64,000 nucleotides of DNA from positions 10,318 to 74,317 of the forward strand of contig CANFLL010000007.1 in NCBI GenBank assembly GCA_947447825.1. The letters run 5' to 3'. A program made the translations under genes and the position numbers. Source of the stretch: Chitinophagaceae bacterium (GTDB taxonomy: Bacteria > Bacteroidota > Bacteroidia > Chitinophagales > Chitinophagaceae). The notes beneath the pieces were generated by a model. The model was not told where the DNA came from. It ran no database searches and saw only the letters and a program-made list of their open reading frames with translations. Positions 1 to 64,000 of this stretch are shown here, in pieces. How positions within the stretch are numbered: the first letter of the stretch is position 1; each line of letters opens with the position of its first letter.

Positions 1-112
1 ATAAATTCCTGATAGAGTATTTTAGTTTAGAATTATAAAAGATATCATCTAAACCCCAATATGAAAATTGATGCTTGCAAGCTGGTAAACGAACATTATT
101 AAGTGTTTCCAT
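1..112 (-). CDS. Partial small ORF directly downstream of the J-protein gene; possibly a CbpM-like chaperone modulator. Only the N-terminal 37 codons are in the window.
   Basis: ATG at 112..110 lies 12 nt after the stop of the upstream J-protein gene. Manual translation gives METLNNVRLPACKHQFSYWGLDDIFYNSKLKYSIRNL with no stop before the window edge. cbpA-cbpM synteny is known, but the sequence resemblance is weak. Confidence 0.3.
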   Translation of the reverse strand, partial: METLNNVRLPACKHQFSYWGLDDIFYNSKLKYSIRNL

Positions 113-124
113 ACGTTAAATAAT

Positions 125-1045
125 TTACATTTCTGTTTTATAGAGTTGTTTTAATGATTGGAATAAATTCCGTTGAGATTCGGTTAACCTTTCAGGTAAA
201 TTAACTTTTAATTGAATATATAGATCACCAAATTCATTTATTTTTCCATATATTGGCATCCCTTTTCCTTTCAAACGAATCGTTTTCTCATTTTGGGTGC
301 TTTCTGAAACCTTAATCTTTAGCTTTCCTGACAGCGTATTGACAAATATTTCTCCTCCTAATATGGCTTCAAAAAAATCAATTTTATGAGACATGAAAAT
401 ATCATCTCCTTTTCTTAGATACTCATTCGATAATCTAACTTTTATTCTTACTAGTAGGTCTCCATTCAATTCTACACTACTTCCCTTGCCTCCTTTTCCT
501 TTTATATTTAATAGCTGACCTTCAAATGATCCTGGCTTTGTTGTTACTCGCAACCTTTCGTGTTCTAAATGAATAATTCGACTTGATCCATAATATGCTT
601 CCTCTAGTGATATTTCTATTTCTGTTTCAAGAGTTGATCCACTAAAATTGCTTGAACTATTTCTTTTATTTTCATTTCCATAGCTTCTAGTTCTACCTGA
701 AAAAAAATGATCGAAAAAATCAGAGAATTCGTTTTGATTTTCTTCGTCAAAGCCAGTGTATTGTCTTTCTCTTTTTTTTGTACCTTCTCCAAAGTTATCC
801 CCTCCGTAATTTCCATCATGCTTTTCCCAACTTTCCCCAATTTTATCATACTGCTCTCTTCTTTTTGAGTCACTCAGTACCTCATTTGCTTCGTTCACAG
901 CCTTAAAACTTTCTTCAGCTTTATTGTCATCTGGGTTTTTGTCTGGGTGATACTTTAAAGCCAAAGACCTATAAGCTTTTTTAATTTGAGCTTGTGTAGC
1001 ATTTTTATCAACGCCTAGAACCTTATAATAATCTTTATATTTCAC
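125..1045 (-). CDS. cbpA: DnaJ-class co-chaperone, CbpA-like (J domain plus C-terminal substrate-binding domains, no Zn-finger region)
   Basis: N-terminal J domain reads KDYYKVLGV...[13 protein letters not shown] and carries the HPD motif. There is no CxxCxGxG repeat. At 306 aa it matches CbpA rather than full-length DnaJ. Confidence 0.85.
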
Positions 1046-1126
1046 TTTAGAAGGTTCAATAAAATTTTCAACTAATTGTTTTTTGCCTATAATGAATTCT
1101 TATTTAGATAGATGCTTAAAATAACT

Positions 1127-1483
1127 TCAATCTCCTTTATCCTCTTCTAGATTATCATGGTTTTCTCCTCCTAAACTATAATAGTTATTCTCTTCATCCT
1201 CGCTCCCAATGTTTTCATCTTCATCATCAAGTTCAGCCCCAGGTACATCTAGATCATTTCCCGTGGGTGCTTCACCAAACCTTAATTCATTATTTCTACT
1301 AAGTTTAGTTTTGTTTCTCAACTCTTTTTTTTGTGTGGTATTCTCAGGATCAACTTCCGCCGCTATCTCGTTATTTGAATAGGCATCCTCGTTTTTAGGA
1401 TAATGTGCAAACCCCTGAAATTTGTATTTTTCATTTACGCTAAGTTGTTGGTCTATTTTGTGTAATTTAATCTCCTTTTTCAT
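1127..1483 (-). CDS. Hypothetical highly acidic protein (D/E-rich C-terminus)
   Basis: 118-aa ORF, co-directional and tightly spaced with its neighbours (12 nt after the SHOCT gene). The C-terminal half is low-complexity and acidic (ELDDEDENIGSEDEENN). No recognisable domain. Confidence 0.55.
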   Translation of the reverse strand: MKKEIKLHKIDQQLSVNEKYKFQGFAHYPKNEDAYSNNEIAAEVDPENTTQKKELRNKTKLSRNNELRFGEAPTGNDLDVPGAELDDEDENIGSEDEENNYYSLGGENHDNLEEDKGD

Positions 1484-1495
1484 ATTAATAGTTTT

Positions 1496-1744
1496 TTATT
1501 TTCCTTCAGACTCTACATTCCTATTGCTAATGATATTTGTATCTAGGATTTTCTTTCGCTCTTTGTATTCCTCAGTAGTCATTTGCCCCATTGCATATCG
1601 TTGTTGTAAAATGTCAAGTGGGGAATCTTTCTTTTTTCGTTGACCGGGTACGTCATAAGGAAGAACAAAAATCCAAAATATCATTACTACCCAAATTCCC
1701 CACCAAATTGGATTCATTCCCCAATAATAATTACTGTAATACAT
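1496..1744 (-). CDS. SHOCT-domain small membrane protein
   Basis: W-rich TM segment (NPIWWGIWVVMIFWIFVL) followed by a C-terminal SHOCT-like motif (LDILQQRYAMGQMTTEEYKERKKIL). The ORF is open to 1786, but the ATG at 1744 gives the typical family N-terminus. Confidence 0.7.
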   Translation of the reverse strand: MYYSNYYWGMNPIWWGIWVVMIFWIFVLPYDVPGQRKKKDSPLDILQQRYAMGQMTTEEYKERKKILDTNIISNRNVESEGK

Positions 1745-1966
1745 AGTTGTACATTTTAAATTAATAAATATGGCTATTTGATTCAATGTAGTTTAGTTAA
1801 GAATAATGTGATTACTAAATACATCTGCGTTCTTACATTCAAATATTTATATAAAGTATTCATGACCCTTCTTTTGTGGATATCTATGCAAATCGCTCTT
1901 TGTTCATTATCCTTTATCATAACTAAGCGGCATTGTTATCAATAATTAAGTAAGATGGTGTATTTA

Positions 1967-2470
1967 CTAAAACCTAAGAGTAAATCCTACTTTTCCGCCA
2001 GAGAAGGCATTCCCTCCGCCAAACTCAAGATTTGCACCTAATCTTTTTGTTATATAATATCTACCTCCAATTTGAACGCCTAGCCCCAATCCTGAACTAT
2101 GATTTCCATTGTATCCTTTATCTGGTGAAGACCAATTGTAAAACCCTAGATTCAGCCCTGAATACAAATCAAATGGTGACGGGATTAGCAATATGTTGTT
2201 GAAATGATAATTTATATTTGCGGCTAAACCAGTGATATTTCTCCTGTAATTATTTTGACCCCAATATTCATTATAAGAACGAAATGAAATTTCACCCCCG
2301 AAACTTATATTCTTAATTAAACTAAAATCCATTCCGACATAAACTGGTGTTCCATATTCTGAAAGTCCAATTCCAATATTTAGTTGCGATTGAGCAGTTG
2401 ATAATGTTCGTTGACTAAACGAACTTTTTGTCATAAAAAATAAAACGATAAGTAAACATCCTGTTCTCAT
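1967..2470 (-). CDS. Outer-membrane beta-barrel protein (small porin/OmpW-like)
   Basis: Signal peptide, alternating hydrophobic beta-strand pattern, Gly/aromatic-rich, C-terminal ...GFTLRF ending in Phe. Confidence 0.7.
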   Translation of the reverse strand: MRTGCLLIVLFFMTKSSFSQRTLSTAQSQLNIGIGLSEYGTPVYVGMDFSLIKNISFGGEISFRSYNEYWGQNNYRRNITGLAANINYHFNNILLIPSPFDLYSGLNLGFYNWSSPDKGYNGNHSSGLGLGVQIGGRYYITKRLGANLEFGGGNAFSGGKVGFTLRF

Positions 2471-2720
2471 TATATTAATTAATTTGTTGAAGCATTCACA
2501 TACTAGAAAATATTTTTTATTTTCATTTTGGCATTATATAAATCCAATAAAAAACATTTAAGTATAAATGTTCATTTTTACATTGGTTGTAAAATATAAT
2601 GTCTGATTTGTGTTAAAAGAAAATTAGTCATTGTTAACTCTTTTTTCTGTTGTAAAGGTGGGGTTGTTTTAATAGTCGTTCGTTATACGATTCTATAGAT
2701 AATTTGTATAATAATTCGAT

Positions 2721-3272
2721 TTATGAGTTCTTTGATTTTTTAGTTTTCATTTCTTTAAAAAAATGAGCAGTTACGCCTGTTTCATTCTTAAATTGTGTAC
2801 ACAAATGCGATACACTTGAATAATTTAATTTAAAAGCAATATCCGTGAGAGTCATCTTTTCGTACAGAATTAACTCTTTTACTTTTTCAATCTTATGACT
2901 TATAATATATCTCTCAATTGATATTCCAGTACTTTCCATAAATAGCAATGCTAGTTTTTGGTAATTATAATTTAATTTCTCTCCAAGATATTCTGAATGA
3001 CTTTGTTTGGGTATCTCATCGGCATAATGTATCATCTCTATAATTACTTTCTTAATCTTATCAATTAACAAAGCCTTTTTGTCTTCCAAAAGCTCTAGCC
3101 CATGTTTCAAAAGTTTATTTCCAAGTGCAGCTTGTTCAGGAATAGTAAGTGTATTGACTGTAATTACTTCACCAAGCTCTATAGAAATATATTTTATACT
3201 TAACTCGTCAAGTAGCTGTTTTACAATCATTTTACAACGTATGCACACCATATATTTTACAAACAACTTCAT
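2721..3272 (-). CDS. AraC-family transcriptional regulator with an N-terminal CxxC (HMA-like) domain
   Basis: C-terminal AraC HTH (IAFKLNYSSVSHLCTQFKNETGVTAHFFKE). N-terminus YMVCIRCKMIVKQLLDELSI is typical of a short Bacteroidota AraC subfamily. Confidence 0.85.
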   Translation of the reverse strand: MKLFVKYMVCIRCKMIVKQLLDELSIKYISIELGEVITVNTLTIPEQAALGNKLLKHGLELLEDKKALLIDKIKKVIIEMIHYADEIPKQSHSEYLGEKLNYNYQKLALLFMESTGISIERYIISHKIEKVKELILYEKMTLTDIAFKLNYSSVSHLCTQFKNETGVTAHFFKEMKTKKSKNS

Positions 3273-3416
3273 ATTATGTAGTTTCCTGCAACCTAGTTTA
3301 TTTTTAGTTGCTAATTTTAATTAATCAATTTTAATGTTTTATATTAATTTCAAAGGCAACGGAAGGAGTAATCGTTTGTTTATAAAGGCATCAATATTTT
3401 TATAATCCACTTATTT

Positions 3417-5072
3417 CTAAAATAGTTTTTTTGACATTTTTTTATCAAGACCATATATGTCTTCCCTGAAATTCAATATCCCTTGCTCATCTACCCATGC
3501 GGTAAAATATTTAATTACAACCTGAACCTGTGGCTTTGCATTTACCCATTTTTCTTTATCCTGATTCATTAGCGATTTTATTGAATCAGTCGTATAGGCT
3601 GGCTGTCTTTTTAAAAGAAAGTTAGCCAATTTCTCTGGGCTTCCAATACGTATGCATCCATGACTGAAAGACCGCTTTGATTTTAGAAATACATCCTTAT
3701 TCGGAGTGTCGTGTAGATATATATTGTACTTGTTTGGGAAAAGAAATTTAACCTTACCTAATGCATTGTTAAATCCTGGTTTTTGTCTTATTTCAGGAAT
3801 TAAGCTGTTGTATTTAGTGATTTCCATATTATTATTCTTAAGGTAGTTTTTGTTTCTTGCCATTGCAGGAATCAATTCATTTTTTGTAATACTGGTTGGC
3901 ACATTCCAATATGGGCTAAAAACTATATAACTAATTTTACCACTAAATATGACAGTATTGTATACAGATGTTCCGACCACAACTGGCATACTAAAACTAT
4001 ATTTCCCAGAGTCATAAACACTAAGCTTATAGTCCGGAATATTTACCACAATTCTATCAGCATTAGCAATGTCGGGAGGCATCCATCGGGCTCTTTCCAT
4101 GTTTATTAATATCTTCTGGATCAATTCATAAAAGGTTAAATTCAACTTTTTGATTGTATTAGCATTAATATGACCATTTTCTGTTAGACCAAATCTTTTC
4201 TGAAAACGTTTTACAGCAAATACGAATTCAGTATCATAAAGTGGTAAAGTGTCAAGTTCTTGTGCATCACCCAATAAAAAGAGTCTTTTCTTGATAGAAG
4301 TGATTCTCGCATTGCTTTCCCCCTCCATTATTCTGGAATTAACTGGGATTGAATCCCAACTTGTATTCTTACTTAGTTTATTATACTTAATTAGGTAATT
4401 CTCTAAAAGTCTATATTGTTTATTGAGAGGTTCATATTCAGCAAATGGGCTTTTGTTGCCATCTACCAATGAGTCAAGTAGTTTTGTGATATTTATTTTT
4501 TTTCTTGGTATGAACCAACCCAAATCTTGTACATTTAAATTACTTCCATGATAAATTTTTTCGGCATATCGGAAAAATTGACCAGTCAGTTTCATCTCTT
4601 CTAGAAGTGAAATGCTATCATACTTATTCTTATTTTCAGTATCATCTCCATTAAGCCAATCATAGTTTTGTTGTAATCCAATATTATACAGTGAACTATC
4701 TTCTAATTGACTAATTAGGTCATTCTGGAGATTAAAAAAGTTGTGTGCCTGTTCCGTCATTCCATTCGAATCAAACCAAGCATATTCAAAATCTCTATGT
4801 TTATAGAAAATAAAGAATTGGTCTCTATATCTTTTTAATGAATCTTGATTTGAAATGAAATTTTCAAGTATCGTGCTGTCTAAAAAGCGATTATTGAAAG
4901 TAGTTTTTAAATTTATGCTATTATTAGTCGAGTGCGTTTTATTTGTGCCTGAATTGCAGCGTATAAAAAATATAGAAACTCCAAGATGGACGGTGATAAT
5001 TAAAAGAAAATTAAATACTGTGATTTTAATTGTTGCTAAATTCATAATCTTAAAACCCTTTTTTTTAAGCAT
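3417..5072 (-). CDS. L,D-transpeptidase (YkuD/ErfK domain) with a peptidoglycan-binding domain, YcbB-like
   Basis: Catalytic motif LHDTP...SFSHGCIRIG. PG-binding-like segment AVKRFQKRFGLTENGHINANTIKKLN. N-terminal membrane anchor. The start could be M1 or M10. Confidence 0.85.
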   Translation of the reverse strand: MLKKKGFKIMNLATIKITVFNFLLIITVHLGVSIFFIRCNSGTNKTHSTNNSINLKTTFNNRFLDSTILENFISNQDSLKRYRDQFFIFYKHRDFEYAWFDSNGMTEQAHNFFNLQNDLISQLEDSSLYNIGLQQNYDWLNGDDTENKNKYDSISLLEEMKLTGQFFRYAEKIYHGSNLNVQDLGWFIPRKKINITKLLDSLVDGNKSPFAEYEPLNKQYRLLENYLIKYNKLSKNTSWDSIPVNSRIMEGESNARITSIKKRLFLLGDAQELDTLPLYDTEFVFAVKRFQKRFGLTENGHINANTIKKLNLTFYELIQKILINMERARWMPPDIANADRIVVNIPDYKLSVYDSGKYSFSMPVVVGTSVYNTVIFSGKISYIVFSPYWNVPTSITKNELIPAMARNKNYLKNNNMEITKYNSLIPEIRQKPGFNNALGKVKFLFPNKYNIYLHDTPNKDVFLKSKRSFSHGCIRIGSPEKLANFLLKRQPAYTTDSIKSLMNQDKEKWVNAKPQVQVVIKYFTAWVDEQGILNFREDIYGLDKKMSKKLF

Positions 5073-5300
5073 TTCAATGTGGGCTGCTTAAAATGGATCA
5101 AGCGAAGTTGGGAGCATCAACAAAAAAATCTATTATGCAATTAATGAAATTAGTTATAATATTTACTTGTTTTAAAGATTGACAAGGAAACATTGGGACT
5201 AATTTTTATTTACACTTTTATAGGATTTTACTTTGCAATTTTGTATGACAAGTATAGGATTACAAGAAATTAAAACACGTGCTAGTTCAGTATGTTATAT

Positions 5301-5329
5301 AAAAAAGCCCCCGCAAAATTGCGGAGGCC
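5301..5329 (-). terminator. Rho-independent terminator of dnaK
   Basis: Hairpin gcccccgca-aaat-tgcggaggc with one mismatch, followed on the minus strand by TTTTTT. It lies 27 nt downstream of the dnaK stop. Confidence 0.75.
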
Positions 5330-5355
5330 TTCATTCACTCAAAACAACATTTATC

Positions 5356-7257
5356 TTATTTTACTTCTTCAAATTCTGCGTCAGTAACAGTTTCGTTTGA
5401 ATCTTGGTGAGCTTCACCTTGATGTCCACCATCTTGAGGAGCTCCACCAGCAGCAGCTTGTGCCTTGTACAAGTCTTCACTTGCAGCAGTCCAAGCTGCA
5501 TTCAATTCTTCCATTGCCTTATCTATTGAAGGAATATCTTGATTCTTGTGTGCTTCCTTCAATTTTTCTAGAGCAGATTCAATTGGAGACTTTTTATCAG
5601 CAGGAACCTTATCACCAAATTCTTTAAATTGTTTTTCAGTTTGGAAAATCAAGCTATCGGCAGCATTAATCTTCTCTACCCTTTCACGAGCTTCCTTGTC
5701 AGATGCTTCGTTGGCTTTAGCTTCGGCTTTCATTTTTTCAACTTCTTCCTTACTTAAACCACTACCTGCTTCTATGCGGATTTTTTGCTCTTTACCAGTA
5801 CCCTTATCCTTGGCACTTACGTGAAGCATACCGTTTGCATCAATATCAAAAGTAACTTCAATTTGAGGAACTCCTCTTGGAGCTGGTGGAATACCATCCA
5901 AATTAAACATACCCAAGCTCTTATTTTGAGAAGCCATTGGTCTTTCTCCTTGAAGAACATGTATTTGAACACCTGGTTGATTATCGCTAGCAGTAGAGTA
6001 AACTTCCGTCTTTTTGGTAGGAATTGTTGTGTTGCTGTTAATCATGGTTGTCATTACACCGCCCATTGTTTCAATACCCAAGCTAAGTGGAGTAACATCC
6101 AACAACAATACATCCTTAACTTCTCCTGTCAATACACCGCCTTGAATAGCAGCACCAATTGCTACTACTTCGTCAGGGTTTACGCCCTTGTGTGGTTTCT
6201 TGTTAAAGAATTTTTCTACTATTTCTTGTACCTTAGGAATACGTGTACTACCACCCACTAAGATAACCTCATCAATTTGAGAAATATTGTAACCAGCATC
6301 TTTCAATGCTGCTTCGCAAGGTTTCAAGCAACGAGCGAATAAGTTGTCAGCTAATGATTCGAACTTAGCACGAGTCAATTTCTTAACCAAGTGTTTAGGA
6401 ACGCCATCAACAGCAGTGATATAAGGAAGGTTAATTTCTGTTTCTGTAGAAGAACTCAATTCAACCTTAGCTTTTTCAGAAGCTTCTTTCAAACGTTGCA
6501 AAGCCATTGGATCTTTACGTAGATCGATGTTTTCTTCTGCCTTAAAATCAGCAGCCAACCAATCCATGATTACCTTATCAAAGTCATCACCACCTAAGTG
6601 AGTATCACCATTAGTAGATTTTACTTCAAATACACCATCACCCAATTCAAGTACAGATATATCGAAAGTACCTCCACCAAGGTCAAAAACTGCAATCTTT
6701 TGGTCAGCATGTTTCTTGTCCAAACCATAAGCCAAAGCCGCAGCAGTAGGTTCGTTCACAATACGTTTAACTACTAGGCCAGCAATTTCACCAGCTTCTT
6801 TTGTAGCCTGACGTTGTGCATCGTTAAAGTATGCAGGTACAGTAATAACTGCTTCTGTAACTTCAACACCTAAATAATCTTCTGCTGTTTTTTTCATCTT
6901 CTGCAAAACCATTGCAGAAATTTCTTGTGGTGTATACAAACGACCGTCTATATCAACACGAACGGTGTTATTGTCACCTTTAACTACTTTGTAACCCCAA
7001 TGAGAGATTTCTTCAGTTACTTCATCAAAACGACGACCCATGAAACGCTTCACCGAAGCAATTGTGTTTTGTGGGTTAGTGATTGCCTGACGTTTTGCGG
7101 CATCACCTACTTTACGTTCGCCATTCTTCAAGAAACCAACTATCGAAGGGGTGGTTCTTCTTCCTTCTTCATTAGCTATTACAACAGGTTCGTTACCTTC
7201 CATTACAGAGACGCAACTGTTCGTTGTACCTAAGTCTATTCCAATTATCTTTCCCAT
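5356..7257 (-). CDS. dnaK: Molecular chaperone DnaK (Hsp70)
   Basis: [22 protein letters not shown], and a full-length Hsp70 with a C-terminal EEVK-like tail. The ORF is open to 7293, but the canonical start [10 protein letters not shown] is at 7257. Confidence 0.98.
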
Positions 7258-7566
7258 AATATTTATTTTTTCTTTCGCCGAAAAGTCAATCATTATGCCA
7301 CCACGATTTTAAATGTAAAAATGGCAGAATAGCACAAATAAACTGTTTTAATTGCTATGATTTCAAGCCTCTTTAGCAGAATTGACTGTTTTTGGGTGAC
7401 ATAATTGGTTTATGGATACTAAAAGTTGTTCTCGTTTAGGTTAAATAAAGAAAAAAAGTGAGTTATAATGTACTTTCTTTTTTTAGGAGCAAAAAATAAT
7501 ATTTACGAAATTTACTCATATACCGATTAGGTTTTAAAGTATAAAAATGAAAAATATAAGTACTTT

Positions 7567-7839
7567 ATAATATCGTATTTGGTATATGTGAAGCCTTCTT
7601 TGGTATATGTGAAGCCTTCTTTGGTATATGTGAAGCCTTCTTTGGTATATGTGAAGTTAATATTGGTATCAGTGTAGCCTTCTTTGGTATATGTGAGGTT
7701 AACATTGGCATCGGTGAAGCCTTCTTTGGGATATGTGAGGTTAACATTGGCATCGGTGAAGCCTTCTTTGGTATGTGTGAAGTAAACATTGGCATCCGTG
7801 AAGTAAATATTGGTATCTGTGAAGTAAGCATTGGTATCA
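7567..7839. repeat. Tandem array of 13 degenerate 21-bp units (core GTGAAG at exact 21-bp spacing)
   Basis: GTGAAG/GTGAGG/GTGTAG cores at 7588, 7609, 7630, 7651, 7672, 7693, 7714, 7735, 7756, 7777, 7798 and 7819. Three units are identical (tgtgaagccttctttggtata). Confidence 0.9.
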
Positions 7840-8149
7840 GGGTTGCGCAAAATAAAAGTCCCTTTTGTAGGCCCAACTTGGAGTCATTAGTATATCAGGT
7901 TTGGCGTAGTTACTTTTCTTTTCATTTCTGATTTGTGCGCAAAAAACTTTGCTATTACTGTGGTAATATTATCCTCCATTACAAATCCACAAAAGGCTTT
8001 GTTTCAATTCAAATTCTAATGTTATCATCTACTCCTTTTCGCTTCTAAAATCTTCTAAACAAATTTTCTTTCCATTATCCAAACAAATTAATAGCATTGC
8101 GCAGAAGTAAGGTTGCAGATTATATTAAATAGCAATATAAAAATAGATT

Positions 8150-8671
8150 ATGGAATTATTAGGCGTTGGTTCTCGCGTGGTGCATCCCGCTTTTGGCACT
8201 GGAGTGGTTATTAGATTGCACAAAAGGGTTTATGAAATTTGTTTCATCGATAAAGGCATTAAAACGGTGAACAAAGACTTCTCAATGGAGGTTATTGAAC
8301 ACATTGAGTCGGAATACAAAGAAAGTTTTAGTGAAGCTGAAGATGCCCTCATGAAAATTTTGCGTGTGTGGAGCGATGTGAATGAAGTGGTACCTATTGG
8401 CGATAAATGGGCAGGTGGAACTTTAGTGATGAAACCTGGTTCAACTACTTTAAAAGAAAAAGAAGTGCCTATTGATGTTTTTTTTCATAAAATAGTGATG
8501 CTTCGCGATAGGCTTCGTGTGCTGGAACAACGAATTAATAGCCACGATAAACTTACTGATGAGGATAAGGTAAATATGCAGCAATATATAACTCGTATTT
8601 ACGGTTCATTAACAACATTTAATGTGTTGTTTAAACATAAGATGGATTATTTTGAAGGGGAGAAATCATAG
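8150..8671 (+). CDS. Hypothetical protein
   Basis: 173-aa ORF with ordinary composition, no signal peptide and no domain recognised. Divergent from dnaK. Confidence 0.6.
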   Translation: MELLGVGSRVVHPAFGTGVVIRLHKRVYEICFIDKGIKTVNKDFSMEVIEHIESEYKESFSEAEDALMKILRVWSDVNEVVPIGDKWAGGTLVMKPGSTTLKEKEVPIDVFFHKIVMLRDRLRVLEQRINSHDKLTDEDKVNMQQYITRIYGSLTTFNVLFKHKMDYFEGEKS

Positions 8672-8801
8672 GTAGTTAACCGTTAACCGAAACACCGTTA
8701 AATATGATTGAAGCGAGTTGGTTCAAATTTTTATTAAAACATCTTAACGATACATAAGTTGGCAGTACATCGGTCAGCGGAATAGGTTAACTGTAAACAG
8801 T

Positions 8802-8809
8802 TAGTTTTG
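8802..8809 (+). promoter_or_regulatory. Candidate Bacteroidota -7 promoter element (TAnnTTTG) for the beta-lactamase gene
   Basis: TAGTTTTG is an exact match to the TAnnTTTG consensus, 21 nt upstream of the ATG at 8830. No clear -33 TTTG partner was found. Confidence 0.3.
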
Positions 8810-8829
8810 CAACCACTAAAATTTGTAGG

Positions 8830-9669
8830 ATGAAATTAAATATTGGGTATTTATGGATGGGGCTATTGTTCTTTGTATTGTTTTTTGCGGCTTGTTCGCC
8901 CAACAATGTTACGAAAGATGATAGCCTGAAAATTTATTTTGATAGCAGTAGAGTGGATGGATGCTTTGCTTTGTTTGATAATGGAACAGGACAATTTACG
9001 GTGTACAATCTGAGTAGATATAAGGATAGTGCTTATTTACCAGCCTCAACTTTCAAAATTGTAAACTCGTTGGTGGGCATAGAAACAGGCAGGATTGTTA
9101 ACGAAAAGATGGTAATTAAATGGGATGGTGTGGTGCGCAAACACGATAATGGAGACACCATTAAGGAATGGAATAAAGACCTAACCATGGCAGAGGCTTT
9201 CAAGGTTTCGTGCGTGCCATATTATCAAGAAGTTGCTAAGAGAATTGGGAAAGATACCATGCAACAATGGCTTGATAGCCTTAAATATGGCAACAGAAAA
9301 ATTGGGGGTAGCATCGATAGTTTTTGGTTGAATAACAGCCTAAAAATTACGCCCGATGAAGAACTTGGTTTGGTGAAAAAACTGTATTTTGGACAATTGG
9401 GGTTTCAAAAACGTACCCAAGAGATTGTGAAGAAGGTGATGCTTCAAGAAGATAATGCCAACTTTAAACTGTATTATAAAACAGGGCTTGGCTACAAAGA
9501 AAATGGAAAAGGTATTGGCTGGATAGTAGGCTGGATTGAAGAAAATCATCATCCATATTTCTTTGTGTTAAATGTTGAAGGAAACCATAACGCTGAATTG
9601 TGGAAGATCAGAAAGAATATTCTAATCAGTATATTGAAAAAGCAAGGCTTCTTTGAAGGAAAAAAGTAA
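8830..9669 (+). CDS. Class D (OXA-type) beta-lactamase, lipoprotein/secreted
   Basis: All four class D motifs are present in order: STFK (PASTFKIVNS), SxV (VSCVPYY), YGN (LKYGNRKIGG) and KTG (YYKTGLG). Signal peptide with a Cys lipobox (FFAACSPNN). Confidence 0.88.
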   Translation: MKLNIGYLWMGLLFFVLFFAACSPNNVTKDDSLKIYFDSSRVDGCFALFDNGTGQFTVYNLSRYKDSAYLPASTFKIVNSLVGIETGRIVNEKMVIKWDGVVRKHDNGDTIKEWNKDLTMAEAFKVSCVPYYQEVAKRIGKDTMQQWLDSLKYGNRKIGGSIDSFWLNNSLKITPDEELGLVKKLYFGQLGFQKRTQEIVKKVMLQEDNANFKLYYKTGLGYKENGKGIGWIVGWIEENHHPYFFVLNVEGNHNAELWKIRKNILISILKKQGFFEGKK

Positions 9670-9809
9670 CGGACAATTTATAATTGATAATTTACAATAG
9701 ATAATTGAAAATTTTGTCCACCATTAGTTCAGCTCTATTTCATCATAAATTTAATTGACAGTTAACATGTATTAATTGACAATTAGCACTTATCAATTTT
9801 AGATTATTA

Positions 9810-11402
9810 ATGATCGCATTTCAGAATATAGAATTTATATACGGTCTTGGAATTTTGCTTCCATTAGTTGCCCTATTGTGGCTAACTATCAGATGGAAAC
9901 AAAAAATAAGAAAAGTATTAGGTAGCGAGAACTTAATTAACCAACTTTTAGGCGATTATTCCGAAAAAAAATTTATTATCAAAGTGTTGTGCATCATAGT
10001 GGCAATAGTTTTATTGCTCCTTTCTGCGGCCAATCTTCGACAACCTATCAAACAAAAAGGCTCTGCCGCAACAGGGATTGATGTAATGATTGCGCTCGAT
10101 GTGAGTAACAGTATGCTTGCGCAAGATGAAAAACCAACAAGATTAGATAAAGCAAAAGAACTCATAAATAAAATAACAATTCAACTACAAAATAATCGAA
10201 TTGGGTTGGTTGTTTTTGCTGGAAGAGCCTATTTGCAAATGCCGTTAACGAGTGATGTTGGTGCCACCAAAATGTTTGTTAGCAATGCAAACCCAAGCCT
10301 GATAGGCTGGCAAGGAACCGTAATTGGGGATGCTTTAACGCTTTGCAACAATAGTCTCGATACTAAAGAAAAGAAATATAAGGCTGCCATTCTTATAACT
10401 GATGGCGAAGATCAGGACACAAAAGCCCTTGACGTGGCAGAGGACTTAGCCGAAAAAGGTGTTATTGTGCATACGGTAGGAGTGGGGTCGGTTACGGGAG
10501 CACCCATTGTTGATGGTTTAAACGACTATAAACGTGATGCAGATGGTAAAACTGTAATTACAAAACTTAATACCACTTTACTTAAAAACATTGCCGATGT
10601 CACTGGCGGCACTTATCACTATCTGGATAATACCGAAGCGGTTAGTGCTGATTTATCACAAGTGCTAAACGGGATGGATAAAAAGGCTTTTGGCAACCCA
10701 GGTAGCTATGTTGATTACCAATCGTACTATTTAATATTTCTTGCCATTGCCCTTTTTATATTGGTCATAGAGCTTTTTATCACAGAAAAAAAGAGGAATA
10801 CTCTTCTAAGTATGACTACTTTGTTTGTTTTGATGCTGCTAATGTTTTCTTCGGCAGCAAAGAGCCAAACTAGTAATTCCACGATTGTAAAAGGCAATGA
10901 ACTATACAGAAAAGGAGATTTCAAGTCTGCACAAGGTGAATATGAAAAAGTGTTGGGTAAAGATGCCAAGAATACAACTGCGGGGTTTAACAATGCCAAT
11001 AGTTTATTTCGTCAACAACAATTTTCGGCTGCTGCAAAACAAATGGACGAGATAGCTACCAATAGTACAGATCCTATTTTGCAGGCAAAAGCATGGTATA
11101 ATAAGGGGATAGCTGAAGTGAAACAGAAAATGATGGACTTGGCTGCCACATCATTCAAAAAGTCAATATTAATTAATAATAATGATGAAGCTGCCCGAGA
11201 AAACCTACAGATGGTGTTGAATGAGATGAAGAAACAAGAGCAACAAAAACAGCAAAATAGTAAGTCTCAACCAAAAAAAGAACCTTCTAAAAAGCAGGCA
11301 GAGCAGCAACTAAATATGCTTAGAGATGAGGAGAAAAGACTACAATCGGATGTTCAACAGAAAAAAGCAAAGCCAGAAGCTGGCAACGAAAAAGATTGGT
11401 GA
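9810..11402 (+). CDS. VWA-domain membrane protein with C-terminal TPR region (BatB-like, fused to a BatC-like TPR part)
   Basis: Two N-terminal TM segments. VWA MIDAS motif DVSNSM (IALDVSNSMLAQDEKPTRLDKAKE). A TM segment after the VWA domain, then TPR-like repeats and a K/Q/E-rich tail. Confidence 0.8.
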   Translation: MIAFQNIEFIYGLGILLPLVALLWLTIRWKQKIRKVLGSENLINQLLGDYSEKKFIIKVLCIIVAIVLLLLSAANLRQPIKQKGSAATGIDVMIALDVSNSMLAQDEKPTRLDKAKELINKITIQLQNNRIGLVVFAGRAYLQMPLTSDVGATKMFVSNANPSLIGWQGTVIGDALTLCNNSLDTKEKKYKAAILITDGEDQDTKALDVAEDLAEKGVIVHTVGVGSVTGAPIVDGLNDYKRDADGKTVITKLNTTLLKNIADVTGGTYHYLDNTEAVSADLSQVLNGMDKKAFGNPGSYVDYQSYYLIFLAIALFILVIELFITEKKRNTLLSMTTLFVLMLLMFSSAAKSQTSNSTIVKGNELYRKGDFKSAQGEYEKVLGKDAKNTTAGFNNANSLFRQQQFSAAAKQMDEIATNSTDPILQAKAWYNKGIAEVKQKMMDLAATSFKKSILINNNDEAARENLQMVLNEMKKQEQQKQQNSKSQPKKEPSKKQAEQQLNMLRDEEKRLQSDVQQKKAKPEAGNEKDW

Positions 11403-11486
11403 ATTAAAGGGGGACGTTTTCAGCTATATAAAGCTAATTATTGCCCTTATGACCAAGCTTGAAATTAAAAACACAAAATTTAAAAA

Positions 11487-11756
11487 TTACTCCTTTTCAT
11501 TACATCTAATGTCGCAACCGCCTTTTGTTACTTTCCCAGTTTTTTCTTCTGTGTAACCATTAGAAATTTCCATCCACAAAATATTGATGGTATAATAGTG
11601 ATGAAGTACTAACTGATCATTTTTACAGCAAGCGAAATCTTTGTTGGTATTATAATTTTTACCAAACATTCTAGTAAAAGGTGCAGTGATTGTAGACGTA
11701 ACGAATAAACCAGTGATGGCAATTGCAACAATGTTTACTTTAAGATTTGCTATCAT
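11487..11756 (-). CDS. Small secreted or membrane-anchored 4-Cys protein, paralog 1
   Basis: 89 aa with an N-terminal hydrophobic segment and conserved CC...C...C. About 70% identical to the neighbouring 88-aa ORF; blocks such as VTSTITAPFTRMFGKNY, ACCKNDQLVL and GCDIRCN are conserved. Confidence 0.7.
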   Translation of the reverse strand: MIANLKVNIVAIAITGLFVTSTITAPFTRMFGKNYNTNKDFACCKNDQLVLHHYYTINILWMEISNGYTEEKTGKVTKGGCDIRCNEKE

Positions 11757-11883
11757 AATTTTATTTTTTTATTGTTTGATGGTGTAAAAGTGCCACTTAT
11801 TCCTTTTTTCAAAAACCCCTTGAATGGGGGGATATAGTAAGGATTCCTGAAGTAAATGCTCTAAAACCAATCATCAATACAAT

Positions 11884-11912
11884 AAAAAAAAGCATCCAGA
11901 CTTGAATGCTTT
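11884..11912 (-). terminator. Rho-independent terminator of small 4-Cys paralog 2
   Basis: 7-bp stem aaagcat/atgcttt with a 10-nt loop, followed on the minus strand by a T-run. Lies 10 nt after the stop at 11922. Confidence 0.6.
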
Positions 11913-11921
11913 GAATTATGA

Positions 11922-12188
11922 TTATTGGTTATTACACCTAATGTCACAACCTTCTTTTGAAATTTTTCCAGTGTTTTCTTCCGTATAACCATTGGAAACC
12001 TCGAGCCAAAAAACATTGATTGTGTAATAATGATTAAGTACAAGTTGGTCATTTTTGCAACAGGCATAATCTTTATTGGAAAAATAGTTCTTGCCAAACA
12101 TTCTAGTAAATGGAGCAGTAATAGTGGAGGTTACAATTAAGCCAGCTAATGCAATTGTAGCGATGCTCAATTTAAAATTTGCTAACAT
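11922..12188 (-). CDS. Small secreted or membrane-anchored 4-Cys protein, paralog 2
   Basis: 88-aa tandem paralog of 11487..11756 with the same four Cys positions. Confidence 0.7.
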   Translation of the reverse strand: MLANFKLSIATIALAGLIVTSTITAPFTRMFGKNYFSNKDYACCKNDQLVLNHYYTINVFWLEVSNGYTEENTGKISKEGCDIRCNNQ

Positions 12189-12563
12189 AAAAACTAATTT
12201 TAGAGTGGGGTTAAATCATTTCTTTTTTTGATGTTGTAAAGGTGAAGCGTATTTTTTTATTAAAAAATCCCTTGAATTAGGGATTGTTGTTATACTACAA
12301 AGTGCATGCTTTTTTCAGCGAAAATTGTTTTTCTATCAGTATTGCAAAACCTCGTTTGTTAGTTGAATGTTTGTTAAAGGAAATGAACTAGACATTTTGA
12401 TAGCACAACTTTCTATACATTTGAAAAATACCATTAAATATTCCCCCATTTGAGTTGATTTTTACTTTTTATTCTAGCTGTTAATATTAAAAGAAAAGTG
12501 TTGCTAAACATTCAGCTTTTAATTTGCGACTATCAACTTTTACTAATCAATTAAATTAAACAA

Positions 12564-14120
12564 ATGCCTTTAGCTAAAATTATTTGGGTGGATGATGAAA
12601 TGGAGAGTCTTCAATCTCAGAAGATGTTCTTGGAAAATAAGGGATATGAGGTAACTACTTTTTCAAATGGGTTTGATGCCTTGGAATATATTAAAAGTAA
12701 TGTGGTTGATGCAGTGCTGATCGATGAAACAATGCCTGGCATCACAGGACTTCAAACCTTGGTTAAGATAAAAGAAATAAACCAAAGCATTCCGGTGGTA
12801 CTCATCACTAAAAATGAGACAGAAAATTTAATGGATGATGCAATAGGTAGCCAGATTGCCGACTACCTTATTAAACCAGTGAACCCGAATCAGGTATTGT
12901 TGAGCCTAAAAAAGATAATTGACAATAAAAGGCTGGTTTCAGAAAAAACTACTACCACTTATCAGCAACAATTTCGCAATTTATTTACTGCCCTAAATAG
13001 TAATCCAGATTTTAATGACTGGATGGATATTTATAAAAAACTGGTGTATTGGGAACTAGAGATGGAGAAAACAAATAGTCCTGAAATGCAAGAGATTTTG
13101 GCCTCACAGAAAGAAGAGGCTAATACAGAGTTTTTTAAGTTTATTAGTCGTAACTATACAAAATGGCTCAATCCAAAAACGTCAGAAGTACCCATTATGA
13201 GCCACACACTTTTGCAAAAAAAAGTTTTGCCTCAACTGGAAAAAGGAGTACCCGTATTTTTTGTTTTGATAGATAATCTTCGTCTCGACCAATGGAAAAC
13301 TATTCAACCAATCTTTGCAGAAAGTTTTAGGATATTAGAAGATGAAACATTCTATTCTATTCTTCCTACTGCCACTCAGTATAGTCGTAATGCAATTTTT
13401 AGTGGGTTGATGCCTATTGACATTCAAAAACAATTTCCAGAACAATGGAAAAATGATGACGATGAGGGTGGGAAGAATCTGTTCGAAGAAGGATTCTTTA
13501 GAGCTTTACTAAAAAGATTGAAGAAAGATAACCTCAAAATAAGCTATACCAAAGTGGTTAATAACCATGATGGTCAGAGTTTGGTAAACAATATTCACAA
13601 CATGCTTTCCAATGATCTGAATATTATTGTTTACAATTTTGTAGATATGCTCAGTCATGCACGCACAGAAATGGAAGTGTTGAAGGAATTGGCAGGTGAT
13701 GAAGCTAGCTATAGAAGTGTAACCAAAAGTTGGTTCGAGCATAGTCCTTTGCACCATGCACTTAAAAAGATTGCAGATAAAAAATTAAAGCTTGTGGTGG
13801 CTACCGATCATGGTACTGTTCGTGTTAAAAAACCTAGTAAGGTTATTGGCGATAAACAAACCACTACAAATCTTCGCTACAAACATGGCCGTAATTTAAA
13901 CTACGAACAAAAAGATGTATTGGCATTTAAAGAACCACGTGAAGCTGGATTGCCAACCCCCAATGTGAATTCTTCCTTTATTTTTGCGAAAGAAGATGGT
14001 TTTTTATGCTATCCCAATAACTACAATCATTATGTAAACTTTTATAAAAACACCTTTCAACATGGTGGGGTAAGTTTAGAAGAGATGATTGTGCCCGTAA
14101 TAAAAATGACGAATAAATAG
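12564..14120 (+). CDS. porX: PorX-type response regulator (CheY receiver fused to a PglZ/alkaline-phosphatase-superfamily domain)
   Basis: Receiver domain (IIWVDDE...VLIDETMPGITG...LIKP) plus a C-terminal PglZ-like domain. The 518-aa length and architecture match T9SS regulator PorX. Confidence 0.85.
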   Translation: MPLAKIIWVDDEMESLQSQKMFLENKGYEVTTFSNGFDALEYIKSNVVDAVLIDETMPGITGLQTLVKIKEINQSIPVVLITKNETENLMDDAIGSQIADYLIKPVNPNQVLLSLKKIIDNKRLVSEKTTTTYQQQFRNLFTALNSNPDFNDWMDIYKKLVYWELEMEKTNSPEMQEILASQKEEANTEFFKFISRNYTKWLNPKTSEVPIMSHTLLQKKVLPQLEKGVPVFFVLIDNLRLDQWKTIQPIFAESFRILEDETFYSILPTATQYSRNAIFSGLMPIDIQKQFPEQWKNDDDEGGKNLFEEGFFRALLKRLKKDNLKISYTKVVNNHDGQSLVNNIHNMLSNDLNIIVYNFVDMLSHARTEMEVLKELAGDEASYRSVTKSWFEHSPLHHALKKIADKKLKLVVATDHGTVRVKKPSKVIGDKQTTTNLRYKHGRNLNYEQKDVLAFKEPREAGLPTPNVNSSFIFAKEDGFLCYPNNYNHYVNFYKNTFQHGGVSLEEMIVPVIKMTNK

Positions 14121-14184
14121 TTGCTAGATTCAGGTTACTTGAGGCCAGTATCTTGTAACCTGAAACAGGTATTTAATTAAGAAA

Positions 14185-14469
14185 ATGAAATTTAACGAAC
14201 AAAGTTTACGCAAATTAGAAGCTATATTATCCCAATGCGATTACGTGATACGCTATGAAAGAGGAAACTTTCAGAGTGGATGGTGCTTGTTAGAAGCTAA
14301 AAGAGTAGTGGTGCTAAATAAATTTTTAGATGTAGAAGGACGAATAAATACCTTAATAGACCTTATTCCTCAAATTAATATCAACTATGATCGACTCACC
14401 ATCGAGAGTCAACGACTTTTTGATGAAGTAAACAAGAAAGTTAGCAAGTCCCCCGATTCTTTTACCTAG
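14185..14469 (+). CDS. Hypothetical protein
   Basis: 94-aa ORF placed tightly between porX and the MBL hydrolase gene. No domain recognised. Confidence 0.55.
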   Translation: MKFNEQSLRKLEAILSQCDYVIRYERGNFQSGWCLLEAKRVVVLNKFLDVEGRINTLIDLIPQININYDRLTIESQRLFDEVNKKVSKSPDSFT

Positions 14470-14478
14470 TTTTGAACG

Positions 14479-15258
14479 GTGAATCATACGCCCATTTCAA
14501 TTACTTTTTTAGGTACCGGCACTAGTAGTGGTGTGCCCATGATTGGATGCAAATGCGAAGTTTGCCTATCCACCAATCCTAATGACAATCGGTTAAGAAG
14601 TAGTGTTCTTGTTAAATCTGCCACCACCACCTTTGTTATCGATACCACCCCCGATTTTAGGTATCAAATGTTGCGCATTGGCAATGATAACCTCGATGCA
14701 GTCCTATTCACTCATCCCCATAAAGATCACACTGGCGGACTGGATGATATACGTCCTTATAATTATTTTCAGAAAAAATCTATTCATGTATATGCAAATA
14801 AACTCACGGAAGAGAATCTTAGGAGGGAGTATTATTACGCTTTTACTAGTGAAAAACTAGTAGGACTGCCTGAAATTATCTTGCATACGATTGATGAAAC
14901 ACCTTTTATGATTGGTGATATAGAAATTATTCCTATAAAAGTATGGCACATGAAGATGATGGTTTACGGTTACCGTATTGGCAACTTTACCTACATAACT
15001 GATGCTAACAGACTTGAAGACGACCAAAAAGAAAAGATAAAAGGAAGCGAGATTATGGTGCTTAACTCATTAAGAAAGGAAAAACACATATCGCATTTTA
15101 GTTTGAGCGAGGCTATTGAAATTGTACAGGAACTTGGGATTAAACAATCTTATTTTACACATATCAGCCATCAGCTTGGTCTGCACAATGCTATCAACAA
15201 TGAATTGCCCATTGGCATTTCTTTAGCATACGATGGTTTAACAATAGAAATGAAATAG
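14479..15258 (+). CDS. MBL-fold metallo-hydrolase (PhnP-like)
   Basis: HxHxDH motif (THPHKDHTGG) and N-terminal ITFLGTGTSSGVPMIGC. GTG is the first possible start because an in-frame TGA lies 6 nt upstream. Confidence 0.85.
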   Translation: MNHTPISITFLGTGTSSGVPMIGCKCEVCLSTNPNDNRLRSSVLVKSATTTFVIDTTPDFRYQMLRIGNDNLDAVLFTHPHKDHTGGLDDIRPYNYFQKKSIHVYANKLTEENLRREYYYAFTSEKLVGLPEIILHTIDETPFMIGDIEIIPIKVWHMKMMVYGYRIGNFTYITDANRLEDDQKEKIKGSEIMVLNSLRKEKHISHFSLSEAIEIVQELGIKQSYFTHISHQLGLHNAINNELPIGISLAYDGLTIEMK

Positions 15259-15284
15259 CCGCATTTTGAGTACACCTTTCACAA

Positions 15285-16205
15285 ATGGCTATCAAAAAGA
15301 TTGTCAAAGATTATTTCACATTCTCTAAAAAAGAGGGAATCGCAGCAATTGTGCTTGCCGTATTGATTTGCGTTTTTATCGCCCTGCCGTATCTGATAAA
15401 ACCTGAAAAGAAAAAGCCCCTTATCGACAAGGTTATGCTCGATGAGGTTTCTAAACTGCAATCAAGCAAAGCGAGTAACGATAGTAATAGAAGCCATTAT
15501 AAATTTTATCCCAAAAATTCATCTCCTTCCGAGCAAGAAAATACCACCTTCGAACCGTTCAGTTTTGACCCAAATTCCGTTGATGAAACTGGATGGCATA
15601 AACTAGGATTGCGTGATAAAACGATTCATACATTAATGAATTATAGAAGTAAGGGTGGTCAATTTCGTCAGCCAGACGATATTAAAAAAATATGGGGATT
15701 ACGCCCAGAAGAAGCTGCAAGGATAATTCCTTACGTTCATATTGTGGGAATTGAAGCGTATAAAAAGAAACAATATGCACCCTATAAAGCCTCTTTCACA
15801 AAACCAATGATTGTGGATTTAAACACAGCAACAATCGATCAGCTTCGTAATATTCCTGGCATGGGCAATGGATTACTCTTCAGGGTTTTGAAGTATAAAG
15901 AAAGATTGGGTGGATTTATAAACATTGAACAAGTGAAAGAAACGTATGGCATGAGCGATTCCTCTTTTGTGTTAATGCAACCTTTCCTAAAAATTACAAC
16001 AACCGTCATCACCAAAATAAATATCAATACTGCCACTGATTATGACCTAAGTACACATCCATATATTGACAGAAACGTGGCAAAAGCAATAGTGTTATAT
16101 AGAATTCAGCATGGCAGCTATCAATCTATCACCGATATTATGAAGATTGTATTTATCAAAGAACCTTTATTCAACAAAGTTGCCCCTTACTTAACGGTAC
16201 AATAG
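15285..16205 (+). CDS. ComEA-like helix-hairpin-helix DNA-binding protein (membrane-anchored, tandem HhH modules)
   Basis: N-terminal TM segment plus repeated HhH modules (DLNTATIDQLRNIPGMGNGL...; NINTATDYDLSTHPYIDRNVAKAIV). Confidence 0.75.
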   Translation: MAIKKIVKDYFTFSKKEGIAAIVLAVLICVFIALPYLIKPEKKKPLIDKVMLDEVSKLQSSKASNDSNRSHYKFYPKNSSPSEQENTTFEPFSFDPNSVDETGWHKLGLRDKTIHTLMNYRSKGGQFRQPDDIKKIWGLRPEEAARIIPYVHIVGIEAYKKKQYAPYKASFTKPMIVDLNTATIDQLRNIPGMGNGLLFRVLKYKERLGGFINIEQVKETYGMSDSSFVLMQPFLKITTTVITKININTATDYDLSTHPYIDRNVAKAIVLYRIQHGSYQSITDIMKIVFIKEPLFNKVAPYLTVQ

Positions 16206-16412
16206 AACTTCTTATATTGGGAGTAAGGACACTTATTGAACACGAGGGCTATAAATATTTATAAAAGAAAGTTGCAAAAAACGTCAAGGATAGAGATGTG
16301 TTTACAGACAAGAGTATAGAAATGACAGAAATATTCGATAGGGGAAATTGCTGTTCTGTAATCTTTTTTTAGAGGTATAAGTGTTTTGTCCTACAATAAT
16401 AATCTTCTCCCC

Positions 16413-17531
16413 CTAAAATTTCACCACCTCCCAATATACCTTTTTGGGTTGCAGGTTCTTATCAAAAAGCAAAGGGTAGTCTTTACGGTTTTTTACCGGG
16501 AAATTATCAAGCCAGCTATACCTGTCCGAAACATTCCAAAAGGTAACGCCAGAGATGTTTCCTTTATATTTTCTGAAAGTACTGAAACACATTTTATATT
16601 GTTCCAGTTGCTTCGCCTCCCTTTCTTCCGTAAATCTGGTATCCAAATCTTCAGATTTTTTTTCCCTTGCTTTGTGTTCTTTACTGTAAACTGATATATC
16701 TAGTTCAGTAATCTGAATCTTTAGACCAAGTTTTATGAAATCAGTCAGCGTATTTTCCAGTTGTTCATTTGAGGGCTCACTGATTGCCCAATGCGATTGT
16801 AGTCCGATGCCATTTATTGGGATACCTGCGCTTTTTAATTTATTGATTAGCTCAATTATTTTAGCTCTTTTAGAAGTATTTATCTCATTGTAGTCATTGT
16901 AAAACAACTGCGCATCAGAATCTGCTTCATGCGCCCATTGAAAAGCTTTGAAAATAAAATCTTCTCCACATATCTCATAATATTTTGATTTTCTATAAAA
17001 CTCATTTGGGTTATCCGAAATAACCTCATTCACCACATCCCAAGCGTAAATACTTCCTTTGTAACGACCAACTACTGCATAAATATGTTCTTTTATCCGT
17101 TGAAGAAGAACCTCTTTGCTTACTTGTTTTCCTGTTGCTGCATCATTAAAAATCCACGCTGGTGTTTGCTGATGCCATAACAAGGTATGCCCTCTAACTT
17201 TCATGTTGTTCTGTTCTGCATAGGAAACAATTGCATCTGCATTTTCCCAATTATAAACAAACTCACTGGGATGTAAGGAAGACATCTTCATGTCGTTTTC
17301 CGGTGTTAGACTATTGAAGTTTAATTTAATAAGCGGTTCTTCATCCGAATTTAAGGAGCGAGGAGACACAGCAACACCAATGGGAAAGTAGTTCAGATAA
17401 TAATCCTTTAGCCCTTTATTCGCTGGTTTATTTTGCGATGAGGCTTGTAGTTTATGCTGATTTGAACAGGCATTCAATAATACAAAACAGTATATTAGAA
17501 CCAGCGATTTAATAATGTTGATTACTTTCAT
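16413..17531 (-). CDS. GH10 endo-1,4-beta-xylanase (lipoprotein)
   Basis: GH10 signatures GHTLLWHQQTPAW, WDVVNE (acid/base Glu) and ITELDIS (nucleophile Glu). Lipobox LLNACS. Confidence 0.9.
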   Translation of the reverse strand: MKVINIIKSLVLIYCFVLLNACSNQHKLQASSQNKPANKGLKDYYLNYFPIGVAVSPRSLNSDEEPLIKLNFNSLTPENDMKMSSLHPSEFVYNWENADAIVSYAEQNNMKVRGHTLLWHQQTPAWIFNDAATGKQVSKEVLLQRIKEHIYAVVGRYKGSIYAWDVVNEVISDNPNEFYRKSKYYEICGEDFIFKAFQWAHEADSDAQLFYNDYNEINTSKRAKIIELINKLKSAGIPINGIGLQSHWAISEPSNEQLENTLTDFIKLGLKIQITELDISVYSKEHKAREKKSEDLDTRFTEEREAKQLEQYKMCFSTFRKYKGNISGVTFWNVSDRYSWLDNFPVKNRKDYPLLFDKNLQPKKVYWEVVKF

Positions 17532-17601
17532 TTGTAGTATTTAAACCTGAATTATTATCAATTGAGTTACAAACTACTGCAATTTTATGGAACACTGAGT
17601 A

Positions 17602-19275
17602 TTATTTATAAATTGTGTCATTCCCTTTGTAGGCAAACCAATGATAACTAGCTGTGTTTTGTGTTTCTGTACCGTTCGATGTGGAATATAAGCCATACAA
17701 AGCACCTACAAATCCGCCGGCTTCATAGGTACTTAATAATTTTGCATCCATAGTTTTAAGCAAAACATATTTCTTGCCTTCCTCACAATAATAGAATGAA
17801 TATTGATCGTTATTAGCTTCAATTTTAAATTGAATGCTTTTGTTTTTATTGCTAATTTTAACAGTGGTAATCAATTCATTTATCTCTCCTTCTTTTAATG
17901 CTGATCGATATAATTCAACTACTGAATTATTTTCTTTTATCGATTTACAAATAAAATAGTAATGAGTCTCATTCTGAAAAACCACAAGCCCTGCTTTTTC
18001 GTTATCCGCTTTAGCATTGAAACCAACACTAGTAGTTGCTTCACCTTTTAAATGAGATTGGCGGAAACCAACAAAAGCCGGATTGTATTTCTCAGACAAA
18101 GTAGTTGCTTTTAAAGGAAGTATGAGTTGTTTATTTATAGTATCAAGTGTATATAGTCCAACAGTAGGATTTCTTAAAAATACAAAACGGTCGTTTAGTT
18201 TCTTACTTTTAAAATCATCTCTAAAAGAAAAATTGCCGCTAAAGTCATTGCTTATTTTCTTGGTAATTGATGGCAGAGGAACAGGATATTGATATTGAAT
18301 AGTCTCTGATTCATGCGTAATGATTGGCCATCCATCTTTCCATTCTATAGGTGCTAAAAAAGTTTCTCTTCCTGTGTTATAAAAATCATCTTGATAAGGA
18401 CGACATCCTAAAAATACAGAAAACCATTTGCCATTTTGCGCCTCAATAAAGTCGCAATGCCCAGCAGATGAAATAGGATTTTGTCTGTTGGGGTCTAGGT
18501 CTTTTTGCGTAAGTATGGGATTGTTTCTATAAGGGATGTAAGGCCCTTTCACAGAATCGCTTCTCAGCACCACTTCGGTGTGATTGCTGCCAGTGCCACC
18601 TTCTGCACAAATCAGGTAATAATAATTATCCTTTTTAAAAATGTGAGGGCCTTCAATCCAAATAGGCTTTCTAGAAAAGTCAACTCCTCCATTCACTAAC
18701 ACTTCATTGTTGCCTACAACCTTCATTTTCTGAACATCAAACTCTACAATTCTTATACTTCTGTGGCCACTATACAGCGATTTGTTGTCAGGAGGATTTC
18801 CGTTGAAAGTAATATAGGCTTTGCCATCATTGTCAAAAAATAGCGATGGGTCAATGCCGTTCACGCCATTTAGCCAAACAGGGTTACTCCAGGGTCCTTT
18901 GGGGTCTTTAGCTTTAATGATGAAATTTCCTTTTTTATCAATCAGCGTACAAACAATATAAAAGGTGCTGTCATGGTATCTAATTGTTGGGGCAAAGAGT
19001 CCTCTCGATATACCCGCATTGGATAAGTCTAGCTGTTCGTTTCTTTCTAGGGCGTGGCCAATTTGTTTCCAATTTACCAAATCGGTACTATGAAACAGGG
19101 GCAATCCTGGAAAGTACGCAAAGGAAGAATTAACTAAATAATAGTCTTGGTTCACCTTGCAGATACTTGGGTCAGGATAAAAACCCGCAAGTATGGGGTT
19201 AGCATATTTTAATTGAGCATTTGCTAAATGAGCGAACAATTGAAGAAAGAATAATGCTATAAACGTTTTTTTCAT
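17602..19275 (-). CDS. GH43 beta-xylosidase/alpha-L-arabinofuranosidase with C-terminal ConA-like domain (XynB-like)
   Basis: N-terminal NPILAGFYPDPSICKV...YYLVNSSF. The 557-aa two-domain architecture is typical of GH43 XynB. Signal peptide present. Confidence 0.88.
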   Translation of the reverse strand: MKKTFIALFFLQLFAHLANAQLKYANPILAGFYPDPSICKVNQDYYLVNSSFAYFPGLPLFHSTDLVNWKQIGHALERNEQLDLSNAGISRGLFAPTIRYHDSTFYIVCTLIDKKGNFIIKAKDPKGPWSNPVWLNGVNGIDPSLFFDNDGKAYITFNGNPPDNKSLYSGHRSIRIVEFDVQKMKVVGNNEVLVNGGVDFSRKPIWIEGPHIFKKDNYYYLICAEGGTGSNHTEVVLRSDSVKGPYIPYRNNPILTQKDLDPNRQNPISSAGHCDFIEAQNGKWFSVFLGCRPYQDDFYNTGRETFLAPIEWKDGWPIITHESETIQYQYPVPLPSITKKISNDFSGNFSFRDDFKSKKLNDRFVFLRNPTVGLYTLDTINKQLILPLKATTLSEKYNPAFVGFRQSHLKGEATTSVGFNAKADNEKAGLVVFQNETHYYFICKSIKENNSVVELYRSALKEGEINELITTVKISNKNKSIQFKIEANNDQYSFYYCEEGKKYVLLKTMDAKLLSTYEAGGFVGALYGLYSTSNGTETQNTASYHWFAYKGNDTIYK

Positions 19276-19444
19276 CGTGCTAACTTATGACACTAATTTA
19301 ATTAATTGTTACTACCCATGGTGTATTTTACCAAACCAACGTAAGGTTTTCACAAAGAACACAAGGATCAGCTTTATAAGATTATTATAATTACGTTGGA
19401 ACTAGATTCAGTTGCTTCAACAAATAATCACTAACTACTAATCA

Positions 19445-20485
19445 CTAGCGATAAGCTTTTATTGTTTGTATTGACCCATCATTATTATATTTCAGTTCAG
19501 TCACTTTTACGTTTCTTAAATGTGTTTGACCGCTAAGTTGTATGTCATGGTAAAACAAATACCACTTGTTCTTTATCTCCAAAATAGAATGATGAGTGGT
19601 CCATCCTTCTACTGGTTTCAAAATAATTCCTTGATAAACAAATGGACCATAAGGATTATCGCCAATGGCATAGTTAATTAGGTGAGTGTCGCCTGTTGAA
19701 TAAGTAAAATAATATTTTCCGTTGTATTTATACATCCAGGCAGCTTCAAAAAAACGTTTGTCATTATCTTTTTCATAAAATAAGTTGCCGGTTTTATCAA
19801 CTATTTTCACTTCTTTCGGTGCTTCATCAAATTGCTTCATGCCTTTGTTTAGCTTGGCAACCCTTGGCAAATAGGCCAATTGGTCAGGTTTGCAGAGCTT
19901 TCCTGCGGAATCATATTTGTTGTTTTTCCAGTATTGTAATTGACCACCCCAAATTCCGCCAAAATACAAGTAATAGCTACCGTCATCATCTTTAAAAACG
20001 CAGGGGTCAATGCTGTAACTACCTTTAATAGGGGTTTTTTCTGCCACAAAAGGGCCAGTAGGGCTTTTACTGGTAGCTACTCCAATTCGGAAAATATCTT
20101 TTTTATCTTTAACAGGAAAGTATAAATAATAAGTGCCTTTCACAAAAGCCGCATCAGGTGCCCATAGTTGTCTTCCTGCCCATGGAATATCTTTAATGTG
20201 AAGAGCAATGCCATTGTCGGTAACTTCTCCGCCAATAGAATCCATTGATAACACATGAAAATCCATCATATTAAAATGGTCTCCATTGTCATTTTCGGGT
20301 GTTCCTGTGGCGGTATCGTGAGATGGATAGATGTATATTTTGTGGTTAAATACGTGAGCTGACGGGTCGGCTGTATAAATGTTTGAAACCAATGGTTGAG
20401 ATATTGGCTTTAACTTTTGCGCAACAGCACTAACACACATGCCGAGTGTTATCCCTAATGCTATTTTTTTTAAAATTCTATTCAT
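19445..20485 (-). CDS. GH43 family glycoside hydrolase (arabinofuranosidase/xylosidase type, single domain)
   Basis: IYTADPSAHVF...IYIYPSHD and WAPDAAF...YYLYFPV, five-bladed-propeller GH43 motifs. Signal peptide present. Confidence 0.85.
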   Translation of the reverse strand: MNRILKKIALGITLGMCVSAVAQKLKPISQPLVSNIYTADPSAHVFNHKIYIYPSHDTATGTPENDNGDHFNMMDFHVLSMDSIGGEVTDNGIALHIKDIPWAGRQLWAPDAAFVKGTYYLYFPVKDKKDIFRIGVATSKSPTGPFVAEKTPIKGSYSIDPCVFKDDDGSYYLYFGGIWGGQLQYWKNNKYDSAGKLCKPDQLAYLPRVAKLNKGMKQFDEAPKEVKIVDKTGNLFYEKDNDKRFFEAAWMYKYNGKYYFTYSTGDTHLINYAIGDNPYGPFVYQGIILKPVEGWTTHHSILEIKNKWYLFYHDIQLSGQTHLRNVKVTELKYNNDGSIQTIKAYR

Positions 20486-20794
20486 AATTGTAAATTATTT
20501 TTTTGTCTAATTAATTTTCTCGAAATCAGTACAGCAAGTCTTACCAATAGTGTTTGCATGAATTAACAACAGATGTATTCTACAAACACTTTTTTCTATT
20601 CCCCACAAAACTTTATTTATTTAAAAAAGATTCTTTTAAAGGCAAGTTTCATTCGAGAACAAAATTATTTGGATTAGTAGTCTCGGTATAGTCACGGTTG
20701 AATAAAATGATAGCATATTTGTTTAATGCCATTATTTTTTGCGTCTTACCATCTTTTAAGTTGTTGCAAAAGCACATGTGGCACCACCGTCAAG

Positions 20795-20975
20795 GGCTTC
20801 GGCAGTTGCCGCAGCCCTTGCGGCAGCCCAGCCAATGGTTGCGGCGGTTGCCTCAGCTCTTGCGGCAACCCAGCCAATGGTTGCGGTGGTTGCCTCAGCT
20901 CTTGCGGCAACCCAGCCGATGGTTGCGGCAGTTGCCGCAGCTCTTGCGGCAACCCAGCCAAGAGCTGCGGCAACA
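20795..20975. repeat. GC-rich tandem array, ~4.3 units of 42 bp, each unit containing a ~10-bp-stem hairpin
   Basis: cttgcggca recurs at 20817, 20859, 20901 and 20943, exactly 42 bp apart. Example hairpin: agttgccgca-gctct-tgcggcaacc. The array is visibly far more GC-rich than the AT-rich flanks (estimated by eye, not counted). Confidence 0.9.
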
Positions 20976-21420
20976 CCTTTTTTGCTACAATAATATCCTT
21001 TGGGTGCGTAATGGGTAGTCTTGACCTAAAAAATAGCACATCTATGCGCTAATTCTTTTCGTCTTTAAATGTCCTTGCGCTTTCTGAATTATTAAGAGGA
21101 TACGTTTTGTTGCCTAATTACATACCCTTCATGTCGGTTATTTTATCCTTCTTTAACCTTTTTTAAACAAAAATGCTATCCTTTTATTCAACAGTGCCTA
21201 AGTATGAATCCTACTTCGGATACTTTCGCTGCCTATTTATTAACGATTACTAAAGAGATTGCTAACGTTTGCTAAGTTCTTAAAACTATTGTATGAGAAA
21301 GTTGCTGTGTGTGTTGCCAATAATGTTACCTCCATGAATAAGCGTTGTTGATTGCTTTTAAATATCCTCATAAGTAGAAATAAGTATAAAAGAGTTTTGA
21401 TTTTATTAAAAACATGGTAT

Positions 21421-24400
21421 ATGAAAAAAATGGTTGTAGGTAAAATGTTAATGATTGCTTTTTACCTTTTTATGATGTTCTTTTCTGGGAATGTCTTTGC
21501 CCAAAATGGGAGTCTTATAAAAGGTAGAATTTTAACCGCATCGGGTAAGCCTGCCGCAAATGCTTCCATCAAAATTAAAGGCACTACTCGTGGCACTACT
21601 AGTAATGATGAAGGTAATTTTTCCATTTCAGCCACCTCCAATGATGTAATTACCATTAGTAGTGTTGGTTTTGTTACCCAAGAATTTAGTATCAACAAGC
21701 GAAAAACACTCAATATTATTTTAGTGCCTTCAGTTACTGCCTTAGATGATATTGTTGTGGTAGGTTATGGTACTCAAAAAAAGAAAGACCTGACAGGTGC
21801 TGTAAGTTCTGTAAGTGCTGCTACCATTGAAAAGTCGGGCATTGTTTCGGTAGATCAAGCATTGCAAGGGAACATTGCAGGTGTTCAGATGACACAAAAT
21901 ACGGGTACGCCGGGCGGTGGGTCTTCTATTCAGATTAGAGGAATCAGCTCTATAAATTCTAATAGCGAACCTATTTACGTTATTGATGGGGTTATCATTA
22001 GCTCTGGAACCGGCAATTATGCAAATAATGCTTTTTCTGCCTTAAACCCTGCCGACATTGAAAGTATAGATGTTTTGAAAGATGCTTCTGCCACCGCCAT
22101 CTATGGTTCTCAAGCAGCAAATGGTGTAATCATCATCACCACTAAAAAAGGAAAAGTAGGTGCCCCACGATTATCAATTGGGGCTAAATATGGTGTTCAA
22201 TCGCTTAATAAATATATAGACGTGATGAATCTGCAAGATTATGCTCGTCACCAAAATGAACAATTCACACTCAATAATCGAACATTGAATGATTTATTTG
22301 CTGATCCTACAAAACTGTCTTTAGGAACTAATTGGCAAAAAGAGTTGATGCACCCTGCTGCTTTGGCAAACTATGATATGTCGGTTTCAGGGGGCAATGA
22401 TGTCACTTTATATAAAGTGGCAGGTAACTATTTAACACAAGATGGTATTGCTACAGGTTCGCACTTTGATAGGGTAAATGTATCAACCCAACTAGAAGTT
22501 AAGGTGAAAGCTTGGGCAAAAGTGGGAGGTAATTTAACCATTACCAGAACAACTCAAAAGACGACCGTTACTGATTGGAACATTATTCAAACCTCCGTTC
22601 AAACAAGTCCTGCTATTGCGGTTAGAAATTTAGATGGATCTTTTGGTGGTCCAGAAGATAATACAGTTCAATTAACAAACCCGTATGCATTATCTACATT
22701 GCTTGATAGAGGAAACACACGACTTGGAATGAGGGGGAATTTCTTTCTTGAAATTAAGCCCATCAGTGCGCTTACAATTAGGTCGGAGTTTTCTACTGAT
22801 CTAAACCAAACGTTTACTCACATATATATACCAACCTATGCGCTTGGCTCCGTAATTAATTCTCAGATAACAAATGATCAGACTCAATCTTTCTCAAACT
22901 ATTGGAGTTTTAGAAATGTTGCCACCTTATACAAACAAATTAAGGATCATACATTCTCTTTAATGGCTGGACAAGAAGTAACTCAAAGAACTTATAATTA
23001 TCTAGAAGCGCAGCGTTATGGTGGTAATAATAACCTTCATGACATAAATGCTGGGGATGCTACCTCTGCACAAAATAATGGATACACATCTAGGAATGCG
23101 TCAAGTTCATTTTTTGGAAGGGCATTTTATTCTTATAAAAGCAGGTATATGCTAACTGCTACTCTTAGAGATGATGGTTCCTCGAATTTTGCAGATGGAC
23201 ACAGATGGGGGATATTCCCGTCTGCGGCAGTAGCTTGGACATTATCTCAAGAACGTTTTATTAAAAAGATACAGCATATCTCAAATTTAAAATTAAGGTT
23301 AGGATATGGTCAGGTGGGTAATGCAAATGCAAGTCCATTCTCTTATACTGCAATGATTAATAATGTTCCATCTGTTTGGGGATCTGGAAGCATTACGGGC
23401 AATATTCCTAATCCAAATGTGACATGGGAAACAACAAACTCTTATAATGTAGGTTTAGACCTAGGCTTATTGAATGGTAGAATTGAATTTGTGGCTGATG
23501 CCTATCTTAAAAAGACCAGTAACTTATTAATGCAATTAGTGTTGCCTGGTATCACTGGTTCTCAAGGCCAAGGAGCCGCTTCTGCTCCATGGGCTAATGT
23601 GGGTTCATTGGAAAACAGAGGTTTTGAATTGGCAATAAACACAAAAAATATCAAGAAGAAGGACTTCTCTTGGTCATCTAATTTTGTATTTACGCTAAAT
23701 AAAAATAAGATACTAAAACTGAATACTGAAACAGCAGAAATTAATACTACCTATCAGTATGGCGGCACTCCCTACATTGTAACCCGTACAGTTCCTGGTA
23801 GAAGTGTTGGTGAGTTTTATGGATATAAAGTAGTTGGTAGAATTAATTCTGCAGCTGAGGTGTTTGACAAAAATGGTAATGTTAAAATAGCTGTTCCTAA
23901 AGGAGCGGTATTTAACCCGAACACTGGTGTTTGGGTGGGAGATTTTATTTATGATGATTATGCCCACAATGGATACATTGACCAAAATAGTCGTCAGTTT
24001 TTGGGAAGTCCATTACCTAAATTTACCTATGGTTTTGGCAATACGCTTACTTACAAAGATTTCGATCTGTATGTATTCTTCACGGGTTCTTATGGAAACA
24101 AAGTGCTTAATTTCTTAAATATGTATTTAGATAATCCCAATGGAACCGATAATATTTTGAGGAAAGCAGGTCGTGACTATGCTCATTTATCACTTAAAGA
24201 TCCAAGTGGTTCTAAAAGCGATATTAATAATGTATACGTTTCTTCAGGAGATGCTTCTGAGCCTAGGATGTCTATAAACGATGTGAATGGAAATGTAACT
24301 AGACTATCATCTAGGTATGTTGAAGATGGATCTTATTTGCGATTACAAACCATTAATCTCGGCTATTCACTACCTAGAAAGTACATCACTAAAGCAGGAT

Positions 24401-24594
24401 TGTCTGTAGTGAAAGTATATTTAAACATTCAAAATGTATATACTTTCACAAAGTATACAGGCTATGATCCAGAAGTTGGGATGACGAAAGACCAATATAC
24501 CAATGCTGGTCAAAATGCACTTCTAAACGGAATTGATCCTGGTCGTTACCCTACTCCAAGAAACTACACACTCGGAATAAACATTGGTTTATAA
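21421..24594 (+). CDS. SusC/RagA-family TonB-dependent outer-membrane transporter
   Basis: Signal peptide, a CarboxypepD_reg-like domain (GRILTASGKPAANASIKIKGTTRGTTSNDEGNFSI), a plug domain, a large beta-barrel and a C-terminal aromatic-rich end. Followed 20 nt later by SusD. The ATG at 21421 is preferred over the upstream TTG at 21352. Confidence 0.95.
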   Translation: MKKMVVGKMLMIAFYLFMMFFSGNVFAQNGSLIKGRILTASGKPAANASIKIKGTTRGTTSNDEGNFSISATSNDVITISSVGFVTQEFSINKRKTLNIILVPSVTALDDIVVVGYGTQKKKDLTGAVSSVSAATIEKSGIVSVDQALQGNIAGVQMTQNTGTPGGGSSIQIRGISSINSNSEPIYVIDGVIISSGTGNYANNAFSALNPADIESIDVLKDASATAIYGSQAANGVIIITTKKGKVGAPRLSIGAKYGVQSLNKYIDVMNLQDYARHQNEQFTLNNRTLNDLFADPTKLSLGTNWQKELMHPAALANYDMSVSGGNDVTLYKVAGNYLTQDGIATGSHFDRVNVSTQLEVKVKAWAKVGGNLTITRTTQKTTVTDWNIIQTSVQTSPAIAVRNLDGSFGGPEDNTVQLTNPYALSTLLDRGNTRLGMRGNFFLEIKPISALTIRSEFSTDLNQTFTHIYIPTYALGSVINSQITNDQTQSFSNYWSFRNVATLYKQIKDHTFSLMAGQEVTQRTYNYLEAQRYGGNNNLHDINAGDATSAQNNGYTSRNASSSFFGRAFYSYKSRYMLTATLRDDGSSNFADGHRWGIFPSAAVAWTLSQERFIKKIQHISNLKLRLGYGQVGNANASPFSYTAMINNVPSVWGSGSITGNIPNPNVTWETTNSYNVGLDLGLLNGRIEFVADAYLKKTSNLLMQLVLPGITGSQGQGAASAPWANVGSLENRGFELAINTKNIKKKDFSWSSNFVFTLNKNKILKLNTETAEINTTYQYGGTPYIVTRTVPGRSVGEFYGYKVVGRINSAAEVFDKNGNVKIAVPKGAVFNPNTGVWVGDFIYDDYAHNGYIDQNSRQFLGSPLPKFTYGFGNTLTYKDFDLYVFFTGSYGNKVLNFLNMYLDNPNGTDNILRKAGRDYAHLSLKDPSGSKSDINNVYVSSGDASEPRMSINDVNGNVTRLSSRYVEDGSYLRLQTINLGYSLPRKYITKAGLSVVKVYLNIQNVYTFTKYTGYDPEVGMTKDQYTNAGQNALLNGIDPGRYPTPRNYTLGINIGL

Positions 24595-24614
24595 TTTAAA
24601 TTAACTCAATAAAG

Positions 24615-26246
24615 ATGAAAAAGATAAGAACATTTATATTTATAGGAGTAGCTATTTTCTCCACTATTAGTTGTAATAAGTTTTTGGATACTAAATCTGA
24701 AAGTCAAAGAACCTTGGATAGCTACTACACTAGTTATTTGGATTGCAGAACTGCTACTGCAGGATTATATAATGTGCCATGGTACACTTTTGCTAGTCAA
24801 TTTTATTTTACCGCAGGCGACGGGCGAGGAAATAATTTATTTACACCATACAATAGTGCTGAATCTTTTGGAAGACTTACGGAAACGATTGAAACGCCCT
24901 TGTTGCCAGATGCATGGAACTCATTATATAATGTAGTTACGCAATCAGACTATGTGGTAAATAATATTGATAATGCGCTTAGTCATGGTGTAACGCAAGC
25001 CCAAGTTAATGCTTGTAGGGGAGAAGCAAGGTTTATGCGTGGACTTGCCTATTGGTACTTGGGGTCTATTTGGGGAAATGTGCCTATTGTAGAAGATCCT
25101 GTTGCCGCCTCTAAAAGCACCTTAGTAAAACCTAACCGCTTTGAGGATGTTTTGCAATATTCTATTCAAGATCTGCAATATGCGGGAAAATGGCTTCCAG
25201 AAACTGATGTGGCTGGAAGGGTTACCAAGTATAGTGCTTTAGGAATTTTATCAAGACTATATATTACAGCAGCCTGTTATGCTAGGGGAAATAGGTTTTC
25301 GAGCCGTTGGACTTTGACTGCTCAAAATTATTATGACAGTGCTTTGAATGCTGCCCAAAAGGTTTGCCAAGCCTCTAACTACAGCTTAATGAGCGATTAT
25401 GAACAATTATTCCGTGTTCAGAATAATAACAACAGCGAATCTTTGTTTGCCTTACAGTTTGTGCCTGGTTCTTCGGTTTATGGAGTGGGTAATAGAAATC
25501 AGGATTGGTTGGCCTATTCTACTACACTTACAGGCGGGTTAACTGCTTATGGTGGTAACACTTTTGCATCGGGAGAATTAGTTAACCTCATGTTTACTCG
25601 TGGAGAAACTTCACGCCAAAAAGGAACTTATTTTTATCCAGGGGCAACTTATAACTATCTAGGCACCCAAACTACTGCTGGCTCTTGGACAGTTTCTGGT
25701 GCAAATGCTGTTCGTTATCCTAACATTAAAAAGATGGTAGTGGGTAGCAAACAAGATGCAGGTGGTTTGGCCATTAATGGTAACTCTGGTTTAGCAGCTC
25801 CAATGCTTCGTTTGGCAGAAGTTTACTTACTTTATGTGGAAGCTATAATGGGTTTGCAAACAACTACCTCTGATCCTGTTGCTTTACTATATTTTAATAA
25901 AGTTCGCAACAGGGCAGGTATGCCATTTGTTACTTCTATTTCCATAGCTGATTTGTGGGATGAAAGAAGGGTAGAGCTTGCGCTTGAGGGGCAATTTTGG
26001 TATGATATGGTGCGTCGTTCCTACTGGGATCAGGATTGGGTGCTTAATTATATGAATAACCAGCATCGTTCACAATATTACTACTATTTAAGTGGTACTG
26101 CGCCAACTGGATTTGCTTGGAGAACACAAACAGATGGTCAACAGCAAAATGTGGCAACAGCTAGTAGATTATTGTTGCCTTATCCTGCCACTGAACTTGT
26201 TTTAAATCCTAGTTTGGATTCCACAGCAGTTCCTTTTCATTTTTAA
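24615..26246 (+). CDS. SusD/RagB-family nutrient-binding outer-membrane lipoprotein
   Basis: Lipobox (FSTISCNK) and the size, TPR-like helical pattern and position immediately after SusC. Confidence 0.92.
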   Translation: MKKIRTFIFIGVAIFSTISCNKFLDTKSESQRTLDSYYTSYLDCRTATAGLYNVPWYTFASQFYFTAGDGRGNNLFTPYNSAESFGRLTETIETPLLPDAWNSLYNVVTQSDYVVNNIDNALSHGVTQAQVNACRGEARFMRGLAYWYLGSIWGNVPIVEDPVAASKSTLVKPNRFEDVLQYSIQDLQYAGKWLPETDVAGRVTKYSALGILSRLYITAACYARGNRFSSRWTLTAQNYYDSALNAAQKVCQASNYSLMSDYEQLFRVQNNNNSESLFALQFVPGSSVYGVGNRNQDWLAYSTTLTGGLTAYGGNTFASGELVNLMFTRGETSRQKGTYFYPGATYNYLGTQTTAGSWTVSGANAVRYPNIKKMVVGSKQDAGGLAINGNSGLAAPMLRLAEVYLLYVEAIMGLQTTTSDPVALLYFNKVRNRAGMPFVTSISIADLWDERRVELALEGQFWYDMVRRSYWDQDWVLNYMNNQHRSQYYYYLSGTAPTGFAWRTQTDGQQQNVATASRLLLPYPATELVLNPSLDSTAVPFHF

Positions 26247-26275
26247 TCATCTTCTTCAATTTCAAAAATAATTTT

Positions 26276-27598
26276 ATGAAATTTTTCAATAAAGTTTGTT
26301 TGTTTTCTTGCATACTAATATTCACTTGTTTTTTATTAACCATAGGAACATCTTGCAATAAAAATTCTTCTGCTAATAATGTAATTATAGATAGTGTAAC
26401 CCTTTTTGGTGTAGGAAAGCCAACTACTGCTATAAAATCTGTTTCTTTAAACACGCTTGTAAGGGTTGCGGGGTCCGGTTTTTCAGCAGCAAAAGCTATC
26501 TATTGCAATGGGACTTCAATTAGTATAAATCCGGTTTATGTATCAAACAACAATATCATCTTGCAAATACCTTCCAGTTTACCTTTTGGTACTGCCGTTG
26601 ATTCTGCAGATAGAAACACCATTCGTATTGTGACATCTTCTGGTAGTTATGTTTATCATTTCCCTATTTTAGGGCCAGCCCCAGTAATTACAGGAGTGTC
26701 GCATACTTTACCAAAAGTGGGTGAGCCTATCACCATTTATGGAACCAATCTTAGAGATATTGATACGTTGACGCTGCCAGGTAATATTTCTGTAAGTATT
26801 TCGCAACTTCAAATAAGTAGCGATTACAAATCTGTTAAGCTTACCGTTCCTCAAGGAGGTACAAAATACCCAGGTACAATTTACATTCATTCTGCCAATG
26901 GAAAAGCTTACTCTCCTAATTACATGAACCGCTATAATTGTGTGTTCATTCAAAGTTTTGTTAGTGATACGGCTGTAACCGGTGGCACAGGCGATTGTTT
27001 TCAAAGGGTATATAATTATGGTAGTAATATTACACAGAATCAAACTTCGTTATTGCCAGCAAGTGGCGGTGGAAACACTAATCCTGCCACTTACAGACAA
27101 GTGCCAAGTACTAGTAATCTAGGTAATGTTGGTGTTGACTCTACAGTAGGTGGGTTTTATTTCAGAACCTGTTCAATGGTTAATTCCTTGTTGAATAGTT
27201 CAAATGGATTGGTAAGTGCCACAACGTCTTGCGATAATTTAGCCTTACAATTCGATTATTTTGTTCCCTTCACTTGGCAATCTGGCTACATGAAGTTTGA
27301 GTTTATAGGCTACAATTCTTCTTTAAGAGTCAATTTTGCACCATGGGCATCCACAGGTAGTTCCGTGCCATTGAGTATGACCGGATGGCAAACGGCAAAC
27401 ATTCCATTGAGTTCTTTTTCTGCCTTGAAGGGAAAAACTTTTCAATCATTAATTGATATGGCACCAACACAAGGAGGTGACTTCTTGTTTGTTAACAGTG
27501 CTTACACTTACACTTCATCTGGAACAGTATTCCCAGCATCAACCATTCAAAACTTTCAGATGTCATTTGGTAACTTCCGTATTGTGCCACTGAAATAA
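26276..27598 (+). CDS. Surface glycan-binding lipoprotein with IPT/TIG-like domains (SusE/F-position SGBP)
   Basis: Lipobox (IGTSC), two IPT/TIG-like segments (...VRVAGSGF...; ...GEPITIYGTNL...), and the third position after SusC/SusD. Confidence 0.7.
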   Translation: MKFFNKVCLFSCILIFTCFLLTIGTSCNKNSSANNVIIDSVTLFGVGKPTTAIKSVSLNTLVRVAGSGFSAAKAIYCNGTSISINPVYVSNNNIILQIPSSLPFGTAVDSADRNTIRIVTSSGSYVYHFPILGPAPVITGVSHTLPKVGEPITIYGTNLRDIDTLTLPGNISVSISQLQISSDYKSVKLTVPQGGTKYPGTIYIHSANGKAYSPNYMNRYNCVFIQSFVSDTAVTGGTGDCFQRVYNYGSNITQNQTSLLPASGGGNTNPATYRQVPSTSNLGNVGVDSTVGGFYFRTCSMVNSLLNSSNGLVSATTSCDNLALQFDYFVPFTWQSGYMKFEFIGYNSSLRVNFAPWASTGSSVPLSMTGWQTANIPLSSFSALKGKTFQSLIDMAPTQGGDFLFVNSAYTYTSSGTVFPASTIQNFQMSFGNFRIVPLK

Positions 27599-27619
27599 TT
27601 TGTTCTGTTTTATCGCTAT

Positions 27620-27662
27620 TTAACAAGGAAGGCTTCGCTGTAAGCGACGCCTTCCTTGTTAA
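27620..27662 (+). promoter_or_regulatory. Strong intra-operon hairpin (19-bp stem, 1 mismatch) between the SGBP and GH30 genes
   Basis: ttaacaaggaaggcttcgc-tgtaa-gcgacgccttccttgttaa. No downstream T-tract. Ends 17 nt before the GH30 start. Confidence 0.6.
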
Positions 27663-27678
27663 ATAAAATCAGTTTATT

Positions 27679-28932
27679 GTGATTAGGTTAATTTTTGGTG
27701 TAGTTGTTTCAATACTGTTGTCTTTGGCTTGTTCCAAAACGAATAATAATACTAATCCTATTATTGTGCCTGTTGATACCTTCATTCCTGTTGCATCCAT
27801 TTATTTGGATGCTAATGAACAAACAGTTAATGGCTTTGGTGGTGCCACTGCTTTTCAACCCAATTTAGCTGATGCAGATGTCGCAACCCTTTTTGGTAAT
27901 CAAAATGATAGCCAATTAGGCTTATCCATTCTGCGTATAAGAATTGCTCCCTCAGATTCCACTAAATGGAAAACCGAACTTTCAAATGCACTAAGGGCAA
28001 AGACGTTTGGTGCTATTGTAATGGCTTCTCCTTGGACTCCTCCTGCCTACATGAAAACAAACAATAACTTAATTGGAGGAAGACTGAACCCAAAATACTA
28101 TTCGTCTTATGCTACTTACTTAAATGGATTTACTGATTATATGAAAAGAAATGGCGCTGAGTTATATGCTGTTTCTATTCAAAATGAACCCGACTGGAAT
28201 GCCACTTATGAATCATGCTTTTGGTCTGCCAACGAAATGACAAACTTTATAAATGGTAATACCTTCAATCTGGGAAACACCAAACTATTGGCTGCTGAGA
28301 GTTATTATTTCAAACAATCTTACACTGATTCCATCCTCAATGATTCATTGGCCGCATCTAAGTTGGGTATCATTGGTGGGCATATTTATGGTGGAGGATT
28401 AGCGTACTATTTCAATGCCCAATACAAAGGAAAAGATGTTTGGATGACCGAACACTTGGATACTGCCACCAATTGGAATGCGGTGATGGGTACTGCCAAA
28501 GAAATTTATAATTGTTTGGCATTGGCAAAATACAATGCCTATATCTGGTGGTATCTAAAAAGATATTATGGACCAATCGATGAATCTGGAAATATTACCA
28601 AGCGTGGGTATGTGATGGCACAGTTCTCAAAATATATTCGCCCAGGCTACAAAAGGGTTAATGTGAGTAGCCCTTATTCAAAAGTGTTAATTAGTGCTTA
28701 TAAGGGTAATGCAAATAAGGTTGTTTTGGTAGCCATCAATACGTCTGATAGTGCTAAAACGACCAGATTTGTTTTTAATAAGAATTCAATTGGGAGCTTT
28801 CCTTCTAGGTTTTCAACACGTATTACTTCTGCTACCCAAAATCTTGAAGTTTCAAATAGTGTAATTGTTGTTGATAGCGGCTTCAATTATGTGCTTCCAC
28901 CTTCATCAATTGTCACTTTTTCATCCAATTAG
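27679..28932 (+). CDS. GH30 glycoside hydrolase, probably a glucuronoxylanase (GH30_8-like), lipoprotein
   Basis: VNGFGG, YAVSIQNEPDW (acid/base Glu) and DVWMTEH (nucleophile Glu). About 417 aa. Lipobox LSLACS. GTG start. Confidence 0.8.
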   Translation: MIRLIFGVVVSILLSLACSKTNNNTNPIIVPVDTFIPVASIYLDANEQTVNGFGGATAFQPNLADADVATLFGNQNDSQLGLSILRIRIAPSDSTKWKTELSNALRAKTFGAIVMASPWTPPAYMKTNNNLIGGRLNPKYYSSYATYLNGFTDYMKRNGAELYAVSIQNEPDWNATYESCFWSANEMTNFINGNTFNLGNTKLLAAESYYFKQSYTDSILNDSLAASKLGIIGGHIYGGGLAYYFNAQYKGKDVWMTEHLDTATNWNAVMGTAKEIYNCLALAKYNAYIWWYLKRYYGPIDESGNITKRGYVMAQFSKYIRPGYKRVNVSSPYSKVLISAYKGNANKVVLVAINTSDSAKTTRFVFNKNSIGSFPSRFSTRITSATQNLEVSNSVIVVDSGFNYVLPPSSIVTFSSN

Positions 28933-29079
28933 TAAAGTTGAATGAAACATAAAAAGAAATTGAAATACTAAAATTAATGTAGGCTGTTTTTGAAGGGCCA
29001 CAGTTATTATTGGGGGTTTCTTATGATGGTTTATTGAAAGGCTTAAATAAATGGGGGGATAATTTTTTAATTTGAAGAA

Positions 29080-30450
29080 ATGAAAGATAACAAGATTGGT
29101 AAATACAGGTGGATTATTGTTGCACTACTTTTCTTTTCAACCACCACCAATTATTTAGACAGGCAGGTTATTGGCTATTTAAAACCACTTTTCTCAAAGC
29201 CTTTAAGCGAAGGTGGGCTAAATTGGACAAGCACTGATTTCGCAACTGTAACTTCTTGCTTCACCGCATTGTATGCAGTAACGACCATTTTTGCTGGCTG
29301 GGTAATGGATAAAATAGGCACTAAATTGGGGCTATCCATTTCTTTAGTTATCTGGTCTGTGTTTGGCATGGCGAATGCATTTTGTGGAGCATCAGTTTTT
29401 AATCATGCCGTCATACGAAGCTTATTTGGCATTGGCGAAGCTGGCAATTTTCCAGCTTCTATAAAAACAGTTGCCGAATGGTTTCCTAAAAAAGAGCGTG
29501 CCTTGGCTACAGGTATTTTCAATAGCGGATCCAATATTGGTGCAATGTTAGCCTCAATTACAGTTCCTATAATTGCTTATGATACTTGGTTTGGCGGTGC
29601 CATCAAAGGTTGGGAGATGGCTTATTTACTAACTGGTGCTATTGGTCTTTTTTGGCTTATCTTCTGGTTTATGATTTATGACATTCCATCAAAAAACAAA
29701 AAACTATCTGCTGCCGAGTTTAACTATATCCATAGTGATGATGTTGCCATTGCTGAAATAGATAGCATATCATCAGGCGTTGAAATAAAGGCTTCTTGGA
29801 GTCAATTATTGAAATATCCACAAACATGGGCATTCTTTTTTGGTAAGTTCATGACGGATGGAATATGGTTTTTTCTTCTTTTTTGGTTACCCGATTACAT
29901 GAAAAAACAATTTCACATGGAAGGTCATGCCATAATGTTTCCACTGTTTACCGTTTACGGAATTGCCATTGTTGGTAGCATCTCTGGTGGTAGTTTGCCC
30001 ATTTATTTTATCAATCGTGGAATGGAAGCTTATAAAGCAAGGATGACTGCCATGTTGCTGATTGCTATTTTGCCTTTATGTTTATTGAGTACACAATATT
30101 TTGGAAATATTGCCCATTTTGGCGATAAAGCTTATTTGTATGCCCTCGCTGTTATATGTGTAGGTGCGGCGTCTCATCAGGCTTGGTCTACCAATTTGTT
30201 TACTACGGTTTCGGATATGTTTCCTAAAAAAGTGATTGGGTCAGTAATAGGAATTGGTTGTTTGGCAGGTGGAATAGGGGGTGTTATGGTGCAACAATTA
30301 GTGGGGCGTTTGTCTGATTACTACGAAAGAATTCATCAGATAGAAGTGGCATACAGCATCATGTTTGCCCTTAGTGCTTCGATGTACTTGTTGGCTTGGG
30401 GAGTAATGAAATTGTTAGTGCCTAGGTATTCGCCAATTACTGATATATGA
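29080..30450 (+). CDS. MFS transporter (hexuronate/ACS-type)
   Basis: About 12 predicted TM segments. N-terminal KYRWIIVALLFFSTTTNYLDRQVIG is typical of ExuT-like MFS permeases. Confidence 0.85.
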   Translation: MKDNKIGKYRWIIVALLFFSTTTNYLDRQVIGYLKPLFSKPLSEGGLNWTSTDFATVTSCFTALYAVTTIFAGWVMDKIGTKLGLSISLVIWSVFGMANAFCGASVFNHAVIRSLFGIGEAGNFPASIKTVAEWFPKKERALATGIFNSGSNIGAMLASITVPIIAYDTWFGGAIKGWEMAYLLTGAIGLFWLIFWFMIYDIPSKNKKLSAAEFNYIHSDDVAIAEIDSISSGVEIKASWSQLLKYPQTWAFFFGKFMTDGIWFFLLFWLPDYMKKQFHMEGHAIMFPLFTVYGIAIVGSISGGSLPIYFINRGMEAYKARMTAMLLIAILPLCLLSTQYFGNIAHFGDKAYLYALAVICVGAASHQAWSTNLFTTVSDMFPKKVIGSVIGIGCLAGGIGGVMVQQLVGRLSDYYERIHQIEVAYSIMFALSASMYLLAWGVMKLLVPRYSPITDI

Positions 30451-30805
30451 TTTTTAAGGTAAAAGTTAAAAGTTGAAAGTTGATAGTCAAGTGAATAAAT
30501 GGTACGATGTCTAAAATCATATTTTGATTAGAAGAGAGGATTGATGATTGAAATTGATGAATCCATTATTGAATTTACATCAATAATTAACCCTTGTAAT
30601 AGATCTAGAGGGTGCAATGCATATTGGGATGGATTGGTCTATTGAATAATCAGGATTTATTTAAATTCATCGCATTTGTATTAAGCTATTTCCCAAACGT
30701 TTTACACTTTCGGGTACTATACCTTCTTATTATTAAAAATATGCAACTTTCGTATTTATCTATTTCTTGTACTTTGCTATTAATTAACAATTTAGAAAAA
30801 GCAAA

Positions 30806-32434
30806 ATGATAAAGACTGTTTATATAATTTTAGTGACTTGTTTGATAAACGTTAGTATATCTGCGCAAGTAATAGGTAAATCTAAAACTCCCCTAATGGG
30901 TTGGGCAAGTTGGAACCAGTTTGGTGTGCGCATAGATGAAGAGGTTATAAAAAGACAAACAGACGCAATGGTTTCGTCTGGTTTAGCTGATGCTGGATTT
31001 AATTACATTAACATTGATGATGGGTTCTTTAATGGAAGAGATGATAAAGGAAACTTCAGAATAGACTCAACCAAATTTCCACACGGAATGAAAGCACTGG
31101 TTGATTATATCCACTCTAAAGGGTTGAAAGCAGGGTTTTATACCGAAGCAGGAGAAAATACGTGTGGGTCTCAATACAGTGGACAGCCAGGGGGTGTAGG
31201 TGGAGGAATGTATCATCACGATCAACAGGATGCTGATTTGTTTTTTAAAACGTGGGGCTTCGATTTTCTTAAAGTTGATTATTGTGGTGGTTTGAAAGAT
31301 AAGCTAGATGAAAAAACTCGCTATACTGAAATAAGAAATGCCATTGATAATACGGGACGTTCAAACATTGCTTACAATGTTTGTAGGTGGCAATTTCCTG
31401 GTACATGGGTAACCAAGATTGCTGATTCTTGGCGTATTTCTAATGATATAAACTTTACACCTGGTTCTGTTCCTAAATGGAAAAGTATTGTAAGTATCAT
31501 AAATCAAAGCAAATATTTAGCTCCTTATGCTTCACCTGGGCATTACAACGACATGGATATGCTGGAAGTAGGGCGTGGGTTATCTACACAGGAAGATAAA
31601 AGCCATTTTAGTATGTGGTGTATTCTTTCTTCGCCACTTGTTTTAGGTAATGACTTAACCAAGTTGAATGCTCAAACCAAAGAGATATTAACTAATGAGG
31701 AAGTTTTAGCGGTCAGTCAGAATAGTGCTGGTTTTCAAGCGCATTTGTTGTGGGAAAAAGATGGTTTACAAGTTTGGGCAAAAAATCTAAAAGGGCAACA
31801 AAGTAAAGAGCGGGCAGTTGCATTGTTGAACACAAATTCAACAGAAGCAACTATGTCGGTTAAGTGGGCAGACCTAAATATTGTTGGCAAGGCAAATGTG
31901 CGAGATTTATGGTCGCATACTGATTTAGGTTTAATGGATTCCATTTTCACTGTTAATGTTCCTGCACACGGAATTTCTTTGGTTAAGGTTACTGCCGAAA
32001 AATTTTGGTTAAAAGATGTATTCGAGGCTGAGTATTCGTGGATAAATAACTTCAATTTAATGGATCATACAGTTGCAATACCAGATCAAGCTAAGGTTAA
32101 AGATGATGCTACTTGTTCCGGAGGTGCAAAAGTTGCTTTCATAGGAAAACGGGCTGATAATTACATAGCGTTTCAGGATGTATATGCAAATACTTCTGGT
32201 AATTACAAGCTTATCCTTTATTATTTATCTGCTGAAAATCGTGGTGCTACAATTTCAGTAAATGGAAAGGATATTCAACTTTCTGGGTTAAATTCAGGAG
32301 GATGGTCAACTGTTGCAACCAAAGAAGTTGAAATAAAACTAAACAAAGGAAATAATATTATTCGAATCTCAAATACTACAGCTTGGACACCTGATATAGA
32401 CAAGATTGAAATTAACTTGAATAAAGGCTTTTAG
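30806..32434 (+). CDS. GH27 alpha-galactosidase-like hydrolase with C-terminal CBM6/CBM35-like module
   Basis: GH27 signatures PLMGWASWNQF, YINIDDGF, KALVDYIHSKGLKAGFY and DFLKVDYCGG. The C-terminal ~130 aa have a CBM6/35-like pattern (SGGAKVAFIG...GNYKLILYY...VNGKD...IDKIEI). Confidence 0.82.
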   Translation: MIKTVYIILVTCLINVSISAQVIGKSKTPLMGWASWNQFGVRIDEEVIKRQTDAMVSSGLADAGFNYINIDDGFFNGRDDKGNFRIDSTKFPHGMKALVDYIHSKGLKAGFYTEAGENTCGSQYSGQPGGVGGGMYHHDQQDADLFFKTWGFDFLKVDYCGGLKDKLDEKTRYTEIRNAIDNTGRSNIAYNVCRWQFPGTWVTKIADSWRISNDINFTPGSVPKWKSIVSIINQSKYLAPYASPGHYNDMDMLEVGRGLSTQEDKSHFSMWCILSSPLVLGNDLTKLNAQTKEILTNEEVLAVSQNSAGFQAHLLWEKDGLQVWAKNLKGQQSKERAVALLNTNSTEATMSVKWADLNIVGKANVRDLWSHTDLGLMDSIFTVNVPAHGISLVKVTAEKFWLKDVFEAEYSWINNFNLMDHTVAIPDQAKVKDDATCSGGAKVAFIGKRADNYIAFQDVYANTSGNYKLILYYLSAENRGATISVNGKDIQLSGLNSGGWSTVATKEVEIKLNKGNNIIRISNTTAWTPDIDKIEINLNKGF

Positions 32435-32539
32435 TGAAATTGAAACCTTGTTTTCAAAAGATTAATACATTAAAATTTTTATTGCAAAGGATAGTTTGCT
32501 TGTAATCTCATTTTGCCACCGCTTTTAAAATGTTCATCA

Positions 32540-35080
32540 ATGAAACATACTACATCACTAAAATATTTATGCATAGCTGTTATGCTATGTTTCTATTATA
32601 AGATTTCTATAGCGCAAAGTGCAACAGATTATCAGCAAGCTAACACTTTTGTAAACCCTGTTTTGCCAGGAGATCATCCCGACCCGACCTTATTAAAAGT
32701 GGGTAAGGACTTTTATATGTGTGGTTCCTCTTTTCATTTCACACCCTTTCTCCCCATTCTCCATTCCACCGATTTAATTCATTGGGAAACTATTGGTAGG
32801 GCTGTATCACCAACTTGGAATGGACTGGCTAGTGGACTACCTGGTGCTGGTATTTGGCAAGGGGCAATAACTTATTTTTATGGTAGTTATTGGATTTATT
32901 TTTCTAATGGAAGTGGTAGCGGACAATACTTCACAAAAGCAGTATCACCCGCTGGGCCTTGGTCAACACCTGTAAAAGTGAAAGGTACTGCTACTACAGG
33001 TGCAATTGGTTATGATAATTCAATTTTTGTGGATGATGACAGCACGGCTTATATGCTTATTAAAGCTGGAAAGTATGTAAACAATATCCAAAAAATTGCC
33101 TCTTCTGGTAATTTGTCCGATACATTAATCAATTTAAGTTGGATGAACGCTACTGGTAAATATAGTTGGGCAGAAGGGCCTGTGATGTGTAAGAGAAATG
33201 GTTGGTATTATTATTTTATTGCGGGCAATGTGGGCGGCGGTCAATGGACTTTACGATCACAAACTTTAACAAGCGACTCTACCAAATGGCAAGCATTGGG
33301 TACTTTTTTTCAACCTATCACAGACCCATTGGTTGGACTGAAAGCACCTAATCATACCAGTCAACCTATACAGTTAGCAGATAGTACTTGGTGGGTTATA
33401 GCACATAGTTATGAATCTTTTTCTGGAAATGATTGGTCAGGACAAGGACGGCAGGGGATTTTATATCAAGTACTATGGGATGCTAATGGAAAACCAACTG
33501 CCGTTTCACCTTCTTCTGTACCTGCAAGTGTACCCATGTTGCCAAACACCAATAAGTTTAGGTGGCTACTTCCTTTAAGCGACTATTTTGAGGGTTCCGT
33601 CCTTAATTCCACATGGCATTTTCTCAATAAAACGGCCGCCGCTTCCTACTCTCTCTCAAATCGTTCTGGGTGGTTAAGCCTATTGACTTCAACTAATAAC
33701 AAAACGCACATTCTTCAAAAAGAAGGCGGTCATTATTATACGTTGGTTACAAAAGTAGATTTGAATGCCACCAAAAATGAACAACAAGGAGGTCTTTATC
33801 TAACAAATGGAGACGATTCTCTTTTTGCTAAAGTGTGTATTGGATATAATAAAGGGTTGAAGTTCTTTTTTTCCTTAGGCACTACCAATTATGAAGCTAC
33901 TGATAGCATTGGGAGTATTGCTTGGTTAAAGCTGGATAGAAAAGAACACTTATTGACTGCCTATTTTAGCGGTGATGGACTGAATTGGACACAAATTGGT
34001 AGTGCCATCAGTGCAATTAATCTTGATAAAGCTCAAGCAAACTACAATTCATGGGTAGGAAATAGTATTGGGTTGTTTGCCCAAGACACCACTGCAAGTT
34101 TTGACCATTTTGTTTACAAAGACGGCTTTTCTGATTTACCTATCAGCGGTTTTAATAATTACTGTGGTGTGTCTACTACCCAAAAAACTATCGGAAGTGT
34201 AGTAACTAATTCTACTTCAAACGGAGGATGGTTACTGCTAGGAGGTGTTGATTTTGGTGATGGTAAAACCTTAATTCCTTCGCTAGTTTCCATTACGGCA
34301 TCATCTATTTTGGGGGGTAATGTGGAAGTATGGATTGATGATATTGAAAATAATGGGGTAAAGATTGCTACTGTTCCCATCTCTTCCACAGGTTCAGTTG
34401 ATACTTGGAAAATATTCTCTAGCTCAATCTTAGCAGTCTCAGGGCAGCATGATGTTTATCTCCGATTCCCTAAGGTAAAAAGTTCCTTCTATTTACATGC
34501 CATCAAATTTATCTCGGCAAACACGCTCCCTATTAAGAGAAATATTATCAAGGCTATTAAAAAAGGCAATGCTGTATTGATAAATTGTACAATACCTTCT
34601 GTTCACAATAAAGTTGCCTACTATGAGTTACAGCGTTCAATCGATGGTATTCGCTATTCAAGTATAAATAAAATAAATATCCCAGCTAATGGTTTTTTTA
34701 ATGACAATTATTCTTTCTGGGATTATGGTTTCTCCAATAAAGACAATTTTTATCGTTTAAAAGAAATAGATTTTAATAATACTACCTCCTATTCAAATTC
34801 AGTTCTTGTGTCAATGCTATCATCCCAAGGAAAATTGTTAGTTTATCCCTCTCCAACAACAGCTTCCTTAAAAATAAATATTGAAGGTCTCGACGATCGT
34901 AAAACTTTGGTAGTAAACATTTCAGATGTTAATGGACGAAACAGATATTCAGAACAAGGACAACTCAGTAAGATAAATGCCGAACTGCCCAATTGTGTAG
35001 CAAAGCTAGATGCTGGTATCTATTTTATTTCTACCAATGTGAATGGGAAAATAAATAGCGAAAGATTTGTGAAAGAATAA
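32540..35080 (+). CDS. Multidomain GH43 hydrolase with ConA-like and CBM-like modules, a conserved pre-CTD module and a T9SS type-A C-terminal sorting domain
   Basis: GH43 N-terminus NPVLPGDHPDPTLLKV..FYMCGSSF. C-terminal CTD LLVYPSPTTASLKINI...GIYFISTNVNGKINSERFVKE. ATG at 32540 (MKHTT...) is preferred over the TTG at 32513. Confidence 0.88.
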   Translation: MKHTTSLKYLCIAVMLCFYYKISIAQSATDYQQANTFVNPVLPGDHPDPTLLKVGKDFYMCGSSFHFTPFLPILHSTDLIHWETIGRAVSPTWNGLASGLPGAGIWQGAITYFYGSYWIYFSNGSGSGQYFTKAVSPAGPWSTPVKVKGTATTGAIGYDNSIFVDDDSTAYMLIKAGKYVNNIQKIASSGNLSDTLINLSWMNATGKYSWAEGPVMCKRNGWYYYFIAGNVGGGQWTLRSQTLTSDSTKWQALGTFFQPITDPLVGLKAPNHTSQPIQLADSTWWVIAHSYESFSGNDWSGQGRQGILYQVLWDANGKPTAVSPSSVPASVPMLPNTNKFRWLLPLSDYFEGSVLNSTWHFLNKTAAASYSLSNRSGWLSLLTSTNNKTHILQKEGGHYYTLVTKVDLNATKNEQQGGLYLTNGDDSLFAKVCIGYNKGLKFFFSLGTTNYEATDSIGSIAWLKLDRKEHLLTAYFSGDGLNWTQIGSAISAINLDKAQANYNSWVGNSIGLFAQDTTASFDHFVYKDGFSDLPISGFNNYCGVSTTQKTIGSVVTNSTSNGGWLLLGGVDFGDGKTLIPSLVSITASSILGGNVEVWIDDIENNGVKIATVPISSTGSVDTWKIFSSSILAVSGQHDVYLRFPKVKSSFYLHAIKFISANTLPIKRNIIKAIKKGNAVLINCTIPSVHNKVAYYELQRSIDGIRYSSINKINIPANGFFNDNYSFWDYGFSNKDNFYRLKEIDFNNTTSYSNSVLVSMLSSQGKLLVYPSPTTASLKINIEGLDDRKTLVVNISDVNGRNRYSEQGQLSKINAELPNCVAKLDAGIYFISTNVNGKINSERFVKE

Positions 35081-35180
35081 AAGAAAAAAAGTTCAAAGTA
35101 AGCATTATACACGTTTAACATAGTAGGAAGTTTATCTAAATTAAGCAAACATAATTGCAAGATCATAAAATTATTTAAAA

Positions 35181-37958
35181 ATGGTTACACATAAATCATC
35201 AGTGTTTTCGAAGTTTTATCCTATCCTAACACTTATACTTTCTTTTTCATTGTTGGTTTGCAGTAGTAGCAGCCTTCAAGCGCAAAACGTACATAAATCT
35301 GGTGGATTGGCAGCAAGAGAGCGTATTTGTATTAGTGCAAATTGGAAGTTTTTTAAGTATGAATCTCTTGATAAGGCGGATAAACTTATTTATGATGTTC
35401 GCCCAAATGTAAATGAGGATTTAGATAACAGACCTGCTGATGCCAAACCTACCGAAGCCGTGAAAGTGGAAGCTACTATACCTATATTGAAATCTTTTAT
35501 TCTGCCTACTAGCAATGCTTTTATCAAGGATGCTAACAAAAAATATGTTCCTCCACAAGGTGATCCTGGCAATGATTTTCCTTTTGTGCAAAGTACTTTC
35601 AATGATGATGCTTGGAAAAGTTTAGATATACCCCATGACTGGGCTATTGATGGGCCGTTCTATAAAGGATATAACACTGTGATTGGGGGTGGAATGGGTC
35701 GACTTCCTATTCAGGGTGTGGCTTGGTATAGAAAAAAAATTGATGTTTCATCTGCCGATAAAGGCAAATCCATTTACTTAGAAGTTGATGGGGCAATGTC
35801 CTATTCAATGGTTTGGATTAATGGACATCTTGCTGGTGGATGGCCTTATGGTTACACTTCTTGGCAGGTCGATTTAACGCCCTACATCAATTATGGAGGC
35901 ATAAACCAATTGGCAATTCGGCTAGATAATCCAGTAAATTCTTCCAGATGGTATCCTGGTGCAGGTATCTATAGGAATGTTTGGATATCTAAAATAAATC
36001 CTGTTCACATTGCCCAATGGGGTTCAACAGTTTCTACATCAGATGTAACTAAAAATACTGCCAAGGTTAATGTTGCCTTATCAATTAATAATGTTTCCTC
36101 AGCCACTAAACAAGTTTTAGTGACTACTGCCATTTATTTATTAGACAGTAATTCAAAAATTGTTGGAACGCCTGTAGCCACCATCAATCAACAGAAAGTG
36201 GTTATTAGTGCGCATTCGTCTCAGTCAATTAATGGCGCTGTTTTTTTGGCAAATCCTCATTTGTGGTATCCTTTGCCCAGTGTTTCTCATAACCTATATG
36301 TTGCCCAAACCACCATTACTTATTTAGGTAAGAACATTGATCAGTACGAAACCCGTTTTGGTATCAGAGATATTCAGTTCGATGCAGATAAAGGTATTTT
36401 CATCAATGGAGAAAAAGTATTGGTAAACGGCGTAAACCAACATGCCGATTTAGGTGCTTTAGGAATGGCTTATAATGAACGTGCTGCTCAAAGGCAGCTT
36501 GAAGAACTACAGGATTTGGGTTGTAATGCCATTAGGATGGCACACAATCCACCAACGCCCGAATTACTTGACCTTGCAGATAAGATGGGTTTCCTAGTTG
36601 TAGATGAAATTTTTGATGCTTGGGAAAGAAAGAAGACTGGGCTCGATTTTCACCTCGTTTTCCCCGATTGGAGTGAGCAGGATTTACGGGCGTTGATTCG
36701 AAGAGATAAAAATCACCCTTCGGTAATTTTATGGAGTATTGGCAATGAAGTGGGTGAGCAGTACACTGGCGAGGATGGTGGAAAAGTAGCACAGCATTTA
36801 TATAACATTGCTAAGGATGAAGACCCTACCCGACTAGCAACTTTGTCCATGAACTATGCTAAACCAGATATGCCTCTTCCTTCAATTGCAGATGTTATTT
36901 GTTTAAATTATCAAGGGGAAGGTATCCGTAATGGACCTGCATATTCTGGGTTAAAAGGTATCAATACCCCACCTCTTTTTCCTGCTTTCCACAAGAAGTT
37001 TCCTAATAAAGTCATTTTAAGTAGCGAGAATGCGGCTGCTCTTAGTAGTAGGGGCGAGTATTTCTTCCCTGTTTTTAGTGGCAATAGTTCTCCTATCAAA
37101 GACACGCTTGGTGGCGATCCCAAAAAAAGACAAGTAAGTAGCTATGAATTGTATTCGGTAGATTTTGGTTCATCTGCCGATAAGGTTTTTGCAACTATGG
37201 CACAGCATCCGTTTGTGGCAGGTAGTTTTGTGTGGTCTGGTTGGGATTATTTGGGTGAACCAACGCCTTATTATTTGTCCAGAAGTTCTTATTTTGGCAT
37301 TATAGACTTAGCCGGATTTAAAAAAGACAGGTATTATCTCTATCAATCTCAATGGAGGCCGAGCCTCCCAATGGCACATATACTTCCACATTGGAACTGG
37401 AAAGAAAGAATCGGGTTAGTTACACCTGTGCATGTGTTTACGTCGGGCGATGAAGCAGAACTATTCTTAAATGGAAAATCCCTAGGCAGAAAAAAGAAAG
37501 ATTTGTACGAGTATCGTCTGCGTTGGGATAGTGTGCTTTATGAACCTGGAATTTTAAAAGTAGTAAGCTATAAAAATAACCAGCCTTGGGCAGAAGATAG
37601 TGTAAAAACTACGGGTGAGGCTGTTTCCCTGAATCTTTCTGCTGATAGAACAACCATTAAAGCGGATGGCAAAGATTTATCTTTTATCACTGTGAAAATT
37701 ACAGATCAGCAAGGGTTAACTGTTCCTCGATCAAAGAATTTACTTCACTTTTCCATTGAAGGTCCTGGCGAAATTGTGGCAACTGATAATGGCGACCCTA
37801 CTAATCTTGTTTCATTCTCCTCTAAAGTGCGGGAGGCTTTTAATGGTCTTTGCTTGGTAATCGTTCGTGGGAATGCAAACCAAGCAGACAACATAAGGTT
37901 AAAAGTTGCTTCTGCCGGAATGCAAACAGAATCGATAGTTATCAAAAGTGAAAAATAG
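35181..37958 (+). CDS. GH2 family glycoside hydrolase (beta-galactosidase/beta-glucuronidase type)
   Basis: 925 aa with a signal peptide. GH2 TIM-barrel motifs NAIRMAHNPP and WSIGNEVGE. Sugar-binding and Ig-like domain order is typical of GH2. Confidence 0.85.
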   Translation: MVTHKSSVFSKFYPILTLILSFSLLVCSSSSLQAQNVHKSGGLAARERICISANWKFFKYESLDKADKLIYDVRPNVNEDLDNRPADAKPTEAVKVEATIPILKSFILPTSNAFIKDANKKYVPPQGDPGNDFPFVQSTFNDDAWKSLDIPHDWAIDGPFYKGYNTVIGGGMGRLPIQGVAWYRKKIDVSSADKGKSIYLEVDGAMSYSMVWINGHLAGGWPYGYTSWQVDLTPYINYGGINQLAIRLDNPVNSSRWYPGAGIYRNVWISKINPVHIAQWGSTVSTSDVTKNTAKVNVALSINNVSSATKQVLVTTAIYLLDSNSKIVGTPVATINQQKVVISAHSSQSINGAVFLANPHLWYPLPSVSHNLYVAQTTITYLGKNIDQYETRFGIRDIQFDADKGIFINGEKVLVNGVNQHADLGALGMAYNERAAQRQLEELQDLGCNAIRMAHNPPTPELLDLADKMGFLVVDEIFDAWERKKTGLDFHLVFPDWSEQDLRALIRRDKNHPSVILWSIGNEVGEQYTGEDGGKVAQHLYNIAKDEDPTRLATLSMNYAKPDMPLPSIADVICLNYQGEGIRNGPAYSGLKGINTPPLFPAFHKKFPNKVILSSENAAALSSRGEYFFPVFSGNSSPIKDTLGGDPKKRQVSSYELYSVDFGSSADKVFATMAQHPFVAGSFVWSGWDYLGEPTPYYLSRSSYFGIIDLAGFKKDRYYLYQSQWRPSLPMAHILPHWNWKERIGLVTPVHVFTSGDEAELFLNGKSLGRKKKDLYEYRLRWDSVLYEPGILKVVSYKNNQPWAEDSVKTTGEAVSLNLSADRTTIKADGKDLSFITVKITDQQGLTVPRSKNLLHFSIEGPGEIVATDNGDPTNLVSFSSKVREAFNGLCLVIVRGNANQADNIRLKVASAGMQTESIVIKSEK

Positions 37959-38162
37959 TTGTAAAAAGTACAAAAATTTGCTAATAGGGCTTGTACAATA
38001 TGAGAAAAAAGTTCAAAAGTTGGTTTACACAATTCAATAATTCGTTTAATCGGGTTTCTGATGCCTTTTGAAATACAGTTTTCTCAGGGATGACAATTAT
38101 CTTTTGATTAACTCCTGTTTTTTCGGTTATTTGCAACTCATCGCCCAAAAAACATAATTTAT

Positions 38163-40544
38163 ATGAAAAAATGGATTGCTTTTTTTGTCCTCTCAACTAC
38201 ATTCTCTTTCTCTGCTATCGCTCAAAAATATAACCCTACAAACAATGGTGTAGAGTTAGTGGTAGACTCTATAAAAATAAAAGTAGCATTTTATTCCCCA
38301 TCCATTGTTCGTATATTAAAGTGTTCAGTAACAGAAGTGCCTGATGTTAAAAACCTTGCCGTTATAAAAACTCCAGAAAAAGTATCCATTAAAATTGCAC
38401 AAAAGGAGGAATCTATTTTAGTAGAAAGTGATAAACTCCTAGTGAAAATTAATAGTAAAACTGGGCAGATAAGCTATTTCGATTCTGAAGATAAAGGTCT
38501 CCTTCAGGAAAAAGATCTAAAATTCGATTCCAAAACATTTATATCAGAAACAAAAACAAGTGTAGCCCAAAGTTTTAAATTAGATGCCACGGAGGCCATC
38601 TATGGTTTAGGGCAACATGCCAATGGAAAAATTAACCAAAGGAATCAAAGCCAATACCTAAAGCAAAGTAATATGCAAATGGCTGTTCCTTTCTTCCAAT
38701 CCACTAAAGGATATGGCTTGTATTGGGATAATTATTCAACTACAAACTATACGTCAATTGGAAATGTAGTTTCCTTTTCTTCCGAGGTAGGCAACTGTGC
38801 CGATTATTACTTTATGGTTGGCAGCAATGCCGATGCCATTATTGCAAATATGCGTTCCCTAACAGGCCAATCTCCTATGTTCCCACGTTGGACGTATGGT
38901 TTTTGGCAAAGCAGAGAACGTTACAAAACGCAATATGAATTGCTTGATGTTGTAAAAAAATATCGTTCACTTCATATTCCTCTCGATGGAATTATTCAGG
39001 ATTGGCAGTATTGGGGGGTAGATGAAAGTAATTGGAATTCTACTGAGTTTGGCAACCCTGGTTTTCCCGAACCACAACACATGGTGGATAGTGTGCACGG
39101 TATGAATGCCCATATCATCATTTCTGTTTGGCCTTCTTTTGGAAATAAAACGAAGATCTTTAAAGAATTAAAAGATAGCAATATGCTTTTCGATTTTGTT
39201 ACTTGGCCTATAAATCCGGTGGTTCAGGTATATGACCCATTTAACCCTAAGGCTCGTGACATCTATTGGAAACACCTTAAAAAGAATATCTTTTCTTTAG
39301 GCATGGACGGTTGGTGGATGGATGCCACCGAGCCAGACCAGCTTAAACCAAAACCTACTGATGATGAAAATAAAACCTTTCTTGGTTCTTTCCGTACTGT
39401 TCGTAATGCCTTCCCCTTAATGACAACGGGTGGCGTTTATCGTCACCAAAGGGAAGAAACTTCAAATAAACGGGTATTCATTTTAACGCGTTCTTCTTTT
39501 GCTGGTCAGCAACGGAATGCCACCATGACGTGGTCTGGTGATGTTCAATCTCGTTGGGATGTTTTTAGAAATCAGATTGCTGCTGGTTTAAATCTTTCTC
39601 TTTCTGGCATTCCTTATTGGAACAGTGATATTGGTGGTTTTTTTCCAAGAGGCAAATATCCAAAAGGTGTTAAAGACCCTGCTTTCAGAGAATTGTATGT
39701 TCGTTGGTTAGAGTTTGGTACATTTTGTCCAATGATGCGTTCACATGGTGAAGCCACTCCACGCGAAATTTATCAGTTTGGCAATAAAGGCGATTGGGCT
39801 TTTGATGCCATCGAAAAATTTATTAATTTCCGCTACAGGCTTCAGCCATACATTTATTCTAATGCATGGGAAATTACTTCTAAATCCTCTACTTTAATGA
39901 GGGCTTTGGTCATGGATTTTGCAAAGGATTCTTTAGTGTATAATATCAATAATGAGTATCTATTTGGGAAGTCAATCTTAGTGACTCCTGTAACAGATTC
40001 GTTCTACGTTAACAGAGCAAAAGGAGATGTTGACGTAAACATGCTAAATAATTATGCTGGTAAATTCCAAAGCCAACAAGTTTATTTACCAAAAGGTGCA
40101 GATTGGGTAGATTTCTGGACAGGGGAGAAGCTTCAAGGTGGGCAACAAACAGAAAAAGAAGTACCTATTGATCTTATTCCACTATATGTTAAGGCAGGTT
40201 CCATTATTCCTTTAGGGCCACTAAAACAGTACTGGAATGAAAAAGAGGATAATAACCTCGAAATAAGAATTTATGAAGGTGCTGACGGACAATTTACTTT
40301 GTATGAGGATGAGGGTGATAACTACAACTATGAAAAAGGAAAATTTGCCACTATCAATTTTTCTTGGAATAACAAAGACCAATCACTAACCATTGGTGAA
40401 AATAAAGGTCAGTTTACCGGAAAACTTTCAACTAGAACTTTTCAATTGGTGTTGGTTAAGCAAGGAAATGGTGTGGGAATAAGTGAGTGTAAACCCACTC
40501 AAACAATTAAGTATGAGGGCAAGAAGATGAAAGTAAAGTTTTAA
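38163..40544 (+). CDS. GH31 glycoside hydrolase (alpha-xylosidase/alpha-glucosidase type)
   Basis: 793 aa with a signal peptide. GH31 motifs DGWWMDATEPD, TWSGDV and PMMRSHG. Confidence 0.85.
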   Translation: MKKWIAFFVLSTTFSFSAIAQKYNPTNNGVELVVDSIKIKVAFYSPSIVRILKCSVTEVPDVKNLAVIKTPEKVSIKIAQKEESILVESDKLLVKINSKTGQISYFDSEDKGLLQEKDLKFDSKTFISETKTSVAQSFKLDATEAIYGLGQHANGKINQRNQSQYLKQSNMQMAVPFFQSTKGYGLYWDNYSTTNYTSIGNVVSFSSEVGNCADYYFMVGSNADAIIANMRSLTGQSPMFPRWTYGFWQSRERYKTQYELLDVVKKYRSLHIPLDGIIQDWQYWGVDESNWNSTEFGNPGFPEPQHMVDSVHGMNAHIIISVWPSFGNKTKIFKELKDSNMLFDFVTWPINPVVQVYDPFNPKARDIYWKHLKKNIFSLGMDGWWMDATEPDQLKPKPTDDENKTFLGSFRTVRNAFPLMTTGGVYRHQREETSNKRVFILTRSSFAGQQRNATMTWSGDVQSRWDVFRNQIAAGLNLSLSGIPYWNSDIGGFFPRGKYPKGVKDPAFRELYVRWLEFGTFCPMMRSHGEATPREIYQFGNKGDWAFDAIEKFINFRYRLQPYIYSNAWEITSKSSTLMRALVMDFAKDSLVYNINNEYLFGKSILVTPVTDSFYVNRAKGDVDVNMLNNYAGKFQSQQVYLPKGADWVDFWTGEKLQGGQQTEKEVPIDLIPLYVKAGSIIPLGPLKQYWNEKEDNNLEIRIYEGADGQFTLYEDEGDNYNYEKGKFATINFSWNNKDQSLTIGENKGQFTGKLSTRTFQLVLVKQGNGVGISECKPTQTIKYEGKKMKVKF

Positions 40545-40728
40545 TGGTTCTATACTGGGTTGGCATATTGAAGGATACTTAAAGGTTATTTGAATTGTGG
40601 GCTGTGTGACTGCTGAATATTCTTAGTTTGATGCGTTTTGATTGATAAAAGTATTTATACTCCCTTTAAAATCTTGCCTGAGACCGATAGAATGTTTTAT
40701 ATATTTTCGCTGTAAATAAATCTGTATA

Positions 40729-41979
40729 ATGAATAATATTTTTACAATTACTTGCTTTAGAAAAGTATTTTATTTTTTTTTATTTTCATCGTTTGTTTTA
40801 AATGCAAATGCTCAACTAACAGCCGCCTGTTATGATCTTGATACACAATTAGCAATTAAAGTTAATCTCAACAATAAGAAAGGGTATAAAATAGCAGCAA
40901 TTACTAACCTACTAAATGGGGTCGATACTAGCTTAGGTTCAGTCAGGATATTTTCATGGACATCTAACGGTAGCCCTTATTTTGGTAGAACTTTAATGCA
41001 GTTCGATTTAAAATCAATTCCTACTAATGCCTATATAAACAGTGCTAAACTGTATTTATATGCAAAAACAACTGGCACAGGAGAAGGCGTTGTAGGGCAA
41101 CCAACTTATGGAAGTAAAAACACTTCATTGGTTCAAAAAATTATCAGTACTTGGCAAACTAGTACCCTCAGTTTTAATAATGCCCCTACCATTGACACCG
41201 TTGGACAAAAGATTTTGAATCAAAGCGTCAACACTGCTGAAAATTATGTAATAGACCTGACTGATTTTACCCAAAAGTGGGTGAATATGCCAGATAGCAA
41301 TTTTGGCGTTTTATTGAGAATGCAAACAGAAAATAATCCGTACAATTCCATGTTATTTGAATGTGGAGCAGCATCAGATTCTAACAAAAACGTTCGATTG
41401 GAAATTTGTTATTTCGCACCATTACCAATTTCCTTGTTTGCTTTTGATGCAAACGTTAATAATGATTTAGTGAACTTAAACTGGATTATTAGTGATGCGA
41501 AGAATGCCATTTCAATAGTAGAAAAAAGTACTGATGGAATCAATTTCTCAGTTGCAGGTTCGTTAAAAGGAATGGTAGTAAATAATACCAGTAAATATTC
41601 TTTTGTAGATAAAACAACTATTTTCACAATTGAATACTACCGAATAAAAGTAATGAGTGCAGCAGGCTTTTATGAGTATAGTAAAACAATTAAAGTTATT
41701 CCTAACACAATTAATTCAATTTTTTCAAATACCCTAATCTATCCCAATCCTATTTCCAATTCAGATTTAAATATACGTCTCAATCTAATAAAAGATCAAC
41801 TATTAAATATTGGAGTATATGATATGAAAGGAAAGCAAGTTTATTTTAAAAAAGTGTTTAAACAAAAGGGGGTAAATTCTTTTTCAATTCCTTGTTTCAA
41901 TGATCTAAGTGCGGGTTTATATACTCTAAATATTGTTTCAGATACTGAATTAATTACTAAAAAAGTATTGAAGCAATAA
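40729..41979 (+). CDS. T9SS-secreted protein with N-terminal DNRLRE-like domain, pre-CTD module and type-A CTD
   Basis: GRTLMQFDLKSIP...INSAKLYLYA...FGVLLRM has a DNRLRE-domain pattern. C-terminal LIYPNPISNSDLNIRL...GLYTLNIVSD...KKVLKQ. Confidence 0.8.
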   Translation: MNNIFTITCFRKVFYFFLFSSFVLNANAQLTAACYDLDTQLAIKVNLNNKKGYKIAAITNLLNGVDTSLGSVRIFSWTSNGSPYFGRTLMQFDLKSIPTNAYINSAKLYLYAKTTGTGEGVVGQPTYGSKNTSLVQKIISTWQTSTLSFNNAPTIDTVGQKILNQSVNTAENYVIDLTDFTQKWVNMPDSNFGVLLRMQTENNPYNSMLFECGAASDSNKNVRLEICYFAPLPISLFAFDANVNNDLVNLNWIISDAKNAISIVEKSTDGINFSVAGSLKGMVVNNTSKYSFVDKTTIFTIEYYRIKVMSAAGFYEYSKTIKVIPNTINSIFSNTLIYPNPISNSDLNIRLNLIKDQLLNIGVYDMKGKQVYFKKVFKQKGVNSFSIPCFNDLSAGLYTLNIVSDTELITKKVLKQ

Positions 41980-42062
41980 TGGACAACTTAAGAGAAAAGT
42001 TTTGAATTAAATTGAAGAGTAAAAGACTAAACTTTTCTTTTATCCTTAGCCTTAAATTGATA

Positions 42063-42104
42063 GTAAAATGTCCTAAAGTTTTAGGTCTTTATTTTACTTT
42101 TTTA
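42063..42104 (+). terminator. Probable terminator of the 40729..41979 gene
   Basis: Compound hairpin gtaaaat..cctaaagttttagg..attttac followed by TTTTTT. Confidence 0.45.
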
Positions 42105-42495
42105 TTATGAGTTTCTAGCATAAAATATAAATAGAATAAGTTGATTGAGTGAATGATTTGTGACAAATGCAATATAATGTGTGGTCATTTTTTTTTGCCA
42201 TAATTATTGGTATATATGTATATCAACATTTAGTAACTAAGTCACTTTCACACGCCTATTTCAACTTTTGATTCACATACCTTCTTCTAAAAAAGTGATC
42301 CCCTAAGCTAAAAAGTTGCTTTACTGTATCAATACCCTTTTGTTACATTTAATTTCAAAGTACCCTCTTGCTATTTGTGCTTAAAGTTTAGAATTTTATA
42401 GTCTTTTCAAGATTTTCAATGAGGTTATCCCTGTAAATAATGCATCGATTACTAGGGTGATTTTTTTCTGTTAAATAAACAGTAATGAAATGTGT

Positions 42496-43668
42496 TTATT
42501 TATAGCGTCCCACCGAAAGTGCAAACATACTTGTTGACTTATTCTCCGAAACTAGTCTGATGTTGATGCTCGTATCTTTAGTTTTTGCTTTAGTTACAAT
42601 GCCAGTTGGCATATCATCTGTTTTAGTAGTAGATATTAAAACAGTACCATGCCCAATGCCACTTGTTTGGTGTCTTGAATCATCAAAATGCGCTTCTAAT
42701 CCTGAGTCATCAATAACGTTTATTGCATACATATTGTAGAGGTCTAATACTTTCGTAATTTCCGCAGTTGAGGCATTAGGATAATAATACCTTAATCCAT
42801 CTGCATCTAATAATTTGGGTGCATGGTCTATCACCATAAAGTGACCATTATATTTTGTTCCAGGGCCATTGCCAAAAACCAGAATGTCACCAGATAATGA
42901 TTTGGCAAAACCTCCTTTTTTAATGCCATTATAACCATTCACCTTTGCGTTTTTTGTGTGGTTATACTCGTCAATAGCCGTAAAATCTATGTTTCCTGCC
43001 ACATAACTCCATCCTTTTTTAGCATCTGTAGGAAGTGTTGGCAATGCAACAGAAAAAGAATAGGCAGTGGAAACATATCCCTTAGATGAGGAAATAGTGG
43101 TATGGTTTTGTTTTAATGTGTTTAATAATTCTAAATAAGCATTGTTGTTAGCACTGCCATCCCCCACGGCAGCAAGTAAGCGACTACCAAAGCCCACACA
43201 ATCTACTGTTGCATTAAAAGTTTTGGTGGTACTATCATAAAGTGCATTCGGACAACTACGTGGCCAAATATTGCTAATATTATGTAGGTTATATTTTCCA
43301 TAACTATCCGCTTTAACAGTGTAGTCATGGAATGCTTTTGAAGGATCTTTAGCAGGATTCCAATACTGTTGAGTTACATGAAAAGTGTTGCCATTATATA
43401 ATAAGTTGGTATCATTAACTGTTAAACCAGACAATTTAAAAAAGCCTTGTTGCAACAGAAAGGGATTAGCAATGCCTTTGGCAGCATCTAATATTGTAGG
43501 ATAAAATGCCGTATTGTATTTGTTCGGATCAAAAGATGGTGCTGTAGAAACACTTGCCAATACCGGACTAGCAATTTGTGCTTTCTGTGAAATGTTTGAA
43601 GGGTGCATGTTGGGATTGCAACCAACCAAAATTGCAGTAATTAGTAAAATAGATAGGTTAACTTTCAT
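42496..43668 (-). CDS. Hypothetical lipoprotein; possible distant papain-fold (NlpC/P60/CHAP-like) hydrolase
   Basis: Lipobox (ILVGCNPN). Candidate catalytic pair: VDCVGFGSRLL (compare NlpC/P60 DCSGF) and GDILVFGNGPGTKYNGHFMVIDH (compare GDLVFF....HVGIY). The Cys-His spacing is unusually long. Confidence 0.75.
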   Translation of the reverse strand: MKVNLSILLITAILVGCNPNMHPSNISQKAQIASPVLASVSTAPSFDPNKYNTAFYPTILDAAKGIANPFLLQQGFFKLSGLTVNDTNLLYNGNTFHVTQQYWNPAKDPSKAFHDYTVKADSYGKYNLHNISNIWPRSCPNALYDSTTKTFNATVDCVGFGSRLLAAVGDGSANNNAYLELLNTLKQNHTTISSSKGYVSTAYSFSVALPTLPTDAKKGWSYVAGNIDFTAIDEYNHTKNAKVNGYNGIKKGGFAKSLSGDILVFGNGPGTKYNGHFMVIDHAPKLLDADGLRYYYPNASTAEITKVLDLYNMYAINVIDDSGLEAHFDDSRHQTSGIGHGTVLISTTKTDDMPTGIVTKAKTKDTSINIRLVSENKSTSMFALSVGRYK

Positions 43669-43966
43669 GTTTGAACTTAATTTTTAATACTACAATAAAT
43701 GCCACTTAAAATTGTGCAGTAGGCTGTTTAGGTAAGTGTACTGTTTGCATTTTTTGTAATACTTTTTTTCTCTATGCACCGAACTCCATGTTTATTTAAT
43801 AGTTCTTTTTTTGTTCATCAACTTTAAGGTAATTGAATGGGTCAATTTTTTAATTTATAGAATAAAGTTTGTTTTTTTATTGATATGCTCATGCTTCCCT
43901 CGTGTTTCGTTGCCATCTATAAATGTAAAAGTGATGAAGTTCTGCATAAAAAATATTGGCTTTTTC

Positions 43967-44019
43967 CAACAAACAAAACACCCTAAGCTGCACATTTCCA
44001 AATGTGTTGCTTAGGGTGT
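43967..44019 (-). terminator. Rho-independent terminator of the 44080..44655 OMP gene
   Basis: About 21-bp near-perfect hairpin (acaccctaagc...gcttagggtgt), followed on the minus strand by TTTTGTTTGTT. Confidence 0.7.
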
Positions 44020-44079
44020 ATAAATAATAGTTATAAGGAAAAACTATACTATTTATCCTAGATTAATCTTGTTATTATA

Positions 44080-44655
44080 TTACAATAGTTTAATGCCAAC
44101 GCCCAATTCAAGTTGTTGAGATTTCCAATTTCCTGCACTTGAAACATTGCTAATATCACTTAGTCCAACAACATAGCGACCATAAGCTCTTAAAGAACTA
44201 AAGTGCACTTGTAATCCAACTACCCCTGATACATTTCCACTTTTAAACGCATTTTGACCGTTGCTTTGTAAGTCACTATTATTATTTAATAAAATGCCAT
44301 ATTGTGGTCCAAGATTCAGTGTAAATAGTTTAGCAAAATTGTACCTTAACAAGATAGGGATAGAAAGATAGTTTAGTTTAACATCAGTGCTTACTGCTGG
44401 TACGCCAGGAAGACCAACTGAGTATGATGAACTAGTTTGACTAAACAGTAACTCTGGTTGTACACCAATTTTGCCTAAAAGGTCTAATTCGGCAAACGCT
44501 CCAGCCTGATAAGATAACTTATAGCCGCTTTCAAACGATTGACCATCTATTTTGGTGCCTATTGCGCCAGCTTTAACACCAAGTGCAATGCTTTGTGCAT
44601 TCACAGAAACTGCAATAGCAATTATTGCCACTGTTGATAAAAATAATTTCTTCAT
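44080..44655 (-). CDS. Outer-membrane beta-barrel protein (OMP_b-brl_2/PorT-like porin family)
   Basis: Signal peptide ending VNAQ, GVKAGA start, LNYLSIPILLRY motif, and an alternating beta-strand pattern. Confidence 0.8.
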   Translation of the reverse strand: MKKLFLSTVAIIAIAVSVNAQSIALGVKAGAIGTKIDGQSFESGYKLSYQAGAFAELDLLGKIGVQPELLFSQTSSSYSVGLPGVPAVSTDVKLNYLSIPILLRYNFAKLFTLNLGPQYGILLNNNSDLQSNGQNAFKSGNVSGVVGLQVHFSSLRAYGRYVVGLSDISNVSSAGNWKSQQLELGVGIKLL

Positions 44656-45228
44656 AATTGTATTTTTTGTTTTTGCAAATATGCCAATTATTATACCAAA
44701 ATCTATTTTAACCTAGTGTGTGCTGCTAATGATTAGGCATTTTTAAGTATTCTATAAGGAATAAGTGACAAAGCTGCCCTCTAAGATAAAAGTTATCAAT
44801 AAACTGAAAGAGACAAATTGTCTATTTTTAATCCTGAAATGGTGGGCAGCATAGTTGTCATTAACAACATTAAATAAGGGTTTAACTAAGCTAAAAAGTT
44901 CAAAGACTTCCATTATTGTTTAGTTCTGTTATTCTGTATAGGTACAGGCATTACCATGAATAGCTAAAACATGTTTAGCAATTCATACTAGCTAGGTTTA
45001 TTTAAAAAAACAAATAATACCACAAAGACACAGTAGGCACCTATCATTTTAAAAGAGTTCACGTAAACTAATATTTAAAAAACGGGTTACTTTTTTTATA
45101 TGCCTATCTATATGAACCTAAAGGGCAATTTTTTTTATCTGAATTTTCTTTTTCTATGTGCCTATTTTGCCTTTATGGTAAATTGATATTTGAGAATATA
45201 GTATTATTCAACATCCAAAAACAATAAT

Positions 45229-45592
45229 GGCTATCTGCTATTGGGTAATTCGCTTACATTTTTTCCATCGTCTTTGCGTCATTGTAATGATAGGAGAAAT
45301 CTAAAAGAACCAAGTAGGTAATACGATAACATTAAGCCTCTCCTATTATTCCATCAGATTTTTCCTATGGTTACAATGATGAGGATTGTTTGCCTCTTCA
45401 ACATTGTAGAGACGGATATTAATCCGTCTTAAAATGATTAATCAGTTTTTCAATTTGCTTTGCAAATAAGACGGATTAATATCCGTCTCTACAATTTTAT
45501 GTCATTATCTTTTTTTTCTGGTGCGCCAGATGAACCATTCAAAATGATGTTCACTGGTTCCAAAAATGGTTATTACCCAATAGCGGATAGTT
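45229..45592 (+). repeat. Copy A of a structured ~195-nt element (MITE-like or ncRNA-like), interrupted by a ~170-bp insert
   Basis: Terminal inverted repeat ggctatctgctattgggtaat / attacccaatagcggatagtt. Internal 19-bp helix gtaatgataggagaaatct / agatttttcctatggttac. Roughly 75-80% identical to copy B, estimated from a hand alignment. Confidence 0.75.
45403..45495. repeat. Perfect 28-bp inverted repeat with 37-bp spacer, nested inside element copy A
   Basis: attgtagagacggatattaatccgtctt (45403..45430) is the exact reverse complement of 45468..45495. Each arm is itself a 7-bp hairpin (gacggat-atta-atccgtc). Confidence 0.9.
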
Positions 45593-45621
45593 ATTAAAAC
45601 ATTAACACCAATTTTATACCC

Positions 45622-46021
45622 TATAAAAGGAACTTTTTATCTTAGAGAAGGAACATTTTATCCTAGGGAAGGAACTTTTTATCCTAGGGAAGGAGCTTTT
45701 TATCCTAGTGAAGCAACTTTTTATCCTAGTGAAGCAACTTGTTCTCATGCTTAAGCAACTTTTAATTTTAGTGAAGGAACTTTTTTTCTTAAGGAAGGAA
45801 CATTTTATCCTAGGGAAGGAACATTTTCTCATAGAGTAATGGCTTATTCCTCCACAGTAATGAAGTTTTCCTGTACAGTAAATACTTTTTACTCTACAGG
45901 AAAATGATTTTACTGGTCAGGAAAACGATTTTAATGTACAGGAAAACAGTTTTACTGTAGAGGAAAATGATTTTACTGTACAGTAAAATGATTTTACTGT
46001 ACAGTAATGGTCCATTACTCA
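45622..46021. repeat. Tandem array of ~19 degenerate 21-bp units with phased T-tracts
   Basis: GGAAC/GCAAC cores at 45629, 45650, ... 45818 and ACAG cores at 45854, 45875, ... 46001, all at exact 21-bp spacing. Contains a 20-bp perfect palindrome at 45970..45989. Confidence 0.9.
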
Positions 46022-46221
46022 CCAGAAAAAATGGGGTCTGTTATGGTAAAAAGATGCTACAAACCATGCTGGCATTGATAAGTGGTTTTTAAATATAAAA
46101 ATTTAGTATAAAAAATTAAAAATGAATAAAATATAAATTAAAAATAATTTAAAAATATCAATAGGTATCGCATTAATAAGCTTAGTTTTACAGTATTGTA
46201 ATAACAATAAAATGAATCATC

Positions 46222-46848
46222 ATGGGAAAAGCTCAAGTTTCGGTAGATTATTCAAATAACAAGTACACCGACGATGAGTTGGTGACAGAGTGCAACAGTG
46301 TACACAGTAAAATGTCTGGAAATTTACATTTCCCTGATCCTAAACCTACAATGGTAGAATTGGCAGCAGGCATTAAAGCTTTTAGTGACTCAAAGGTTGC
46401 AGCAACAGGTGGGTCAACAACCTTAACGGCTGTGAAAAACGAGAACAGAGTATTGCTAGAAGCGCAAATGGCAGAAGAAGGTGTTACTGTGCAGGAGGCA
46501 AGTGGGGGAGTAGCGTCTATTATTTTATCGAGCGGTATGCACCTCTATAAAATACCTGGCCTAATTGGGGAACTAGGAATGGTTACAGGGTTTGTTGTAA
46601 AAACAAATGATGTAAAAAACAAGGTTACTGGCAGTTGCGACGCAATGGAAAACGCCACATTTTATGAACTGCTATATACCCCTGCACCAGAAACAAGTGC
46701 TAGTATTTGGCAAACAAAAACATCAACCAAAAGCTCCATAACTATTTCTGGGTTGCCTAGTTTTATTCCCTATGTTTTTAAAATGTGTGCTTGTGGCAGT
46801 AATGATGCGCGCAACTATACTAATGGAATTACCAAGGCTGCGGAATAG
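46222..46848 (+). CDS. Hypothetical protein with helical N-terminal half and Fn3-like C-terminal half
   Basis: 208-aa ORF without a signal peptide. The C-terminus has an Fn3-like pattern (FYELLYTP...WQTKTST.SSITISGL...YVFKM.A). A strong terminator follows. Confidence 0.65.
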   Translation: MGKAQVSVDYSNNKYTDDELVTECNSVHSKMSGNLHFPDPKPTMVELAAGIKAFSDSKVAATGGSTTLTAVKNENRVLLEAQMAEEGVTVQEASGGVASIILSSGMHLYKIPGLIGELGMVTGFVVKTNDVKNKVTGSCDAMENATFYELLYTPAPETSASIWQTKTSTKSSITISGLPSFIPYVFKMCACGSNDARNYTNGITKAAE

Positions 46849-46887
46849 AAGTTTTTACGGAAAGGGAAGTGCAATGAATATATAAAG

Positions 46888-46932
46888 GGTTGGCAACAAG
46901 TGTTTAACTACACTGTTGCCAACCTTTTTTTT
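46888..46932 (+). terminator. Rho-independent terminator between convergent genes
   Basis: 11-bp perfect stem ggttggcaaca/tgttgccaacc followed by T8. Confidence 0.8.
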
Positions 46933-46948
46933 GTATTAGATTATTTGC

Positions 46949-47368
46949 TTATTTTTCTTTTGATAAAAACTTTCCATTGCTATCAAATAAAATATCTTTT
47001 CCCTTCACCTCAGCTTCAAACTGTATGTCGCCATTGGGTTTTGTGATGTGCGCCATTTCCACAATTTTTACTCCTTTATAATTACTAGTTAAATAGTCAG
47101 TAGCAGCTTTTGGAAGCTCGGCAAATTTTATGGCATATTCGGATTGCACTAAGGTGCCAGAAGGTGCAATAACCAACGTCATTTTTTTAGCATCCTTGTC
47201 AAAAGTAACCTCATAGTTTCCATCTTCTTTCACCCATTTACCTTCTGTGCTAGGGTAGCTTTTAGAAAAAGTTGTTTTTACAGATGCTGGAACTTTCGAT
47301 TCATTGATTTTTTGTGCAGATACGTAAAACGTACTCACGGTGAAGCATAAAAACAGTAATTTTTTCAT
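46949..47368 (-). CDS. PepSY-like (DUF2874, putative beta-lactamase-inhibitor-like) periplasmic protein
   Basis: Signal peptide plus two repeats of the PepSY-like pattern (VPASVKTTFSKSYP...W.KEDGNYEV; LPKAATDYLTSNYKG..I.E......NGDIQFEAEV). Confidence 0.75.
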   Translation of the reverse strand: MKKLLFLCFTVSTFYVSAQKINESKVPASVKTTFSKSYPSTEGKWVKEDGNYEVTFDKDAKKMTLVIAPSGTLVQSEYAIKFAELPKAATDYLTSNYKGVKIVEMAHITKPNGDIQFEAEVKGKDILFDSNGKFLSKEK

Positions 47369-47571
47369 TTGTTTAATTGTTTAGTTAAACAATGTTACTG
47401 TATGTTTTCTATTCGTTTTTTTTATAGTATGGTGTCTTAACGATAGTTTAACGTTACGAAAAAATGTAAACGTTCTCAAAAAATTTGTTACTCATTGTGG
47501 GGAATTTAATAGGTTATTCAACACTTTTTTAGAAATAGACGAAAGTTGTTTTATCATCAAATAATCTTAAT

Positions 47572-47767
47572 GACTATCATCTATTTGGCAATTCGCTTAC
47601 ATCTTCTCCATCATCTCCCCGTAATTTCGACGATAGGAGAAATCTAACCGAAGACAGTAAGCAAAATCATAACATAATGCCTCCGATATTATTCCATGAG
47701 ATTTCTCCTATCGTTACAATGACGTTTACTAGTTCGAAATACGTTTATTGCCAAATGGCGGATAGTC
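47572..47767 (+). repeat. Copy B (uninterrupted) of the structured ~195-nt element
   Basis: Terminal inverted repeat gactatcatctatttggcaat / attgccaaatggcggatagtc. Perfect 16-bp internal helix acgataggagaaatct / agatttctcctatcgt. Same orientation as copy A. Confidence 0.75.
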
Positions 47768-47998
47768 ATTAAATTTTAATAATATCAATATTTAATTGGG
47801 TCTTTCAAATAATTTAAATGGACATAATAAATAGGAAGTTTTTATCTTTAAGTTCCTCTTCTTTATAAATCTGTAAAAAAAGTAGAATTAACATAAACAT
47901 CTAATTTATTTTAATTTCAATATTACAATTATTACTCTTTTTTCACATTAGGTTGAACTAAACACTTTTTTTAACTGCTTTTTAAAAAACAAATAGCG

Positions 47999-49078
47999 AT
48001 GAATAAAACATTACTCATTATTTCTACAGCAATTGTCATGGTAATTATTGGGTCGTCGGCTATTGATGCACCAAATAGGGCTTCTTATGCTGATGGTAGT
48101 AGGGTTACTGGCTACAGTGGTGGTTGCACATGTCATACTGCTGGCACAAAAGCAGGGGCTATTGTGCTTTCTGGACTAGACACTACCGTTTTAGCTGGTC
48201 AAACCTATCCTATTTCAATAATTATGTTCGATTCAACGGCAAAGCGTTGGGGCTTCGATATGTCGGTGCCTACAGGAACTTTTACAACCACTAATGCTAA
48301 TGCGGCTTTAACAGGAACAAGAAACATACATCATGGATCAAGTGCGCCTTATGGAACAACTACCTCTTATAAAGTAGATAGTATTTTTTGGACTGCACCA
48401 ACAAAGGCGGGTAAGGTTACTTTTAAATTTGCTTGTAACGCAGCAAATGGAGATGGATTGGTTGGTGGCGACCATACCTACAAAGGTACTTTTGCCACAA
48501 CAGTAGTTGTGCCAACACCCATCAATTTAAAATCGTTTACTGCAAATTTGGTTGGTAGTGAAGTGAGTTTGCAATGGGTTACTGCAACAGAACTAAATGT
48601 TGGTCATTTTGAAATAGAAAGAAGTACCGATAAACAGACCTTTTTTTCTGTGAAATCAGTATTGGCAGCAGGAAATGCTTCAAGTGCAAAAAATTATACT
48701 TTTTCTGAAAATGTGAGTGCTTTCACAGGTTTCGTTTACTACAGGTTGAAAACGGTTGACAAAACTGGTGTTACCTCTTACTCTGCCATTGAAGCAGTAG
48801 AAGTGAAAGCAAAAAACAATTTAATTACTTCTATCTATCCAAATCCTACTCATAGTGGTCAATCCATTCATTTTTCCTACAGTTCAGAAAAAGTTGCTAC
48901 AGTGGCTTTTTCAGTAGTAAACACTTTAGGTAAAAAATTATTTACTCAAAACATTTCCGTTAGTAAAGGAACTAATTTATTGACCTTGCCTATTGGGTCA
49001 TTAGCAGCAGGTAAATACATCTTAACAGCATCTGTAAACAATGTTTTAGTAAGTAGTTCAAGCTTACTTATTCAATAA
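47999..49078 (+). CDS. T9SS-secreted protein with unknown N-terminal beta-rich domain (GGCTCH motif), pre-CTD module and type-A CTD
   Basis: Signal peptide. C-terminal ITSIYPNPTHSGQSIHFSY...GKYILTASVNN...LLIQ. The pre-CTD module is shared with two other cargos in this window. Confidence 0.8.
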   Translation: MNKTLLIISTAIVMVIIGSSAIDAPNRASYADGSRVTGYSGGCTCHTAGTKAGAIVLSGLDTTVLAGQTYPISIIMFDSTAKRWGFDMSVPTGTFTTTNANAALTGTRNIHHGSSAPYGTTTSYKVDSIFWTAPTKAGKVTFKFACNAANGDGLVGGDHTYKGTFATTVVVPTPINLKSFTANLVGSEVSLQWVTATELNVGHFEIERSTDKQTFFSVKSVLAAGNASSAKNYTFSENVSAFTGFVYYRLKTVDKTGVTSYSAIEAVEVKAKNNLITSIYPNPTHSGQSIHFSYSSEKVATVAFSVVNTLGKKLFTQNISVSKGTNLLTLPIGSLAAGKYILTASVNNVLVSSSSLLIQ

Positions 49079-49108
49079 ACTTAATTATGTTTCTGTGATT
49101 AATACCCA

Positions 49109-49150
49109 AAAGGGCTGTCTCAAGTAGTTGAGCAGCCCTTTATTTATTTA
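49109..49150 (+). terminator. Hairpin terminator between convergent genes (47999..49078 and glgB)
   Basis: 9-bp stem aaagggctg/cagcccttt with a 15-nt loop, followed by a T-rich tract atttattta. Confidence 0.5.
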
Positions 49151-49166
49151 TGAAAAGTATTAAGTT

Positions 49167-51227
49167 TTATCCGATAACTACCCCTGCCAAAGGAGGTAGA
49201 TTAATTTCCAATCGATAACATTGTGTTGGTTCGTCTACTAGTGTAGCGTTAATTAAATTGTTGGTTATGTTTCCAGTTCCCCAAAATGCTTTACTGTCAC
49301 TATTAAAAATTTCTTTCCATATTGATTTGTTATGCACATACACATTCCAATTTTCACGAACCACAGGTGTCATGTTCAATATAATTACAACATCATCCCC
49401 CGCCATTTTGCCTTTTCTTTTATACACAACTACACCTTCTGCACGATGATTTAGATCAACCCACTCGAAACCATCAATGTTAAATTGTTTTTCGAAAAGT
49501 GCAGGCGTATTTTTATAGAGATTATTTAATTGTTGCACACACTGTTTCATGCCATTATGACTTTCATATTGCAATAAACCCCATTGCAACTCACTTTTAT
49601 AGTTCCATTCGGAAGTGGCAGCAAATTCATCGCCCATGAACAAAAGTTTAGCACCAGGATGGGTAAACATATAAGTGTATAATAAACGGAGGTTGGCAAA
49701 CTTTTGCCATTCATCGCCAGGCATTTTATAAATCATGGGGCTTTTACCATGCACCACCTCATCATGACTAAGCGGAAGCATGAAGTTTTCATCCTTAAAG
49801 TACACCATACTAAAGGAAAACTTATCTTGCTGAAACTGACGATAGATGGGGTCTAGTTTAAAAAAGTCTAGGGTGTCGTGCATCCAGCCCATCATCCATT
49901 TCATGCCAAAACCTAGTCCGCCTTCAAAAGTTGGTTTGCTTACACCGGGCCAATCTGTAGCTTCTTCGGCAATTGTTTGAATGTCGGGGAAATCACGGTA
50001 AAGTGTTTCGTTTAGGTCTTTAATGAAAGCAATAGCTTCTAGGTTTCCATTACCACCAAACTCATTTGGTTCCCATTGTCCTGCATTACGGCTATAATCT
50101 AATCGTAGCATACTGCTCACGGCATCAACCCTAATGCCATCCAAATGAAATTTATCGCACCAAAAACGAGCACTACTAATTAAAAAGCTTTTTACTTCAC
50201 CACGTTTGTAATTAAATATATAGCTGTTCCAATCTGGATGGTATCCTTTACGCATATCAGCATATTCGTAAGTGTGCGTGCCATCAAACATGAATAATCC
50301 ATGTGCATCATAAGGAAAATGTGAGGCCACCCAATCCAATATAACGCCTATTCCTGCTTGGTGAAAAGCATCTATTAAAGCAGCAAATTCCTGTGGATTG
50401 CCAAAACGGCTCGTGGGCGCAAAATAACCAGTGCCTTGATAGCCCCAACTGCCATCAAAAGGATGTTCGTTAATGGGCATTAGTTCCACATGCGTAAAGC
50501 CCATTTCTTTAACATAAGGTACTAACAATTCAATAGCCTGACCATAAGTGTTATATGTTTCTTCATTGTTTTTATCTGGGCGCATCCAGCTTGCCAAATG
50601 AACTTCATAAACAGAGTAAGGTGCATCAAGTGAATTGTGCTTTAATCTGGTTTTCATCCAGTCCTCATCATTCCAATTATAGTCTGTTTGCCAAGTTATT
50701 GAAGCAGTAAAAGGTCTTTTTTCAGCATAATTTGCATAAGGATCAGCCTTATCAATCTTTAAACCACCAAAACCATGAATATGATATTTGTATGCCTCAC
50801 CTTTTTGTATGTTTGGGATAAATCCCTCCCAGATACCAGAACGGTCTAGCCGAACATTAAGTGGGTGGCTTTCTTTATTCCATTCATTAAAATGGCCACG
50901 AACGCTTACCTGTGTTGCATTAGGTGCCCAAACGGCAAAATAAGTTCCGAGTGTATCTAGTACGGTTATTTGCTTATTACCAAACACATTGTATAGACTA
51001 TAATGCGTGCCTTGTTGAAAATTTTTGATGTCACTTTCCGAAAACAAAGAATAATTCCACACAGATTTAGTAGTGTCTACAAAATGTATTTCTTCATATT
51101 TTAAAGGAGAAGTAATGGTTTCAATTTCTTGAGTAACATCTTTGGTTACTTTCTTTTTTACTGTTTTCACAGCTTTTGGAACTTTCTCTGTGTCAGTAAC
51201 TTTCTTTTTAGGAGGCATATCAAACAA
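49167..51227 (-). CDS. glgB: 1,4-alpha-glucan branching enzyme (GH13_9)
   Basis: 686 aa with a CBM48-like N-terminal part. GH13 catalytic regions GVILDWVASHF, DGIRVDAVSSM, AEEATDWP and LSHDEV. Confidence 0.93.
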   Translation of the reverse strand: MFDMPPKKKVTDTEKVPKAVKTVKKKVTKDVTQEIETITSPLKYEEIHFVDTTKSVWNYSLFSESDIKNFQQGTHYSLYNVFGNKQITVLDTLGTYFAVWAPNATQVSVRGHFNEWNKESHPLNVRLDRSGIWEGFIPNIQKGEAYKYHIHGFGGLKIDKADPYANYAEKRPFTASITWQTDYNWNDEDWMKTRLKHNSLDAPYSVYEVHLASWMRPDKNNEETYNTYGQAIELLVPYVKEMGFTHVELMPINEHPFDGSWGYQGTGYFAPTSRFGNPQEFAALIDAFHQAGIGVILDWVASHFPYDAHGLFMFDGTHTYEYADMRKGYHPDWNSYIFNYKRGEVKSFLISSARFWCDKFHLDGIRVDAVSSMLRLDYSRNAGQWEPNEFGGNGNLEAIAFIKDLNETLYRDFPDIQTIAEEATDWPGVSKPTFEGGLGFGMKWMMGWMHDTLDFFKLDPIYRQFQQDKFSFSMVYFKDENFMLPLSHDEVVHGKSPMIYKMPGDEWQKFANLRLLYTYMFTHPGAKLLFMGDEFAATSEWNYKSELQWGLLQYESHNGMKQCVQQLNNLYKNTPALFEKQFNIDGFEWVDLNHRAEGVVVYKRKGKMAGDDVVIILNMTPVVRENWNVYVHNKSIWKEIFNSDSKAFWGTGNITNNLINATLVDEPTQCYRLEINLPPLAGVVIG

Positions 51228-51587
51228 TTTATTTTTGAATGTTATAATTTGAATATTGTTTTTTGAAATTAAGGCATAAACTGTTTATCGTTTATGCTGT
51301 GAAAGTAGCGTATAATTATCTAAATGGGGGTATTAACTTGTTGTTATCAAAACTAGCAAAGCCCAAGAAAACCTATTTATTGGAAGTTTTTAGCTTAGGA
51401 GAAAGTCTTTTATGGGTAGATTGTATTTCTAGAAAAGCATTATTGATTAATCACTATCTTTTTTTTAATTAACCAAAATATAGTTAGGCATTAAACCAGA
51501 ATCCTTGTGTTTCTTTGCAACAATTGAAAACCACATTCAATGAAAAATGTGGCGTTTGAACTGTTTGACTCATAAATTTTATAATAA

Positions 51588-52610
51588 ATGAAATCTGTTT
51601 TTATAAATGAAGCTTACAAGGTAAGTGTAGAAGAAGTTGATGAACCGCAATTGGCGACTGATGAGGTGTTGCTTGAAATTTTCTACATCGGACTTTGTGG
51701 AAGCGATTTAAGTTCCTATAAAGGAATGTCGCCGATGGTGGTTTATCCGGTTGTTCCTGGCCATGAGGTTAGTGCAGTTATTAAAAGTAAGGGGGCTAAT
51801 GTTCCCGATACCTATAAGGTGGGAGATAAGGTAACAGTGAATCCTTATTCTGCCTGTGGTGTTTGTTCGGCTTGCCGTGTTGGCAGAACAAATACTTGCC
51901 AGTATAACCAAACTTTAGGGGTGCAACGTAATGGCGCATTGAAAAAATATTTTGCTATTCATCATAGTAAACTTATAAAAAGTGATATTCTTTCTGAAAA
52001 AGAATTTGCTTTGGTAGAGCCATTAAGCGTTGGCTATCATGCAGCTAATAGGGGAGGCGTTTCTGAAATTGATACTGTTTTGGTGTTTGGTTGTGGCATG
52101 ATTGGCATTGGGGCAATACTGGCAAGTGTGCGTAAGGGAGCCACCGTAATTGCTGTTGACCTAGACGACAAGAAGCTTGAATTAGTGAAATCTTTTGGTG
52201 TGAAGCATGTTATTAACGCTAAAACAACGGATGTAATTACTAAAGTAATGGAGATAACGAATGGCGATGGAGCAAATGTATGTATTGAAGCTGTGGGCTC
52301 ACCTGCCACTTATACCACCGCTATTGAGGCGGCAGCTTTTGCTGGTAGAGTTGTTTATATTGGCTATGCAAAAAGCGATATATTGTTTAATACAAGTCTT
52401 TTTGTGAAGAAAGAATTAACCATAAGTGGAAGCAGAAATGCCCAATTTGAGTTTGGGCCAGTAGTGCAAATGCTGGAAAACAAATCAATAGATGCCGACA
52501 AGTTGATTACTAAAATTTATTCAATGGAAGAAACTGGACAGGCTTTGAAAGACTGGAGCGAAAACCCATCTGCGTTTATAAAGATTTTAATAGATGTGAA
52601 AAACGCTTAA
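51588..52610 (+). CDS. Zn-dependent medium-chain alcohol/polyol dehydrogenase
   Basis: Catalytic Zn ligands (GLCGSD, GHEVSAV), structural Zn motif CGVCSACRVGRTNTC, and Rossmann GxGxxG (VFGCGMIGIG). Confidence 0.9.
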   Translation: MKSVFINEAYKVSVEEVDEPQLATDEVLLEIFYIGLCGSDLSSYKGMSPMVVYPVVPGHEVSAVIKSKGANVPDTYKVGDKVTVNPYSACGVCSACRVGRTNTCQYNQTLGVQRNGALKKYFAIHHSKLIKSDILSEKEFALVEPLSVGYHAANRGGVSEIDTVLVFGCGMIGIGAILASVRKGATVIAVDLDDKKLELVKSFGVKHVINAKTTDVITKVMEITNGDGANVCIEAVGSPATYTTAIEAAAFAGRVVYIGYAKSDILFNTSLFVKKELTISGSRNAQFEFGPVVQMLENKSIDADKLITKIYSMEETGQALKDWSENPSAFIKILIDVKNA

Positions 52611-52740
52611 AAGTTGAACGTAATAAGTGTCATATTTTATTAGAAGTACCTGTTGGTTTCCGTTGCCAATTATGCAAATTTTTGGCTTTTCTTACTTTAG
52701 GGTCTCTGCTTTTGGTTATAATCTATTTCGATGAATCAAC

Positions 52741-52777
52741 ATAATGAAGGCTTCGTTCAACGCGAAGCCTTCATTAT
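52741..52777. terminator. Perfect 15-bp-stem hairpin between convergent genes (probable bidirectional terminator)
   Basis: ataatgaaggcttcg-ttcaacg-cgaagccttcattat. Followed on the plus strand by tttta. Confidence 0.6.
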
Positions 52778-52829
52778 TTTACTGAAATCAAACTTTTTAT
52801 GGTAGTAGATCTGGGGGGTACAGTCAGGT

Positions 52830-55697
52830 TTAGCTAAATAAAAATGCAACATCTTCTTCCGACAATGATTTTAGGAAGCTTTCTTCTTCGCCTATTAAAT
52901 CATCGGCAAGTTTTTTCTTTCGTTGTTGCAATTGAACAATTTTTTCCTCAATGGTTCCCTTACAAATCATTTGATAGGCAAACACTTGTTTTGTTTGACC
53001 AATTCTGTGCGCCCTATCAATGGCTTGTTGCTGCACGGCAGTATTCCACCACGGGTCAAAAAGAAATACATAATCGGCAGCTGTTAGGTTTAACCCAGCA
53101 TTACCCGCTTTTAAACTAATTAAAAACACACGAGCATCAGATTCTTCCGACTGAAACTCATTCACCAAATCTTGCCTTTTATGGATGGCAGTACCTCCAT
53201 CTAATCTTAAAAATGGTATATTGTTCTCATTAAAACTTTCTTCTAAAAGGTCTAACATGGTTGTGAACTGAGAAAATACCAACACTTTGTGGCTGCCAAT
53301 TAGGTTTGATAATTCCTCAATGAGCATCTTAGTTTTAATAGATTCTAAACTATCTATTCCCTCATCCTTCACCAAATGGCAGGAGTTGCATACTTGGCGG
53401 AGCTTCAACATGCCTGCAATAACACTCATTTTACCACTACTAAAACCTTTTTCTTTAATCTCTAAAAACACACTATTTCTAACCCTTTCTTTTATTGAAT
53501 CATAAGCATCCTGTTGAATAGGTTCCATACGACACCATAAAATACTTTCCATTTTTTCTGGTAAATCCTTAGCTACTTGTTCCTTGGTGCGTCTTAAAAC
53601 AAAGGGAGCAGTAATTTTCTGTAAGGCTTTGATTTTAACCTCATCTTGCTTAACATCAATGGGGTCGGCATATTCTTTTTTAAAGAAGTCTCGGCTGCCA
53701 AACATGCCTGGAAGCAAAAAGCTTAACTGAGCATACAAGTCAAATGTATTATTCATAACTGGGGTGCCACTTAATGCAACCCTTGTTTTTGCATTAATTT
53801 GAGCGATGGCACGGGTTATTAGTGCAGATGGGTTTTTAATGTTATGGCTTTCATCAACAACTGCCACCCCAAACGTAATTTGCCCTAGCTGTTCCACATC
53901 AGCCCTTAGCGTTCCATAAGTAGTAATGATTACATGGGGCATTTCTGTTGCAATAGCTTCAAAGTTGCGCTGAGAACCATGATAAACCATGGTTTTAAAG
54001 TGTGGAGCAAACTTTTGTAGCTCCTGTTCCCAGTTGAAAATTAGGGAGGCAGGGCAAATGATTATACTTAAATCTGTTTCATTTAGCTCATGTTGATGCG
54101 CCAGAAGACAAATTGTTTGCAACGTTTTCCCTAATCCCATGTCGTCTGCCAAACAAGAACCAGCCCCTACCTCAGCTAATAAAGCCATCCATTCAAAACC
54201 TTTTTGTTGATAGGGTCTCAAGGTTGCTTGAATGGTGTGCGGCAAAGGATAAATTGAAATGTTTTCTTTTTCTTGCCAATCTGACCATTTTTGCCACCAT
54301 TCTTTGTTGATGCTAGGTTTTAAAAGAGTGTCTTCATTGCTAGAATCATTTTCAGATTCTTTAATGGCCATCCATTTGGCTACTTCAATTTCTTTTTTAT
54401 TTATTCTTCCATGCTTAATGATTGAACCATATTCTTGAATCCATTGATCGCTTAAAATGCCAAGACTACCATCTTTTAATAATATTGCTTTTTGTCCTGC
54501 AAGTAATATTTTTTGTAGGGATAATAAACCAATTTCTTCACTGCCAAACTTTACAGAGAATGACATGGTTATGGTTTGTTGCTTTTGCTTTATGATGGAA
54601 ATGTCTGTAAGTGCTTTATGAGGAGAATACCTAAAGTGCTGCAACATGTCAATGCCAACAAGCTCAATGTTTTGATCGAGCATTTGGTGGTACACCTTTA
54701 AAAACCAACTTTTCTTCTGGGCATCTGCAAAGGATAGATAGAAATATCCATTTTTCTGGATAGCAAAGTTTGGATGAAGCTGGCGCAAAGAAGCTTCGAA
54801 GGCTTCTTCTTTTTCTCTATTTCGATGGATAATAAAAATTTCACCACCTTGAGTTACCTCTTTTGTTTCAGTCCAAAGTCCTTCGGTTAAAAAGTTTTCA
54901 TATAGCCATTGAGGGGTAAGCATCAGGAAAGAACCGCTTATTTCGCTAAGCATAATTCTGTTGATAGGCTCGGAAGTGATGTGTGTTTCTTTAAAATGCC
55001 CATTCCTATTTACTTTATAATTTTCTTCTAATTTCCCTATGACTTTTTCTTTAAATAAAGCAGGCGAAAGCTCAAAAGTTCTTATCTCCGGCGAGATAAG
55101 CCATTGCAAAGTTTGGTAATCCATGAACCTTAATAAGAAATATTCATGGTTACTCTCCAATAAAAAATCGTATTGTTTAAATGTGTTAAAAGGGAATTCC
55201 GCACCATTCAATACCACTGAAGGGGTTACTTTTAGTCGATTTTGTTGCTTGATGACATCAAACTTTAGCTGTGGGCGATAGGTGCTAAAAACGCATAAAC
55301 CAGTTTGAGTCTTACGTCTGGTTGTTGTTATTTGGTCGTACCAGTCAAAGTAAGCAGTGTATGGTAAAAAGTTTTCAAAATGTTGATGCAGTCCTCTTAA
55401 TAAAGCTGTTTTTCCAATTTCTTCGTTCGGCGTTCCCCTTTTATGAAATAAGTTGTTCCATGTTTCAATCTCCCATTCAGAGAGTGACGTATCACAAAAA
55501 AACAAGGCTGTTTCATAAACCAAGCCTGGTAATCGTCTAAAATATTTTTGTAATAATGTTTTAGAGAGATCAACTACTTCAGGTTTAGGAATCCCTTTTA
55601 CTTTTTTTATGAGCAATATGCTAATGATTCCATGGTAATGCTGAAGTTCTTGAGGGCAAAAAAGTAAGACAGCCTTTAAGGTAGATTTCTCTTCCAT
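52830..55697 (-). CDS. SNF2-family DEAD/H-box helicase (RapA/HepA-like, long N-terminal region)
   Basis: Motif I LADDMGLGKT, motif II VVDESHNIKN, and C-terminal helicase motifs (LISLKAGNAGLNLTAADYVFLFDPWWNTAVQQQAIDRAHRIGQ). Confidence 0.92.
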   Translation of the reverse strand: MEEKSTLKAVLLFCPQELQHYHGIISILLIKKVKGIPKPEVVDLSKTLLQKYFRRLPGLVYETALFFCDTSLSEWEIETWNNLFHKRGTPNEEIGKTALLRGLHQHFENFLPYTAYFDWYDQITTTRRKTQTGLCVFSTYRPQLKFDVIKQQNRLKVTPSVVLNGAEFPFNTFKQYDFLLESNHEYFLLRFMDYQTLQWLISPEIRTFELSPALFKEKVIGKLEENYKVNRNGHFKETHITSEPINRIMLSEISGSFLMLTPQWLYENFLTEGLWTETKEVTQGGEIFIIHRNREKEEAFEASLRQLHPNFAIQKNGYFYLSFADAQKKSWFLKVYHQMLDQNIELVGIDMLQHFRYSPHKALTDISIIKQKQQTITMSFSVKFGSEEIGLLSLQKILLAGQKAILLKDGSLGILSDQWIQEYGSIIKHGRINKKEIEVAKWMAIKESENDSSNEDTLLKPSINKEWWQKWSDWQEKENISIYPLPHTIQATLRPYQQKGFEWMALLAEVGAGSCLADDMGLGKTLQTICLLAHQHELNETDLSIIICPASLIFNWEQELQKFAPHFKTMVYHGSQRNFEAIATEMPHVIITTYGTLRADVEQLGQITFGVAVVDESHNIKNPSALITRAIAQINAKTRVALSGTPVMNNTFDLYAQLSFLLPGMFGSRDFFKKEYADPIDVKQDEVKIKALQKITAPFVLRRTKEQVAKDLPEKMESILWCRMEPIQQDAYDSIKERVRNSVFLEIKEKGFSSGKMSVIAGMLKLRQVCNSCHLVKDEGIDSLESIKTKMLIEELSNLIGSHKVLVFSQFTTMLDLLEESFNENNIPFLRLDGGTAIHKRQDLVNEFQSEESDARVFLISLKAGNAGLNLTAADYVFLFDPWWNTAVQQQAIDRAHRIGQTKQVFAYQMICKGTIEEKIVQLQQRKKKLADDLIGEEESFLKSLSEEDVAFLFS

Positions 55698-55924
55698 AAC
55701 GATATATTCAAGCTATAATAAGCGTGCAAACATAATTTTTATTCAAAAATGAAAGTCTATTTATTATTGCTTCTGTTTATATTATTGGGGTATTACTAAC
55801 TTCTGGTTTGAGTGTAGAAAAATTTTTCGCAAGCATATCTACCTTAATGCTCAATAATGTATGTGTTTAGACCAGATGTACCATTGTTAAACTGCTATTT
55901 AAATATTGACTAACTTTTTAGGCC

Positions 55925-56150
55925 ACTTTCTAGGTTGCCACGAACGCATTTATGCCTAGAAAGTTGCTTTCTGACCTGCCGCACACATATTTATACCTAG
56001 AAAGTCACTTTCTAGGCTGCCGCACAAGAAATTATGTCCAGACGGCGACTTTCTAAGCATAATTGTCTTCGATTATAACTAGATTTCAAAAATCTGAGTA
56101 CAATTGTCTCCGGTTGCTACTAGAATTCCAAAATATAGAGCCAAAACCGG
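55925..56150. repeat. Tandem array of 41-42-bp units (3 clear units plus degenerate continuation) whose junctions form hairpins
   Basis: Units start with ctttct(agg/gac) at 55926, 55967 and 56008. There is a perfect 9-bp hairpin cctagaaag-tca-ctttctagg at 55996..56016. A recurring (c/t)tgcc(g/a)c core is present. Confidence 0.8.
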
Positions 56151-56350
56151 ATACATTTTCCCACAATGAGTATTATCTCTACACTAAAAAAAGTTGCTTC
56201 AAGGTAAAAAGCCCTTTTTACTTTTAAAAAGTTAAATAAACATAAGTTGTTCCATAGGATTAAAACTTATTTAGGGTTTAAAATCCTAGATAAATTGGGA
56301 ACAAGAAATGTAAAGCGAAAAACATTCCTGATTTCAGCACTAGAACATCA

Positions 56351-56460
56351 GGAAAACACAAAGGACACAAGGATTTAATACTCCCAATTGATAATTCTTG
56401 AAAAACTATAACCTTTAATCCTTGTGTTATTTGTGCTAACCATATTTTTCCTTATGGTTA
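56351..56460 (-). terminator. Inverted-repeat structures downstream of the MATE gene (probable terminator; REP-like CACAAAGGACACAAGGA motif)
   Basis: cacaaaggacacaaggatttaa (56357..56378) pairs with ttaatccttgtgttatttgtg (56416..56436) and is followed on the minus strand by TTTTCC. A second hairpin is aaccata-tttttcct-tatggtt (56439..56460). Confidence 0.45.
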
Positions 56461-56483
56461 AAAACCCCCATAGTAGTAACCCC

Positions 56484-57821
56484 TCAACTTAATGCTTCAA
56501 TAGTAGTAGGAAGATTTTTGAAGAAACGATAATTTAATAATCCTGCGGAGAAAGAAAGACCTACCACAAAACCTATCCAGATGCCAATAACACCCAGATG
56601 ATAGGGGAATGCCAATACATAACCGATAGGAATGCCGATGCCCCAATAGGCAATGGCCACATAGACGGTAGGTTTCACCACATCCTTTACACCTCGGCAT
56701 AGCCCAACCCCAATTGCTTGAGTGGAATCGGAAATTTGAAAGATGGCTGCATAAATTAATAATACCTGCGCCACCTGTGCCACAGTTTGGTTTTGTGTAA
56801 AGATGTAAGGAAGATAATGTCCAAATGAAATCATGAGTATTGCGGAAATGAACCCATAAATCAATCCTGTAATGGCGGTACTTCGTCCAATTAACGCTAA
56901 TTGTTTAGCTTCTCCTTTGCCAAAAGCTTCACTAATACGTATGGAACCAGCCATAGAAAAACCTAGCGATGCCATAAACGTAGTGGATGCACAGTTTAAG
57001 GCAATTTGATGAGCGGCTTGAGGAACTGCTCCCAACCACCCAACCATAATGCCCGAAACAGAGAATGCTCCTGCCTCCATGCAATACTGTAAACTACTAG
57101 GAACGCCAATGCCGAGCATCTCTTTGATAGTAGTACCTTTTATTTTCCAAGCATCTTTTTTCAAACTTGTAAATGGATGAAACACTTTGTGCTTAACTAT
57201 TACAATCATCATTGCAATAGCCAATAAGATACGGGTAATGAGTGTTGCTAGTCCTGCACCACTTACGCCCATCGCTGGAAAACCACAGTGTCCGAAAATA
57301 AATATCCAACACAATAAAGCATTTAATGGTAAGGAAAGTAAAGAGAGAGTCATGGCGGTTTGGGTGTATTGTAATCCGTCGGCAAAGTTTTTCGAAGCAG
57401 AGAACACCATCATCGGAATCATGGAATAGCCCATGATAATTAAATATTTTTTTGCATAAGCAACCACAGTAGGTTCTTGTCCCATTTGGGGTAGAAAAAA
57501 AGAAAGTATATGTACAATAACAGCCAATAAAACACCTATCACCACACTTATAACCCATCCATTATAAAGAACATGGGCAACTTTATGGTGATTATCTTGT
57601 CCTTTGGCGATGGCAACAAGAGGAGTTACTGCCATTATCAACCCAATTCCAATTACCAATGGGATGGCAATGATGTTAACTACCAATGATGCGGCGGCTA
57701 ATTGCCTATATCCTAATGAGCCAATCATTGCGGTATCTATCAAGCCATAAGCCACCTGAGTAAGATTCCCCAAAATGAGTGGAATAGCGATGCTGAGGGT
57801 TGATTTGAAGGTATGTTTCAT
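56484..57821 (-). CDS. MATE-family multidrug/toxin efflux transporter (NorM-like)
   Basis: About 12 TM helices with a typical MATE N-terminus (KSTLSIAIPLILGNLTQVAYGLIDTAMIG). The ATG at 57821 avoids overlap with coaE; the ORF is open to 57875. Confidence 0.9.
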   Translation of the reverse strand: MKHTFKSTLSIAIPLILGNLTQVAYGLIDTAMIGSLGYRQLAAASLVVNIIAIPLVIGIGLIMAVTPLVAIAKGQDNHHKVAHVLYNGWVISVVIGVLLAVIVHILSFFLPQMGQEPTVVAYAKKYLIIMGYSMIPMMVFSASKNFADGLQYTQTAMTLSLLSLPLNALLCWIFIFGHCGFPAMGVSGAGLATLITRILLAIAMMIVIVKHKVFHPFTSLKKDAWKIKGTTIKEMLGIGVPSSLQYCMEAGAFSVSGIMVGWLGAVPQAAHQIALNCASTTFMASLGFSMAGSIRISEAFGKGEAKQLALIGRSTAITGLIYGFISAILMISFGHYLPYIFTQNQTVAQVAQVLLIYAAIFQISDSTQAIGVGLCRGVKDVVKPTVYVAIAYWGIGIPIGYVLAFPYHLGVIGIWIGFVVGLSFSAGLLNYRFFKNLPTTIEALS

Positions 57822-57862
57822 TTTTAGTTGCGAGTGGTTAGTTATTTGTGGTTTGTTAATGA

Positions 57863-58468
57863 TTATTTTAACCATTTATCACTAATAACTAGTTTTCTGT
57901 GTATTTCCAAAACCTGCGGTATGAGGAGTTCTTGTTCGTTATTGTTGATGACAAAATCGCAGAGTTTCATCTTTATTGTCTGATCAATTTGTTTTTCCAT
58001 TCTGGCAATAATGTCTTGTCTATTTGCGTTATCGCGTTGCATGGCTCGATGGATACGTAAAGTATCGGGTGCTTGAACACCAACAACATAATCCAGATTT
58101 CCCGCTGTGCCAGCTTCGAACAAAAGGGCAGCTTCCTTGATGCAGTAAGGAGAATTTTGTTGTAGCATCCAATCGTCGGCAGCTTTAATGGTAGCGGGAT
58201 GTGTAAGACTATTTAACACTTCTAGTTGGTATTTATCCTTAAAAACAATGTCGGCAATGTATTTCCGATTAAGTTTATGGTCGATATATGCGTCTTCACC
58301 AAAAGCATTTTTAATAGAATCTATCAGTGCTTCATCATGTTCCATTATCCATTTAGCAGCTATGTCAGTATCAAAAACAGGAATGCCCAGCAGCCTAAAT
58401 AATGCCGCCACAGTGCTTTTACCACTACCTATTCCTCCTGTTAATCCTACTTTAAGCACAGCAAACAA
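57863..58468 (-). CDS. coaE: Dephospho-CoA kinase
   Basis: P-loop VGLTGGIGSGKSTV. The 201-aa length and pattern are typical of CoaE. Confidence 0.9.
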   Translation of the reverse strand: MFAVLKVGLTGGIGSGKSTVAALFRLLGIPVFDTDIAAKWIMEHDEALIDSIKNAFGEDAYIDHKLNRKYIADIVFKDKYQLEVLNSLTHPATIKAADDWMLQQNSPYCIKEAALLFEAGTAGNLDYVVGVQAPDTLRIHRAMQRDNANRQDIIARMEKQIDQTIKMKLCDFVINNNEQELLIPQVLEIHRKLVISDKWLK

Positions 58469-58666
58469 TTGATAATTGGCAAATGATAGTTTCCACTTTC
58501 AATTGCCAATTGGATAATATTCTTTTTAATCAAAAATCCCAAATTACAAATGCAATTTGGGATTTTCAGATTTATAAATCATTCGAATCAGCAGATAGTA
58601 AATAAGGTTATCAATAGGCTAAACTTAAAACCCTCCACTTACAACTGTTGACTCTCAACTAACCAC

Positions 58667-59005
58667 TTACTTTGTTGCCACTGCGGTTTTATTGATAGCA
58701 ACAGTCATTTCCATACTGATAGCACTCTTTTCCATCTTGATATAACTACCAGGATTAACTTCAATTTGTAAAGTTCCATCTTCATTAACCTTGTAGATTA
58801 CACCATGAATGCCTCCACTAGTAACTATTTTAGCCCCTTTTTGTAGTTCGTCAATGAACTTCTTTTGTTCCTTAGCTTTTTGTGCCTGTGGTCTGATCAT
58901 AAAGAACCAGAAAACGAGGATGATACCTCCCATTAATACCATTTGGATCATACCACCATTTTTTGGATCACCAGCAGCTAATAACATTACATTTTCAATT
59001 GTCAT
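58667..59005 (-). CDS. yajC: Preprotein translocase subunit YajC
   Basis: Single TM segment followed by MIRPQ.KK.KE...F...L.KG..V.T.GGI.G motif. Confidence 0.88.
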   Translation of the reverse strand: MTIENVMLLAAGDPKNGGMIQMVLMGGIILVFWFFMIRPQAQKAKEQKKFIDELQKGAKIVTSGGIHGVIYKVNEDGTLQIEVNPGSYIKMEKSAISMEMTVAINKTAVATK

Positions 59006-59032
59006 TCTTTGTCGTTTTATTGTATAATTAAA

Positions 59033-59509
59033 TTACTTTTTTTCTTTCGGTTCAACTACTTTGTCACCAGGGGCTCCGTTTACAAAGCCCGTAAATACCA
59101 AGTATTTATAGGCACCATTTGGAGTATTAGTACTAACTATAATTGTTTTATGTATATCACCGCCTCCATGAATCTTATTACTATCAAAAGCACCTGTAAC
59201 CCATCCTTCCGCTCCAGGAGCAATCGGTTCTTTAGTGTAATCAGCCACTGTGCAACCGCAACTAGGTTTAGCATCAGTAATGATTAGTGGCTTTGTGCCT
59301 GTGTTCTTGCATCTGAACTTTACTTGTGCTTTTTCGCCCATGTTGATAGTTCCAATGGTTAGTAGGGTATCTAGCCATTGAACGGTAGTAAAGTTTGCAC
59401 TATCTGTAGCAGCTTTAGCTTGCAAAGAAGTTTTGTCGCCGTTTTTGCAAGAAGCAAGTAGGCTAACTAAAAAGAGTGAAAGAATAGCTAATTGAGTCTT
59501 CATCCTCAT
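59033..59509 (-). CDS. DUF1573 domain lipoprotein
   Basis: Lipobox LLASC. DUF1573 pattern F.F.N.G..PL.I......CGCT (KFRCKNTGTKPLIITDAKPSCGCTVADY). Confidence 0.85.
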   Translation of the reverse strand: MRMKTQLAILSLFLVSLLASCKNGDKTSLQAKAATDSANFTTVQWLDTLLTIGTINMGEKAQVKFRCKNTGTKPLIITDAKPSCGCTVADYTKEPIAPGAEGWVTGAFDSNKIHGGGDIHKTIIVSTNTPNGAYKYLVFTGFVNGAPGDKVVEPKEKK

Positions 59510-59535
59510 TATACTTTAAAGTGTATTTCTAAGAT

Positions 59536-60465
59536 TTATCTTCTTTGTTTAAAATCTATTTTATTCAATTTGCCTTCAGCGTCTAATTCTTTGTGAATGT
59601 TGTCTAAAATGCCATTCACAAAATGTCCACTTTGTTCAGTACTGTATTCCTTAGCCAAATCAATGTATTCATTGATGGTTACTTTGGTAGGAATAGTCTC
59701 GAAATATAAAAACTCACAAACGCCCATTTGCATTAGCACCATGTCTAAAGAAGCAATTCTGTCCACATCCCAGTTCTGTAGTTTAGGCTTAATTAAGTCT
59801 AATAAGTATTCGCGCTTTTCATGGGTTGAAATGAGAAGGTTTTTGGCGAAATCCCATTTGTCTGGCGAAATTACTTCCTGAAAATTATAACCTACTGGTT
59901 TAGAAAGATACCCATTAATAAGTTGATCAACCATTTCGCAGTCATCATCCCAGTTATTAAATAGCTCTTCTAAGTGAGAAGTAAAAACATCATCAGGCAA
60001 TAAAATATCAGTTAATATAAACCTAAGTATTTCTTTCTCCTTGTTTTTGTCTCTGCTTTTGGTATTTATGTACAACTGATATTCGTTGCTTTCCACCAAT
60101 TTAAGGTAAGCTCTTTTCAAGATGGCGGCATCCATCATTTTCTTAGGATTTACTTTTTCGACTGCCTTAATAAAGGAAGCATCTTCCAATATTTGCCAAA
60201 GTAGTTCATTGCCTGAAAGCTTCGTATTTACATTCAAATCTTCCGCAGTTGGTAAGTGTTTGTTTGCTTTCTTTACGGCATCTGTTTCAGCATATTTAGC
60301 TACTTCTGTAATAAAATAAAGCAGATATACCAACAGTTCTCTTGTACTATCAAAACTCTTTTGTAGCTCAACAATTGAGTTTTTCATATTGACCTCTCCC
60401 TTCAAGGAATCCATCATATATAACAACTGCATCACTTTAACCCTAATATTCCGTCTGCTTATCAT
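59536..60465 (-). CDS. nusB: Transcription antitermination factor NusB (long Bacteroidota form)
   Basis: N-terminal RRNIRVKVMQLLY. C-terminal NusB core (DRIASLDMVLMQMGVCEFLYF..IP..V.INEYIDLAKEYS...SG.FVNGILD). Conserved yajC-DUF1573-nusB neighbourhood. Confidence 0.88.
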   Translation of the reverse strand: MISRRNIRVKVMQLLYMMDSLKGEVNMKNSIVELQKSFDSTRELLVYLLYFITEVAKYAETDAVKKANKHLPTAEDLNVNTKLSGNELLWQILEDASFIKAVEKVNPKKMMDAAILKRAYLKLVESNEYQLYINTKSRDKNKEKEILRFILTDILLPDDVFTSHLEELFNNWDDDCEMVDQLINGYLSKPVGYNFQEVISPDKWDFAKNLLISTHEKREYLLDLIKPKLQNWDVDRIASLDMVLMQMGVCEFLYFETIPTKVTINEYIDLAKEYSTEQSGHFVNGILDNIHKELDAEGKLNKIDFKQRR

Positions 60466-60601
60466 TCAAAAAAGAACTTTGATTATCCGGCGGCGAAGAT
60501 AGGGGAAATGGAAACCCCACGTTTATGTTAAGTTATTTATTACAAAATTGAGTTATTTGAAAGGGTATTTGCTTTGTGTATACTCGAATAGACATTCTAT
60601 C

Positions 60602-60648
60602 AAAAAGAAAAACCGTTTTTAATAGTTGAGAACACCTATTAAAAACGG
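60602..60648 (-). terminator. Rho-independent terminator of tRNA-Ala
   Basis: 12-bp stem ccgtttttaata/tattaaaaacgg, followed on the minus strand by TTTTTCTTTTT. Confidence 0.7.
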
Positions 60649-60658
60649 CTAAACTTTG

Positions 60659-60731
<73 letters not shown>

Positions 60732-60880
60732 CTTAATTTTGTTTGGGGTAGCAAAAATAGTATTATGTAATCAATTAGCCCAAAAATAGTTTTGCTTGAG
60801 TACATGTAAAGGTATTTGATTGCATCAATTCTGCAATCTCTAGAATAGTTTAATGAATAAAGCTAGCTACACAATTTTGT

Positions 60881-60928
60881 ATAAAACAAAAAGGGCTGTT
60901 TAAAAGATTTAGTCCCCTAAACAGCCCT
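60881..60928 (-). terminator. Rho-independent terminator of secA
   Basis: 11-bp stem agggctgttta/taaacagccct, followed on the minus strand by TTTTTGTTTT. Confidence 0.75.
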
Positions 60929-60951
60929 CTTTTTGTATCACTAAACTACTT

Positions 60952-63900
60952 TTAAGCGTCTTGTCCGTGACATGATTTAAATTTTTTGCCACTACCACAT
61001 GGACAAGGATCGTTTCTGCCAGTTTTGGGTCCAACAACTATTGGTTGTTGTTTCACTGGGGTAGGGTCAATATATTCTTCTTCTGATGGTATTTCCCTGC
61101 CCACGGCATCTACATCTTGTTTACGTGTTTTAAGCTTACTTAAATCTGTCTTTTCTTGATGCCCTTCCCTAACTTGTCCTTCATTTTCAACAGGAATAGT
61201 TGCATGAGATAAAAACTCAACTATGTTTTTGTTTATAACTCCATCCATGTTTTTAAACAAGTTAAACGCTTCCACTTTATAGATTACTAATGGATCTTTT
61301 TGTTCGTAAGTGGCCGTTTGAACACTTTGCTTCAAATCGTCCATCGCCCTAAGATGTTCTTTCCATTCATCATCAATGAAGTTGAGGGTTACTGTTTTTT
61401 CTAGGCTATTCAGCAATTCTGCTCCTCCAGATTCAACTGTTTTATCTAGGTTTGCCAACACTTGAAGGAATCGTCTGCCATCAGTAAACGGAACAATTAC
61501 ATTTTCAATGTTAGCTCCTTGTTCAATCCTTATTCCTTTAAAAACAGGAACTGCATGTTCTGCTATTTCTTCTTTTTTACGTAGATAATTGCCCATAGCC
61601 TCTTGGTACAATTGCTCTGCAAGTGTTTGTTCATTGCCTCTTTCAAAATCTTGTTGAGAAATTTCTGTTTCAATAGCAAAGTTTACAATTGTTGCCAACT
61701 TGAATCCTTCAAAATCATTGGAATGCTTGAAACTACCCACCAAATTTTCTGCCACTGAATAAAAAGCATTATCTAAATCAAGCGCAAGCCTTTCTCCAAA
61801 CAATGCGTGATTACGTTTAGCGTAAATCACCGTACGTTGTTTGTTCATAACATCATCATATTCCAATAAACGCTTTCTTATTCCGAAGTTGTTTTCTTCT
61901 ACTTTCTTCTGAGCACGTTCAATACTCTTTGTAATCATTGGGTGCTGAATAACTTCCCCTTCCTTATATCCAGCAAAGTCCATCACTTTTGCTATACGTT
62001 CGCTACCAAACATACGCATTAAGTCATCTTCTAAACTTACAAAGAACATGGTAGAACCAGGGTCACCCTGACGACCAGCACGACCACGTAACTGTCTATC
62101 AACACGGCGACTTTCATGGCGTTCTGTACCCACGATGGCCAAACCTCCTGCCTCTTTTACGCCAGGCCCAAGCTTTATATCCGTACCACGACCAGCCATG
62201 TTTGTGGCAATAGTAATAGCGCCTGCCAAACCTGCTTCTGCAACTACCTGTGCTTCTCGTGCATGTTGTTTTGCGTTCAGAACATTATGTGGTATCTGCT
62301 TTTGACGAAGCATTCTGCTCAATAATTCACTCACTTCCACCGAAGTTGTACCTACCAGAACTGGGCGGCCAGCATCACGTAATTTAGATATCTCTTCTAT
62401 TACTGCCCCGAACTTTTCTCTTTTTGTTTTATATACTAAATCCTGTTCATCAATTCTAACCGCTGTAATATTTGTTGGAATAGTAACTACATCTAGTTTA
62501 TAGATGTCCCAGAACTCCCCAGCTTCTGTTTCAGCAGTACCCGTCATGCCACAAAGCTTGTGATACATACGGAAGTAATTCTGTAAAGTTACCGTAGCAT
62601 AGGTTTGTGTTGTAGCTTCAATTGTTACGTTCTCTTTTGCTTCAATTGCTTGGTGCAAACCATCACTATATCGACGACCATCTAAAATACGACCCGTTTG
62701 TTCGTCCACAATCTTCACAGCACCTTCCATTACCACATACTCTACATCTTTATCAAATAGCGTATATGCTTTTAGTAGTTGTTGAACTGTGTGGATACGA
62801 TCCGCTTTTACTGAATAATCATTAATAATAACTTCCTTTTGACGTAGTTTCTCTTCTGCTTGTAATCCACTTTTCTCTATTTGATTCAAGCCAATACTAA
62901 TATCAGGAATGATAAAGAAGTGTGGGTCCTCGCCAGCTTTAGTGATAAGTGAAATACCTCTGTCTGTCAATTCAACAGAATTGCTTTTCTCGTCAATGTA
63001 AAAATACAATTCCTGATCGGCAATGTGCATTTCCCTCGATTGATCGGCTAGGTAGTAGTTTTCCGCCTTTTGCAATTTCATTCTAACACCAGGCTCGCTC
63101 AAAAATTTAATTGTTGCACTGTTTTTAGGCAAACCCCTATGTGCCCTAAACAAAGCCAATCCCCCATCTTTAGGGTCATCATTTCCTTCTGCTACTTTCT
63201 TTTTTGCTTCTTGTAGAAAACCATTAACTGCACGCTTTTGTGCATCTACTAGCTTTTCTATTCTAGGCTTCAATTCATAGAATTGTTCCAGATTATCTTG
63301 TTTTCCAATGGGGCCACTAATAATTAAAGGCGTTCGGGCATCATCAATCAGTACACTATCCACCTCATCCACCATGGCAAAATGGTGTTTGCGTTGCACC
63401 ATTTCATCAGGATTATGCACCATGTTATCCCTTAGGTAATCAAAACCAAATTCATTATTTGTTCCGTAGGTTATGTCGGCCAAATAGGCTTTTCTACGTT
63501 CAGGTGTATTTGGTTGGTGTTTATCAATACAATCCACCGTTAAGCCAAGCCATTCAAACAATGTTCCGTTCCACTCACTATCACGTTTGGCTAGGTAATC
63601 ATTCACCGTTACAATATGAACTCCTTCGCCAGCCAATGCATTTAAGTAAGCAGGAAGCGTACTCACCAACGTTTTACCTTCACCTGTTGCCATTTCCGCA
63701 ATCTTTCCGCTATGCAAAACAGAGCCACCAATCAACTGCACATCATAATGCACCATGTTCCAAGTAACCTTTCCACCGCCGGCAGTCCATGTGTTTTTGA
63801 AAATGCTTGTTTCGCCTTTAATAGAGATGTAGTCTTTTTTAACAGCCAGTTCCTTATCTAAATCTGTAGCAGTAGATTCTAAGTTTTCGTTTTCCTTAAA

Positions 63901-64000
63901 GCGTCTTGCAGTTTCTTTTATTACAGCAAAGGCTTCGGGAAGAAGTTCTTTTAGCACTTCTTCTATTTGTTTATCACGTGCTTTTTTTAGTGTATCAACT
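60952..64000 (-). CDS. secA: Preprotein translocase ATPase SecA (5' end lies beyond the window edge)
   Basis: DEAD-motor motifs (MATGEGKTLV, DEVDSVLIDDARTPLIISG, TNMAGRGTDIKLG) and C-terminal Zn finger CPCGSGKKFKSCHG. The frame stays open from 63957 to 64000 (VDTLKKARDKQIEE...), so the N-terminus is truncated by the window. Confidence 0.97.
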   Translation of the reverse strand, partial: VDTLKKARDKQIEEVLKELLPEAFAVIKETARRFKENENLESTATDLDKELAVKKDYISIKGETSIFKNTWTAGGGKVTWNMVHYDVQLIGGSVLHSGKIAEMATGEGKTLVSTLPAYLNALAGEGVHIVTVNDYLAKRDSEWNGTLFEWLGLTVDCIDKHQPNTPERRKAYLADITYGTNNEFGFDYLRDNMVHNPDEMVQRKHHFAMVDEVDSVLIDDARTPLIISGPIGKQDNLEQFYELKPRIEKLVDAQKRAVNGFLQEAKKKVAEGNDDPKDGGLALFRAHRGLPKNSATIKFLSEPGVRMKLQKAENYYLADQSREMHIADQELYFYIDEKSNSVELTDRGISLITKAGEDPHFFIIPDISIGLNQIEKSGLQAEEKLRQKEVIINDYSVKADRIHTVQQLLKAYTLFDKDVEYVVMEGAVKIVDEQTGRILDGRRYSDGLHQAIEAKENVTIEATTQTYATVTLQNYFRMYHKLCGMTGTAETEAGEFWDIYKLDVVTIPTNITAVRIDEQDLVYKTKREKFGAVIEEISKLRDAGRPVLVGTTSVEVSELLSRMLRQKQIPHNVLNAKQHAREAQVVAEAGLAGAITIATNMAGRGTDIKLGPGVKEAGGLAIVGTERHESRRVDRQLRGRAGRQGDPGSTMFFVSLEDDLMRMFGSERIAKVMDFAGYKEGEVIQHPMITKSIERAQKKVEENNFGIRKRLLEYDDVMNKQRTVIYAKRNHALFGERLALDLDNAFYSVAENLVGSFKHSNDFEGFKLATIVNFAIETEISQQDFERGNEQTLAEQLYQEAMGNYLRKKEEIAEHAVPVFKGIRIEQGANIENVIVPFTDGRRFLQVLANLDKTVESGGAELLNSLEKTVTLNFIDDEWKEHLRAMDDLKQSVQTATYEQKDPLVIYKVEAFNLFKNMDGVINKNIVEFLSHATIPVENEGQVREGHQEKTDLSKLKTRKQDVDAVGREIPSEEEYIDPTPVKQQPIVVGPKTGRNDPCPCGSGKKFKSCHGQDA

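Follow-up and report, generated by a model that had tools for sequence, protein, structure and literature searches.

Correia elements (CREE) of Neisseria are bacterial MITEs that duplicate TA. The element described here, of which two copies (A and B) lie in the 64,000-nt stretch of Chitinophagaceae DNA that was analysed (the window), resembles them in being ~100-200 bp long, non-coding, intergenic and dispersed, in having terminal inverted repeats (TIRs) of roughly 26 bp, in the long hairpin that would form if it were transcribed, and in the occurrence of filled and empty sites between strains. In contrast to Correia elements, it duplicates 8 bp, has no sequence similarity to them, resides in Chitinophagaceae (Bacteroidota), and carries a second, internal palindrome of 26-27 bp. 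Some features are also shared with 6S RNA and 6S-Flavo (RF00013 and RF01685), which are likewise ~200 nt long and have a large internal bubble between a closing and a terminal stem. Among Bacteroidota, the BrickBuilt MITE of Porphyromonas gingivalis is described as built around a 23-nt minisatellite (PMC4596501). As far as that description goes, BrickBuilt and the present element are both MITEs that are always intergenic, with small inverted-repeat ends, near the promoters of neighbouring genes; they differ in that internal tandem repeats are absent from the present element.

Copies A and B are very probably (at a probability of about 88%) copies of a non-autonomous 202-bp DNA transposon, or MITE, with 24-bp TIRs and an 8-bp target duplication. 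The exact unit, the TIRs, the 8-bp duplications, an empty site, the unrelated contexts of the copies, their decay and the lack of an Rfam family all argue for this reading, as do the other small mobile elements in these genomes and the positions at which assemblies break. The family is a new and previously undescribed one of freshwater Chitinophagaceae, and the element is of a known kind.

Structure and limits of the element

The original prediction placed two plus-strand copies of a ~195-nt unit in this region, one of them carrying an insert of ~170 bp. Both copies are present there and represent a single element, with limits corrected to 45226-45595 for copy A (insert included) and 47569-47770 for copy B (Table 1). 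The insert also exists, although its size is 168 bp, and the unit is exactly 202 bp long, not ~195 nt. Four full copies (A without its insert, B, and two from another genome) align over this length without gaps and are 78-91% identical; with the insert taken out of A, the identity of A and B is 77.7%.

Besides its 24-bp TIRs, every copy has an internal palindrome and two "bubbles" that stay unpaired. The TIRs are formed by element positions 1-24 and 179-202 (consensus AATGACTATCCGCTATTTGGYAAT), and their pairing is kept in 94.8% of cells across the four copies; the arms stretch to 25-26 nt in the repeat search if flanking bases are counted. The internal palindrome (26-27 bp) is formed by positions 52-78 and 130-156, has an interval of 51 nt between its arms, and includes a perfect part of 17 bp in copy B. 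When scanned with at most 3 mismatches, a 20-nt end motif occurs four times in the window, exclusively at element ends, as against 0 occurrences in 100 shuffles.

Table 1. Features of the two window copies and their flanks (positions are those of the window).
Feature	Position	Strand	Basis or comment
Copy A target-site duplication, left, AAAACAAT	45218..45225	.	7/8 against 45596-45603, direct reading
Copy A, element positions 1-154	45226..45379	+	repeat search, gapless alignment, nhmmer
Copy A left TIR	45226-45249	+	
Copy A internal palindrome, 5' arm	45277-45303	+	
Copy A internal palindrome, 3' arm, most of its length	45355-45379	+	
Nested insert of a different repeat family in copy A, 168 bp	45380..45547	+	excision restores gapless 202-bp element
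Copy A, element positions 155-202	45548..45595	+	repeat search, end-motif scan, alignment, nhmmer
Copy A right TIR	45572-45595	+	
Copy A target-site duplication, right, AAAACATT	45596..45603	.	7/8 against left copy
Copy B left flank ATAATCTT, candidate decayed duplication	47561..47568	.	4/8 against 47771-47778; alone not above chance
Copy B, complete 202-bp element	47569..47770	+	gapless alignment with three other copies; nhmmer match, model positions 1-202, E = 1.4e-63
Copy B left TIR, AATGACTATCATCTATTTGGCAAT	47569..47592	+	repeat search, end-motif scan, pairing count
Copy B internal palindrome, 5' arm (element positions 52-78)	47620..47646	+	repeat search, pairing analysis
Copy B internal palindrome, 3' arm (element positions 130-156)	47698..47724	+	repeat search, pairing analysis
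Copy B right TIR, ATTGCCAAATGGCGGATAGTCATT	47747..47770	+	repeat search, end-motif scan, pairing count
Copy B right flank AAATTTTA, candidate decayed duplication	47771..47778	.	flank comparison

At 202 bp the element falls within the size of MITEs (under about 600 bp) and holds no plausible open reading frame (ORF). Every frame is broken by stop codons in three of the four translated sequences; in copy B one frame stays open for 77 codons, and gene callers set no gene on A or B. Spurious ORFs across the element were tried and rejected as a handle to further copies, most copies being stop-broken in all frames.

The nested insert of copy A is flanked by a 7-bp direct repeat (AATGATG) and contains a hairpin with 32-bp arms (45400-45431 and 45467-45498). 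A relative that is 81-84% identical is found in the metagenome-assembled genome (MAG) CANCVE01 (locus L015, 9567-9726). Another copy of the element, in locus L011, is truncated at element position 159. Copies A and B are old insertions: their mutual identity is ~78%, and the duplication of B has decayed.

Target-site duplications and an orthologous empty site

Direct repeats of a fixed length, 8 bp, abut the ends of three of the four full copies (8/8, 7/8 and 7/8 matches). These are GATAAGTT/GATAAGTT in L009 (8/8), AGAATTCT/AGAAATCT in L010 (7/8), and the pair flanking copy A, for which the computed count is also 7/8 but in a frame one base off the direct reading given in Table 1. The chance of a match of at least 7/8, estimated from window 8-mers spaced 202 bp apart, is 0.0015-0.0026 per site. 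Duplications of 9 bp or of TA/TTAA were considered and fit the flanks more poorly than 8 bp.

An orthologous empty site was reached via the 462-aa neighbour protein of L009. Locus L030, from a relative with 88% protein identity, has the same gene neighbourhood as L009 and a precise empty site with a single target copy, AACCTATT; when the element and one duplicate are removed from L009, the remainder aligns colinearly with L030 across the junction. In L029, from a 97% relative, the site is filled, as it is in L009. Searches for empty sites via GlgB relatives found no full element copy in those loci, where glgB gene order is not conserved at 82-84% identity, and those via a GH115 neighbour found only a filled site and a variant.

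Distribution and genomic context

Apart from the two copies in the window, three were seen in CANCVE01 (L009-L011), one of which is also present in CANCVK01 (L025), and one in L029, in addition to variants of the element in L015 and L027. The element is thus spread over at least three related Chitinophagaceae genomes, and within the loci examined its copies are dispersed in unrelated contexts. The neighbouring genes encode outer-membrane beta-barrel, PepSY-like, T9SS-sorted, GH115, PIN-domain and photolyase-related proteins, and no neighbouring gene family is shared across the copies examined. A possible link to a downstream gene family was rejected, as the 208-aa protein that follows copy A is not related to the 220-aa protein that follows the L010 copy. 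Copies run both with and against their neighbouring genes: the next downstream gene runs in the same direction as the element in four of five copies, and the L009 copy, set between two genes on the minus strand, is antisense to both.

Both window copies, whose downstream genes encode a T9SS-sorted and an unknown protein, are located in divergent promoter regions of surface/secreted-protein genes and may therefore alter the expression of such genes. Contigs from independent assemblies of the same species end within the elements (element positions 40, 90 and 128), as is expected for repeats; two assemblers stop alike at 47696.

Proposed transposition

For a MITE of this kind, a transposase encoded elsewhere in the genome, presumably a DDE enzyme making 8-bp staggered cuts, would bind both ends and excise or copy the element. 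The enzyme would then insert it into AT-rich intergenic DNA by a staggered cut of 8 bp, the repair of which would generate the 8-bp direct repeats. The autonomous partner would be expected to carry a transposase ORF between AATGACTATCCGCTATTTGG and its reverse complement. If neighbouring transcripts extended through the element, their 5' or 3' UTR would gain a long hairpin, as with Correia, ERIC and RUP elements.

Neither the window ORFs nor viral and plasmid collections yielded an autonomous element or a transposase with matching ends, and transposase, recombinase or invertase domains were absent from the 30 window ORFs scanned. A metagenome pattern scan returned three matches, all attributable to chance and without further similarity. 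Similarly, a viral contig scan with the end motif gave two matches, both within one phage coding sequence, that had no partner repeat and were dismissed as chance, while viral contig scans with two other motifs gave zero matches. Distant blastn against a plasmid collection stayed at noise level, and a literature search for the hairpin motif CATTGCGAGG retrieved unrelated primer sequences only. Counting against the MITE reading are the small number of copies seen in the loci examined, the match of only 4/8 between the flanks of copy B, and the failure to find a transposase with matching ends.

Folding and paired substitutions

The plus strand of copy B has a predicted fold of -58.3 kcal/mol (z = -6.75), and its minus strand folds better, at -68.4 kcal/mol (z = -7.31). 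The strong fold of either strand results from the long palindromic layout. The two compensatory double changes that had been reported in the closing helix are confirmed: pair 18/185 is G-C in A and T-A in B, and pair 21/182 is T-A in A and C-G in B. Overall, 5 of 51 pairs are changed on both sides among four sequences, and 8 of 500 column shuffles gave a count as high. The "covariation" of the helices is thus weak, though real, and maintenance of the palindrome at the DNA level explains the compensatory changes equally well. For instance, copies could stem from different masters, each with matching ends, so that paired changes would appear without selection on RNA; DNA-level correction of quasi-palindromes by template switching could have the same effect. 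The argument that G:T positions identify the plus strand as the RNA did not hold up, since G:T outnumbers A:C on that strand by 9 to 3 among four partly related copies, which is not significant, and the minus strand of copy B is the better folded. Since arm complementarity nevertheless slightly exceeds what column shuffles predict and G:T is in excess, some degree of selection on a plus-strand transcript may act on these sequences, a point against the MITE reading.

Alternative explanations

The original prediction had put forward a novel structured, 6S-like RNA, with a MITE as the alternative. If the element were a structured non-coding or cis-regulatory RNA read from the plus strand, duplicated or spread and with its helices under selection, then its strong predicted fold, the five helix pairs changed on both sides, the excess of G:T over A:C, the shared direction of four of five copies with the next downstream gene, and an unpaired strand conserved between variants whose hairpin sequence is wholly different would all be accounted for. 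However, Rfam searches that included 6S and 6S-Flavo, the two families singled out for this comparison, gave no match to the element at gathering thresholds on the window and on five related loci, nor at E <= 10 on 45000-48000; the sole matches were spurious microRNA-like ones at the hairpin of the nested insert. Scans for promoters and terminators, including the Bacteroidota -33/-7 consensus, likewise revealed no signal specific to the element. The strand evidence is not significant and comes from copies that are not independent, the minus strand folds equally well or better, the neighbouring genes have no common family, and one copy is antisense to both neighbours, one is split by the 168-bp insert and one is truncated. 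Additionally, unlike 6S RNA, the element does not occupy a conserved, vertically inherited locus but is mobile, occurring in multiple copies in unrelated contexts with target duplications and insertion polymorphism, and its duplications and precise empty site indicate insertion as DNA. Target-site duplications and varied positions had been named in advance as evidence against an RNA, and both were found; together with the orthologous empty site, they bear out the MITE with TIRs and make the RNA decidedly unlikely. This takes a spurious structured-RNA candidate out of the annotation and adds a defined MITE family for freshwater Chitinophagaceae related to Sediminibacterium and Parasediminibacterium, a little-studied lineage. 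The case also calls for caution in RNA discovery, as a long palindromic transposon that is no RNA gene can show a strong folding z-score and seemingly compensatory changes.

Two further explanations involve other kinds of DNA rearrangement. In an inverton, a recombinase would flip the ~154-bp segment between the repeats and thereby switch the downstream surface/secreted-protein genes. A short inverted-repeat segment upstream of such genes is the usual setting of invertons in Bacteroidota, and the 24-26-bp inverted repeats around a short intergenic segment upstream of the T9SS-sorted and unknown protein genes conform to it, as does the breaking of several assemblies inside elements. Yet all spanning assemblies show one orientation (the window, L001/L005 and L002 for A and B; L010 and L025; L009 and L029), the breaks do not fall at the inner TIR edges, and the Bacteroidota-type promoter TTTG...TAnnTTTG is absent from the element. 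No recombinase is encoded among the 30 window ORFs scanned, although one may act on the element in trans, and 8-bp duplications at the flanks, like the empty site, are foreign to invertons, so that this explanation is extremely remote. The other candidate, a palindromic element of the REP or PATE kind that an HUH (Y1) transposase mobilises in single-stranded form by recognising the feet of hairpins, is very improbable. It would fit the fourfold occurrence of the motif GTCATT...AATGAC in alternating orientation, the complementarity preserved through paired changes, and the inner hairpin, which always reads CGTCATT...AATGACG, has a stem exchangeable for an unrelated sequence (L015 7254-7336 and L027), and occurs alone in L029. 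On the other hand, HUH-type IS200/IS605 and REP/RAYT systems have neither target-site duplications nor long TIRs, whereas the element has 8-bp duplications and 24-bp TIRs, and no RAYT or TnpA gene is present in any locus examined.

The inner hairpin and other small repeats

A variant of the MITE reading, which is unlikely, is that the 202-bp transposon carries a separate, exchangeable hairpin module (CGTCATT-stem-loop-stem-AATGACG) preceded by TTCGCTTAnnnCTTCTCCATAnTCTT. The module has been seen with two unrelated stem sequences, one of the L010 type and one of the L015/L027 type, and by itself without outer repeats (L029 2414-2504); these observations, the paired changes and the mild plus-strand excess of G:U suggest such a cargo. 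The unpaired bubble strand TTCGCTTAnnnCTTCTCCATAnTCTT, and not the extreme ends, is the most conserved stretch across subfamilies, which is not obviously explained by a model of pure transposase binding. As a passenger of the MITE, the module could serve as a functional structured RNA or as a hairpin recognised in single-stranded DNA, and would then represent a mobile family of regulatory RNAs or hairpins in Bacteroidota, not junk DNA.

Three other small mobile or repeat families are present in the same loci and, together with the MITE, show genomes that are actively reshaped by tiny transposons. Two other small TIR elements differ in presence or absence between strains. A 21-nt tandem array adjoins copy A.

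The 202-bp element and its relatives

The two same-strand copies originally predicted in the window are real, as confirmed by direct reading of the region and by a repeat search. The search recovered the two halves of the element separately, at 45207-45379 versus 47550-47722 (family D3, 76%) and at 45543-45598 versus 47718-47773 (family D5, 80%), with extra DNA parting the halves in copy A. When exactly 168 bp (45380-45547) are removed, copy A becomes a 202-bp sequence that aligns without gaps to copy B and to two 202-bp copies of another genome (pairwise identities among the four, 77.7-90.6%). The window contains four occurrences of the 20-nt end motif, one at each end of the two copies, and 100 shuffles contain none. 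Neither BLAST nor an nhmmer profile detected a third copy within the 64-kb window.

Scanning one genome per species with a two-block pattern identified three additional copies. All of them are in CANCVE01, a Chitinophagaceae MAG; they share 91-93% identity with each other and 80-85% with the copies in the window. The L010 copy is shared with a second MAG, CANCVK01 (L025), and L029 holds one more full copy. The same pattern yielded only chance matches in JGI metagenomes, and no real match to the element was present in viral and plasmid collections. Separately, a G+C-rich intergenic stretch of Parasediminibacterium sp. JCM 36343 (L018, 15738-15784) contains GGAGAAATCTAACCGAA, which is identical to part of the copy B internal arm and loop (nhmmer E-value 0.003) and could be a chance match or a remote relative.

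Positions and surroundings of the element, its parts and its variants (L numbers are loci from other assemblies, in their own coordinates; TIRs, terminal inverted repeats)
Feature	Position	8-bp flanks, left / right (matches)	Description
Copy A	45226-45379 + 45548-45595	AAAACAAT / AAAACATT (7/8)	Outer-membrane beta-barrel gene on one side, 208-aa unknown gene on other
Copy B	47569-47770	ATAATCTT / AAATTTTA (4/8)	PepSY-like gene on one side, T9SS-sorted protein gene on other
L009 copy	2282-2483	GATAAGTT / GATAAGTT (8/8)	Complete; between two minus-strand genes, antisense to both
L010 copy	6061-6262	AGAATTCT / AGAAATCT (7/8)	Complete; GH115 on one side, 220-aa unknown gene on other
L011 copy	3032-3190		Ends after element position 159; PIN-domain gene on one side, photolyase-related gene on other
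TIRs	Element 1-24 with 179-202		94.8% of cells paired
Internal palindrome	Element 52-78 with 130-156		92.6% of cells paired
Unpaired segments	Two, between TIRs and internal palindrome		Every copy
Stem variant 1	L015 7208-7369		MAG CANCVE01
Stem variant 2	L027 67-229		Upstream of GH115 orthologue
Solo internal hairpin	L029 2414-2504		Without outer repeats

Each element has the hexamer AATGAC or its complement GTCATT at four places, alternating in orientation: the two outer ends and the two feet of the internal palindrome. In two variants the left ~65 nt, with the unpaired strand TTCGCTTAnnnCTTCTCCATAnTCTT, and the feet CGTCATT...AATGACG are retained around a wholly unrelated stem (GCGAGGCACGAAGCAACC...). 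The element therefore looks modular, with an internal hairpin that seems to be exchangeable as a unit. This modularity is the basis of a rather improbable reading, a transposon carrying a separate exchangeable hairpin, and leaves the verdict of a MITE unchanged.

Evidence for transposition

Direct repeats of 8 bp lie immediately outside the element ends. Window 8-mers 202 bp apart match at at least seven positions with a frequency of 0.0015 overall and 0.0026 locally, and three flank pairs of at least 7/8 among four copies cannot be chance, even when frame choice is allowed for. Additionally, the 462-aa protein encoded next to the L009 copy has orthologues in L029 (97% identity) and L030 (88%), and the orthologous site is filled in L029 and without the element in L030. 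Once the element and one duplicate are subtracted, L009 aligns colinearly with L030 across the junction; the empty site has a single AACCTATT, and L009 has AACTTATC on both sides. There are also signs of decay: another repeat interrupts copy A, the L011 copy is truncated, and the target duplication of copy B has eroded. Every context examined is intergenic, and the 220-aa protein beside the L010 copy is not related to the 208-aa protein beside copy A. The 8-bp duplications, unrelated contexts, orthologous empty site and decay bear out the original alternative of a MITE with TIRs, to which we assign a probability of about 0.88.

Duplications of 8 bp are made by several IS families, including IS1595, ISL3, IS6, IS66 and IS256, and to our knowledge the element ends are like no known terminus. 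In behaviour and anatomy the element is like two bacterial MITEs, the Correia elements of Neisseria and BrickBuilt of Porphyromonas gingivalis (PMC4596501), but is set apart from both by its 8-bp duplication, sequence, host lineage and second internal palindrome. The MITE family is new; the type of element is already known.

Alternative readings

The original prediction also proposed a structured RNA loosely resembling 6S. At the gathering score, Rfam identified only one tRNA in the window (60659-60731), and a permissive scan of 45000-48000 returned only microRNA-like matches to the nested-insert hairpin and nothing for 6S or 6S-Flavo; five related loci likewise had no Rfam match. Copy B folds at -58.3 kcal/mol (z = -6.75) as plus-strand RNA, and more strongly, at -68.4 kcal/mol (z = -7.31), as minus-strand RNA. 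In the four copies, the two helices together contain 182 Watson-Crick pairs, 9 G:T, 3 A:C and 18 mismatches of other kinds; 9:3 is not a significant excess, and the L009 and L010 copies are not independent. Given this ratio and the stronger minus-strand fold, G:T positions do not single out the plus strand as the RNA, as had been argued. The covariation claimed for the closing helix does exist (18/185 and 21/182); with 59/149, 60/148 and 61/147, five of the 51 pairs in the TIR and internal helices are changed on both sides. Since only 8 of 500 column shuffles reach this number, complementarity is kept a little better than chance. However, the internal stem of copy B is chimeric, with a 5' arm of one type and a 3' arm of the other, which disrupts pairing at three of the four positions 59-62, and the arms of the L011 copy differ over the same stretch. 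Matching ends are expected of a transposon, and paired changes are known to arise at the DNA level by template-switching correction of quasi-palindromes; therefore, covariation within a long palindrome of DNA argues only weakly for RNA. Scans for sigma-70-like and Bacteroidota-type promoters and for terminators gave no signal specific to the element, and the structured-RNA reading is not supported.

An inverton, in which a recombinase flips the segment between inverted repeats, would share the inverted ends. However, all assemblies spanning a copy have one orientation, contigs do not end at the TIR inner edges, no recombinase was found nearby (30 window ORFs scanned), and target duplications and empty sites are not inverton features. 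Contigs of the window species from independent assemblies break off within the elements, at 45315, 47608 and 47696 (twice), as expected for repeated DNA. Contigs from two different assemblers and two samples both start at exactly 47696, close to where the 3' arm of the copy B internal palindrome has its inner edge, which suggests a structural variant that the assembly leaves unresolved.

Genomic setting and other small repeats

The window encodes housekeeping functions, xylan and starch utilisation, SusC/SusD and T9SS-sorted proteins; a scan of 30 window ORFs revealed no transposase or recombinase domain. The proteins nearest to its GlgB (78-84% identity) are from a Chitinophagaceae MAG, Parasediminibacterium and Sediminibacterium, and contigs near-identical to the window come only from environmental metagenome assemblies.

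The insert in copy A, a member of another repeat family, is bounded by the 7-bp direct repeat AATGATG and comprises a hairpin with 32-bp arms, themselves palindromic (GACGGATATTAATCCGTC), and then TTTTTTTCTGGTGCGCCAGATGA; a relative (81-84% identical) lies upstream of glgB in CANCVE01 (L015, 9567-9726). Three intergenic tandem arrays of 21-nt (or 42-nt) repeats, a period of two helical turns at 21 nt, have unrelated units (45609-46028, 7578-7840 and 20800-20972). The first begins ~14 bp past the right end of copy A, fills the space to the gene at 46222, and consists of sub-arrays of AAGGAACTTTTTATCCTAGGG (~10 units) and TTTTACTGTACAGGAAAATGA (~8 units, partly palindromic); a single unit of similar sequence is present downstream of copy B (47830-47848).

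In L006, from a different strain of the window species, there is a ~184-bp insertion at ~3859-4050, absent from the window, with TIRs GTAACTATTCAG...CTGAATAGTTA and an exact 8-bp duplication, CTTTTTTT; the empty site is window 51459-51466. This is a second MITE family that also has an 8-bp duplication and is polymorphic between strains. Another small mobile element family is represented by the ~176-bp element at L009 2001-2176, which has TIRs ACCCAAATTCCGCA...TGCGGAATTTGGGT and probably a duplication of TA, and is present in CANCVE01 and absent from the 97%-related L029 (at ~3948).
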